DNA of 63,196 bases, counting the filler, from Perkinsus chesapeaki ATCC PRA-425 (lineage: Eukaryota > Protista > Perkinsozoa): NCBI GenBank assembly GCA_013115145.1. It is 6 parts of 6 records of this genome, joined end to end, with 100 filler letters (N's around TTAATTAATTAA, not from the genome) between each part and the next. Parts side by side here need not be neighbours in the genome. Positions count along the whole stretch, not along the records: positions 7,892 to 27,835 come from JAAPAO010000630.1; 5 more parts are not named here. The stretch is one strand, 5' to 3'. Numbering within the stretch: the stretch's first letter is position 1; every line of letters starts with the position of its first letter. Below, one piece after another: positions 1 to 63,196 of the stretch. The notes below the pieces were generated by a model, which was not told the DNA's origin, ran no database searches, and saw only the letters and a program-made list of their open reading frames with translations. The position numbers and the translations under genes are program-made.

Positions 1-110
1 GTAATATCGTATAAGTAATAAATGAATATAAGTAATATCGTATAAGTAATAAATGAATATAAGTAATATCGTACAAGTAATAAATGATTACAAGTAATAT
101 CGTAAATGAA
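1..110. repeat. 31-bp AT-rich minisatellite, about 3.5 copies
   Basis: Unit gtaatatcgtataagtaataaatgaatataa repeats from base 1 and decays after the third copy. Confidence 0.9.
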
Positions 111-129
111 CGTAAAAATAATGTAGGTG

Positions 130-3100
130 TCATCAGACATTCCATCAAAATTTCTCGTATTCTTAAGAGGAGCACTTTTTGACCTTCGAGGGTCGCATTT
201 CTGTGACGGTAGATTAATCCTCATCTCGGAGCTTTGAGGAAGTATACATTTCTATACGAGGATAGGAATAGAGAAGCTCGCAGAACAATACTTTTTGGAA
301 CTCGGCTGGGATTGAAGAATTTACCACAGAAAAAATGCCATGATAATCACCTGACGGTTTCAGTTAATCTTGCCCGTCCACTGGACCTCTCGACAGCATC
401 ACTGTCATGGAACATAGCGGGATGCCAGGTAGGGGCGTGGTGGTGATGGTTTGTAATTAAACTGGTTTCATAGGTTATACCGTGTCCTACTAAATCGGGA
501 TATATATGGGTGGTTAAAGGGGGACAACTTAAAGGTGAGGAGAGCGGCAGCTTCAGACATTATTATAGAGTTGTCATCGGTGGTTTGCTAGAACTAGGGC
601 ATATCTCAGCTTAGCGATAGACGTACCTTAATCATTGATCTATTGTGTGTGCGTTTTTCTAAGGCAAATTACCGAATCTTAGTTATCTCTTGAAATAGTA
701 AAATAGGCCAAATATAACAATGAAACGGTTGATCGATATCTTATTGAGTTCCTCTAGTAAAAATACATATACCCTTTAATTTTGGCATCACAAGGCAAAC
801 TATTTCGGGAGATAACAAAGAATTGGTAATTTGCTTGAGAAAAACGCACACACAATACATAGTATGTTTGCATAATATAAAATATATACTAAATATCAAT
901 AATAACCAGCAGACACGATACATTAACTCAACGTAGTCCATTTTAATATTATCCATTATATTATTAACCTATCCATTATATTATTAACCTATCCATTGTA
1001 TTATTAACCNNNNNNNNNNNNNNNNNNNNNNNNNNNNNNNNNNNNNNNNNNNNNNNNNNNNNNNNNNNNNNNNNNNNNNNNNNNNNNNNNNNNNNNNNNN
1101 NTTATCCTATCCATTATATTATTAACCTATCCATTATATTATTAACCTATCCATTATATTATTAACCTATCCATTATATTATTAACCTATCCATTATATT
1201 ATTAACCTATCCATTATATTATTAACCTATCCATTATAGTATTAACCTATCCAGTATATTATTAACCTATCCATTATATTATTAACCTATCCAGTATATT
1301 ATTTAACCTATCCATTATATTATTTGTATTTCATATATGTATTACTCTCTGGGTAGTAGCTGACAGATGGTCAGATGTTAACAATAATCTTCCTTGCATG
1401 TTGTTCATCACTTCTCCTCAGAATCCCTCTATTTCTCGGCGCCTACTCTGGACTTTGCTAATGACTGGATTCAAGCCATGGACCGCGCAAGTCGGCGGGG
1501 AGAAGCCCCGAGGCTGAAAACCGTCAATAGCAGCAGCAGCAGTTCTGCATTGTAAGCTTCGCCACTCCAGATGCTTTCTTATTCCATTCGCTTCAGAGAG
1601 GAGATGGCGGCGCAATCGAACGCAGGCAGCGTGGAGGGATCTGGTAAGTTCTGGGGGCTCTGTGTAGACTTGGATGGAAATGTGTCTGAAAGTTTTGCTA
1701 GTACAGAGGAGGAGGAAATATAATAGAAAGGAGTTTGATAGGAAATATGTTACTAGTGATACGGAGGAGGAGATATAATAGAAAGGAGTTTGATAGGAAA
1801 TATGTTACTAGTGATACGGAGGAGGAGATATAATAGAAAGGAGTTTGATAGGAAATATGTTACTAGTGATACGGAGAAGGAGATATAATAGAAAGGAGTT
1901 TGATAGGAAATATGTCACTAATTCCTTTCGAGTTTAACGTATTCGTCTTCCACTCCATATTTCACATCCAAGCCGTTCCTAGATCTCCAACCCCCTCCCC
2001 CTCTCCCTCCCTGGGATCGCCCCTTAATGAAGGCTCACTTGAGGGTTGTCGACTATTTGGTGTCATCAGCGCGGCCTGGTTGCCTTCTTCCTCCGGTTGT
2101 ATTTGCTGAACTTGAATCAACACTAAGTAGGATGCGCTTTGATTTCGCTTCCGTGATAGTGTGTTTGTTGGTCAGCACGCGTGCCCGTAATCGATTATCA
2201 TTTGGATGCGGAAACCTCCCTTATGGATTCCCCCAGCAACTCAGCAGGTGAGAGTCTCTAGGAAGATTAGATCGATCCGTGGAACTGCAATGTCAATATA
2301 ATTCAACTTATTTCACTATAGAACAATATAATAAGACAGAATTAAATATAGTCCAATACCACTCATCATGATTCGATAATATTGGAACAATATAGTCAAA
2401 CGTCACCGTTGAGGTGTCCCACAAGCCCGAAAATAGACGTATTTGTTATGACTCAATTTGAACCACATCCTGCCATTTTCGGCGGAATCTGCCGGAGCTT
2501 AGCCTCCTTTGATCAGCTTTTATATACGCCCGTTTTCTTTCGGAACGTTTTCCCTGTATCCCTCTCGAAGCCGGGAACCATGAAAATAGGTTCCTCGAGG
2601 GCGATATAGGTGTGGAGATATATTTGCAAGTTGAACAGAGAGCAAGAGCAATACTAGTGCATTTTTGTCGACGTTACCTCTCATTTGCTTATTGTCATTC
2701 CTGTNNNNNNNNNNNNNNNNNNNNNNNNNNNNNNNNNNNNNNNNNNNNNNNNNNNNNNNNNNNNNNNNNNNNNNNNNNNNNNNNNNNNNNNNNNNNNNNN
2801 NNNAACTTGTTTAATGCAGAGCCTCCTTCCTAAGCTCTTATCCGTCGATCGTTATTCCTGTACTTGTTTAATGCAGAGCCTCCTTCCTAAGCTCTTATCC
2901 GTCGATCGTTATTCCTGTACTTGTTTAATGCAGAACCTGCATTTGACTCGCCTCATCTACGCCAACGTCGCTACTCGGAGATATCGGTCACACCCGGTGA
3001 AGAGCAGCCTTCCCCATCTAGTGATCGTTCGGAGTTATTCAACACAGAGGTAAGCAGTTCGGCATTGTTTCCATTCTGATGGTTGTTCAGGTGGCGCCGA

Positions 3101-3590
3101 CTTTGGATCATCCTGTGGAGATCCCCTTGTACCATCGAAAACCACGAGATAAATTGGTGAGCTTCGAAGCTTGTTAAATGAGCTAGGATGTATATATCAG
3201 AATAATAAGATATATTTTATTATATTTTATTCTATATTTTATTATATATTTTATTATATATTTTATTATATATTTTATTATAAGTTATATTACAGATTAT
3301 ATTTCAAGTTGTGATAGTGTGTGTATCATTATTTATCCCTTCTTCTTCTCCTTCTCCCAAGGCCCTCTATATATTCCATCCCGAGACCGGTCTGCTCATT
3401 GGTGAGACCACCATTATGAAGTACGATATGAGGCGGAAACTACCGTGGACTCGAGATACCGACGATGAGCTTGGTGGGGCTAGGTGAGGCGGCCTGTGAG
3501 ATACTCTTTCGGAATAGAGACGTATCTTTTGTCTTCGTAGAATTTCGAAATAATGTTGCACAGCTTGCGGACTTCTCCCCACACTTACCG
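130..3590 (-). CDS. Probable multi-exon gene of unknown function with minisatellite-inflated introns
   Basis: Minus-strand GT..AG boundaries flank short open segments (e.g. VQQIQPEEEGNQAALMTPNSRQ near 2100, and AEFQKVLFCELLYSYPRIE near 290). No recognisable domain, and the exon chain is not resolved. Confidence 0.3.
641..857. mobile_element. MITE-like foldback element, 59-bp imperfect inverted arms, TA at both ends
   Basis: 641-699 (tattgtgtgtgcgtttttctaaggcaaattaccgaatcttagttatctcttgaaatagt) is the reverse complement of 799-857 with a few mismatches. The spacer is 99 bp. Confidence 0.65.
951..1321. repeat. 20-bp minisatellite spanning an assembly gap
   Basis: Unit attaacctatccattatatt occurs on both sides of the N gap at 1010-1101. 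Confidence 0.95.
1709..1917. repeat. 55-57-bp minisatellite, 4 copies
   Basis: tagaaagg anchors at 1724, 1781, 1836 and 1893. Unit is approximately gaggaggagatatataatagaaaggagtttgataggaaatatgttactagtgatacg. Confidence 0.95.
2697..2935. repeat. 57-bp minisatellite spanning an assembly gap
   Basis: acttgtttaatgcaga anchors at 2805, 2862 and 2919. The unit end attcctgt lies immediately before the gap at 2705-2803. Confidence 0.9.
3208..3282. repeat. AT-only short tandem repeat, approximately (tatatattttat)n
   Basis: Direct reading of the sequence. Confidence 0.85.
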
Positions 3591-3939
3591 AAAATGTTGT
3601 GAAGTAATTCCCTCAAACGGCGAATTAAAACTGAAGTGCTGAATTAAACTTTGAAAAATTTTCGGAAATGGCTCGATTATTTCAATTGAATTGGTATCTG
3701 AAACAAAAGCATTTTTTCAATTGTTATGAACTTTTTGCTTGTCATCAGGAAAATTGAATAATAATAATAATAACTAGCTGATCTCGCCTTCGTAATATCT
3801 CAGGTGGTGCGCAGTGACGGCACCCGATGCTAAGCAATCGACTACCCCGGCTGATTTGAGACCACCTTATCATTATATAACGGCACTTAAGGTTGTGCCT
3901 CATCTAACCGGCGGACTGTCTGAGTAGGGGAATCTTAGG

Positions 3940-6770
3940 TTGAAGCATGGAATTTCGATCTTTGGAAGGTACTTTTCACCGTTGTCGGAATCACAGGAGA
4001 CAACGAGGCGCTTGGAATTCGAATATTTCAAGACGCAGATTTCGCGGTTTGTGAAATTAATAGATCTCTTTCAAGTGGCCAAGGCGAAGTACAACGACAT
4101 TGTCGAGTGGCGTTGGATATTCCGGTAGGTAAATAGGAGTGAGAAATAATTGTCAATATACGAAGAAATTTTAACTGTTTCTTCGCCAGCTAGCTTAGCG
4201 AGGATCAACTCGTGGAGTCGAGCCGCGTGGGATATCTGATGGGACTGCTGCCCGTCATCGTCGGTTTCCGTGATGGAGCTTCCTCAGGGAAAAAAACAGA
4301 AATTCGCTATCGCTTCGAAATTGTTAATTTTTCCCTGTTATTCTATATTCCTTATTTAAGCTCTCCACAAATAAGGCGATTATTTTTCAGTCATCACGCT
4401 CTAAACGTCTTTGAAGTTCGCTCTACTGCCTCGCTCGTTTCTGGCAGTGGCGACACTGCATTTCACTATAGCGGTGTTTTGATAACACACAAATGCGGTC
4501 CTTCAGCTCATAGGCCAGGAAGGCTATCAAGTCTCGTTTGACTTCAGCACTGGTTTTCAAGCTTTCAAAGCGCCGTGCAACAGTCCTTTCGGGGAGAATA
4601 ATGCATTCGCTCGGCGAACCTGAGAATCGATCTCCTTGGAAATCAGGACGGTCCATGCGCACTTGACTTTGACTCTTGATCAGCGTTAACTATAGGCACC
4701 ATGCTCCCCCTCAGGTCGACCGTCTGGCTTACGTATTGTACGCTTCTACTGGTCGTGGTGCCTCAGCGATGTCATTGGTTATTGTGCGTCCACTTGACAC
4801 TGTAAGTGATAGTTGTTACGACACTGTAACGGACAATCGCCTCAGTTACTGTATTTACTGCAATCCAGCGATACGTACCGGACTATCTAGATTCCTCTCG
4901 CACTCCTTTGATATAAATGCGGAGTACGTCAAGCAACGATTGTCTGAAGTGAGGTATCGAGCCCCGGGATCGAACCCGCGACCTTCCACCCTTCCGCTCA
5001 GGCCATTGTCCTTTCTGAGGGCATCTGCCCAGAAGGACGTACAGCAAATAGAGCTCACGCCACTTCTCATCCCAGAACAGGAACAAGCAGAAGGTGTCGA
5101 AGATACCGAGTAGGTTGTGTCTGCTTCATCCAGGCAAGCTGCGCCCCAGTTACGTATCGGAAATCTGGGAAAACCAAAGACGCTTGTTTGGGGGGAAGAC
5201 CTTCTCCGCGATGAACCTCCTGGTCATGGACCGTCCCCGGTGGAGTGACGTTAGCGGGCAGATAGCCCTCGACCCTCCGACTTCGAGTGCCAATGTGAGC
5301 CTTTGTACGAGGAGCGAGGAATGGCATGTTTGTGTGCAGATAACGTGGAGAATTGATGTTGTTCCTGGAGCTGGAGGCACTGATGATAATGGTTGGAAGT
5401 ATGCTTGGCGATGGGGGTCATCTACGTGGCGATCGGCATATAATAGGTAAAGGGCCCCCTATTTCAAGGCGACTCAGAAAGTTTAATTCTTTTAGATATG
5501 ATTTCGTCCGAAGGCGCAGATGGTTGCCAACCATTGCCACCTCAGCTGAGCCGGCTGCCTCCTTGGTTAAAGATTCCCCGCCGGAACAGCCTTCAACGCC
5601 TGGCAACGTGCCCACTGTCAGAGATCAGTCCTCCGCTCCGAGGAAGGATGATTCTGGTTACATGCGGAAGCTGTTTGGCTATGGTAGGTGCTCTGAGGAG
5701 CGGATAGTATATTATTAATTGAATATAATATCCTATATACTTGGTATGTTGTATAACATATCTAGTCCACCACGACTGTGTGCGAGTCGACTATGATTAG
5801 TCGTCGTGCCGAAAATACTGGCTCCTCGCAAGCAGCTCTCTCTGCCATCTTCACAGAAACCTTGTACCCGTACAGTTTGTAGATGATGCGAAGTTCCTAC
5901 AGGGTTTATCGGACGGTCTGCTTTCAGCACGCCAACTCGCCGCTGGGAAACCTCACCATAGTCTTTTTTGACATCTACTGCAAGTGCGCTTTTGAGGGTA
6001 TCGTATTTCAACAGGTCGAGAAATCCTCACGTCCCTGAAAATTGGGGGAATTCATCAATATTAGAACTCCCAATTTGACCCAGTCAAATCGAGCCACACT
6101 TACGTGGAAGCCAGAGGCGCTTCTTAGAAAGTTTTATCTGCGCTGATCAGGTCAAGGAAGATCCGGGCAGGACGCCGCCAGCCCACCTTCATCTGCTACG
6201 GTGTTCGATTACGATCTCTACGATATGACCACTGAAGATTCCCAGCCGAGGTATGCGTAGAAAGATACGCATTTCACGATTGCTGAATTGCAGTTTGATC
6301 GGAGGAGTCGGTCGGATGTGGAAAGATTTCCGAGAGGTCGCTTGGAAGGCTCAAGTGGAGATCGCGGAATTCTGCGAAGACATCGAACGAGCGATATCCC
6401 TCTTTGCTTGGCGAGACAAAGGTCTTACCCATATCATGGTTACTGTAAGTGGGGCTCTCTCTAATGACCGTGGTAGCAACTTATCAGGTGCTGATAGCGG
6501 CCAGTGTGGCCTTGTACTTTGTTCCGGTCTCAACACTTTTGTATTTTTATGTCTTGAGCCGCTTCATGAATGGATTCAGGCGAGGGCGATGGAAGAAGCT
6601 ATTGCGCAACTGCGCTCTTCGTCACATCCTAGAGTCTCGATTGGAAGTGAGCATCCTCGATGATGCTGTTCTCAGCTTTATTGGTTTGATTTACGGAAAT
6701 ACGTCGGTATATACCAGAACGTCAGCCAAGAAAGAAGTTCTTATTCGAAGAGGACTACTTGCTTAGTACA
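3940..6770 (+). CDS. MCTP/Pex30-like ER membrane protein: reticulon-like hairpin 1, DysF domain, then PRT_C-type hairpin 2 (multi-exon; ends approximate, possibly further exons to about 7250)
   Basis: Spliced by eye. EWRWIFR|STVWLTYCTLLLVVVPQ resembles the first MCTP hydrophobic segment. SEIWENQRRLFGG..LLVMDRPRWSDVSG..WRID..DDNGWKYAWRW..YNR|YDFVRRRRW carries the DysF signature (introns 5093-5132, 5295-5339, 5447-5495). QVEIAEFCEDIERAISLFAWRDKGLTHIMVT|VLIAASVALYFVPVSTLL resembles PRT_C (intron 6445-6487). Exon continuity across 5690-6140 is not fully resolved. Confidence 0.7.
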
Positions 6771-7791
6771 TCCAAATCAATGACTTCCTCGGTTCGTACT
6801 AGTTTTTCAGCGCTAATGCGTCGTCGTCTCTTTGCCCTTGTATAGAGCATAGTGCTTGGCATTATGGCGATACCGTACCGTCATTCCCCGTTGTATATAG
6901 TGTTCTATACACTACTAGCTTCTTGACGGACCATATTATCTATCTCTGCGATATTACGTAATATACATCACATCAACCTGTATGTATTTTCGACACTGTG
7001 GACTCACACTGCATTAGAGCTCTCCTTGTGTCAGAACCACATCCCTTCGACAACAGCACTATCTGAGCTTGATTCTGTTCAAGCCCAGCAAATGTGCTCG
7101 TCTCTTCGACGCCGCGTCCCTATCGGTCAGGCCCTATCAGTGAAGGTGCTCCAATCATACCAGGATGATGAAGCACTTGCTGATTGGCTCAGGGAACAGG
7201 TGAGCTCGTTTAGTCGGTGGTCTGATTCACTGGCTCTTGGCGATAGGGTTGTAAAATAGTGCTGTGAATGCATAATACAGTGCGAACCAATCCGTTATGC
7301 AGAAAAAATTTTTTTTGGTATAACTGAAGTAAAACGGTAGTGAAACATGTATTCTCCACCTGCATGTGTCTGCTGCCACTTTAAAATATTGCATAATTAT
7401 CTTTCCTTATTCCATCAGATTCCCGGCTGCAAATTGCCTCCCAAATGGACTCGCAAAGATTGGGTTGATAACTTCATTGAGCACGCCCCTACCGGCGAGG
7501 TACGCTCTTGCCTCGCCTTTCCCCTCCACCGTGCTATTTCAGGACACCGTATCTGCGCTGTTATCCGACAAGTCTAGCGTCATAAAGCCTCGAGGATACC
7601 TCCCTGACAGGATACACCAGAATCGCCGGCGTAACCTGAGCACCATTAGTATCCCTAGCACAAGCAGTCACGATGCAATTCTTTGATAAAATTTTTCATC
7701 ACATCTTGAACTGTTTCGTGTGAGAAGCCAACTGGCATGCACATCTCACTTGCTCTCTCGATATTCCCTTATTACTCAGTTAGCATTGTTG

Positions 7792-7891
7792 NNNNNNNNN
7801 NNNNNNNNNNNNNNNNNNNNNNNNNNNNNNNNNNNTTAATTAATTAANNNNNNNNNNNNNNNNNNNNNNNNNNNNNNNNNNNNNNNNNNNN
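7792..7891. other. Artificial scaffold linker 44N-TTAATTAATTAA-44N
   Basis: Identical 100-nt construct occurs five times. The 12-mer gives stops in all six frames. Confidence 0.97.
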
Positions 7892-9528
7892 TTAACGGCT
7901 ATACAGTGTCTGAGTCCCGCAACGCGTCATCCCTAGGATTGACCCATCGTCGGACTCCCGACCACGTCTGCAATGTCTTGCCAAACAATGCTATGAAAAC
8001 ACTCACCAGCGATCCTGAAGATGAGATGTGTGAGAAAGGGCTTGACGCTGGAATCTGGAGAAGCCGTCTCTGAACTGCTGGAACCAAGTCAGCAAATATA
8101 CGGAAGAGTTCCACCGGAGCACCACATCTCTCGGTATAACTTTAAACCGTTTCTGACCGTTGTACTCCTCGTTAATACAGTCCACCAGAAGCTGGTGGGC
8201 GATATTAGATTGTCGCAAGAGTTGGGCATGGGATCGCAGCTTGACTAGTAACTTGCCAACGCTCTTGGCCGAGCGGTTCGCAGCAGTGTCCACACCATCA
8301 GCCCATGAATTGTCTTGGTCGCCTTCGAGGTCGAAGTCTTCCGAAGTCTCACTCTCAGTGGCGCTATCCTCATATATAAAAGAGTCATCTTCTCTAATGA
8401 CGTCCCCGAGATCGCATTGAGCGGCTGTGCTACTGTCAGCCTCAGCCACGGATCCTCCCGGCTCGGTATTCTGCCATCCTTGCAACACGTCGTCGACGAG
8501 ACTTTCAGTTGACCAGAGTCCCAGGGAGTTCACGACACAACAAGCGGAGCTTATGTCCGGCACGACCAAGATTCATGAATGGGGCCTGAAGCTTCTCGTA
8601 TAGAATATCCATGGCACGGAAGTTAGAGCTCGCGCTGTCGGTTGTGAAGCTGCGGACCTTCTCAGCACAACCGAGTACTTCTAACGAGCCGCTGACATTC
8701 TCGGCAATATTGGCACCAGTGTGACGGTCTTTCAGGTCGATGAAGTCCAGCGGAATCCTTCTCAAGCTAAAGTCGGATTCGGAGTAGTAGTGGCCAACGA
8801 TAACAATGAAGAAGCTTCTCGAGTTGCGAGACCAGATATTGATTGTTATGCCTATGTCCTGGACATCAGCCAACGTAACTACGAAAAATAATTAGCGAGG
8901 CAGTTGTAGAGGCAATAATCTACCGGCAGTTGTCGCTGGATAAGCCTCGATTCTTCTTCTCGCGACCGACTGTTCGCCTAGATGGCATGGCGAAAGACGG
9001 GCATAAGGCTTGCACAAATGAACGGAACCATTTGCTGTCCACTGTTGCTAAAGGAAGCCCACAATTTATAATGAGATCTGTAACCGTCGACAGAGAGCAT
9101 TGCTTGAGCTCTTCTTCATCAAATCGCTGGGGGATAGAGCTAAGCTCTTCTTCTTGTCGAGCTTTGCAGACCAATTCGTGTCCCCGAACGCCAGTAAGGC
9201 TGCCTCGGCTCATCTTGATAACTTTCGTGCAGCGGGGACATTCAGGTTCATTGTCCCTCACTTTTCTCCGCGTTGGAAACTCAGTCTCGAGCTTCAGTTT
9301 CTTACGGGGGAACATTTGTGTAACTTGAAGACGTGAATGTACTGAGCTGATGTCTCCCGCAATTTCAATCACTTAACCACTCAACACGCATTTGGTGCGC
9401 GTCCCACATCGTGAGAGTCATACACGCGTATCGGCATCCGTACGGTTCCCGCAAAAAACGGTGCGGTTGCGGTTCGTAATCCGTACATAGTACGGTACGG
9501 AGCCGTACCGTAAAGCTGCCCATCCCGA
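7892..9528 (-). mobile_element. hAT-superfamily DNA transposon, degenerate, 3' part cut by the scaffold end
   Basis: BED-like finger CPRC..H..C. LIINCGLPLATVDSKWFRSFVQALCPSFAMPSRRTV, ITINIWS, HTGANIA, FTTDSASSN and DVVLRWNSS are hAT transposase motifs. Candidate terminus TCGGGATGGGCA at 9528-9517 has clustered CCGTAC/GTACGG/AAACGG subterminal motifs. There are frameshifts near 8965 and 8560. Confidence 0.9.
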
Positions 9529-9653
9529 CCACGCGCTACTCAAAAAATGCAGTTGAATTCCCGTGAATCTCTTCTTACAAACGCTCATTTAAGCGGCTTT
9601 GGCAGAGTAGGTAGCACATCTAAAACCCAAGGCCCATGCGCCACGAAACATGG

Positions 9654-12623
9654 TCATTCTGCGTAAAGCCCGAGCGTGGTCGACTGGTGGTCAGCATCCT
9701 CACGCGAAACTTTCATCAATGATGATATTAAGTTCCGGAGAGAAGCCGGTGCATGATGTCTGTAGCCGGGATTGGGTTGATCAACTGAATAGCAGTACCT
9801 GAGCAACGATACGCGATTCAAAAGAATCTACCGCATATTGACGTCCTTTTTACAGCAAGGAATCTGCCGTAGCTCGAAGGTTGGTCATGAAGCTGGCAGA
9901 CATTATGGCTCCAGCGACTGCACTCATAATGGACAAGAAAACAGGAGACGGGACCTGAGACCTGTATTACGATCGCCGCAAAGGCAGGTTTGGAGAACTT
10001 GCAGAGAATAACATGTCGAGTTCACCGACGAAGTGCTTCGTAATGAAGCCTCTCTAGTTTAAAGAAGCGGGAAAGTACGATTTCCAATTAACAGACGCCG
10101 AAATTAGACAACGGGTCCGAGCGGTTGAGGAGGCGGACTAGGAATGAGGTCCGCCCGAGCTAGTTCGAATTCAGCCGCTGTAGTCATCTGTCAAGTAAAA
10201 GTACATCATCAGCGGCACTTGGCGATGCCATCACACTGAGCGGATCGCTTGAGGCGACTTGTAGCACTCACAAATGCTTTATTGGAAGTATCCATCATAT
10301 CCTCACGGCACGTTATTATCATATGCGTCACATGGCCGCTGAAGGCTGTGGCGATGGCAACTCCCACTAGTTGAAATATCTGCCTCTACGACTTCCCTCT
10401 AAGCCTTGAAAGGTAGGCTGCTCACCACTATGGTTTTGGGGAGGGAACTAATAGCAGACGGGTCAGCGTGGAGAACTTTATATGCATTTGTTCCGGCAGA
10501 AAGGAAAGGACTAGAATTGAAAGCTACGCTGATGTACCTAGGATCCAGGCAAGGTGACGTCGAGCTGACCAGGTGCATCTGCTCACGCATCTTCGCGGAG
10601 AAATCTGATAATCTTCCGGTGAGTTGTGAGACAGCAGGTTAGCCCTTTGGCGAGGACAGTGCTCATGGTACTGGTCGGCGTATCCAACGATGTGTCGATT
10701 AAGTCTAATACTAAGCGGAGTGGACGCAGGAACATAGTCAAGAGCGATCCCAGGATGATCGTCCCTGTGTGATAAACCAATCCGTTTACCAGACCGTGAT
10801 AGGTGGTGAACCAGGGAGCCTGAGGAAAATTGCTGCCATATACAGTAGAGAATGAATTACTGCATTAGTTTCAAGTCTATTCAGGAAGTCAGTCTAATAG
10901 ACATACAATGGATTTCATAATTGACGCTTAGTGGCTGCCACGAGGTTGGTTCACCTGTCTTTCCCCGGAGAGGTCTCTTGTAGCAAAATAGTAAAGTATA
11001 GTGGAGTAGCTGGTGGTGAAGTAGGACAGTGCTGAAAGGCATTCCCACACCAACCAGATGCCAAATAACCAATACACCATCATCCATCTAATCACATCCA
11101 GACATCAAAAGATATCCTTCATAATGAGCAGAATGGTGCGTACATTTCTTTATCGGAATAAGCAAAGTTTCTGTGTACCCCAGCAATCTCATGGTCGTCT
11201 ATAACAGCCTTTTCCCCAGTTATCGACCCAGCAGATATGAGATACATGAAACCGTATCCAAGCATCTAGAACAGCGGACCAGCAACAACCACGGCGACCA
11301 GCTTCCTACTGCGATCGCTGTCACCTTTATTGCGATATCAAGCAGCGGGTACAGTGCCAAGGCGGGTAGGTCTAGCATGACCGCACCTAGTAAAAGTTGG
11401 AGGCAGACCAATATGAGATCCGTTACATGCCTCCTTTACATAAGCCGAACCTAGCCTTATGCTCGACTGTGCTTTACACGCTATGATCATGAACGTGATG
11501 GCCACGGCAAATGACAGCACACCAACTATTCGAGTTAATATCATCTGAAACGATGTGCTGCGCGACGTGGCCGGTGACAATACGAGGCTACAATGTCCGA
11601 CTGGGCCACGTCAACAAATAGGGTCGCGATGGGAGACACTTCCACAGTAGGACGAGTGTAGCATGAGGCACCGAAGGTGAGGAAGGCCACCGCTGATGCG
11701 GCCAGAGAGACATTGGCCACCGCCTGATGCAGGTATTCGCAACTGAGCCAACATCATCCCCACAAACCATAGCATTGTTCTTAAGGAGAATTATATACGA
11801 AAAACTCGCCACCAGAGCAACGAGCAGACCTGTCAAGAAGATCGGTGATCCATGCCATAGACTTTCTACCAGTTATGATGGCCTTGGAGGCATTACCCAG
11901 CTCTGCTGCGTAGAATAACATTTGCTGTGCTTGGCTCGATATAGGTCCGCGCATGATCTATTATCGGAACATAGGACTAGCTCGGAGGCCCATAGTCCCA
12001 CCTGCTTGGCGAGGAAGGTGCTATTAGGCAGGCAATAGCGACCGGCAACGGATATAGTGGGTATGCCTGGTTGAGGTACTATCTCCTGCGTCAACACAGT
12101 GGCCTTCTTGTCATAAGGCGCATCACCGTTGCTAACGGTATCGACCATTGCTGGCATCGGGCACGGGAGATCCCCTAATGGATCTTTCTCAGTGGGGCAG
12201 CGCTCCACACAGATAGGATTGGCGAAGTTCATAGCGACTGGGGTGTGGGACATGTCCTCGATCCCTGCGCACCAATAGAGGAAGGGCTTCTCGAGGACCG
12301 ATGCATCGGCGCCGCACAACTCCCCTGAGATCATCTCAATCGAACAATCTACTTAAATGATGATACCCTTGTAGTTGAAACCATGAGTAATACGCCTGAG
12401 ATCCCCGTGGGAAGCAGCATACTGCCATATTATACCGAGGCCGCCAAGGAAGACCAGACCGAGGATAACAAAGGCCACATCAGTGCATCTGAGACAAGCT
12501 TCTTTGATGGGCGTGATATGGGAGATGATGCACAGACCTTCTGTTCTTCATGCCGGCTTGGCGTTCCATATCGCCGATGAATCCATGTGATGCTGGCGGC
12601 GAGCTTTCGGTGGGCAATAACAT
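9654..12623 (-). CDS. Choline transporter-like protein (CTL/SLC44 family), multi-exon
   Basis: Spliced N-terminus KNRR|CTDVAFVILGLVFLGG..GDLRRITHGFNYK|GELCG..KPFLYWC..ICVERCP..RYCLP. Also YHTGTIILGSLL..LRLVL, YISVAFNSSPFLSAGTNAYKVL, and C-terminal YCYSVD..HAPASLRNL. ATG at 12623, stop TGA at 9654-9656. Confidence 0.9.
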
Positions 12624-12737
12624 AGGACAACTTCTTTACGACTGGTAGACCCTCCTCGCTTCCTGCTCATGATAACGAGGATTGTACGGGCAACTATTCG
12701 ACCAACTCAAGCCGATTATGCCGATGAGGCATGAAAC

Positions 12738-15700
12738 TCAGTATAGTATCTTCTTGCAGTTAACCGAGCCACACTCGCATTTCATGGTCTTCCCGGCAAC
12801 CAACCCAACTCGGTACCCATAGTCATACCTGCAGCCACGAAATACACCATATACGACAGTATGGCGAGTAAACATACACAAGCTCCTCGCCCGGCTCGAT
12901 GTCTTTCTCAGCAAAGAACGCTATCCGGGGCAATCGATAGTCGTGGGTGTCCACCAAGACCAACTGTCGTGCTAAGTTCGGAGAGCAGCTATGGTTAATA
13001 AATCTACCTGAACATTGAGCGTCTCATAGTAGCCGAGGATCTGCTGCCTGACCGACGTTGCCCAAGAAATGGGCGTCCAGAGTGAATTCAGAGTTTCTGT
13101 CAGTGGTCTCTGGTGGGCCAGCTGGGGGCGCCGCGATCATGCAGTCTCCTTCGGTGGATTGCCGATATTGTTCTGCGTCCATCGACGACGCTTCGTTCCT
13201 CGACAGTCTCGCTCCTCCTGCCCCCACATTCCATCTAAGGACGCTTCAGTTGCGCGGCGGCTCACCGACTCCAGCCACTTACGTTTGTCCTACGCCATAA
13301 CGGGAGAGATCGAAGAAGTAGCCATCGCTGTACTTCTGTCCCCTCACCTCGGTAACGGCTTCCGATAGAAGCTCACCAGCGTACTCGCAAATGAAGGCTC
13401 CGGCCTAACAGCGATGACATGTAGCTGCAATAGGCGAATGAATTAGGCTCACTTCGATGGGCTCGAGGCATCTGACACCCCAACCTCGATCGGGACCGGT
13501 CCTAGAAGTGGCAATGGAAAGCAGCGAGGCTTCAAGCTACTCACCAGAAAACTTCCAGACATTTAGTGATGCCCTTTTGGACAACTCGCAATGGACATGT
13601 GTTATAGTCACAGGCACACAGGAAGTTGCATTCCACAACACAGTCCATAGTAGCCTTGAGGTAACCTGATAGGGAAGTAATTTGACGGAAATACGGTATG
13701 AAATGGCGACCTTTCCTGTTGTAGGCGCCCCAGCTGCAAAGGGATGTCTTGCCACAGTCTGAATCGCCGCCCACAGTGACTTGACTTCTTTTACTCCATT
13801 CAATATCGCGTAACTCCTTTTCCTTCGCTGACGGCTCACGATGACACCTGTGTCGAAAATCCACTCCACTATGACACACCACTAGCTTACCTGTCCCCTC
13901 GACAACCAACACATGCTCCCACACTCCGTATAGGGATCACACTCCCCAGCAGGGACCTTCCAGCCACTGTGGAGTCGATGTAGGTGAACTGCGGCATCAC
14001 CACGCGGCTTAGAGCTTCCTCCTGGTATCACCATATGTACTTGATTCTAGTCTATCGTACTACTTCAGTCTCGTCCAAGAAGACCTGGTCCACTACCAAC
14101 GGTATTGGAATGCGTTCGCGCCCTAAACTCGGTTCAGATCGGTGCACTAGAGCGCGTCTTGCCTTTGGTGATATCCTCTTTAATTGTCAGCTTCGTAAGC
14201 TCTTTGACTGGCCGCTCAGGTAGGCAGACAGAGATCGATCGACCATCCAGCAGGACGTCCTGATGAGAGCCCTAGCCAGCCAATGACCACGCTACCGCCA
14301 CGTACGCCTTCGTCCTTGACGCTTGCTGCAGCTCCAGGACGGCGTATCCTATCTGCAGGTATCTCTTCGTTCCACAGTCCGTGGGCCTTCCGGTATCGGC
14401 AATAACAAGTCTCGGGGAAGACTTCAATAACCGTAGCGTCGCGCCATTGCCGGGCAGCAAATACCTCCACTGATCTGAAATGTCTTACCGAAATAGATCA
14501 CACCAACCTCACCCGCCATTCCTCAGCCACACCGGCCATTCCGAGTGCTGCCGCGGGGGCATTGTCGGATGGACCTCATGCACCGTAGCATCAGCTTCCT
14601 CAATCGCTGCCTTCACTGGAAGTGCCTTCAAAGTCAGATAGGCAACAAGAGCCTCCAGTTGTTTCTGACCAAGCATGGAATTCGAACCCTGATGAGCTCG
14701 TTACCTCGCGTATTAGCCTCAGCAAAGGCGCCTCCCTGCCACCAGCAACACCTTCTTCCTCCTGGCAATCTGGACAGTACCACTTATCATCACTCTCCGT
14801 CAAATGACGCCAATGCTCCTCACCGAGCCATCGCGTGAGGCATAATCTGAACCGATGTGTCAGATCCAATTCTATCAGCCCCGGCAATGTGCATTTTGGC
14901 ATCTGGTAGAGTAATTAGAGATAATTCTGCGGCCTACAGATGTTTACAGAGATTTCCGAGCAGCCGCCGAGTTGCTGCTGGCGGAATTGGAAGACCGTTC
15001 ACAGAAGAAGGATGCAGCTGGCGGAATTGGAAGACCGTTCACAGAAGAAGGATTGCCTTGCTTGGTGCTACCTGCATATGGCCTTAACACAATCCTCACA
15101 CTGCAGTATCTCCCCTCCCTCTCCACACAGTCTACAGTATATCTGAAAGGATGGAGCAAGCTACGCTCTCCTTCCCACTAACGAACCACAGGCCATTCGA
15201 AAAAGACAGTATTGAAACCCCAGTAAAATCCGGACCGTTGTTTGCCCGCGCACTAACAGTGCAATAATTGGAGTTGGAATGGAGAAGCAAGGGTTACGAG
15301 CTTAAATTCACCAACGCCGTAGAGCTATCATCGAGACGCTGTTCCTGACGCGAGCTACTATTTTCCCATTAAGCATCCCCGCGAGTCGTCATCCCCAATC
15401 AACTCCGAAAAAGCGGATAATAGTGGATTCAAGCCTCTCCGTTGGAGCCAATCTTAATATAAGAGGTATCTTCTTAAGGCTAACGTATCTCTCCCAACAG
15501 TAGCCTGATATATGAGATCTAGCGAGATGCTCCAACCTCCCTTAGCGTGCTCTCCGAAAAGACAGAAGAGTTGGGTGGTGCTCTGTTACTTCCTTGACAA
15601 ACCAATAGCCCCCAAATTATCACTTCCTTCTGATCATCGTCCCTCTCCCAGCCAGTATCAATGAGCTTTCTTTGCCATTGCCCCTCGGATGCTGCTGCCT

Positions 15701-16390
15701 TAACCTTCTGTGTCAACATGCTGCCGTCAGGGTCCAAGTACTCTAGACACCTCACACATGTGCCAATATCATCAAATAAAGGATGCTCATGCAGCCGGGC
15801 TGATGACGATGACAAAAATACATTCGAAAATACATTTGCAACTTTGCAAATGTTCCTCCCCGAAGTTCCTTGGCGCAACAAGACCCTCTGTATCCCCGAA
15901 CAGCACACGTCATTCCAAGGAGGAGTTACTAGTCACAATGACTAGCTATGAAGCCCCTGAGTCTCTCGGCGATAGACGTCCCTTCCCGTCACAGCCCGTC
16001 AGCCTTTATTCAACTCACCCACTTCGCATCCACATCCACTACAGGGTAGCATCGATAGCAGGCACTCCGTGGTTAGCAACTCACGGAGCTTCCTCTGTGT
16101 CTCTGACCTGAACAACAACCCGTTGAATACGAATACTGGTAATCACTCCCAACCGCTTATGCCCAGAGATCGCTACCTCGGTCGGTCCTGAATGTGCCCA
16201 TGAAGGCTGCTAGGTCGATGAACCTCCCCGGGATTCTGAGCCTGACACTCAGGGCCCTCTCGGGCACCTCAGCGGCTATCACTGGCCTTACCTTATCTGA
16301 TGACCTTACTGTACAAGATAATCGATTCACTGGTGTCGATGACATATTCTTCGTGCTGCTGCTGTTGCTGTGGGGGGAAGTGTCGGCCAT
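12738..16390 (-). CDS. Histone-lysine methyltransferase, SUV39/SETDB1/G9a (H3K9) type, with N-terminal ATRX-like ADD domain and a Tudor/chromo-barrel-like module
   Basis: Post-[16 protein letters not shown] (stop 12738-12740). SET motifs [11 protein letters not shown]|[21 protein letters not shown]|[11 protein letters not shown] and EEL|..YDYG. Pre-SET EDITK|[32 protein letters not shown]. Tudor-like [34 protein letters not shown] elements [18 protein letters not shown] and [22 protein letters not shown]|[18 protein letters not shown]. Start codon approximate. Confidence 0.88.
14974..15053. repeat. 40-bp tandem duplication inside the intron (14847-15071) that splits the ADD PHD finger
   Basis: gctgctggcggaattggaagaccgttcacagaagaaggat occurs twice with one mismatch. 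Confidence 0.9.
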
Positions 16391-16813
16391 TTATTGGCAA
16401 AGGGAACCCCTGACCCAGTCGATACGTCCTTGATGATGTTGCTTTATCAGGCTGTATGATATGAGGGCCTACCAGGTCTGGCTAGCTACCTATTATATAG
16501 GCGTCTTACGCAGCAGTCTTGGAATATGCGAATGTACTCCCCCACACACTGCCTGACAAGGTGAACTAATTTCAGGAAAGTCCGCTCGATTTGTCATCTG
16601 TGACCGCTAAAGTGTACATTCTCCATTGTGAGTTGAGAAAGCAGGCACCCGAAGTTGCAAAGGGAGGCTGGCAGAGTTCACGACCTGTGGACTCGGGGAG
16701 CCGGTGAGCCATCGACGATGGTAGCTTGTCCGTGCATGTTCAACATTTCTCCCACATAATCTCAACTCAACACCATAAAAGGATTCACATTCTTCGTCTC
16801 CTCCACATGACAG

Positions 16814-19800
16814 CTATGTTCTAAATGATGTTTCCTCCCCTCCTGACTTATACTCACTAACATCGTCCATAGTTCTCGCCAAGGTCTGCAATGCCGACAG
16901 TCCGCCATGTAACTGTAATGATACAAAGGTCACCACACCCAAGATTCCACTGCCACAGCCGGCTACGTCAATTCTGCCTATGTCCCTCTGCAGCGCCTCC
17001 AGCCTCTTCAACTTCTCCCCTTGAACCTCCGTAATCTTCTTATAGGTGTTTGCCTCCTCGGTCAAGCGTCTTATCTCTCTTCCGTAGCCCTCCCTAACAT
17101 TTTCCAACTCCTTTTCCAGCCTCCCCTTCTCCTTCCGCAGACCGTCAGCATCACCAGCGGTCCGCTTCAGCCTGTCAAAACCAATCACCGATACCAAAGC
17201 GCCTCCTTGACAAGGAGGTACAAGGAGTCCTTGTACGGAGAAAACGGTTTAGCACTCAAACGGCAGTTCTGCAGTGGTGGACTACTCCACGGTGCTGCTA
17301 GGCAAAGACTAACGATCGGACACACCGAAGCGTTTCCTCATGAGCTTCATCCATCAACTGCTGTGCCTCCATGCTTCGCCTCTTTAGCCGGTCGTTCTCC
17401 TGTGCCAGCCGCTCCAACTGGGAGGTCTTCATCAGGTCCAAATCGGCCCTCAAACGGCATAGCTGACTCCGGAGCCAATCGCCACCCAGTGGTATGCCAC
17501 CACCCACTACCTCCTCCCTGGACTTCGCTGCCTCTTCCTGTCGCTCAGTCAGCATGACTCTGGCCTCATGCAGCTCACGCTTAAGAGTCTCCACTTGAAC
17601 CTGTTGCCTAATAAATCCCCTACGATGCGCTATGGCCCACGCAATCTATATCTTCCCTCATCTTAAGGAGTAGCTGTTCCATCTCCTGTCTAAGCGTTTT
17701 CAGCTCCTTCTCAGCTACTCGCCTATTAGCCAACTCTCGATCACCTCTTGCCACTTGCTCCGCCTGACTGCAACAACTAAGTCAATGACGGTCATGACTG
17801 CATAAGGGAGATTCTCAGACTAAACTCCCTCAAGAGGCGAGCTACTTTGGACAATTTCCCAACCATGCTTCGTCGCAAAGGAGACATTATTTACCCGCCA
17901 ACTAGAGTGCGCCGATGAATCCAATTCCCTATGTTAATTCAACTAAGTCACCCATCACCCATTCTTCACCGCTGTAGTTGAGCCCCAATTGAGGACAACC
18001 ACGACGATGAGGGTCTGAACCACCGCCGACGGTAAAATCAACTTCCTGCCTCCCAACTGCCGGGCCGTATGATGATAACATAATATACAATAAATTATAA
18101 TCCAACTTGTTATATTATACCATATATCTTACATCTATAATAATCATCAATTTCAATATAACAATCCAGCACCCCAGTGTGATGATCCCGAGACCACCTT
18201 CTCAGCTTCACTTCGTTCTAATTCCTTCCTACACTCCGCCAGCTTCACCGTCACCACCGGCAGTTGCTTCGTCTCTCCCCTCAGCTTCTCGCACTCCTTC
18301 TGGAGGACCACCATTTCTCTAATCCACCAGTTCCCTGACACGCATCTCTGCCGTAGCCCTTCCTACCGTTCAACATGAGCTAATCTTTCCTCTGCTGCAG
18401 CCCTCCCTTCTTTCACTTTTTCGTATTCTTCCCTCAACCCTTCACACTCCTCTGTGAGCTCTCTCGTCCGACGCTCCAAAGTTGTCTCGTCATGCCGTAT
18501 TATGTCTCGAGCTGCTACCTGCATCATGCACTCCTTGACTCAGATGAGCTCCATTTAAATAGGTACTATGGAGTTGAAAACCTAACTACCACACCCCACC
18601 TCTTCAAGAAGTACCGCTAGTTTTGAATGTCCCCAAACTGGCTAAAATGGTTACGTACAATTCAGCGTGTAACACTGGTGACAAATCAGTCAAAGGAGAC
18701 ATAAACCTCTACTCGCCCTCCTCCTACTCGTCGTCGAGCGGAGTATATATCTACTCCCCGAAGCCAGCCGCCCAGCCAGCTTCATACACTAATAGACCAA
18801 ACCGGTCATGTGCTTGACCGACTCATACATGCACATTGTTCTAGGTTCCTAGTGGCCGTATTAGCCCAACGTTTATCGACTTTCTATCGTATTACTACAC
18901 GCGTTTCCATTATTCTTAACGCCTTATCCCGCTCCTCCATTATAACCTTTAATGATGCCATCTCAGCCGACATTCTGAACACTGCCACTGAAGACTCTAC
19001 TGGCGCTCAGCCCGACCCCACTTGTGTAGCTTTTCGTCTCCTTGCTCTATAATGTCCCTGAGGCGTCTCTCAGCATAGACCCTTTCCGCCCATATTTTAT
19101 CAGTTTCCTCATCAGCCATCTTCAACTGTCGCTTAATGCATTCAACTTCCTTGTTTGCCCTCTCCAGCCTCGCCTCCGCCTCCATATTCCCCCTGGCAGC
19201 GGCCATCTCACCTACCACAACGACAACAACAAACAATAACAACAACAACAACAATAATAACCGCCCTACAACAGAAATTTAAACCATGTAGATCGACGCA
19301 CCGCAAACTAATAGGCGAGAGGAAAATCGTTCGAGATTTGCCATTTGGAAGGGCACTGCGAAAATCCAAGCAGAAGATGGCGATGTATTCTCGAACCCGT
19401 CACGTAGGCGCAAGTAAGCGAGCGACAGCAGCAGCAGCAGTAACGATGATGCTGTGGTGTAACTATCAGCCATGGCTCGCACCACTATAGCACCATGTTG
19501 TTGATCTAATGCTTCCATGACTGACATACTGAATCAGTATAACACCATACTCTACACTCAGCACACTCATAACACAGCTCTCGCGCCACACCTACTCTCT
19601 CGCCTATCTTCCTCCATTCCTCTCCGCAGCTCCTCTATCTCCTTTCCCTTATCAGCCAGTGCCCTCCTCAATTCCTTCACTTCATGCTTAATTGCCTCCC
19701 TTGGAGTGCCACCAGCTGGAGACGCTCTGCCATTGCTTTGCCGTTCTCCTTCGGCAGCGTCTGCCTTCTTAACCAGCAATGAATTCTCTATAGAAAGCAG

Positions 19801-20156
19801 CTGAACCTGTTGCTGCCCGCTGCCTCAACACATAATTCATCATCAACTCACCTGCTTCCGTAAACTCTCGATCAGTACAGATTCCCCTTCCACCAGCCGA
19901 GGCTTGGCGTCTGGCGTCTGTTGAATAGACTGGCGAATCATAGTCAACACTACTCGAGTGGCATAGCCCTACTCCTTCTGCAATGTACATTGACAACGCA
20001 AAGGCATTGTGATGATTAGTAGCACTGATCTTAGCCTAAAAGCTCTCTCGCTAGGCCTGGTTGGCTCATAGCATGACGAAAGAAATACCAAAGTAATACT
20101 GCCGGAGATACCGCTCTTCTCCTCTTTGGCGGCGGGGAGCCTTGCCGACCCCTCAT
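16814..20156 (-). CDS. Long coiled-coil protein of unknown family, multi-exon
   Basis: Successive E/K/R/L-rich heptad exons (LKRELHEARVMLTERQEE, EARLERANKEVECIKRQL, IKHEVKELRRALADKGKEIEELRR). Candidate ATG at 20156 (MRGRQGSPPPKRRR, NLS-like). 3' end approximate. Confidence 0.7.
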
Positions 20157-21349
20157 AACCTCATCTACGCACTACTAGAGACTAAACCACATAGAGACCG
20201 AAAAGTGATATTATTAGTAGAATAATTTCGCTGCACTGACAAGAGGCCATCGGACAGGAAGGCGGCTATGGATGATCTCACGACAATAATAATGATGGCT
20301 AGTAACGAGAGCATAGGGACTCAGCGGTGATGATGATGCCTCATAAGTCATCACTAAGACGGCAGAGCCTATGCGGAAAAATAAGGCATCTCCTTGTGTA
20401 CAGCCACTCTAGTACAGATAAGACCATAGAAAGGAGGTGCATAGTTTGACTAACGTTACAACAAAAACATAATGATAGTGGTGATCTAACGCTGATGCTG
20501 CTGCTGGAAAGGGATACGATTCAAGGGTCTAACATACATATGCACCAGCAACAGCAGCAGCAGCACAATGACGGCAAGTAGCAGACGGTGGTCATCTTAG
20601 ACGCCCCGATTTCAGCCATCTTGTTGTATCTTATCAAGTGTTACATAATAACAAATCACTATCATCAAACTTTGACGACAGGCGGTAATGGGTTCTGGTG
20701 TATCATAACAACAACAACCATGGCAAGAATGACGAATGATACACTTTGCAGCTCTAAAAGAAGGAGTTGCTGGAGAGATCACTCCCAATAGGACAGCAAC
20801 AACAACAATAATAATAAGCCAGGAGCCAGCGGTAGTTGACTACGACGATTACACGAAGTCATCTCGACACTTACGTCCGTAAAAACGATAATGGTATCAA
20901 ATGCCTAACTACTGCTCATCAAAGATCTCTACCGACACATCCTATGCTAATAGTCTCCTAATAATATATAACGGTAGGGATGATGAGTAGACTGGTTGAG
21001 GACTGCTAGTCTTGAGAAGGAGGAGGATAAAAACGATGAAAACTAGTGTAGTGGTGGTAGTAGTAATGAATAAGTGTAGAAGGAGCAGTGGCTTCGTAAA
21101 TAACAACAACAGCAACAGCAGCACTGCTCCATTTGCTTGATAATAGCTCAGGATTCACCACTAGGAAAACTACCAGCAGCAGAACAGCGGCCATGATTAT
21201 CGCTATGTCGAGCGACAAGGCCGGCGGCGGCAAACGATTACGGACTGCTAGAACAGCACAATCATAATGGTACCAACTATTTTCTAACTAAATTACGAGA
21301 AAAATAACGTCGGTTACAAATACCAACACAGACAGACTTTCGATCAATC

Positions 21350-24094
21350 TTAAACGGATGAGCAATAAGTGGATGGTGACGACGGAGTAGAAGGAGTAGG
21401 TGTAGGCGGGTTCAGGACGTTCTCTACTTGCTCTTTGTAGGCAGAGTATTCCTCCGGAGCCACAAACAAGCGGTAGTCTGAAAGAAAATGCCCTACCCGG
21501 GGATCGAACCAGGCTGCTTACGTATCATGTCGAGAAATGATGCCTCTAGCGAGTTGAGCTCCCTAGTGGACACACCACCGACCTCTGCGTATCTTTTATT
21601 TGCATAATAACAATCATCATAGTACTTAGCAGCCAGAGTCAACGCAGTTAAAAGCAACCTGACAAGAATTAAATGCTTCTGGTGATTAGACAACCTACAA
21701 AGACAATTAAACGAGATTAATGCCGTCAATATGGAGTCCTAATTACTATTGGATATTTATAAAACGAGGGAAATGGTGCTATCAGCAATTGATGTTGTTT
21801 TTAACGTCTTCAGAGTGCTTCACCAGAAATAATTAATTTCATAACCACTTTCTAGACGCGAGAATCCAATCGGCTCATTCGCTGTTGATCATCAATGCTA
21901 AGAAAACAATGCCAATGGCATCAGTGAACATCACGCCGCAAGGAATTCCGAAGCTTATCAACTTCGCTGATTTCTCGATCATTAAAAATAAGCTCACCTG
22001 TGTATATTCAAACGTGTGATGTTGAATGACTGGTTAGTGGGCTGCTGTTTTTGGGATTGTGCCGCAGCCGCCCCTGTTGTCTCCTCCCAGCATGAGCCAG
22101 CATTCGTTAAGTTATCATCGTAGTCATCGATAGTTGTTCTTGTTGACTCCTTCACTGCACGGTCCAAGTATATCAGGGCGATGACAAAACATTCGCCGGA
22201 ACAATTAAAAAATCTAGCTAGTCTCGAGAGGTAGTCGGAGACCGATATGTCTGAATATGACGACGATGACGGCACTTACCTATAGTTACTCATGCCACCA
22301 CCACCACCATCTTACTTGGCACTGTCACAGAGTGATATCGTGAACGGAGAGGCATACTGTTTGGTAGCATACTCCGCTCTTTCTCCTCCCCTATGTAAAT
22401 AAGATGGTCCAAGACTTTGGTTAGAGCTGGCAGCTGAGCAAGCCACACTATAAAAAACCAGACTGCGGTGCAGTAAGCTTACGAAGTAGGCGAGGTCTGT
22501 CCTGTCGAGGGTGTCCCCGGCTACCTCCTGGCGACTGGAACCATCGCTTGAAGAACGAGGATCGCTTCGCCTGTGATGTTTCAACGAGGAGGAGGCCGAA
22601 GACGAGGCTTCGACAACATCACTATCAGCATCAGTAGAGGGGCTTGGCCATGGCACGACGGTAGAGGCTTTAGTACTGGGACCACACCCACTACTTCCGT
22701 CTGTACCTAGACGAGTAATAAAGTAGTATAAGAAGCTAGATAAATGTGATGAGAAAGTGAAGGCATGAAAAGCATAGATAGATGTTATGAGGTAGAACAA
22801 AACTATTACGTTCGATGATCACCATCAATAGGACTTACTCTGACTAGGTGACGTAGTAACGCTTAGTACAGACTGAGTAACATATGCCTTCTTTCCGACG
22901 ATACCATCTTTCCTCATTAACCGATCATTCTGCGATGCGAATGATGACGAGGGGAAGCTAATACAGCAAGTCGACGGAGACGACATCGCTGCCGATCTTC
23001 GTTGTTCCAGCTGCCTCCTGGCTTGTCTCGGGTTTCTATGCCTCCGCATAGAGCTAGTAGCTCCACTCTCTCGTCCATTGCTCTCATCACGTGGGACGGC
23101 GGCGGCGGTGGTGTAAGACTCCATTCCTCCTCCTCTTCCTGCTGATGTGGCCGCGGCGCCGACGACGGCCCAAGAGGAACGAGAAGCACCTTCTGTTTTC
23201 GACGGTATACAAGACGTGGTTGCCATGCAGTCAAACCGACTTCAAAAAGCTAGGGAAAGGTTTGGTGGGAATCAGCCAGTTAGAACTACTTGCTCTATTT
23301 CGGATGCCTGACAGTTATTCTTGAAAGAATATGAGCGAATTAATAACACAACACGAATGGAGGACATCTGTGAGAAATACGGACTCTTGTTGTATTATCA
23401 CATACACTACGGTGATGCTGATACTAACGACGATTATAACAGTCTATTACCGTATAGACTACATCAACAACAACCACCGTTAGACTACGAGGCTCATCAT
23501 TTGCCCGCCGGAGTTTACAAGAGAGTTGCTTGAAGCTACCGCCAAGTCGGTAGCTATTATAGCGGCGGCAACTCCACGGTCTAACTATATTGGCAGGATT
23601 TCCTTGCACACCATTATAGTAATGATCACAGTAACCGCGGTGTAATGCTATTCTATCACCAATGAACTCACAACCCTCTCTATAGAATGAAAAGTCACCC
23701 AAAGTAGTCAATGCAAAACTACTGGTTTTGCAAGCTTGCTACAAGCATCATCAGTGCAGCCAACGCAAACGTTGGTGCTCGAGCGCCGCCACCCGTAAGT
23801 GGGGCTTGCAAGCGAGAGAAATTGATAATTCTGTTGCTGGTGTATAGCTCGTAATGCGGCCAGCGGCACTACTGCAGTACATAGTTATCATAAAGTCAGT
23901 ATAATATAAAATCGATAACTGTTCATCTACTGACAGAATGATAAACGACGATATTTGACAATACGTCATCAAACGGCTGTTGCTACTGCAGATTCCACAC
24001 CATCCCACAGGCAGTCGGTACATAACAGAAAAACTGGTTAGAAGAACGAGCCTTCTAGCCATTTATTAGCCAAGGCAATACCTTCTAACGACAT
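21350..24094 (-). CDS. PHO80/PCL/U-type (P-type) cyclin, copy 1, multi-exon
   Basis: DISVSDYLSRLARFFNCSGECFVIALIYLDR..ITRLNIHR|..RLLLTALTLAAKYYDDCYYANKRYAEVGGVSTRELNSLEASFLDMI|HYRLFVAPEEY. Long low-complexity N-terminus. Start (24094) and last exon are approximate. Confidence 0.88.
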
Positions 24095-25520
24095 CTTCTA
24101 TTGAGGAGGAGAGTCACAGTAATCCCGAGGCATTAATGTAAACATCATCATCATTATCAGCTACTACGCTTAATAACTACAATGACAATAACAACAATGA
24201 TAGATCGGTGATGACGATAAATAAAATGGTCTGCTAAACGCAGCCGGGTGGTGTTATACGAAGGCCACCATCGCCACCATCACCACCACGACGATGATGA
24301 TGAATGATATTAATAAGAATAATAATAATGACATAGACGACGACAACAACAACATCATTCAAAAGAATCATACAACAGTCAAGCCTTGCACAAAAGCGAT
24401 ACAAGCAATAACGGACAACTACCTCTTCAGAGGAGGTCCGTCATCATTTATACCGTGCGCTGAGTGATGATGAGTAGCAAAAATTGAGAACATCTATTAT
24501 GCTTTATACCCACTCACATGACGATAGAAGGAGAAGCTTATAACAACAACAAAGGGAAAATTAACGTGATGAGGCCCTCATCATGAGGGTCGCACTGATT
24601 ATTATGAGACAACAACTACTAATACAACAGATCAATGACCGCCGCCGTTAAGATGGATGCCATGCCAACCACATCAGCCATTCGGGTGGTATGGTGGAGG
24701 CAAGCACAACCACAGCAGCAACATCATCATCATATCTATCAAATGGTATACTAATGGAACTATGTAATCGTACTACTACTGACAAGTATTATTAGTTACA
24801 TGATAATAAAGAGTAAAAAGGAGGAGGATGATGACAGCTAACAACAAAGCAACGACAGTTAATGGTAACAGTAATAACACTTCATAGCATGACAATATAT
24901 TCAATTGCCATCGACTATTACAATACCAACTACTAGGTGCAAGTATAGATCAAGTATCTTTGCTGCTTGCACTTAGGCTATCTGACCAGGTGGTGGAGAG
25001 CTAATGGCTTCAGAGGTGGTATGGTGATGCTAGAAACCTCCATCGATGGAGGAGTTGGAGGAGTCCAACCAGCAAAACAGCAGCTTATAACTCAGCTTCA
25101 CCACAACGTCGACGATAATAACAGCGGATTCACCATCCCTTACTTCGTCGTGCAATCTTGCGATAGAAACACACAACTACAGGCTAACACCCCCAACAGC
25201 ATCAGCACAATCTGCTTAAAGGAAGACGACATGTGAAATATAAGGGGCAAAGTATGAGGAAGATTATGGCGGCTCGGAAACAGTAGACGGTGTTGTTACG
25301 AATCGTCGTGAATGTTACCAGATAATTCTAGCCACCATACTCATACTTGCAATGGCTATGCAGTAGCCGACACTGATTCACATTGTAATAAGTGGATAAA
25401 AAGGGCAGCATCCAAATAGCAGTAATCCAGTAATGGGCTAATGTTGACTGTGAATGTAGAGTACCTATACCCACACGTGTATAGGTGATATATAAAAGGT
25501 GATCATTATCATAACATTAA

Positions 25521-27709
25521 TCATTGCTCGCCACGGTGCAGCTTCAACTCATCATCAAACCTCACAGAAGAGGAAGAGGATGAGGAGAACCACGACGTCG
25601 TAGCGGTGGACTGGCTACTATGACTTCGACTCAAACGGATATCATCAAAGTCGTTCTTAGAAGGTGACAGACCAAAGCCTGCTGCTGACGACGACGAGGG
25701 AGAAGATGACAGCGGTAGTGCTGATGCAGCACCATCATCTACCCCATCGCCAGACATCGGCAGCCGAGGCTTCGTGGTTGACATCGGGCTCACACTGAAA
25801 ATGAGCTTCCAATAACAAACGTACTCATCTGGACCAACATAAAGGGAGAAATCTGGAAGAAGAATGGGCATTAATAAGCACGTTAACTCCTCCTACCAAT
25901 GAGCTTCAACATCGCAGCTTCCAGCCTGTTGAGCTCTACTGTAGACGTAAGACACCCGACTTCGGCATAACGTTTATTTGAATAGTAGAAATCATCGTTG
26001 AACTTTACAGCCAATACAAGGGAGGTTAGAATCAACCTAAAGATACGCATGTCGACAACAATCTTAGCCTTTATCGCTGATCTCCCTCCCATCATCACCT
26101 ATGGACGTTGTAACTGGTTACATAGAGAGGAGTCGACGTGGCTGCTGTGGCCTTGACAGCTCTGTCAAGATAGACCAATGCCAGGACAAAGCATTCAGAA
26201 GAACAATGGAAGTATTTGGAGAGTCTTTCAAGATAACTCCAAACAGATATGTCTGAAATAATAATAAGTGCATCAACAGCAGTAGCATCAGCCTTACAAG
26301 GTATATATGATCCAGTAAACTCCGGGTGATTCACTGGACTATTATTAATAATTCTTGAACTTTCCATAGCGTCACCAATCTCTATCATATTCAACAAAAT
26401 CGTCATCAAACCTCTAAGCTACACACAGACAACAACATAAATACAAAGCACCACAACCCTGCACAAGCTGCACTTACGAACGTCAGGCCCTCGTCAACGG
26501 TGACTGCTAATCCACTATAACCACCACGACCATCTACACCACCTAGATACGATATACACAAGCTTTCAGTGGAAGGCAGTACTAACCTGTGTCTGGAGTA
26601 TACGGGTAACCATATGAAGCTGCATCACCTTTTTCCGATTCATCATCAGTGACCAGAATTGGCGCAGCGCTCGAGTGCAAATGAGCATAATCCGGGAACA
26701 TCATCATCCTTGGGATGAAGTAAGCGCTATTGGCGGCACTTGAAGAGCCATAAACCGCCATTGCAGCAGTATGAGTATGCAGTGGTTGTTGCCAGGGTTG
26801 TGCTGTGGCCATATACGGCCAAGATACTGCTGTGGTATAATTGTTAGATAATGCTTGATACTGCCATAGATTATTGCCAGTATACATAGGCTGATTCTCG
26901 GAAGGGAGGAGCAGCCTGTACATACTTCGCTCGTCCTCTATGGGCATAACAACAGAACCATACGTCCTGTCATCAACAATTCCACCTGCGTTGTTATAGT
27001 CACCGGACACTCTTGGAAATCGATTTAAACAAGTAGGATGGCAACATTGCTTTACGTCGTCGTCGTCATCGTCTGTTGATAATGCTACACCGTTGTAAAG
27101 AGCGTGGCTCCTTTGCATCGTCATCCTTTTGCAAGCTCTATCGCCACAGCGAAGATTTTTTCTTCCGCGTCGTCGACATACAGCTGTTGGTCGTGGAAGT
27201 TCACTGTACTGAGTTGAGGCAGATGAAGACGCCGTGGCGGTCCTCTTCGATAGACTGCTGCCTCCCTCAGGCAAAACTCGGTTGAACGGCTTATGGTCAC
27301 CTTGTTGCCCTAAGCTCACCAACATTATTAAGACTAATACACCACTACAGAGAATACTATCATTGTCAACTTGAAACACCACTATATCCAACAGAACAAG
27401 GGAAACAAACAAGAACGAATTAGAACAACCCACGAAATGACATGCATAATAGGTTAACCAACAGTGGGGCGACCGTGTCAAGATGCATGTAGAGGTGGCG
27501 GGATATGGCTGAAGGTAGGAATTCTCCTTTAGGATGCTTATCAAGAAGCAATTGAACTGATAGCAAAGGATGCGCACTGAGCTAGCATTTTGCACAATAA
27601 TTGTCCCTTTGTCATTAAAACGGCTCACTGGCCGAGGCATGGGTGACCCAAGAGCCGCTAAAGTCGAATTGGATGTGCAAAAATGAGTCAACAGCAAACA
27701 AACAAACAT
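25521..27709 (-). CDS. PHO80/PCL/U-type (P-type) cyclin, copy 2, multi-exon
   Basis: DISVWSYLERLSKYFHCSSECFVLALVYLDR..VTSYNVHR|..RLILTSLVLAVKFNDDFYYSNKRYAEVGCLTSTVELNRLEAAMLKLI|DFSLYVGPDEY. Ends approximate. Confidence 0.88.
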
Positions 27710-27835
27710 CTAGTGTCTTCAACTTCGACAATAGAACAGACCTGCGGACAACAAGTATGGTCGGCATCGCCAGACGCTGTCACTAAAATTCCATGGAAAT
27801 GTCACTAAATGGAAGTAGGTAACCAGACCCTGTCA

Positions 27836-27935
27836 NNNNNNNNNNNNNNNNNNNNNNNNNNNNNNNNNNNNNNNNNNNNTTAATTAATTAANNNNNNNNN
27901 NNNNNNNNNNNNNNNNNNNNNNNNNNNNNNNNNNN
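27836..27935. other. Artificial scaffold linker
   Basis: 44N-TTAATTAATTAA-44N. Confidence 0.97.
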
Positions 27936-28476
27936 GACCCTTCCATGTCTACTGAGACTACCGGATTTAGGCTTAGAAGAGTGTAGCTCGACATCTCTAT
28001 TTGAGATTCAGTTTTGTAATCGTACTGACTAATCCTCTTTTGCATGTGACTGACCATTTTTGAACACTGATTGGTGAGCAACGAGCAACGGGCTCATTGT
28101 ATTGTCTCACTTTTTTTACATACTTGTTGTGCAAGAGTGTTTCAGTTCAAGTAGCGGAGGTATCACTTTACCGTTAAGCCTCCACTTTGAATAACAGCTG
28201 TTATGTACCGACGAACACAACAATGAGAATATACCGAATCAAAGATTGATATTCCTGCCGGAATGCCTGATAAGGGACTAACTTCTACTTGTGCCCGCCG
28301 AGCCTTCTTGGCTCGGGGCCCCCACGCATACCCGAGCATCCCTTGCAATGACAATACACTGATAATTTATCAGTGATAAAATTACGACGATTGGAAACAA
28401 TGAAAATCTGAGGCATCATTGTATGTTTCATACAATGAATATCTCGACAATGAACTATGCTGATGCAGCACTCGGC

Positions 28477-28752
28477 CTACATCTCAGGGCCACAACAAGT
28501 AGAACAGGAAGAGCCACCGCAATCTTCTCTTGCGGAATTGCACCGCTCGGGAAGGTGCTTGGGAATGGGAGGGAGCAGCTCGCAAGCCTTACATAGAAAG
28601 CAGAGCTTGTCAATATCGGGCACTTCGCTGCTATCGGATATTAAAAACTCCCCCACAGCGTCAACGATAGGATTCACGTCGATGAAGGCCACCAACTGGA
28701 AGTAAATGATAGCCGAACAGATGAGACGCATCATTGGTTTGTTAACTGACAA
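28477..28752 (-). CDS. Possible small secreted Cys-rich protein or exon
   Basis: Hydrophobic MMRLICSAIIYFQLVAF followed by CFLCKAC..RCNSAREDCGGSSCSTCC. No family recognised. Confidence 0.3.
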   Translation of the reverse strand: MSVNKPMMRLICSAIIYFQLVAFIDVNPIVDAVGEFLISDSSEVPDIDKLCFLCKACELLPPIPKHLPERCNSAREDCGGSSCSTCCGPEM

Positions 28753-30457
28753 GCAAATGACTCCACTCCTGACGGGCGAAATTCCGCGAGTTACCCATCA
28801 ATCTGTAACGAGCAAAAAATAATGATGAAACGTCGGTAATCGGACGAGGCAAGTCGAGCGCTAGACTCCACCCGAAAAACGCTCACAAGCTTCGTGGCAC
28901 TGAGGCAAGAAAAGAGACAGCTTCCTCCCTCCTTTCGCGCCAGGCACTCCCCCGGCATGGGACAACTATGCGGTTTGGCCTCTCCATGCATACATGAGCT
29001 GCTGGTCGGCATAAGGTACCTAGATTTCTCGGCGTGGCTTTGGAATCGCCTTTCGCCTGTTATTGTAACAGACTATCAGAACAAACTTGTCGGTCCTATC
29101 GGGACACTCGAGAAGAACAATCCTTCAGGAGCACTTAGGTCCAGCAAAGGTTTCCGAGGCGGCCCGGTTCTCCACGTATCTGAGCCTTCGTGCGTGGGCT
29201 ATTTTGGAGAGAACTGCTGCGCGTATTTTGCATCATGCAAGTCTTGAGTGCGCAAAGTGAGGTAAATCCAGATTCGGACAGCCGGGTTAAAGTGGACAAA
29301 CTTCACGAGCTCTGTCCACAGGCGTCACGTCAATGTGGTCGATTTGGTGTTTTTGTCTGGATGGAGTGATGCCTCATAATAAGGTTCTTCCATGTCTACT
29401 GAGTTTATCGGATTTAGGCTTTGAGGTGTATAGCTCGACATCCCTAGGTGACATCTAGTTTCGCAGCCATACCGACTAATCCTCTTTTGTATGTGTGACA
29501 CAACTTGCTTGTGTATGCGTACACTCAAAGGGGATTAGCCCGTGTACCTCTGAGCGGCCCGACGTAGGATGCGGCAATAAGTAAGCAGTGATTACCTCAA
29601 GTGTCATGATGACGCTCGAGAAAGGGCTCCAAAGAGTGTTTCCTTCAACCAGCCTTCCTCCCCTTCAGAATGGGAGGAGCACACACATGTGGGGTCGAGG
29701 CACGAATCGTGCCGCACGGTGCCATACTCCTCCCAACATATCTGGTGGCTTTCGTGACCAAGCGGCTTACCTTAAGCCTTAAGCTTACCTTGAGCGAGTT
29801 CCTTCAACCTAGTTATTATCACAAAATGAAAACGGCGGGACGATACCAAAGCATAGTCTACTGTATAGCGCAAACTGGAAGGCATCTCCGAGCTCGGTAT
29901 CAGGGGCCCTGATTCAGGGCCTGGGATACCGATGTAGAATAACCACTGGAGATACCCAGTGCCCACGAGTACGATAGACAAAGTGAACAACCCTAATCCT
30001 CTAGAGGGGAGTTCTCAGCCGATAGTTACTGTCTCCGAACCGAGAATGGTTGGAAGACTCTATTGAGTATCTCGCAAAGCAGTGAAAAGATGACATGGAT
30101 CTGCCCTGCCTAAGCTCAAAGTGTCTGAGTTTGTGGGGGGAGGTGAAACTCGACAGTTACACTCTACGGTATGAGCGCTGTCCCAGGAAGCACTTATGAA
30201 AACGTGCGGCATGCCTTTACCTAGTACCACGGTCTACCAGTGCCTTTACCACGGTGCTGTAGGAGTTGATGACTATCCGAACTGGCCAAAGTCTGTTTAT
30301 AAGACTTTTCAGGGGTAAGCCGAACTATAAGCGTAAGTGGGATGATGAGATCGTCCGCCAGCGAAATACGAAACGGTTGAAAACGGTGGAGTCTTGAATG
30401 GGCGATAATCTTGTCGTGCAGGCAGCCTCAAACATATCTGCTCATAGTTTATTCAGC

Positions 30458-31100
30458 ATGTCACGTCTTGGTCGTCTGATTACTGCCAGCTACATATTCG
30501 TCTGTTGGATGATCACATTAGCTGTCCACGGTTACCATGCAACAGCTAGTCTACATCATTCTAGAAATTCTGTGAGACGAGCTGCTATCGACACTCGCCA
30601 TTCTCATAAGGATGTTACAACTCCACCAGAGAGAGTCGCTGAAGTTATTCATATTAATGAAAGCGATTTCGAAGGAAAGATTCATCTCGGCCCTGTTGAC
30701 GGAGAGTCCATGGATGTGATGTTATTGTCTTTGCTATGTCGATTTCTTCGACGTTCAGGTATCGCACGGTAAAGGCTCTTCAGTCCGAGTTATTCCCATT
30801 ACGATATTCTGCATCGTCACACTCTCTATTGTTGGCATTATAACACGTCTGGTTATCGTCACTCGACGAATCAACTCGAAGTTGGCAAAAGCAAGTAAGA
30901 TCGAAGACTATGATGGAAACAGTATGATTGAAGCAAAGTCCGAGAATGCAGACGTAAGATGGTCGTTTTTTTAGTTGTCATAGTTTTACATGCAGGACTT
31001 CGTCGATGAACCTGATGCGAACTCGGAGTCGACAAGTGCAGCATCTGAGGGTACACCATCCCCTTTGCCTACCACACCTACTCATGTTAATGATGATTAA
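30458..31100 (+). CDS. Small single-pass (type I) membrane protein, 3 exons, unknown function
   Basis: Signal-like MSRLGRLITASYIFVCWMITLAVHG. Two phase-0 GT-AG introns give DGESMD|VSHGKG..IPITIFCIVTLSIVGIIT (TM)..ENAD|DFVDEPD..HVNDD*, with the stop at 31098-31100. Confidence 0.6.
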
Positions 31101-32175
31101 CTTTAAAGTTGTTTGATATTGCATGTTTTAAAACTGTCTTCTACTTTAGTAATTAGTGCTCTGCAAGAAGCACTTGCCAATATACTATTCCCAAGCCTCC
31201 TGATTGTAACACAGCTAATGCTTCTCGATCCGACTTTTTGCGTTACACTTGAAGTTGCGTTGAATTGTAAGTGGCATCGATCGATATGGTGCGACGAAAG
31301 TTTATACGAAGAGGTTTGCCCTGTGTAGGGATTCTTTAATGAGATACCTCGTTCCCTTTTAGCGTCATCGGTAGGAAAAGTACTCCTACGGGGCATAGCG
31401 TATGAAAAAGCACGAATTGTTGTGTAGTACAACTACGAAGGGCCGAAGGATTGTATCAGTCAGGGCGAGTGTCCCAGACACTAGGACAGGACAGGCGTCA
31501 AATTCACGTGTTGTATTCAGTTCATTAAGCTCGCGCACCCCACATGCCAATTCTATTCCCAGTCCACTGCCACCCGGAGGAGATCCCACCGAGCGCTGAT
31601 GGATTGTTCCAGGCTGGACAAGAGTCATTACTATCTCGAAAGATTACGCTCGGCAGGAACATGACCGGATTCATGATCGCTAAGGGAGTAACTCGACCCG
31701 CTGGAGCCAGATGATTACCCCATGCGAACGTGTAGCTGTTGCGTTGATTGAGGATAGGCTCGCGAAGGCAAGGATACTGTATAAGGAGGACAAGTGAGAG
31801 CGAACAACGTCAAAGACAGCCATGTAATGATCGTATTGCTATCCAGGAATGTCTATCATGTATTCCTGGCTAGTGCAAGTCTCGAAAACTGGCTGAAAAC
31901 AGAAAGCTGGCTGAGCGGTATCAGGTAGGCATAGTCTCTTGGGCTGCCACTCCTTCCAGCCCGACAGGATTGGACACGTAGGTCCGAGCATTCACTGGAG
32001 GTTCTATCTCCGAGCATGAGTTCGCCCACAAAATGAAGCAGTGACTTGAATGAGGGCCTTAAGAGAACTCCCATCGAAACGCAACAAACAAATTCAATGA
32101 TCATTATCGCACACTGTCGACTCGCCACATTTAGCAAAATGCGGTCGAGTTAAAAACTGCATTACTAAGACTGAA

Positions 32176-33543
32176 CTAACTGTTCGGGTTTACAGTAGTC
32201 GGAGAAGTAGTCTCCATGATAGCAGTAGTTTCTGAGGCTCCAGTTGCCATCACAGAGGTGTCATCAATTATGGTTGTGGTCGCATCAGCTGTAGTAGTCG
32301 GGACCTCCGTAGTAGACACCTCTAAAGTGCTGGCAAATGCTACAGTAGAAGTTTCAGTAGTCTTCTGGTCCTTCTCATCACGACCAGGTGTTTCATTCAC
32401 CGGAGTAGTGACGGAAGCCTCGCCGGTAACAACGGATGCAGTAGACTCGTCAGAGGGCGCTACGGTCGTGCCGATAGGAGTCGCCCCAATAGTAGTCTCG
32501 TCGGGAGCGGGAGTCGTTACAGTCATGGCCTGAGTAGTAGTAGTTGGCATTACGGTCTCGTTCTTGCCTCGGCCAGGAGATTCACCAGCTGCGGTAGTCA
32601 CTGGCATTACGTCAGTAACAGGAACCTTCGTAGTGGTGGCGGCAGAGGTAGTTGCTTGAGATGTCTCGGCCGTAGACGCGCTTGCTGTTGAAGTCGGGAC
32701 AGGGCCGGCATCAACAGTAGTCTCGACAGGAGCGGGAGTCGTTACAGTCATGGCCTGAGTTGTAGTAGTTGGCATCACGGTCTCGTTCTTGCCTCGGCCA
32801 GGAGATTCCCCAGCGGTGGTAGTTATTGGCATTACGTCAGTAACAGGAACCTCTGCAGTGGTAGGAGCAGGAGTGGTTTCTCCCATCGACTCGGTAGTGA
32901 ACTCATTGGTGTTGGATACAGCTTCCAGTGTTGTCGTGGCATATACAGTTGCCGTCACGGTGGAAGAAACAGTGCTAGATGTGGCATTACCATCCTTCTG
33001 ATCTCGGCCGGGAGTTTCAACATTAGGTATGGTAACTTCGACTACACCTGTCACAGTAACGGGACTCGTTGACACTTCGGTCTCAGTAGCTGTAGGTTCG
33101 ATTGTTGTGATGACAACCGATGTAGGGACTGAAGTATATCCAGTGGTCTCTCCAGAGGGAGTAGTAACAATGGCCGTCGGTGTGGGTGCGGAAGAAGTGG
33201 TGGCTTCAGCAGTTACCGTAGTTGTATCACTCTCACATGTGCAAGGAACATTTGAGATGTGGCAAACACTTGGAGTATCCCAATACTTACAGTAAGAGCC
33301 GGGAGTATCAGATGAGCAACCAACATCACAATCACGAGGGGCTTCAGTGTCTTCCATCGTGTCACAGGAGCACGGTACATCCGAACCAAAGCATGTACTT
33401 GGAGTGTTCCAGTATTTACAGTAAGATCCATCGTAAGTAGCGTTGCAATCAGCATCACAGGCAGTGGTGTTGACCATAACATAGGCATCTGCACCGGAAG
33501 CAGCCAAAATGGCGAGTCCGATTGGACGGGAGAGAAGAGACAT
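32176..33543 (-). CDS. Secreted mucin-like protein A with two N-terminal six-Cys SYCKYW modules
   Basis: Single 455-aa ORF: signal peptide, modules at about 33459-33364 and 33330-33235, then a Thr/Ser/Pro-rich stalk with an internal 137-bp duplication (32491-32627 and 32716-32852). No TM or GPI tail is visible. Confidence 0.9.
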   Translation of the reverse strand: MSLLSRPIGLAILAASGADAYVMVNTTACDADCNATYDGSYCKYWNTPSTCFGSDVPCSCDTMEDTEAPRDCDVGCSSDTPGSYCKYWDTPSVCHISNVPCTCESDTTTVTAEATTSSAPTPTAIVTTPSGETTGYTSVPTSVVITTIEPTATETEVSTSPVTVTGVVEVTIPNVETPGRDQKDGNATSSTVSSTVTATVYATTTLEAVSNTNEFTTESMGETTPAPTTAEVPVTDVMPITTTAGESPGRGKNETVMPTTTTQAMTVTTPAPVETTVDAGPVPTSTASASTAETSQATTSAATTTKVPVTDVMPVTTAAGESPGRGKNETVMPTTTTQAMTVTTPAPDETTIGATPIGTTVAPSDESTASVVTGEASVTTPVNETPGRDEKDQKTTETSTVAFASTLEVSTTEVPTTTADATTTIIDDTSVMATGASETTAIMETTSPTTVNPNS

Positions 33544-34902
33544 TATTTCGAAATCAAATACTGCAAGAAGTAAAAACCAGCATTCGGAAAGTTACGCAAC
33601 TATCTTATTGTTGACGCGGAGCTACTACTGAAAACTTCTAAGCGAGATTGATGCTGTATCTGGAGAGTAATCGATCGGAGGATGTTCGTTAACCGTTTCA
33701 AGCCTTAAAGATACTTCGCACAGAAATTATTTCCAGCGAGTATATCGTTACCTGCTGCAGTTCTCTGCTACATTTGATGCACCTCGGTAGACACCCCCGT
33801 CTAGTCGTTTTCCTGGCCATGCCCATTGGCTATCAGTTACACTCATAAGAGCTAGACTTAGAAAGACATATGGACCGTACCAAAGCTGGACATGCTTATG
33901 ACATATATACCAAGAACCATTGCATGGCATGGTCACACAGGAAGACAGGACCCAGCTTTGTAGCCACCGCCGCTCAGGATATAGTATAGCGTAACTGATG
34001 AATTGTTTTGATTGAAGCTCACGATCTCACGGAAGGAAGCCACGGAGTAGTACTACATAACTCTGTCCGGATCAACCCGGATGATCTCTGTCACTGTTCG
34101 GGTCTTGGGACATGCGCACTCGGGAGAAACTATGTAGCTCGGCGACTTCAGGTTGCTAGACGGCATGGAGCTAACATGTTTGATACATGAGATTTCTAGC
34201 GCATGATACCAGCAAGCATCAATTGTTGATGACAACGATCATCACCACCACCATAGTGTATCGGTATAGTGGCACTATACCGATACACATGGTTATCCAT
34301 CGTTGAAGTGCGATCTCAAACCTGTAATAAATCTTTTAAATCACTGACGTGCTTCTCTTCAATGTATCCACGTATAGCATCTTCTCTGGGACACTCGGTG
34401 TTACACAACACGCTTATCGTGAAAGTTAGAGAATTCAATGTAAGCTTGATGCCCTTTGCTCATCGATCTAAAATTAAAGGTCGTGCCAAAGAGGATCAGC
34501 CAGTATGGTTATAACCTATAGAACGCTAGTACTACGTAGTACGACTACGCTACTACTAAGTATACGTCCGTCACCCGCACCATCCGAGCCCAGATGACTG
34601 CACAAGCGTGTATAGATACGGAATACACTCGCTGCTGGCCGTTACTGTCAAACGTGCTCGGAGGAAAGTCCTGCTTCCCACCGCCTTCTGTAGTTATTTG
34701 ATGTATCAAAGAGTGAATTAATACATGAGCATCCAATTGTTCGTTGGGTCAGTAATTCGGCTACTGTAGGCAAACGCATATCAAGCATCCTTCTGAGAGA
34801 TAGGATATATGAATGTGGTTAATCATGAGTGATATGAACAGACATGGAGTTATATATGAATAAATAGTTCTGGATTAATATACGTTGGGCAAAGTGGGCT
34901 CA

Positions 34903-37900
34903 TCACAGCGGAGGAACAGTCGTAGTTGAGCAACGGCAGGGCACGTCACTCGCGTAGCAAACAGGAGGGTCTAGCCAGTACTTGCAGTAGGAGGCTGGAC
35001 GAATCGCTCGGCAACCAGTATCACAGTCGGCAACGAACTCCGTGGTTGCACTTGTTGTAGTAGTGATAGTGATAATATCGCCAGTAATGGTGCTTACAGT
35101 AGTGGTCGAGCTGCCACCGCCTCTGCCGTCATCGCCGTCGGTAGTTGAGGTGACACTCGCCTCACGAAGCACCTTGATCAACGAGGGCCTCAACTCCATA
35201 CCGAAGTTAACAGGAACACTGCCACCGAAAACGCAGAAGCCACCGCATCCTCCGACACCGATGCCCCCAATCTCGAAGCCAAGTAGAACATTAGCAACTC
35301 GACGTGGAGAGTCCTCAACCGAGATGACGACGAACCCAACTTGATCAACTATCATTATGGCCATCCACCCTTCACTCTCCTGAGGCTCGAACACTCCGCC
35401 TAGCGGATCTATCCAAGACTGCTCGTCGGCGCTCAAGAATGCACACTTGAGCTCGTAAGAGTCACCAACCGGCTTCCATAGCAAGTACCGTAGATTGTTG
35501 GGACCCACGAGACCATCACCACCACAGCTGACTATGCCAAGATCTAGAGTAGCGGGCTCGCTTGGGGTTGCGACAGCAGTGAGCTCGGTGTGTCCGGGAG
35601 GGAAATCAAACTCTACAAAAGCTTCACCATCGTCGAGCACCACTCGTTTCGTGCCCCAGGAAGATCCCTCCTCGAAGATCTCGACAGTTACAATTAAACC
35701 GTTCTCTTCGCCATTTACAATACCAGCAGAGTCCAATGCCACCACGCGAAGGGTTCTGTTACCACCTGCATTAGAGATAGAGGTCTCGTTACCCGTCAAA
35801 ACAACATCAACCGCCTGGCTGCCCCTAACAGTCCGCTCAAAATCGCCTCCCGGGCCCTCAACGTATTCCAAGCCGAGCTTAACGATATCTTGCCAGTTCG
35901 CACCGGGACTCACATCACGATACCATAGACCACCACCGCAGCCGCAACAACTAACGTTAGCAGGTGTAGTAGCAGCAACGTCCATGAAGTTACCCCATAG
36001 GATATACCAGCCGATACCAGTTAGACCAGCAGAAGTGCAAAGAGCGCCCGCCACATAGTCTGCGCAGGTCCTTCCATCAGCATCAAGCCAATTAGGGTCC
36101 TCTTGACACCACGCGTCTTGGTCATCATCAGCAACTCCCATGTAAGGAACAGTGAGAGAGAAGTTAACCGCGACAGACGATAGTGGCGGAACGACGACAG
36201 TTTCTGACTTGACCTTCGGGATGAAAATGAGTGTCTGCGCACCATAGGTGTTAATGTGTTCCATCACATTGTAACCTTCCTTACCGTCGAAGCCTTCAAT
36301 ACCAACAGCAATGTTTTTACGATACGCTGGATTGGGAAGAATCACATGAAGGAGATCTATACGGCCGTTAGGGAAAACTTGAGCTTCCATCATAATTGGA
36401 TACCAGCTGCCGCCAGCCTCAACTTCAAGACCATTCCATTCAACAACCAATACCCGCAACTTATAATCGGTGAGGTAGGTGATATTGCATACCTCAACAG
36501 CGCATCTCGTGGCAGCTGCTTCGGTCCAGTATGGAGCAATAACACCGTTAGGCTGGTCAACCGAAGGAATGCGCGGAGGGGATGTAAGGGGTCCAGATGA
36601 GAACGGTGGTAGCTCGATGAAACCGTTGCAAGCAATACGCACAGTATCCACGTCGACGCCGAAGAAAGGGAAAGACTGGCCAAGCGTGAGATTAAAGTAA
36701 TCACCACCTACACAGTTGGACAGAATCCGTTGCCCAACCATGTATGCCTCCGGGATGTAACCGTATCCATGAGGTTGGAGAGGTACCGTCACATAGTCGA
36801 CGGCGCCTTCGAACATGTACTCAGCCTGTCTAGAGATAACTTTAGTTTTGAGCTCATACGGAGATGGGTTCTCAATAACTGCACCAGATGGAGCGTGCCT
36901 TAGCCCGACAGGGATATAGTCTACCATATTATCAGCTGTGAGGTTAGATATACGCAAAGTTGACGGAGATACAGACGCTCTGACCTCCAGAGCTGAGCAG
37001 TTCGGGCTAAGCCCATCTACCATGAACGATACAGGGCCGGGAGCGAAAACTTCTAATGAAAGTTGCACGCTGACCGACTGGCCTTCCGAGACTACCACCG
37101 GGCCACCTGGAGATAAGACTTGGAGCGGAGGCGACCATGGTAGTAGACGAGCTGGGTCGACGACAAAGTCCTCGCCGTAAGCGTTGGTAATGCTGAAATT
37201 GAAAGTACCTGTAGTAGCACAATCATCGGGTCATCGTACAGTACGTGGAGAGTAATTTACCAGTTGCGCCGACCATCAGGTCTCCGAATTCAATCGCCGA
37301 AACCGAAGTCTGGCATAAACCGGGAGGCGGAGTAGCCCGCAGTCGAATGTCGACTTCTGCGGCCCCCTCACCAATGACACCTTTCAAGTCGTACCTGAAC
37401 ACCGAGGGATGACCACTATCTGCTACACGCTTGGACGTACTCTCGGTAACCAATAGCTGGCGGCGCGAAAATACATAACTGCAGATCGGCAGAGGATGTC
37501 GGGGCCAGCCGCACGTCATCGACACACTCTTCGTCTCTCCAGACGGAAAGAGCCCTGAAGAAGTGAATGCACGTGTGTCCCCGAAGAAGAAGAAGTCTCA
37601 CCCGTTGAGCCAGTTAGCATCACCGACAACTGCATGCATTGCGGCGTAAGCATCAACTCGGCCATATGCAGTCCAGCCTGTCGCATTAGCAGAAGTTATA
37701 ATTGCTGCGGCAACCTCATCGTAGCGCAGGGGGAATGGATGTCGTGCTGAAATGGGACATTGCTAGGGAGGGAGTAAGGTAAAGTAAGATACCTCCAATC
37801 AGGACTGCAGCCAGACCGGCCACGTGGGCAGCCGATGCGCTGGTGCCATTGTACAGACTGTATCCGATGGGTGAAGTTGTTGTGATGACATCGACTCCAG

Positions 37901-39685
37901 GCGCCGATACATCGACGACAACTAGAACCACAATAGCGCTTATCAGAACTCGGAGACTTACTTGGTCCGTAATTTGAAGACCCCCATCGACTTCCATCCA
38001 TTCTATGGGCGGCAACACAGAGGACGTTGGTAGAGTTGAAGCCGCAGGGGTAACTCCCTCCAGCCCCATCTATATCCTGGCCATCGTTACCAGCAGCTGC
38101 GACTATGAGATGGCCGTGGGCTTCGGCACGGTCAACGGCAACGTGGAAGACAGCGGAGTAAGACTTAGTGAACCACGTAGCAGTACTGACTGCCACTTCT
38201 TTGTCGATAGCATAATCGACTGCTCTAAGAGCATCACTCAGCCTGCCAGTGGAGTCATAGTCAAACACCTTCAGAGGTAATATTCGGGCAAAAGGATAAC
38301 CAACACCAAAGATGCCTTCACCATTGAAGCCTTTAGCGGCGATGACACCTGCCGTAAGACTTGAGCGAACATTATGGCGCATGGCTGCCTACCGGCGCAT
38401 TGCGTGCCGTGCCCGTTGTTGTCCATTACGTTGGCGTTCTCGTGTACAAAGTTCCAACCGCGAACCTATGTACCGGAATTCAGGGATTGCGGCATACAAA
38501 TTCCTTACATCGTCAACATATCCATTCACATCGTCATCGACCATGTACTCAGCGCCCATTGCCAGCTCGCCTTCATTTTCATATATAGTCTCAGCCAGAT
38601 CAGGGTGACCATAATCAACACCTTGCAAACAAGTCATCCAGCAGAAGAGCTATAGATTAGCATACCAGAATCGATTAGAGCGACGGTGATGTAGGGGTGA
38701 TCGCTCTCACAGCATGGCTCGGTGCTAGACGCACGCTCGGCAACGACTTGTTTGACGCCCATATCTTCGAGGCTCCACTGTTGTCCATAGTATCTAAGCG
38801 CAGCGAGCTGCTGAGAATTGTGATAATCAGTCTTACGTGTCATTTGATGGAGACTCAGTAGAGAGGGCTCGTAAGGTATGCGATAATAACTCTATGGGAA
38901 AATCCTTCTCGGCGAGAATTCCCATACCAGTCATTTGCGTTATGAAGGGGGACCTGACAACAAGTCAAGAAAGAGTCTTGTACTGCATCCTACGCGTCAT
39001 TGGTTCCCTGGATTTCAAGAACACCGAGCTCCAGCATTGGGAGCTGGTACAGTGTGGTCGTGTAGTTCACCGGGATGGACAAGTTCGCGTCAACATCGAA
39101 GTCGGTGGGTGCACTCGACAAGCTGAGCCGACACAGGTAAAGCAGTCTACTAGCGAATGTGTCTCACTCAAAAATAATCCGGCACTTATCAGCGGACGGA
39201 CCACCGGGGTTGGGAGGGCCCTAAAATTGTTGATGACAATGATAGTATTGGCGCTCGGTGCACCTGGGCATATCCGGGAGCCTGGCCTACACGAAAAGCG
39301 CGGTCGATAGAAGGATGAACCTAAGTCAAATGTAAGATATCAGAGCACCAATGCAGTCGGTCTACATGCGCCAGTGTGTGCATGTCGTGGACACTTAAAT
39401 AGCGGGAGATGTCGTCGAAGTCTAGAATCTCATAACCAGTACCAGTGTTCTCGACGCTGAAATTGTAGCATGCCACCGGCCCACTTTCATTGGCACGTGA
39501 ATAAAACCTATTAGATAATAATCATAATACGTGAGCGCAACTTACATTGTCTTTGTAATAGGCTTGGGGGCGGAGTTGATGAATTGGGAGACAGAAAGTT
39601 TTCGAACTGGTGACTTCGCCGTTGCTGCACGTGGTCCAAAGATGAGGGATATACATAATAAGGTTATCAAGTCGAGAAATAGCAT
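34903..39685 (-). CDS. Secreted multidomain subtilisin (peptidase S8): signal, prodomain, S8, Ig-like repeats, NIDO-like beta domain, CCxCGGG module, Thr linker, C-terminal SYCKYW module
   Basis: Signal MLFLDLITLLCISLIFGPRAATA (ATG 39685). Spliced catalytic motifs ALIDSG|VDYGHPDL, DD|VRGWNF..DNNGHGTQCA|GVIAA, AAAGND, YPC, SNYG, VDVSAPG and GTSASAAHVAG (Ser codon 37839-37841). The last exon is an uninterrupted segment of about 2.2 kb ending at the stop 34903-34905. Confidence 0.9.
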
Positions 39686-39986
39686 GGTTAAATCCGGTAT
39701 TCCGGAGGAATCTGACAAGACAAGGTGTTGAGTCTCTTTCACAGCCTCACAATGGTCGGGTATTGGGTTCGCAGCAAGATTTCAGATGGTAACGGCCGAC
39801 GCGTGAGCGGTATCTTTCCGTTACACTCGAACCGCACGAAAGATTCTCCGAAGATATGCGCGAGCAACGCGCGCGTGTGGCGCATTTGAGCCTGGGGCAC
39901 GAAGACTAGAGTAAGTTATATAAAATACTATCGAGCTACCGCTTCAAGGCATGAATCTTTTTCATAGTCTAATCTTTAATCCTAGT
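39686..39986. promoter_or_regulatory. Candidate bidirectional promoter between the subtilisin and mucin B
   Basis: Divergent ATGs about 300 bp apart. Contains a CpG-rich gcgcgagcaacgcgcgcg tract and a TATA-like ttatataaaa near 39916-39925. Confidence 0.45.
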
Positions 39987-41685
39987 ATGAGTTACGACGT
40001 CATCGCTCTAGTCTGCGCTCTGACCTGCGTTACTTCAGTGGGAGCAACCACTGCAGCCTGTGACGCTGAGTGTGCCCTAACCCATCCGGGGTCGTATTGT
40101 AAATACTGGCAAACACCAAGTGTCTGCTTTGGCTCGAATGCAAGGTGTTTCTGTGACACAGGCTTTCTGACGGCTACTCCTGTGAACTGTGATACTGGCT
40201 GTGCTGCTGAGACTCCAGGCTCCTACTGTAAATACTGGAAGACGCCAAGCGTCTGCCATATGTCAAACATTCCTTGTACTTGTGAGGCGAGTACTGTTCC
40301 TGTCACCACGACATCATTTAGCACACAAGAAACGGCGACTACTATAAGTGGGACTACTGCCACAACAATATCGACAATTATTTCTACCCTGACGAGCCGC
40401 ACGCCTCCTTCGACTACCATGACTGAGCCAAGTGCCACGAGCAGTATGAATGCAACAGCACCTGAATCTACTAGTGGCGTCCCGTCGTCCACAGATGTCC
40501 AGATTACGACCTTGCAGGTTTCTACCTCAGATTTTACTACCACTTTCAGCTCAACTGACCTCACAACGGTCAATACCAGTACAAGTGCTACAACTGAGGT
40601 GACCACCGTGAGCGGAACACCTACGACTTCCGCCGTGTCTACTAGAACAATCCCGTCGACGACAGAGGGTCAGGTCACTACAGTTGGCACGACTGCAGCC
40701 GTGTCTACCAGCACAATCCNNNNNNNNNNNNNNNNNNNNNNNNNNNNNNNNNNNNNNNNNNNNNNNNNNNNNNNNNNNNNNNNNNNNNNNNNNNNNNNNN
40801 NNNNNNNNNNNNNNNGCGGTGTCTACCAGAACAATCCCGTCTACGACAGAGGGTCAGGTCACTACAGTTGGCACGACTGCAGCCGTGTCTACCAGCACAA
40901 TCCCGTCGACGACAGAGGGTCAGGTCACTACAGTTGGCACGACTGCAGCCGTGTCTACCAGCACAATCCCGTCGACGACAGAGGGTCAGGTCACTACAGT
41001 TGGCACGACTGCAGCCGTGTCTACCAGCACAATCCCGTCGACGACAGAGGGTCAGGTCACTACAGTTGGCACGACTGCCGAGGGATCGACTGCCCCCGAT
41101 AGTACATCCGCAGCCATTACAACAACATCTACAGCATTGACTACTACAGGTGCTCGGATTAGCACAAGCCGATCCACTAGTATCCCAGCCACCACAGTGA
41201 ACATGACCACCACTACCAGTACAACCAGGTCAACATCTGTCACGTCGGTTCAATCCACATCAGAGCCGAGGGAAGAGACGACATCGTTTACGGCAATAGC
41301 TCCGACCAGTAGTGCCTCCTCTGCCACAAGTATGACCGAATCTACAACGGCTGCTACCCGGACGGGAAGTGCGTCGTTCAGTACTTCGGCTGGAGAATCC
41401 TCGACTGCTATTTCCGTGACTACTGGCAGTGCTCCGGCAGTCGAGTCCTCGAGTCCAGGTACTTCTTCGGCTCTCGCGCTTACTACCGAAACAACTGGCG
41501 AGCTGATTGTTAGCTCATCGACTACAGTCAGGTCTGAGGTTACAAATGATGCCACCACCTCAGTAAGTGCGACGCCGACCACCAGTACAACAACCATTAG
41601 TTCGCCTGAGCTTATTACTGGAGTCATACCGGTTAGTACGTCTGACATCGAACCCGCTCTACGAGATGGTACAGATGAATCATAG
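39987..41685 (+). CDS. Secreted mucin-like protein B with two N-terminal six-Cys SYCKYW modules and 22-aa tandem repeats (spans N gap)
   Basis: Signal MSYDVIALVCALTCVTSVGA (an in-frame ATG also exists at 39951). Modules at about 40059-40154 and 40188-40283, then a Thr/Ser stalk continuing across the gap 40720-40815 to the stop at 41683-41685. Confidence 0.88.
40632..41078 (+). repeat. 66-bp coding tandem repeat (AVSTSTIPSTTEGQVTTVGTTA)n, at least 5 visible copies plus gap
   Basis: Near-identical 66-bp units on both sides of the N gap. Confidence 0.95.
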
Positions 41686-43190
41686 CTAGTCACGTGTCTT
41701 GAGCAGAGATGATAACCGACTCCGGTGAATGTCCTAACATTGAAATCTGCTAACGTATGACTAACCCTGAAGCAACTCGTAGCACGCTTTCTTTATTTTA
41801 ATGCAGCATGACTTTGTGAATTGTGTAGAGCATGCACTATCAAGTGTTTTGAGTTGTTATCAGTACGAGAACCACCTCGAGAGATATTGAAGTGTTAAAA
41901 GAGATCGCATAAAACTGTACTACACGCTTAGGTTGGTCGAAACCATACCGGAGAACCTCAGCGTATCGCGAGGTGTTTCGGTCATGCCTTTGGACATGTA
42001 AACTATGACGAAGCCGCCTACTATCGACGACTTTTATTTCGATAAAGCCTGTAAGCAGCTTCGATTTTTGGCATAACACCTTGCTGCCACGCGAAATACT
42101 TGTGATAAAGATGCAACAGAAAAGGATAAGTCAGTACGTTCCTCTAGGGCGAAATTCGGTACTACCGAATCGGTAGTCTCAGCAGCCATGGAAGGCTGTG
42201 AATATTGACCGCCAGTCTAGGCATACAACCGCCTCCAAATCCGGAGCCTCGACGTAACGCCGGTAGACAGACTCTGTCTGACAGAGATCACAGTGTTCGC
42301 CCATTTAAGCCCGGCCGTTCGACTCGGGGTTGAGCTCACGTCGCGCGGTTGGAATCTGCCCGCGAGCTACATGTAGCAGTTACCGTGCAGATGGTTGAAA
42401 AGGCTGGTTGTCTAATACCCCTTTGAGGAATCTAGGACTTGCCGAAGTCAGCCCGGAGGACAGTTCCAGAAGTGTTTGTATGACAGAACTCCGTGATAAC
42501 AGACAAACGATATTTCAAGACCACGATAGGTCCCCTGAGCTTTTGGTACTAAACAGCAGCCGGCGAGTCCTTATTATATTTTTTGCCGAATAGGTTAGAA
42601 AAGACTGATCATCTCGGTGTAGTATGGAGTGCCAGGCGCACTAGGGTGAAAGAACCTGTCTTTCTGCTGCCCTCAGATATATGAAGCTTGCTAGAGTTCT
42701 CCGAGCGCCACGCGTTCGACTAGCCCTGTCCGAATGAGCGGCTTTAACTCATTTTCTCAATGCATTGAAGCTCGGAGTATGACTAGCGCGGATATCATTG
42801 AAGTGTAGTTCTCCCTCAGTACGACCCCAGTCTAGGTAAACTCACCCTCTACGACGGTCGGCAGTTATACGTCATCCTTCGCTACGGATGGTAACGCACA
42901 AGGTGAATCGATAGAGAGCCTCTGCTCCACTCACCACCCAATTCGCGATTTCCGTGCATTAGGAAAATTAGACCTTATGTCGGCGGCGCCGAGAGACATA
43001 CACACAACCATTCAAAGTCGAATCGCGATCTCTCGTTTGTGGTAATCATGAGGACTCTCAGTAGTACTGAGTCGGTAACTTCCCACATTTCATTCAGCTA
43101 ACAAGCTTATGATGTGTCTTGGAAAGCACTGGTGCTTGGAGGTACAGTTCGAGCCGGAGTCGGTTCCTTGTCCTGTCCCATTGTGTTATA

Positions 43191-43290
43191 NNNNNNNNNN
43201 NNNNNNNNNNNNNNNNNNNNNNNNNNNNNNNNNNTTAATTAATTAANNNNNNNNNNNNNNNNNNNNNNNNNNNNNNNNNNNNNNNNNNNN
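43191..43290. other. Artificial scaffold linker
   Basis: 44N-TTAATTAATTAA-44N. Confidence 0.97.

Positions 43291-43344
<54 letters not shown>
43291..43344. repeat. (ATT)n microsatellite, about 18 units, at the scaffold edge
   Basis: Direct reading of the sequence. Confidence 0.95.
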
Positions 43345-43364
<20 letters not shown>

Positions 43365-43399
43365 ATTAGATATTTATGCGGCATATCAGCAGTTATATG

Positions 43400-44084
43400 T
43401 ACATTTATAGCATTAATAATATCAACAACATTAACAACAACAAGAAGAAGAACACGTTAATGCTGCTGCTCTGTGTAATAAATAGTAGTATATTTTTTTA
43501 TAATTATTACTAATAATATCATTATGTATTATTAGTAGGTATATTATGTGGTGATAGTAAGTATCAAGAGTAAAATGATGATGAAATAGTAGTACTAGTA
43601 GTAGTAGTACATAATTTATATATTATTAATTATTATAACATGTTGTTGTTCTTTATTATTATGACAAAATCAAATGACGGAACTATTAGTTTATTATTAT
43701 AATGAAGATGATGATGTTGTAAATTAATAATAATCTACCTTATTGTTGTAAATTGAAAGGGGAAGGAGGAGGAAGGCTAACATTACAATCAAGTCTTGTA
43801 ATAATAATAATTATTATGTTATCTAATAATAATATGATGATAAATGATTGTAATAATAAAGATGATGATGCCATACTATCTATCATTAAAATAAACAATA
43901 ATAATAAACGAGATTATAACGAGAATATATCATCACCACCACAGTCGCATCATCATCACCATGGCCGTCGTAGTGGAAGTAGCAGTATTTTATTATTAAT
44001 AATTATATTGATAAGTATAATATGTTTGATTATATCATTATTATCAACCAAGTAATAATACATTCATACTACTACTACTACTAC

Positions 44085-44116
<32 letters not shown>

Positions 44117-47100
44117 ATACTACTATTACTACTACTATTACTTCATAATAATTATTATTATTCTGATAGTAGGTGGCAAGGACTCGATATACAATTAACA
44201 AGAAATGAAATATTGGAGAATGTTAAACAATTTAATAAGGATAGATCATTATTAAGTGTAATAATGACTACAAATGATAATAATAATAAGTATTAATAAT
44301 TATAGATGATACCGATACTCGGACTTCCATCAACATCATCATCATCAGATGATAATAATAAAGTTACAGTAGCATGGTAAGTAGTAGTAGTATTATTCAA
44401 AGTATGCTGTTGCTGTTCAAACTTTAAAGGGTTCAAACATCATTATTTAATATATATGCAAGAGACGTATGTGATATACCACATAATAATGATGATATGA
44501 TAAGGTAATATAATACAGTATATTGTACTAATACGTATAGTAATACTGTAATAGCTTCTTATAATAATAACTTATTTATATCTTTCTATATTTAGTTATT
44601 GGCAAGATAATGATATACAAACGTCATGTGAGTATAAATTACAAAGATTTTGTAATGAGATCGATAAGTATACTACTAATAATAACAAAAACAAAGAAAG
44701 CTCTCATAATGATATTAATAATAATAATCCAACATCATTGACATCATCATCATCAATAATACCATTCTTTGATAATAACGAATGTCTTATTGATAATGGT
44801 AACACGTTGGTGATACCATTAAGTCATTATGAAGGTATACATTGTGATATATTTATGGATTGTAGTAAAATGAGAATATTATATATTATAAGTTTAATAG
44901 TAGCGGTAATAACAATATCAACAACAATATATTATTATTTATAATGGTTATCATTAGTTATCTTGTCTTATATCATTATTATTTATTATTATATCAATTA
45001 TCATATTATTCATTGAATTATTATGGTATGATAAAATAATAATAAATAATAATAAATTATTCTCCCGTTATCGCCTATTTATTATGTGTATTGGTATAAT
45101 ATTTGGTAAGTAGTAGTAGTAGTAGTAGTAGTAGTATTATCAGCTGATATGATAGTAATCTTATTATTATGAGGTATTGTATCAATTTTAATATATGGTA
45201 TTGGTAATGAAATATTCGATGTGAGAATTAAAAAGGTATTAAAATCAGATAGACTATTTTATTTTATATTACCTGATACAGCAATACAGGAAGATGCTGT
45301 AATAATAATAATAATCTATATAATAATAATACATATACACCATATACTAGGTAACTGGCATGTTACAATTAACGACAGTAGCATCATCAGCAAGAAGAAG
45401 TCTCGGAGATAATAATAACACAGCAATATCAACATCATCATTTGATAATAATAATAATCCCTCATCATCAATAATAACAACAACACTATCAAAATCTAGT
45501 AAAGTAATAATATACAGTATGTTGTTGCGGCGGCGGCGGAGTAATGATATTATTATATTAGTAGGCATTGAAAGATAGTACAAAAGAAGTTATTGAAAAT
45601 ATAGTAGATAAGGATGGTTTGAAGATTGAAGTTAATAAAGCATCAAATATACCATTAAATAGTATAACCAGAACAATGGCTAGGTAGTAGTAGTAATAGT
45701 AGGTTCATTATTATTATAATAATAGTACACAGTATATATACAGAGATATATATCTGTTATTGTTATTGTTAGTATATCTGAATTAGCAATAAAAGAAGAT
45801 ATTATTGATTATATACATGGAATTAGAGATGGAATTATATGTAATAATAGATAATAATATCCGATACATATTATTATTATTATTTAGCATTTAATATGTA
45901 TGAATCAATTATAAATATTAGAGAAATAATGAGAATAGAAGGGTGGGTAGTAGAGGGTGGATATAATAATATATATTTATTAATAATAATTAGGAATATA
46001 TATAATAATAATAATGATAATGATAGGATAATAAATATTATTAATGATACAGTTATTGATATAATAGAATTAGCAAAACCATTATTCATATCTATTATTC
46101 CGAAAAATGATTATAATAAAATAAATGAAGGTACTAAAGACTTAATATTATTATTTCACATTATTATTATTATTTGAGTAGGAACTTTTAATGATTATAA
46201 TAATGATAGTGGTGGTGGTGGTTACTATAATATCACAGTGTTGGGTAATTTATTCGATAAAATAAGAGAGCTAAGAGTTAATGGGATTAAAACAATGACC
46301 AATATTAAATTAGATATTAAGGATTTAGTAATAATGATAATATACTCTATTAATAATAATATATTATTATTAGAAACAATGCATTACTGAGGTTAGAAAT
46401 AGTGGTAAAAGTTTGATAAGTATTATTAAAAGTGATAATACTCACATCGGAGGGAAACATCGGAGGCGCGGGAACGATAATATCAATATCATTATACCAT
46501 CAATAATAAGAGTTGTATTAAAAGGACTAAATACAGTACCTAATGTAATAATAATAATTATATATTATTGTTATTATTATTGGTTGTCGTTGTTAGTTAT
46601 TTAGTAAAATACATAATATAATTGAAAGGATATTATTTAATAGCGAACAATTATTTAGTAAAATACGCCATACATTAGAAAGGGAATCAGAAAATATAAA
46701 GGAAATTATAAATAGTGGTGCTCATGATGCTTATGATTATGATATGTCATTGGACGACAGATGTAAAGATATATTTGACAAGATAATGATATTATCGGAA
46801 AATACACAGAAGATATTATTATTGAATAATAATACTAGTAATGGATATGGTAATAATGATAATAATAATTACTTTATATCATGATGATGATAGTAGATTA
46901 TAATATTATAATATCCCCTTTATTAAAACTAAGTTTAAATAATTTTATAAAACATACTAATATGAATAAATTATATACATGGCAAAATGTAATAATAATA
47001 ATTGATAAATTACAGATTAAGTAATATTATAAATAATATTATTATCAGAATAATAATAAAGCAACAACAACAGCAACAGCAAGACTATCATCCTCAACAA

Positions 47101-47950
47101 CATTATCAAAAATGAATAATATTAAAACATTAATAGAATCTAGTATAAGAGAATCGAGTATAGGGAATAATGATGGTATTAATAATAATAGAGTAGTAGA
47201 TTTAGTAGTATATTTATAATAATTAGGTCATATATCACTTACATCAATTATTAATATAATTGATTCATATAATGATGTATTAAAACGCGGACAAGGTAAA
47301 GAAGGTATTGATGCAATAGAAGAAGAAAGGATATGTGATGAGGAACAAGTTGAAGTATTTATTAAAAATAATGGTAAATATTTCTTATTTGGATATGGGT
47401 AGTAATAATAATATTATTATTATCACTGTATAATCATCATGCATCTGTATTATGGTATGTATTGATATTATTATTATTTTATATATCAGATATTTATCAT
47501 GTATAATATCTGTTATATTCGCTTTAATATCATTATTATTCACATTATCATCATCATCATCATCATCTCATTATTATTCATCTAATGATAATATTTAAGT
47601 ATGTTAGGTAATAATGTAATTATTATGTAATGCATACATATACCATGTATAATTATGATAAAAACTAATAGGTAATCATAAATACACACTGGTCGTCGTC
47701 GTCGTCAAATAATGATAATCAAGAAGATGAATCAAAGAATGATAATAGTACTCCAAGTAGTAGTAGGAGGAGGAGGCCATTACTATTAATATCACCATCA
47801 TCAAACGATTATGATGATTAGGATATTAGTGCAGCGGTATAATAATAGTAACAATTAAATAATGATTATTATTATTATTATTTTATATTGTACCCGTATA
47901 ATAATATACGTAATGTTCCTAATACCCCTAATGGGGTATTCAATCTTGTT
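43400..47950 (+). CDS. Probable intron-rich gene(s) in a very AT-rich region, product unknown
   Basis: Open I/N/K/Y-rich exon segments between gtaata/gtaagt donors and ttag acceptors, e.g. YWQDNDIQTSCEYKLQRFCNEIDKY, ALKDSTKEVIENIVDKDGLKIEV and HISLTSIINIIDSYNDVLKRGQGKEG. Introns are built from ATT/ACT/GTA/CAT microsatellites. Confidence 0.45.
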
Positions 47951-48087
47951 GATGATTAATATCATCATCATCATGGATTTGCATATATAATGAAGATGTT
48001 ATCTTTAAATAAGTATATTGTGTTGTTTATTATTATTATAACACCATCATCATTATTATCATTTAGACAATATTATTATTATTATTA

Positions 48088-48611
48088 TTATTGTTGTATA
48101 ATATATTTTAATGCTTTATCTAAACTACCATTTTCTTCACGTAATGTCATTGATGCTGATTCTTCCACTAGTTTGGGACAACAATCGAATTCTCTCATTA
48201 ATACTTCAACATCAGTCTTACATATTTTAACTTTCATAAGCTCACGTTCTCTAACAACATAATAATAATACCCAACAACAACACCAACAACATAACAATT
48301 AACAATAACTATATACGTACCTCTCCTGTTGTGCTTTGTATGATGCCTCTTTCTTTTCCTTTAATTCTTTTAACTTTTGTTCCATCGCTTTTGTATCCAC
48401 ACTTTTCCCTTCAATTTCCTAAAATACTATCAAGTACCAACAATTAGTAGTAGTGGGACGTCGTCGTCGTACTCATCACTATTATTACTACCTCAATATA
48501 ATCGGTTATCTTCTCAAGAGATCTGGCCTCATCTCTCTTAGTGGCATCATTATTACCACTTTTACTACCGGACAACAACAAAGAGGAGGAGGAAGGAGTT
48601 GATGATGTCAT
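48088..48611 (-). CDS. HYPK: Huntingtin-interacting protein K (HYPK) homolog, 3 exons
   Basis: Exons 48611-48492, 48418-48321 and 48250-48088 splice to ..DEARSLEKITDYIE|EIEGKSVDTKAMEQKL..AQQER|ERELMKVKICKTDVEVLMREFD..ASMTLREENGSLDKALKYIIQQ*. This matches the HYPK pattern LERVTDY..E..REKELAKV.IKKED.ELIM.E..AE..LRE..G.V..AL. The gene is absent from the ORF track. Confidence 0.85.
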
Positions 48612-49442
48612 CTTTGATGATGATTATTATTAATACCAATACAACTTACTACTGTAATATTTAATTTCGCTACCAGTGGTAGCCTACCACCACGGCCCTC
48701 ACGCTACCCGGCCTGGACGTGAGTACTTTCCGGGCTGAAGGTGGTGGCACAAAAGTGTGTTGAGGAAATGTAAGGCTTACTGAGAGAGCAAGATTACTAA
48801 AACCGTGTTGTGGGCCACGGGCTCGGCGGTCCGAACCGAGGCTAAAAGCGGTCCCAAACCTGGAAAGTCTCGTATGGGAGGGATATAAAGGTTCTATCGC
48901 GGGCCTTCGGCCCGCTTTTATTCCTAATGACGTCTTGTGCCCCTCCCTCTTGTGTAGGGTTCCAGAAACATATTCTATGCTTACCTATATAGCCTACACT
49001 CAATCATGCCTTTTGCGCGCAGGGGACAATTCAAGGGCGGGCGCTAAAATAATGAAATAGAAGTGCTCGTCCCAAGATTCGAACCTCAGTCGCCGTTTCA
49101 GAACCGTTTCACTGCTTTTCCACAGAGGTTAAAAAGGTTTCTTGTCATGTGTTGCTGGTCATAATGTTTGATCATCAAACTTTGATTTCAGCTTCTTTCC
49201 TAGTGTGCTATCAATCATACATCTTGGGTGGGGACTCCCCACTGGGAAGAGTCAATTCCTTCCACAATGGAAACAATACATCTTGCCCAGGGCTGTCAGC
49301 CTTCCTGGTGCTACCAGTGCTGCAACCCTGGTAACTTCCCAGGTAAGCTTCGAAATAGCCTTCGGCAAGCATTTTCTTGCGCGCGTCAACTTTTTTCTTG
49401 CACTGGGCAACTTTTTTCTCGCGCGCCACAAAACTTTCCCTA

Positions 49443-49818
49443 GCCCTGCAGGCAACTGAGCTGTGGGTCTACAGGTGTCAGACCCACCTGTGAGTGGCGA
49501 TGGCCGACCTACAGGGAAGTGGGGGTGAGGTAGCGGCTCAATTCAGGCTTGCGCGTGTCCTGCGGGACCCGGATTAACTCCCTCGCCCTGCAAGCAACTG
49601 AGCTGTAAGGCTAGAGGTGTCAGACCGAACTGTGTGTGGCGACCTAGAGGGAAGTGGGGGTTGAGGTAGAGGTTCGATTCGGGCTTGGGCATGTCCTTAG
49701 CGATTACGGATTAGCTTGCAGTTCAGTCCGAGAGTGGAGCTGTCTAGATTTCGCCTATGACTTCTCTTGTTCTGGTCTGTGCGGAGGGGTGACTCTGTGA
49801 GGCTAGAGGTGTCAGACC
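49443..49818. repeat. Diverged direct repeat of about 142 bp (2 copies plus a partial third)
   Basis: gccctgca.gcaactgagctgt..ctagaggtgtcagacc starts at 49443 and 49585, with a partial copy at 49795-49818. Confidence 0.8.
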
Positions 49819-50108
49819 TCTGCTACTATCAATTGACATGGAAGTTCCATGATGGAACAACATTCATTTCACATCAAGCGCTCGCCGTTTTTGAAAGTAA
49901 CTCGAACTCTGACGAGTAAGGTTCATTATGATCAAATGACATATCCATTGTTAACATGCAGTGTCTACGGTCATTGCTCGCCACGGATGTGGATAGCGCG
50001 GTAATTATTCTTTCCTCTGTGTACAATCTGGGCAGAACCTACAAAGACAAACCTAGCGTTCGCTGTCGCTGTTTTATGCGCATGCCAAGCAGAGCATTAA
50101 CTGCCAAC

Positions 50109-51530
50109 TCACCACTCGCCCTCCGGTACTAATTCCAGATGTAAACACTCCAAGTGGAACCAATCGTCACACTGAGAAGAAGAAATTATTCTTCGTGAAT
50201 GGTGCGCGGTGCCGTCACGGCACTGCCGTAAGCAGTCCCTTGCCCCAAGTCTCACTCTATCACATCCGATGAGGATTTTGCCTGGAAGGTTCCATTGCCC
50301 GTGGCATGTAGGGCAGATCTCCATCCAGTCCTCTCGCCTGAGGCGAGTTGCCTCGCGATATTATCTGCAAGTTATACATATGAGCTCCACGAAAGTCAGG
50401 ATTAGTAGCGAAGTTAGCGCGGGCGTTCAATACGGGTATTTGATACGGGCCCCGTACTACTGGTCGTACAAACGCGATGACTGGATGGTATACAGCTATC
50501 CTGCTACCTGCAGCAACTGGTACCGAGTCTGGGAGCTGCCTAATCTGTTGGGGACGTGGCTTAGCTCTGCCTCTCACAGCTCTGCGCCTTGTGGAAAGCG
50601 CAGTCAGCTTCCGACCCTGAAGAGTTTCTTTTTCTCTCTGAGGGTTAGGGCCCTCTTGAGTCATAAGGAACCTCATCTTACCTTAGGGTTAGTGGGTCGA
50701 CGAAACCCGATAGAACGTTTTCTTGACTCCGACTGATGCGTTTTGGGAGCCTGAAAAAGAACAATTTATACAGTAGGGGCTAATGATCCTACTAATGAGG
50801 AAACTTCGGCCTCTCCACGGGCTACCTCCAAGAAAGTCCCCATCGAAGTCAGGACTAAGGGCGGTGAGGCTGACGGCGATGGGGCAGGTGAGAAGGAGAA
50901 CGTGCCACCGTGTGTAGGCTAAAAAGCCTTTTAGTCAAAGTTATGTTTTCGCGGAGAACTCCACCTCTGGAGAGCCTCCGAAGTACTCCTGCATATTAGA
51001 TAACGATGTAGACCAGTCAACATTTTCGATCGGCGATAAATCCAGCATTGCTGGGGAACGACAAACGCCAGGGCGTGAATCTTCGTTGGCGGCTCCTCCA
51101 AGGTCATCTAAAGGAATCCATGACATCGTGGTACACCATTCAGGAACGCCTATCAGTTGCCCTCAGGCCCGCCGGGCGGCGGCGGGATGAAACAGTGTTT
51201 CAGAAACACGTATAGTCCTCATATTATATGGGGGGAACTAACCTGGTATTGGGCGATTACTATCTGAAGAGCTGCTCGCTGATGAGAGCCAAAGGGTGAC
51301 AAGGTCCTGGTGATCCTCAGTATCAAAGGTGATGCTCTCGTTGTCCTTATTCTCCGACACCGAGCCGGGAAGCTCCGAACCGGTATCTGAGTGGCTGTAC
51401 TCCGTGGAGCAGTCAGACTCGGAGTCAGAGCTAGTTTCATCGCCTAATACGCTCTCCTCAACGTCGCTATTCTCATCGTCTCCCACTATGCTTCGACCTA
51501 ATATGCGTAAATATTTAATGCTTAACATTA
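50109..51530 (-). CDS. Multi-exon gene with an acidic tract and a C-terminal PHD finger, possibly transposon-associated
   Basis: EICPTCHGQWNLPGKILIGCDR|CDDWFHLECLHLELVPEGEW| is a C4HC3 PHD pattern split by introns. An acidic D/E/S exon lies at 51238-51470. The exon chain and 5' end are unresolved. Confidence 0.6.
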
Positions 51531-53414
51531 AACAATAAACAGTGTAACCAACGACGGCTCCTGCTCAAACTGCAGCTGCTGCAATGCCATGCAGCGGAAT
51601 ATATTGTTTCCGTCGAAATCAGTTTCGTAAAACAGTTATTTAGAAGATTCCGTTCTCGATAACGCGGAGTGAACAATATCAAGTTGATATTATCAACCGC
51701 CAATTCCACGAGGTTTCATGAAATAATGAAGGAGTCCTCATTGTCAATGAGTCATTGAGGACGGATAAGGGCGCGTGTGTAACACGGTGTTTAACACCGG
51801 GTGTTACCATCGTCGTCTTCCTCGGCGCTTCTGATGAGCGCGCGATGCAGAACTCTCTGCGGATCTAAAAGAAAGTCTCTCAGAGATAAAAAGTATATCA
51901 TGGAATATTGTCGGTACACTTTCAGTTCACTGAAAGTGGTTGGTCAACTTGGTTGTACACTCTTCAGTTGTTCGGGACCCGATCTTCCGGTGTCTGCTAT
52001 CGGATTATTAAGGTATGTTGGGACAACACTGTTGTCCTCATAACTTATGAGTCAAAAGTACTATCAAGCGAACTAGACGGCGGAGAGCTAATGTGGTGGC
52101 GACATCGCGCAAATGGCTGCCAATGTGCCTGATGGGTAGCCAAGGCCAAGGCCAGGCCACTAGTAGTTACTTACTACAGGTAGGCTGGCGTGTCAACTCG
52201 CCGTGTTGTCAAGGTCTTAAATTGAGACTCTTAATATATACTATGATTAAGCTCTCGTGAAGTCTCGTGTCCCTTTCCGAATTCTCGATAGGAAATGATA
52301 GTGCGTAGTTTGTTGAGTCCACTTGTAGCATTGTACTCGTTGTCGGACATGAGTGACACAACAGAAGGTAGAGATCTCGAGAGTTTATTTATATGTATTT
52401 ATAATAGTGGGCACGAACTAGCTCGGGCGAGCGAGAATATACTTATGCTATAGGGCGAGCGAGAATGTAAATACTGTCCCGTAGAACAAGGGACAGTACA
52501 GCATTTGTCTCTCTGTAACAGAGGCTCTGTTGTGCGTATAGTGAAAAGTCGATATGCTGTGCGAGCGAGAGTGCGAGGGTTTGGGCAAGATGGATGGATT
52601 ACGAGTTTCGAATTACACACTCAATAGCCTGTGAAACGGCAACCCTATCTGTTATGCGTGAGTGAGGATGCGTCTAGATCAAACTGCAGCCAGCTCTCTG
52701 CACGATATCCGTGTTTATCAGGTGTTGTCTCATGTTGACTTGGAAATGCAGAGCCTGGACCGCAGAACCTCATGCGTATCAATGGGAAAGGGAATGGTCT
52801 CGATTCGAGACTCTTGAAGCCCGGAAATGTTTTGAATTTCGCCCCTGATGGTGGCGAATCCCTACATTCCTTTGTCGCAATAGTCATGTTATCTGGAAGC
52901 GTATTGGTACGCATCCCTCCCCTTGTTCCAGTACCAAACTGGTTCCTTGAGTTTCCGGTGTCATAGGTAATATCAAGGGAACTAGATGGCGCCTCTGCGG
53001 AAGAAGAATAGTTGGTTGCATTTTAACAGCAGTTCAACACTACGTACGAGTTGGTTCTGGTCGTTCATCTGGTGCTCGGCATATTGCCAGCGGCCGATTG
53101 GCGACTGGATATGTATATGTGCGCGTTATGTATAACCGTACATATATTGATGTCTAACTTGAACCGCCAATGCATTGAAAATGTATGGCGGTGTCTGTGC
53201 GACTCAACTCGACCGGCTGGAACCAGATGATTAACCCATGCACACTTGTTTCTGTTGTGATTGAGGATAGGCTAAGATACTGTATATGAGCGTTTCGGCG
53301 ACTTATGTCTCATCCCCTTAGCGTATTACACTTGTCCAAGTATCCAATAAATGATGTCTCGCGTTGTTAGTATTATGGAATAGAGTGTAGGAAGATCGCT
53401 CAGACACGTAACAG

Positions 53415-53571
53415 CCAGCTCAAGTAGTAGTGGTGTTAGCTCTAGCCGTACAAGTAACAGAGTAACCAGCTCAAGTAGTAGTGGTGTTAGCTCTAGCCGT
53501 ACAAGTACACCCGGGCCCCACGTACACAGCACGGGGCCCAACGTACACAGAAACCGGGTCGAACGTACACA
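53415..53571. repeat. 51-bp direct duplication followed by three cgtacaca motifs spaced about 21 bp apart
   Basis: ccagctcaagtagtagtggtgttagctctagccgtacaagta at 53415 and 53466. cgtacaca at 53521, 53542 and 53564. Confidence 0.85.
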
Positions 53572-53916
53572 AACGCGGAAATTGGTTAAACATCCACACT
53601 CGAAGGCACGTGGGTCTGAAGACGAGCTGAAGTCTAAGGTTAGAAACCTTAAGTTTCGCTTGTCATGAAGAACTGTGCTCTCTGAACTGCGACGATGGCA
53701 CGAGCATCAATCTTGGCTTTCGTATTTAACACAATGCTCCGACGTCGCAGTGCAGGTTTAGCCAGTTCTTGTGCCCAATTCAGACCCGTGCCGCACTGGA
53801 TGACAACGCAAGCTCAGTGGTTTCAAGTCGAAACTTCACGCAATCTGTAACCTAGAGGGGCAGGTTTAGCTCTTTCCATTTGCCCTGCAGCATCGCCACC
53901 GCATAGCGGACCGCTA

Positions 53917-54912
53917 TTAGCGGTGTTCGAAAACCTTCGTTACACCCGTTAGATAGGTCTTCTCCAGCACGTTCTGTATTGCCCACCGGCCAAACTGTGA
54001 TATGCTGAAGGTGCTTATACCGGCGACCCACATCCACTGCGCACCACTCCGCCGCAACGAGTGGGTTGCTATGGTATTGTGCGAGTTTGAAACGCATAGC
54101 TCGAAAGCGGCTTCAATGTGACGCCGAAAGGTCTGGTGGTTGAGCTGACCAAAGAGGGGGCCTTCACGATGTAAGGTTTTGGCTGTGGAGCCTTCACACA
54201 TATAGCTGTATAGTTTGTGCACTGCGCAAAAAAGCTCCGTACACGGACGCTTTGAAGAACCGTAGGAGCAGCCAATCCGGATGGCAGCGCCTTCCCCGAA
54301 GCGGTCACATTTGCTCCGACGGATGACAATGTCGACGACGTCCATATTCTCGATGGTGTTGAAAATGACATCCGAGCATGTGGGACTTATACATTCTCTA
54401 CATCTCAATAACCCAAAGATGCACAGTAGTAGAGCAACCCCTGACTCTCTCTTTCTGCCATTACATTGCTCTAGAGCTTGGCGAACTTGGCCAATGGTAA
54501 CTTGAGCCTTCGCGCCGGGAGGGTATTTACCTACGGGGCTTCTCCGGCGGACTGCAATCAGGGCTCTTCGGGCGTGCTCTATTTCCAAGTAGGAAAAGGT
54601 GTGGCCATTCTCGATGTTCCGTGTTTTGATGGCAGCGGTATAGGTTTTGATAGTCGAGAAGGCGTATCCGACTTTATTTAGGATATATATGAAAGTCAAG
54701 ACAGAGTTCGCAGAGACCGGATACATCTTGTCGATCCTGGTCTTGGGACCGAGCACAACGGCTCGGAATAGCCTTTCCCCGGAGGTGTACGTCTTCCGTG
54801 TAGTAGGAGCTAAGGCGGAACGAACTAGATCAGCGACTTCTTCGGACAGATCTTTTCCATCGGCTCTTGCCTTGGCTAAGAAGTCTGTAGCTCTCTTATG
54901 TCGCTCGGCCAT
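53917..54912 (-). CDS. Tyrosine recombinase of the DIRS/Ngaro element, intact 331 aa
   Basis: SAM-like N-terminus (LAPTTRKTY..STIKTYTAAIK). Catalytic R (GLLRCRE), K (RRSKCD), HxxR (HSLRRSGA), W (GRW) and Y (EKTYL). Confidence 0.93.
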   Translation of the reverse strand: MAERHKRATDFLAKARADGKDLSEEVADLVRSALAPTTRKTYTSGERLFRAVVLGPKTRIDKMYPVSANSVLTFIYILNKVGYAFSTIKTYTAAIKTRNIENGHTFSYLEIEHARRALIAVRRRSPVGKYPPGAKAQVTIGQVRQALEQCNGRKRESGVALLLCIFGLLRCRECISPTCSDVIFNTIENMDVVDIVIRRSKCDRFGEGAAIRIGCSYGSSKRPCTELFCAVHKLYSYMCEGSTAKTLHREGPLFGQLNHQTFRRHIEAAFELCVSNSHNTIATHSLRRSGAQWMWVAGISTFSISQFGRWAIQNVLEKTYLTGVTKVFEHR

Positions 54913-55019
54913 GAGATGACTGTGAACTGTCGAAGATTGCCGGTTAACGCACTGGATTCGACTTGAACGATTGATGGCTTAAACCCAAGCTTACCGAGGC
55001 AGAAACATCGACTTATCAC

Positions 55020-56603
55020 CACGAACTTTTTACTTGGATCTATATGGGGTCATGGCTGGTAGCGAGCCATCATCAACGTTGACCTTCCTCCATGAAGTGG
55101 GGAGGAAAGCCGTATCTCCACGCGAGATTCGGTCCGCAACCTAGTTATCCTCAGATGAACGCCATTGGACGGTGCAACTAGTGAGTGTGAGTCTGGCGAG
55201 ACTGCGAACCACCCGACGCAGTAGCTGCGCGAGTACTGGAGTTTTGGAATACATATGGAATACAATGGAATTCACAGGACGGACACTACTGCTTTATTGT
55301 CAGTATAGATAGCGACTTTGTAATCTGAGAGACCGCCGAACTTCGGCAGCCGAAGGTGCGCTGTGCTTCTTTCAAGGCTAAGCCTACCGCTAGGAGCTCA
55401 GCGATTACAATGTCTTTAGCTACGGTGCCCACACGGCGGTCTTTGCTCGTGAGGGCCCAGGGCTTCAAAATGGACTCGTCGATCTCTTTGAGAGACCGCC
55501 GAACTTTGGCAGCCGAAGGTGCGCTGTGCTTCTTTCAAGGCTAAGCCTACCGCTAGGAGCTCAGCGATTACAATGTCCTTAGCTACGGTGCCCACACGGC
55601 GGTCTTTGCTCGCGAGGGCCCAGGGCTTCAGAATGGACTCGTCGATCTCTTTGTGGAACCAAATAGTAGGCCCGGAGCTCAGCGATTCGATCGGGCAAGC
55701 CGTAGGGCTTCCGCGGAGTGCGATAACGCCTCCCAAGGCACGAGCGAAGCGTCGGTGAACAATAACATTGTCCCAGTATAACCGTCGAGCGACCTTTGAA
55801 TCGGGCCCACTGAGTGGAAGGCATGAGGGTCTGACAAGACGTCGATGAAGAAGTTAGCGGTGATGTTGACTTCGCTCTTCCTAGGGCAAGCTGCAGTCGG
55901 TCGCCCCAGCTTCCGCATCACCGCTAAGAGGCCGTAGAACGGCTGCAGGTAAGGTTTGAAATACTTACGCAGTGAAGCGTAACGATTTAGCTTCCCTGCG
56001 AGCGACACTAGCTTCTGCTCGGATATACATTCACTTGATACCAGAGCACGCAGATCTGCAAGAAGCTTCACAGTTTTGGCGGGGTCGATCTCGAAACATG
56101 GGCTGTCCCGGATGTCAATTCGGATCCCAACCACCGTTCCTTCGGTGAGGTTGAATCGTAGCTGGTCGCAACTTAACCCCGATCCCAAGAGAAGCCAAAA
56201 TACTATTATGACGGTTGCGACCTGGCATAGATTTCGATCCATATACAGCGAAAGCCGTCGTCGACATACATATAGGGGCCGAACGGCTTTGATATGGACA
56301 CCGAAAAGGTGGCTCGCACTGCGAGCCTCGCAGTATGAGCTCGAGGCATGACAGGGCTAGGTTTGCATAGCGTACGAACCAGTGTGCTGCCCCGCTATGT
56401 CCAAAAGATAGGACCTTATTGCCGTAAGCGACAGTATTGCCGTCTAGAAAGGTGTGGGTGAGACGTTCTTTCTCTCGCTGGGATGAATGCCAAGGTGTCG
56501 ATATGCGGACTTCAGATCGAATTGTAGGACCCTGTATTTGGCGGTGGATTGGCTGGTGGCGTCTGCCAGTGAACTGATGAGTTGGCGCAGATGAGATACA
56601 GAT
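55020..56603 (-). pseudogene. Disrupted RT-RNase H region of the DIRS/Ngaro element
   Basis: Frameshifts in RT, a 1-nt frameshift right after TDAS (about 55740), in-frame stops in the RNase H C-terminus, and a 163-bp tandem duplication. Confidence 0.88.
55327..55653. repeat. 163-bp tandem duplication inside RNase H (frame-breaking)
   Basis: gagagaccgccgaact.. starts at 55327 and 55490, with few mismatches between copies. Confidence 0.93.
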
Positions 56604-56703
56604 NNNNNNNNNNNNNNNNNNNNNNNNNNNNNNNNNNNNNNNNNNNNTTAATTAATTAANNNNNNNNNNNNNNNNNNNNNNNNNNNNNNNNNNNNNNNNN
56701 NNN
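56604..56703. other. Artificial scaffold linker
   Basis: 44N-TTAATTAATTAA-44N. Confidence 0.97.
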
Positions 56704-56705
56704 AT

Positions 56706-59700
56706 GTAATCAGTGATGGTGACACTACTGATCAACAGAGATCTGATGGATCTGATAGGCGCAAGGAAACTTGTCATTCTACCGGGATATTAACCCGTTC
56801 TACGGTTTACCAAGAGGTCGACCAGATGAGGAACGAGTTAGCTCAACTGAAGAAGCAACTGGCACAACTATCCAGCAAACCCCCACCACAAGAGAAGGAA
56901 GCATCTCCAACTGGTCGAGGGGAAGGTGGAACTGTATCAGGCACTAATGAAATGGCCGAGTCTATCATGATGCTAAAAGACGTCTTGAGCGACCTGCTGT
57001 TGAAATCGACTAAGAAGGAACCCGAGCTGAACTCAGGGAACCATTCAAATGACCCACACAAATTACCCTTACCCGATATAGGTGGTCCCTGGAGCGGACC
57101 AACACAGAAGACACCATATGGTTATTTCAAGTTCCAGGTCCTTGGCCAAATACAAGTGTATAAGCTAAATAGTACTGATGCGGTACATTATCTCCTCCGC
57201 TGTGTGAAAGGTGCCTTACACACTCATGTACGAGACTGTGCCTTAGCCAACGACCATAACATTGATAAAGTGATTGCCATGCTGGACGACATGTACAACA
57301 CCAAATGGCGGGAGGAATATCTGGAGTTCCGTTGGGAGTCTGAAGAACTATCGCAACGACAGAATGAGTCACCTGCGGAGTACTCCGCTAGACTAAAACT
57401 GGAGGCTTCCATATTGGGAACGTCGATTGGTTGTCAAGTTACTGAACGAGAAATCAGGTCTCGTTTCAGAAGAGGTATAAAACCTAAGGTACGAGAAGAA
57501 CTAGAACAACGCCTTGGTACTGGTGTGGTTACATATGATCAACTTGTGGACACAGCAGAGTACTACTGGGTGCGCAATCAGCGCAGAACTGATGTGGCGA
57601 GGAACTTTGACAATGCTCAAGACACAGACATTTGCTACGGGTTCAAGAAGTTCGGTCTATGTCGCAGAGGTGATTTCTGCCGGTTCAGGCACGAATTGGC
57701 GGAAATTAAGAAAACTGATGGCAACTCTATCGCCAGTGGCAACACTGGAAAGAGCCCGGCACTGGACGCCGGGGCAAGAGATAATGCGATGAAGACTGGT
57801 CAATGCTTTGAGTTCGCTCGCACTGGTAAATGCGATAAGGACAAGTGCATCTTCAAGCATGTGGTCGAAAATACTTCAGCGGCAATACTTTTGGATGGTG
57901 GAGATTCATGGTGCTTGGACGAACATGGGGCTATTAGCTATGATGGCCACACAGTCCATAAAGTTACACCAACAAGCTTGTCAGCAGTGACGGTGAAATG
58001 GATCTGTACTGGAAGACAGGAAGATGAGCCCGTGAGCGTTCCTGTAGTTATGTTACTGGACACGGGGTCCACTGTTAATCTCATCAGTAACAGCCTGGCT
58101 ACTACGCTAGGACTACAGATCGAAAGTACTGATATCTCAGCTATAAGGTTAGCAGATGGAAATAAGAACTTATGCCCAATTGGTTGTACAACGGTTGATA
58201 TCCTAGCTCACACAATTAATGAGTCTATATCCTGCATGGTGGTGGAATCTTTAGCCTTTGATGTGGTTATCGGCACTCCAGGATTGTCTACCTTGGGGGT
58301 CAATATAAACTTTCACAAGGACCTCAAAGAACCCTGCATTATGATCTCGGATGAAGAAACCACTACGGCAATTACAAGTTGTCCAGATGATACATATGAT
58401 TATAATGGAACAGATGCTCTATTATCTTGTGGAGTGGATATGTATCCTGTAGTGGAAGAGGTACACGGAGAACAACAAGTTCCTTATGCAGATCCGTTGG
58501 ACCTAAAATTATGTGGTGACAAAACTGGTGTACAATGGTATGAACTTCAAAGATTTCCCTGGGTGGATGATAAAAACAGACCAGGCTATAATCTGAATGA
58601 AGCCCGTGGAAGGGCCAGATCAATGTTAAAAAATTTATCATTTGAAGAACTGGCCGCCTTACAACGAGAGTTCCAAACCCTGGTTGACTCCGGACGCATT
58701 GTACGAGTCACGGAGGATAAATGTCTGCACTTCGTTCCATTACAGCCCGTCATCAAGGAGGTTACTGAGGACAAGGATGATACCATTACAAAGAAGGTTC
58801 GCTTGACCGCCGATGGCCGGAAGGTCAATAAATGGACTACGTCAGGCTCCATGGAAGGTGATCATGGGATAATAGACAATCTGGTTATCTGGCGATGTGG
58901 ACTACATGTCACTTCTCTCGATTTGACCAGTGCCTTTCATGGTATTAAGCTCGGCAAGGATTGTCTTCCCTATGCTTGTATATACCTATTTGATGAATTC
59001 TGGCAATGGACGGTACTAGCATTCGGGTTTGGGTTCTCATCGGCCGGGTTACATCAATCACTCAGGCCAATTATCAAGGATACCCAACCAATGGTCACGT
59101 CATTCCTATGCTGGTATGTGGATGATCTGAAGTTGGTGAATGATAATCCTCACGAACTTCGTGACGACGAGCTGGTATTGGTGAAAAATTTGAACAAGAA
59201 GTCGTTCCAGACCCAAGATAAGAAAAGGGTCAGTACTACTGACGCTGATGGTTACTATTCACACTTGGGATATGGGTGGTATATAACAAAGAATGGCGAC
59301 CCTGGTAGCGACGTTATCATGATAGCACTTCAAACAAAATTAGAGACGGCAATTGTGCAGATTGACACTACTGGCTCACTTACTAGGCGGATACTTTTAT
59401 CTACCTACTCATCATGGTATGACCCACTGGGACTACATCTATCCGTCTCAATCAGAGCAAGACTTAATATGAGAAGGGCCAATTTATCAGGAGCGGGCTG
59501 GGATGACCCCCTCCCAGAAGAAGATGTAGCACGCCTGAGAGAATGGGTTGATAGTATAAAAGGCTCAAACCTTCGTATACAGAGAGCCGTTGACTTCAAG
59601 GAACTTTACTGTTACACTGATGCAAGCATCCTTGCTTGGGCAGCTACACTGTATTGCCCCCCAAGGAGTGCGTGTGGAGGCTCGATTAAGGCTGACCTGG

Positions 59701-61814
59701 TGGTGTTTCGTGGTATAGGAGGCATCTTTGGGGCCACCAACTCGATGGAGAGTTGGACCATCCCAAAGAAAGAGTTGTATGCCCTGTTCAGAGGTTGTGA
59801 ACTCTTGAACACCATGGTTATCACACTGGAGAAAATGGGCCTAATATCCTCTACTGCAGAACTGAAATGGCATATGTATACAGACTCTGCCATAAGCGTT
59901 TATCGCTTAAGAGGCGGCGACAAGAAGCTAAGCAAGCTGGAGGCAAGGTGGTTATCATTCATCCGCAAGTCCTGCACAGATAACGGGTGGTCAGTTTATC
60001 ATGTTGGTGGCTCTAGAAATATGGCTGACTTCCCGTCCAGAGGAATTATCCTACCACACCATTCCGTGGACGAGAACGACTTGGCGGTCAGCATCAAGGA
60101 AGCTAGGACTGTAGCTTCTGGCCATTCCCTAACTGCATTTGACCCAAGGGCGTCATTGGAGAAGGAGAATACGGAGGAGAATGAGGACCAACAACCACCA
60201 CTATGTGCATTACTTACAACCGACCCTGACGGGCAGGAGACCATCCCTACGTTCAGAGTGTCGGAGGTGTTCGAGACCAACAAGGTTATTCTACACCAAC
60301 AGAAGTCCATATTCCTACAGCAGCTTATCAAATGGCATGAGAATGGTGGGAAATGGGATACTTCATTCATATTGCCAAAATCTTTGGTAGAGACTGAGGC
60401 ACTATTGTACAAGTTGGATGACGATGGAGTACTTTATCGTATGACATTCACTAATACTAGAGGTTGCCCCATTCCCAAAGTGGTATTGGCTAAAGAAGAC
60501 CCGGACTTCATTAACGATGTCATTGATAAAATACATGATATAGTGGGTCACCTCGGCAACGATAAGGTCGGCCCGGTAATCAAGTACAACTTTTATTGCC
60601 AGCATCTTTCAACCCTCATTAACAAGAGGCTACGAACGTGCCATCAATGTCAAGTTATAAATGCTTCTAGGAGAACGACCCGGGTGTGGGGAAGAACATC
60701 ATTTAAAGGAGTCAGGCCGGCCCAAGTTCTCGCTATCGACTTCATGGTTATGCCCGAAGGAAAAATGGCGGGGTCTCCACATACTCTTCGCGGCATTCTA
60801 ACGGTTACCTGTGGTGTAACACACTATACTTGGTTGAGACCGGTCTCTCAATGCACCATCAACCAGGTCATAATTGCCCTACAACAACTATTTGGTGACA
60901 TCTCCTACCCGGTATGTGTCATTACAGATGGTTTCACACCAGGCTCCCCGTGGCTGGAGAAAAGACAACTGCATAGACTGAAACAATGGTTGTATTCGAT
61001 GAACGTGTCCCTGGCGGTAATGCCACCTCACGGCGGTAGCTACTGTGGCTGGTATGAGAGAGGACACGCGCATGTGAGGAAGTTCCTCAAAGTACAGATC
61101 ATGAAAGGTGAGGAGAAGGAAAATTGGCCCAACTACCTCGGTCTTACACAGTTATCTATGAACTTGGTGCCGTACTCCCACAAGTCTCCATTATCTCCAT
61201 TGGACCTCATGTTCCCTCACGACAAGCCTCGGCCGTGGGAGCATCGAGCTTCCGGCCTTGATGATGAGTGTTTCACCGGAATTCGTCATTTATTTGCCCC
61301 AGAGGAGTACGAATACCTAACTGGTTTGTATGCAGCAGAGCGAGAAGAGTGGCAGGGTAACTTCAACGACTACGTCAAGTTCTGGATGGAAGCTAAGGAA
61401 TCACAACAAGCCGCATTACAGAGGAGATATGGTCGGGCAGCGAGTAGCATGACTGATATCAAGGTGGGTGACTTGGTACTAGTATATTCTCCGGCCAGTG
61501 ACAAGCTAACGTCTTCCTTCTGTGGTCCTTATGAGGTTATTGAAGAAGTTTCTCCCCATCTGAGGAAGATAGACGTGAAAGGACGAGGCGGGCGGCATAC
61601 GAACAGAGATATTTCTCCCTTGCAGACTATTTCTAATCTGGTCAAGTATCATGCGAGAGAGAAGGACCCCAAAGTGCAGCATTGGTTGCAATGCAGTAAC
61701 CCTAATTGTTTGGCCTGGCATGAGACCGACGAGATCACGGCCAACAGGTTCAGATCCGGTGACGCGAAGGTTAATTGTTCTTACTTTGGCGCTCGTTGCT
61801 CTGGTCACAGATAA
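56706..61814 (+). CDS. Intact Gag-Pol polyprotein of an LTR retrotransposon: Gag with 2 CCCH fingers, aspartic protease, RT, BEL/Pao-type RNase H, integrase, C-terminal CW-like zinc finger
   Basis: The 1662-aa ORF from ATG 56826 stays open upstream to the scaffold edge (56706). Motifs: CCCH at 57633-57692 and 57804-57860, LLDTGS, LDLTSAFH, WYVDD, WYDPLG..WDDPL, YTDAS, TIPKKEL, TDS, NMADFPSRG, H..GH..C..C, IDF / TDG / WYERG, CGPYEV, WLQCSNPNCLAWH..C....C. Confidence 0.95.
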   Translation, partial: VISDGDTTDQQRSDGSDRRKETCHSTGILTRSTVYQEVDQMRNELAQLKKQLAQLSSKPPPQEKEASPTGRGEGGTVSGTNEMAESIMMLKDVLSDLLLKSTKKEPELNSGNHSNDPHKLPLPDIGGPWSGPTQKTPYGYFKFQVLGQIQVYKLNSTDAVHYLLRCVKGALHTHVRDCALANDHNIDKVIAMLDDMYNTKWREEYLEFRWESEELSQRQNESPAEYSARLKLEASILGTSIGCQVTEREIRSRFRRGIKPKVREELEQRLGTGVVTYDQLVDTAEYYWVRNQRRTDVARNFDNAQDTDICYGFKKFGLCRRGDFCRFRHELAEIKKTDGNSIASGNTGKSPALDAGARDNAMKTGQCFEFARTGKCDKDKCIFKHVVENTSAAILLDGGDSWCLDEHGAISYDGHTVHKVTPTSLSAVTVKWICTGRQEDEPVSVPVVMLLDTGSTVNLISNSLATTLGLQIESTDISAIRLADGNKNLCPIGCTTVDILAHTINESISCMVVESLAFDVVIGTPGLSTLGVNINFHKDLKEPCIMISDEETTTAITSCPDDTYDYNGTDALLSCGVDMYPVVEEVHGEQQVPYADPLDLKLCGDKTGVQWYELQRFPWVDDKNRPGYNLNEARGRARSMLKNLSFEELAALQREFQTLVDSGRIVRVTEDKCLHFVPLQPVIKEVTEDKDDTITKKVRLTADGRKVNKWTTSGSMEGDHGIIDNLVIWRCGLHVTSLDLTSAFHGIKLGKDCLPYACIYLFDEFWQWTVLAFGFGFSSAGLHQSLRPIIKDTQPMVTSFLCWYVDDLKLVNDNPHELRDDELVLVKNLNKKSFQTQDKKRVSTTDADGYYSHLGYGWYITKNGDPGSDVIMIALQTKLETAIVQIDTTGSLTRRILLSTYSSWYDPLGLHLSVSIRARLNMRRANLSGAGWDDPLPEEDVARLREWVDSIKGSNLRIQRAVDFKELYCYTDASILAWAATLYCPPRSACGGSIKADLVVFRGIGGIFGATNSMESWTIPKKELYALFRGCELLNTMVITLEKMGLISSTAELKWHMYTDSAISVYRLRGGDKKLSKLEARWLSFIRKSCTDNGWSVYHVGGSRNMADFPSRGIILPHHSVDENDLAVSIKEARTVASGHSLTAFDPRASLEKENTEENEDQQPPLCALLTTDPDGQETIPTFRVSEVFETNKVILHQQKSIFLQQLIKWHENGGKWDTSFILPKSLVETEALLYKLDDDGVLYRMTFTNTRGCPIPKVVLAKEDPDFINDVIDKIHDIVGHLGNDKVGPVIKYNFYCQHLSTLINKRLRTCHQCQVINASRRTTRVWGRTSFKGVRPAQVLAIDFMVMPEGKMAGSPHTLRGILTVTCGVTHYTWLRPVSQCTINQVIIALQQLFGDISYPVCVITDGFTPGSPWLEKRQLHRLKQWLYSMNVSLAVMPPHGGSYCGWYERGHAHVRKFLKVQIMKGEEKENWPNYLGLTQLSMNLVPYSHKSPLSPLDLMFPHDKPRPWEHRASGLDDECFTGIRHLFAPEEYEYLTGLYAAEREEWQGNFNDYVKFWMEAKESQQAALQRRYGRAASSMTDIKVGDLVLVYSPASDKLTSSFCGPYEVIEEVSPHLRKIDVKGRGGRHTNRDISPLQTISNLVKYHAREKDPKVQHWLQCSNPNCLAWHETDEITANRFRSGDAKVNCSYFGARCSGHR

Positions 61815-61816
61815 CT

Positions 61817-61975
61817 GGGGTGGCGGCGGGACTGTCACGTCACCGTGAAGATGCATGAAGATTTCTTGAAGATTGCATGAAGAATGCAGGATGACAAACG
61901 GTTTCAGGGAGCTATAGTTATTATGAAACTCGATATGAGGAAGTAGATATTAGATGATGCTCTCAGTCCTTTTTT
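61817..61975 (+). repeat. Candidate PPT (61817-61831) and start of the 3' LTR (TGTCAC at 61833)
   Basis: ggggtggcggcggga-c-TGTCACG lies immediately after the pol stop, the canonical PPT/LTR layout. No second LTR is available for comparison. Confidence 0.65.
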
Positions 61976-62075
61976 NNNNNNNNNNNNNNNNNNNNNNNNN
62001 NNNNNNNNNNNNNNNNNNNTTAATTAATTAANNNNNNNNNNNNNNNNNNNNNNNNNNNNNNNNNNNNNNNNNNNN
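61976..62075. other. Artificial scaffold linker
   Basis: 44N-TTAATTAATTAA-44N. Confidence 0.97.
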
Positions 62076-62077
62076 TT

Positions 62078-63196
62078 CAAGCTCTTCAATGGCATGGCTT
62101 TAAGATCAATGAGTCTAAGAGAGCCCATAATATGACCACCCACGACTATGCGATTGGTCTTCCGCGTCAACCGGACATGTCGGATGAGACCCTCCAGAAG
62201 GCTTCATGGCTTGGTTATAGATGGTTCATTGGTGAAGAGTTCGATGTGTTCGACGTCAAACTACCAGACTTCACGATTACTCGGCCCGTGACTATGACCA
62301 AACTTAGGTCTATAGTTGCTCGCCTTTATGACCCTTTAGGTATCGTCGCCGAATTGACGTTGGAGCTTCGTTATCTTATGCGACGATTAACTAAAGCTGG
62401 TTATGGCAATGCCCCCTCCAACGCCAAGGGGGAGATATTGAACGACGACGATGCCGATGCTGCGATCGATACTATAACGTGGTGTGACAATATCCTCAAG
62501 AGTGACAGAGTATGGGCTCCTAGGTATACCCCTCTTGATACTATATATGCCTTTGCTGACGCAAGCGAAGCTAGTATTGGCATTGATATAAGAACCATAG
62601 ATGGCGTTCGGTTAGTTGCTCGTATGACTACGGTCCCTGGAGGAAGTATCCCTCGAAGGGAGCTAGAGTCTATTCGTCTTCTATTGGTAACACTACAGGA
62701 TATCCTACGAGCCGCTCGAGGTAGTGTCCATAATTGTATTATTCTTGGCGACAGCAGTATTACCCTTTTTCGCATTAAGGCGCTCCTTCGGGACCCCACG
62801 TGCAAGAAAGTCGTTTCTCTGCCCCGTCCAGAACGCAGACGACTTGACCAAATTTATAATATGGTTAGACAGATGAGGATAGATGACCCACACTTGACTA
62901 TCTCGTTCTGTCATATTCGGTCTATGTATAATTTGGCGGACCGGCTTACTCGACCCCGTTCACTTTATGATCCCTCTAATACCCCTACTTGGACCGTGGT
63001 CAAGAACGAGTTGAACGAGCCGAGTCTAGTAGCTTTCAAGGTCAACGAGTTCCTTCGCTTTGAAGACGATGAGGTGATAGATACCCTTTCCGATTCCCTT
63101 TCTAGTGATGCTTCTCCCATGGGCGTTTATCCAAAGGAAGTAAACACCACTGAATCGGTTTCCTGGTCGTATAATTTCAAGCAACGAGTTCTAGTG
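62078..63196 (+). mobile_element. Internal pol fragment (RT C-terminus and RNase H) of a second BEL/Pao-like retrotransposon, open at both ends
   Basis: Stop-free frame of 373 codons absent from the ORF track. Motifs WLGYRW, LRSIVARLYDPLGIV, YAFADAS, SIPRRELE, LGDSSI and NLADRLTR. Confidence 0.9.

What the first reader, a model, noticed from the sequence alone, without database searches (positions are those of the whole stretch)
12738..16390. ADD-Tudor-SET fusion: a self-contained H3K9 read-write enzyme
Seen after splicing: an ATRX-like ADD module (CSGC..HEHPLF..CVRC, then [37 protein letters not shown], closely matching ATRX CRWCAEGG..CKKCILRNLG..WYCYIC). It is followed by a Tudor/chromo-barrel-like module and preSET-SET-postSET of the SUV39/SETDB1/G9a type. 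Established: ADD domains are known from ATRX and DNMT3/3L, and ATRX ADD reads unmethylated H3K4 plus H3K9me3. SUV39-type enzymes usually use a chromodomain, SRA, ankyrin repeats or Tudor/MBD instead. Inference: an alternative heterochromatin-spreading feedback loop, notable in a lineage close to dinoflagellates, which have largely abandoned nucleosomal packaging. I do not know of a described ADD-SET fusion but cannot exclude one.
Basis: partly seen in the sequence, partly recalled or inferred. Interest (0 to 1): 0.82.

Follow-up and report, generated by a model that had tools for sequence, protein, structure and literature searches.

The report
ADD-reader fused to H3K9-type methyltransferase
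A Perkinsus-type parasite carries one 17-exon gene that joins an ATRX-like histone-tail reading module to a SUV39-class histone methyltransferase.

Summary
On the minus strand, 16390..12738, seventeen exons splice into one open frame of 640 aa. Sixteen introns are GT-AG or GC-AG, and twelve of them are only 38-49 nt.

The domain order is a C2C2 finger plus atypical PHD (an ADD-like module), a Tudor-like stretch, then pre-SET, SET with an insert, and post-SET.

- **One gene:** from the second PHD exon to the stop, exons lie at most 49 nt apart. P. marinus has the same exons in the same order. An unrelated environmental contig (L003) encodes finger, PHD, pre-SET and SET in one uninterrupted ORF.
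- **ADD, not generic PHD:** the spliced PHD's three best solved-structure matches are ATRX ADD (E 2.7e-7, gapless). The whole module aligns to the ADD of P0030, which passes Pfam ADD_ATRX and matches ATRX ADD at 1.7e-26. Pfam itself does not recognise the window's own module.
- **Tudor:** weakly supported only.
- **Function:** H3K9 read-write activity is inferred, not shown. No RNA data cover the gene.
- **Novelty:** ADD_ATRX plus Pre-SET plus SET proteins already sit unnamed in public collections, so the architecture is on record. I found no paper on it.

Verdict: new variant of a known kind, moderate interest.

The parts
16305..16390 (-). Exon 1: ATG and the first 28 codons. Its junction to exon 2 is the least certain in the model.
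   Evidence: In-frame GT-AG join. Weak similarity to the P. marinus N-terminus.
16019..16107 (-). Exon 2: first Cys pair (CSGC) of the GATA-like finger of the ADD module.
   Evidence: A blastn block of 74% identity to P. marinus stops at the exon edges.
15705..15799 (-). Exon 3: HEHPLF motif, second Cys pair (CVRC) of the finger, and the linker.
   Evidence: It aligns with the fingers of P0030 and ATRX.
15072..15142 (-). Exon 4: first half of the PHD-like finger.
   Evidence: Pfam PHD E 0.02 on this exon alone. 82% nucleotide identity to P. marinus.
14705..14846 (-). Exon 5: second half of the PHD-like finger (Cys in place of the canonical His; WYCPDC) and the start of the C-terminal helix.
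   Evidence: The spliced PHD (exons 4+5) matches ATRX ADD best: E 2.7e-7, gapless over 53 aa.
14513..14664 (-). Exon 6: helix and linker, then the start of the Tudor-like module (EWPVW).
   Evidence: 49% identity to the P. marinus exon. The E-WP motif is shared with L004 and L005.
14306..14474 (-). Exon 7: core of the Tudor-like module.
   Evidence: Conserved R-W-D...F...Y..Y columns with L002, L004 and L005. Nine of the ten nearest named Atlas clusters are Tudor-clan, with scores under 0.9. No Pfam or PDB match.
14163..14259 (-). Exon 8: linker up to EDITKG. It ends at a GC donor.
   Evidence: A GC-AG intron of 40 nt restores the family spacing (EDxxxG-xER-PIP) seen in P. marinus, L002 and L003.
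14064..14122 (-). Exon 9: N-terminal pre-SET segment ([12 protein letters not shown]).
13891..14021 (-). Exon 10: pre-SET (FTYI motif and the first two Cys).
   Evidence: 62% identity to P. marinus.
13711..13847 (-). Exon 11: pre-SET Cys 3 to 5, with a family-specific insert.
   Evidence: About 77% identity to P. olseni KAF4707387.1. The blastn block to P. marinus coincides with the exon.
13545..13665 (-). Exon 12: second pre-SET Cys cluster and the start of SET.
   Evidence: Matches Clr4 pre-SET in PDB, E 0.004. Pfam Pre-SET E 0.0021.
13453..13501 (-). Exon 13: GWGVR cofactor-binding motif.
13283..13404 (-). Exon 14: N-terminal SET.
   Evidence: 68% identity to P. marinus.
13053..13234 (-). 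Exon 15: insert of about 57 aa within SET, then the segment before NHSC.
   Evidence: Relatives carry inserts at the same site.
12878..13007 (-). Exon 16: RFINHSC motif and C-terminal SET.
   Evidence: Pfam SET E 4.5e-10 on this exon alone.
12738..12828 (-). Exon 17: YDYGY catalytic motif, post-SET CxCx4C, and the stop codon.
   Evidence: 50% identity to the C-terminus of P0030.

Best explanation
This is one protein-coding gene of a Perkinsus-type alveolate, with 17 exons and 640 aa. Its product joins two parts.

The first is an ATRX-type ADD module: a GATA-like C2C2 finger, an atypical all-Cys PHD finger and a helix, followed by a small Tudor-like module. The second is a complete SUV39-class catalytic core: pre-SET zinc cluster, SET with an insert, and post-SET.

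Shown here: the architecture, its conservation, and intact catalytic motifs.

Inferred: the SET methylates histone H3 lysine 9, as every characterised member of this class does. The ADD docks the enzyme on H3 tails with unmethylated K4, as all characterised ADDs do, possibly together with K9me3 as in ATRX. Writing would then be confined to, or spread along, chromatin that is not marked as active. The enzyme itself would do part of the job that HP1 plus SUV39 do elsewhere.
For: **Single gene**
- All 16 junctions keep the frame, with GT-AG or GC-AG ends.
- From the second PHD exon to the stop, the exons are separated by only 38-49 nt.
- Nucleotide conservation against P. marinus is confined to the exons.
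- P. marinus has the ADD and pre-SET/SET exons collinear on one strand.
- L003 encodes finger, PHD, pre-SET, SET and post-SET in one uninterrupted ORF. It aligns collinearly with the spliced product, E 1e-51.
- L004 and L005 carry finger, PHD, Tudor-like and SET in the same order.

**ADD**
- All 12 zinc-ligand Cys are present, with ATRX spacing.
- The best solved-structure matches of the spliced PHD are the three ATRX ADD sequences, E 2.7e-7; the next is CHD4 at 8e-5.
- The whole module aligns to the ADDs of P0030 and P0029 at 62 and 53 bits, covering both finger and PHD.
- P0029 and P0030 pass the Pfam ADD_ATRX cut-off. P0030 matches ATRX ADD at 1.7e-26 over its full length.

**SET class**
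- Pfam finds SET and Pre-SET.
- The NHSC, YDY and CxCx4C motifs are intact.
- The top 26 solved-structure matches of the close relative P0004 are all SUV39-class chains; 25 are H3K9 enzymes and one is SETMAR.
- The spliced product scores 140 bits against an EHMT and 129 against a SUV39H2-like protein.

**Context:** no HP1 homologue was found in P. marinus (PMC4751559).
Against: - No RNA evidence: the two small RNA runs of this species do not cover the gene.
- Pfam does not recognise the window's own finger at all. It scores the PHD below every cut-off, with B-box and generic PHD ahead of the DNMT3 ADD PHD model.
- Language-model neighbours of the relative's (L003's) N-terminal module are generic PHD clusters.
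- AlphaFold2 gave no usable model of a relative's ADD: pLDDT 44.
- The Tudor-like fold is unconfirmed.
- Of the two tyrosines that follow the finger in ATRX, only one position holds Tyr here. I recall, but did not check in a paper, that these tyrosines line the K9me3 pocket. K9me3 reading therefore cannot be read off the sequence.
- Substrate and reader specificities are untested.
Confidence: 0.75

Rival explanations
1. Same gene and same domains, but the ADD works as a K4me0-gated switch rather than a K9me3 reader. As in DNMT3A, it would hold the catalytic domain inactive until it binds an H3 tail that is unmethylated at K4. The enzyme would then start K9 methylation wherever K4 is unmarked, instead of copying existing K9me3.
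For: K4me0 binding is the property common to ATRX and DNMT3-type ADDs (established knowledge; ATRX review). The family profile also matches the DNMT3A, 3B and 3L ADDs. The residues behind the finger are only partly ATRX-like.
Against: The window's PHD is closer to ATRX than to DNMT3. Nothing here bears on autoinhibition.
Confidence: 0.3
2. The N-terminal module is a generic PHD finger with an unrelated neighbouring zinc knuckle. The resemblance to ADD is superficial and its ligand is unpredictable.
For: Pfam finds no family for the finger, and the PHD scores below all cut-offs. Atlas neighbours of the relative's (L003's) N-terminal module are generic PHD clusters. The family profile scores CHD4 PHDs as high as ATRX.
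Against: The three top PDB matches of the window's PHD are all ATRX ADD, gapless, with Cys replacing the canonical His. Finger and PHD align together to an ADD that passes the Pfam cut-off and matches ATRX at 1.7e-26. The HP-hydrophobic...CxxC finger is kept in all five lineages found.
Confidence: 0.12
3. The catalytic domain methylates another lysine or a non-histone protein. The reader modules would then serve a different targeting purpose.
For: The family forms its own unresolved branch outside the EHMT and SUV39 clades. It has an unusual pre-SET insert and a SET insert.
Against: All nearest characterised relatives are H3K9 enzymes, and H3K36 enzymes score far lower. Pre-SET and post-SET are complete.
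Confidence: 0.12
4. ADD exons and SET exons belong to two neighbouring genes, or the model is a splicing artefact.
For: There is no transcript evidence. Public Perkinsus models are only fragments.
Against: Gaps of 38-49 nt between exons 5 and 17 leave no room for a gene boundary. A relative has the same arrangement in a single ORF, and four other lineages share the order.
Confidence: 0.04

Closest known systems
ATRX ADD domain (solved structures 2JM1, 2LBM, 3QL9)
   Same: GATA-like C2C2 finger, then a 16-20 residue linker, then a PHD with Cys in place of His, then a helix. The window's PHD aligns without gaps over 53 aa. ATRX ADD binds H3K4me0 and H3K9me3.
   Different: In ATRX the ADD sits on a SNF2 remodeller, not on a methyltransferase. 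The window's finger is too diverged for Pfam. The K9me3-pocket residues are only partly kept.
Unnamed ADD_ATRX + Pre-SET + SET proteins P0029 and P0030 (environmental contigs, a genome assembly GCA_014466275.1, one EukProt entry)
   Same: Same order: ADD, pre-SET, SET with insert, post-SET. 33% identity over the ADD and 37-50% over SET. An AU test does not reject one clade with the window's protein, p 0.36.
   Different: They have a 370-430 aa N-terminal extension and no Tudor-like module. Their pre-SET is canonical and they have no introns. Their ADD passes Pfam.
SETDB1 (ESET)
   Same: Tudor-type module upstream of pre-SET, a SET domain split by an insert, and post-SET. One member of the P0029 cluster is auto-named SETDB1.
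   Different: SETDB1 has three Tudor domains and an MBD, and no ADD. Here only about 37 aa separate the Tudor-like module from pre-SET, which is too short for an MBD. The SET insert is about 57 aa rather than several hundred.
SUV39H1 / Clr4 and G9a / GLP
   Same: SUV39-class catalytic core with a built-in reader of the enzyme's own product (chromodomain or ankyrin repeats), the basis of read-write spreading. Best solved matches of the family's SET.
   Different: The protein falls outside the EHMT and SUV39 clades in the tree.
DNMT3A / DNMT3B / DNMT3L ADD
   Same: Same finger-plus-PHD module fused to a chromatin-writing enzyme. The EHPLF motif of the finger is shared with DNMT3A (recalled from memory, so a lead only). 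Weak profile matches.
   Different: The writer there is a DNA methyltransferase. The window's PHD is closer to ATRX.

Membership tests
ADD domain (ATRX-DNMT3-DNMT3L) | GATA-like C2C2 zinc finger directly upstream of the PHD finger | tested here: met
   CSGC...CVRC lies 16 residues before the PHD. It aligns with the fingers of P0030 and, through it, ATRX. It is conserved in P. marinus, L003 and L005.
ADD domain (ATRX-DNMT3-DNMT3L) | Atypical PHD with eight Cys ligands (Cys where canonical PHDs have His) | tested here: met
   Gapless alignment to ATRX ADD, E 2.7e-7. All Cys columns are shared, and these are the top three PDB matches.
ADD domain (ATRX-DNMT3-DNMT3L) | Recognition by curated ADD profiles (Pfam ADD_ATRX, ADD_DNMT3, DNMT3 ADD PHD) above their cut-offs | tested here: inconclusive
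   Window finger: no family. Window PHD: 12.3 bits against a cut-off of 27. L003 finger: ADD_DNMT3 at 0.006 and ADD_ATRX at 0.037 are the two best hits but lie below cut-off. The homologous ADDs of P0029 and P0030 pass ADD_ATRX, and the window's module aligns to them at 53-62 bits.
ADD domain (ATRX-DNMT3-DNMT3L) | Finger, PHD and C-terminal helix pack into one globular fold | tested here: inconclusive
   The AlphaFold2 model of the L003 module with an 8-row alignment had pLDDT 44. The window's own module has no contiguous reference to fold.
ADD domain (ATRX-DNMT3-DNMT3L) | Binds the H3 tail unmethylated at K4 (ATRX: also K9me3) | not testable with these tools
   Needs peptide binding assays.
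SUV39-class SET methyltransferases (KMT1) | SET domain with NHSC and catalytic Tyr motifs | tested here: met
   Pfam SET E 4.5e-10 on exon 16 alone. GWGVR, RFINHSC and YDYGY are present.
SUV39-class SET methyltransferases (KMT1) | Pre-SET nine-Cys zinc cluster | tested here: met
   Five plus four Cys are present, with a family-specific insert of about 33 aa between Cys 3 and 4. Pfam Pre-SET scores 0.0021 on part of it and is above cut-off in relatives P0008, P0029 and P0030. Clr4 is the best PDB match.
SUV39-class SET methyltransferases (KMT1) | Post-SET CxCx4C | tested here: met
   CECGSVNC sits at the C-terminus.
SUV39-class SET methyltransferases (KMT1) | Methylates H3K9 | not testable with these tools
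   Inferred from the nearest characterised relatives.
Tudor / royal family | Five-stranded beta-barrel recognised by profile or fold comparison | tested here: inconclusive
   No Pfam or PDB sequence match. Atlas neighbours are Tudor-clan, but with scores of 0.81-0.88. The AlphaFold2 model of L005's module had pLDDT 64 with four strands, and Foldseek found nothing below E 0.9.
SETDB1 orthologues | Methyl-CpG-binding domain between Tudor and pre-SET | tested here: not met
   Only about 37 residues lie between the Tudor-like module and pre-SET. No MBD hit appeared in the exons scanned, nor in the relatives P0004 and P0006, which carry the Tudor-like module, or P0008.

The most novel reading that the evidence does not exclude
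ADD-SET enzymes form an old family, spread across several protist lineages, of self-targeting H3K9 methyltransferases. In perkinsids, where no HP1 has been found, the ADD (with the Tudor-like module) would read K4me0/K9me3 on the enzyme itself. That would carry heterochromatin maintenance without the HP1-SUV39 loop.
Probability: 0.2. Interest if true: 0.75.

Novelty: new variant of a known kind. Interest (0 to 1): 0.5.

Why it matters
Reader-writer coupling is how heterochromatin copies itself. The known couplings use chromodomains, ankyrin repeats, SRA or Tudor/MBD modules.

An ADD on an H3K9-type enzyme would be a further solution. It would tie K9 methylation directly to the K4 state of the same tail.

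It occurs in a lineage next to dinoflagellates in which no HP1 homologue was found (PMC4751559). A broad survey assigned the Pfam ADD_DNMT3 class to bilaterians and cnidarians only (10.1101/2021.11.30.470311). Diverged ADDs like this one escape such Pfam-based surveys.

The public Perkinsus gene models for this locus are fragments, so the architecture is invisible in current proteomes.

Tried and rejected
- **Pfam on single exons** was too short for anything except SET, Pre-SET and PHD hints.
- **HMMER over 1.84 billion representatives** with the 100-aa pre-SET exon gave only five hits and no full-length Perkinsus protein.
- **Word-based search with the L003 ADD region** found only itself.
- **MAFFT alignment of exon fragments to L003** scattered the short pieces. 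A trimmed version (A3) was used instead.
- **AlphaFold2** on the L003 ADD failed (pLDDT 44). On the Tudor-like module it gave pLDDT 64, but Foldseek against PDB found nothing.
- **Atlas features** for the ADD pointed only to generic PHD clusters.
- **The finger half alone** has no PDB or Pfam match.
- **RNA runs** of the species are tiny and do not cover the gene.
- **The SET tree** leaves the window's protein in a polytomy.
- **A 25-nt GT-AG intron 8 and a 157-nt intron 10** were rejected in favour of homology-supported junctions.
- **Pfam on neighbouring ORFs** found nothing.

A point of method: the spliced product has no reference. 
Full report
**What is in the sequence**

Translating the minus strand of 12500-16600 shows a string of short open segments. 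Joining them at GT-AG sites gave a first continuous frame from the ATG at 16390 to the stop ending at 12738.

Homology then corrected three junctions:
- The pre-SET exon starts 114 nt further upstream, so intron 10 is 43 nt. This adds the Cys residues needed for a nine-Cys cluster.
- A stop-free 45-nt GT-AG intron lies inside the pre-SET exon. The P. olseni protein lacks those 15 residues, and P. marinus has an intron at the same place.
- Intron 8 is best read as a 40-nt GC-AG intron. This restores the spacing seen in all relatives.

The final model has 17 exons and 640 aa. Four introns of 197-562 nt lie in the ADD region, and twelve of 38-49 nt lie downstream.

Contigs from two independent DNA studies match the stretch with no substitution or indel. 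They break only at a 40-nt tandem duplication inside intron 4.

**Whose genome**

The only close matches among 1.84 billion representative proteins were two fragments:
- P0003, a 122-aa partial model from Perkinsus marinus assembly GCA_000006405.1.
- P0001, which is KAF4707387.1, 'ehmt2, partial', from Perkinsus olseni.

Identity is 54-79% to P. marinus exons and about 77% to P. olseni. The window therefore comes from another perkinsid. No full-length protein of this gene is in the collections searched.

**One gene or two**

Four observations point to one gene.
1. Exons 5 to 17, from the second half of the PHD finger to the stop codon, are separated by 38-49 nt each. Every junction keeps the frame, and there is no room for a gene boundary.
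2. Nucleotide similarity to the P. marinus locus occurs only in blocks that coincide with the modelled exons. The P. marinus contig carries the ADD exons, exon 6, and the pre-SET and SET-N exons in the same order and strand. Two runs of N hide the place of the Tudor-like exon and the SET C-terminus there.
3. An environmental contig, L003, holds finger, PHD, pre-SET, SET and post-SET in a single uninterrupted ORF of 783 aa. The upstream ATG is at position 130, ahead of the called start. The window's spliced product aligns to it collinearly from the finger to beyond SET-N (E 1e-51) and again over the C-terminus.
4. Contigs L004 and L005/L002 carry finger, PHD, Tudor-like module and pre-SET/SET in the same order.

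Direct transcript evidence is missing. The two RNA runs of the species are about 4 Mb each and hold nothing of this stretch.

**Is the N-terminal module an ADD?**

Direct profile tests are weak. Pfam finds nothing for the window's finger. It scores the spliced PHD below every cut-off: B-box 0.0007, PHD 0.0027, DNMT3 ADD PHD 0.19. Atlas features of the relative's (L003's) N-terminal module point to generic PHD clusters.

Three results speak for ADD.
1. The spliced PHD, searched against all solved-structure sequences, has the three ATRX ADD sequences as its best matches: E 2.7e-7, 33.5 bits, gapless over 53 residues. The match includes the Cys that replaces the canonical His and the LG motif. 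CHD4 follows at 8e-5.
2. A C2C2 finger with an HP-hydrophobic motif before its second CxxC lies 16 residues upstream. P. marinus, L003 and L005 also have it; in L004 only the second half was identified. For L003's finger the two best Pfam hits are ADD_DNMT3 (0.006) and ADD_ATRX (0.037), both below cut-off.
3. The last homologue search found P0029 (919 aa) and P0030 (894 aa). Their Pfam record and my own scan show ADD_ATRX above its cut-off, plus Pre-SET and SET. P0030's ADD matches ATRX ADD at E 1.7e-26 over finger, PHD and helix, followed by DNMT3B, 3A and 3L. The window's module aligns to these ADDs over both finger and PHD in one alignment: 33% identity and 61.6 bits to P0030, 53.1 bits to P0029.

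I therefore accept it as a diverged ATRX-type ADD by sequence homology. Its fold and ligand remain untested, because AlphaFold2 on L003's module gave pLDDT 44.

**The Tudor-like module**

Residues 202-258 span the exon 6/7 junction. They share a conserved pattern with the corresponding stretch of L002, L004 and L005.

Nine of the ten nearest named Atlas clusters are Tudor-clan families, but the scores are 0.81-0.88, which counts only as a lead. Pfam and solved-structure sequences give nothing. An AlphaFold2 model of L005's module had pLDDT 64 with four strands, and Foldseek found no match.

L003, P0029 and P0030 lack this module. 'Tudor-like' is a reasonable label, not a finding.

**The catalytic part**

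Pfam SET scores 4.5e-10 on one exon, and Pre-SET is seen on part of another. GWGVR, RFINHSC, YDYGY and the post-SET CxCx4C are intact.

The pre-SET exon matches Clr4 best. The top 26 solved-structure matches of the relative P0004 are all SUV39-class chains: GLP, G9a, SUVH6, SUV39H2, Clr4, SUVH4, SETMAR and DIM-5, all H3K9 enzymes except SETMAR. H3K36 enzymes score far lower. The spliced product scores 140 bits against an EHMT and 129 against a SUV39H2-like protein.

Two features are unusual: a 33-aa insert between pre-SET Cys 3 and 4, and a 57-aa insert in SET, at the site where relatives carry longer inserts.

In a quick maximum-likelihood tree the window's protein falls outside the EHMT and SUV39 clades. 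It sits in a polytomy with the L003/P0004/P0006 group, P0029/P0030, SUVH and SUVR. An AU test does not reject a single clade of the six ADD-bearing proteins (p 0.36). That does not prove one origin.

**Mechanism**

- **Shown:** a reader-type module and a complete SUV39-class core sit in one polypeptide, and this is conserved across several lineages.
- **Inferred from the families:** the SET methylates H3K9. The ADD binds the H3 N-terminal tail with K4 unmethylated, which is common to ATRX and DNMT3 ADDs. It may also bind K9me3, as ATRX does.

Two modes are possible: product-guided spreading, or K4me0-gated initiation as in DNMT3A. The sequence does not decide between them. Only one of the two tyrosine positions after the ATRX finger holds Tyr here. 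That these tyrosines line the K9me3 pocket is my recollection, not something I checked in a paper.

Marinov and Lynch found no HP1 homologue in P. marinus (PMC4751559). That makes a built-in reader attractive, but this is context, not evidence.

**Novelty**

I found no paper describing an ADD-SET fusion. A large survey places the Pfam ADD_DNMT3 class in bilaterians and cnidarians only.

However, P0029 and P0030 already carry ADD_ATRX, Pre-SET and SET hits in the precomputed Pfam records. They occur on many environmental contigs, in one genome assembly and in one EukProt entry, as 'hypothetical protein'; one fragment is auto-named SETDB1. So the architecture is on record but undescribed.

What is new here is the perkinsid version: a diverged ADD that Pfam misses, an added Tudor-like module, and a gene that public Perkinsus annotations hold only as fragments.

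Verdict: a real feature, a new variant of a known kind, of moderate interest.

Noticed in passing
window 14973-15053 (inside intron 4): A 40-nt unit is duplicated in tandem at 97% identity. Short-read contigs of both DNA studies break exactly here, with doubled word depth.
   Followed up: partly
window 14123-14162: Intron 8 appears to use a GC donor (GC-AG, 40 nt). The GT-AG alternative would be only 25 nt and would add five residues that every relative lacks.
   Followed up: partly
L001 7855-7954 and 10719-10818 (P. marinus GG684817.1): Two 100-N assembly gaps fall where the Tudor-like exon and the C-terminal SET exons should be. This explains why the public P. marinus model is a 122-aa fragment. 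The P. olseni models (KAF4707387.1 and KAF4707388.1) are also partial and are named ehmt2.
   Followed up: partly
P0004 residues 433-476; L003 product residues about 160-205: Relatives carry a LysM-like stretch after SET (P0004: Pfam LysM E 0.0016, just below cut-off) or between ADD and pre-SET (L003, by eye only). LysM is an odd partner for a chromatin enzyme.
   Followed up: no
L010 and L011-L013 (contigs encoding P0030 and P0029): The clear ADD_ATRX-SET genes have no introns. They are flanked by a Strumpellin gene on the opposite strand, in compact genomes of unnamed eukaryotes that recur in several marine metagenomes. Their first 370-430 residues match no Pfam family.
   Followed up: no
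window 8003-9372, minus strand: Three overlapping or adjacent ORFs of 122-188 aa look by eye like pieces of a transposase-type gene (a Cys/His-rich start and an RWNS motif). Pfam found nothing at E 0.01.
   Followed up: partly
window 16900-19900: GC skew stays strongly negative (-0.29 to -0.41) over 3 kb upstream of the gene. The region includes coiled-coil-like minus-strand ORFs at 16814-17594 and a short ACA triplet repeat at 19217-19254.
   Followed up: no
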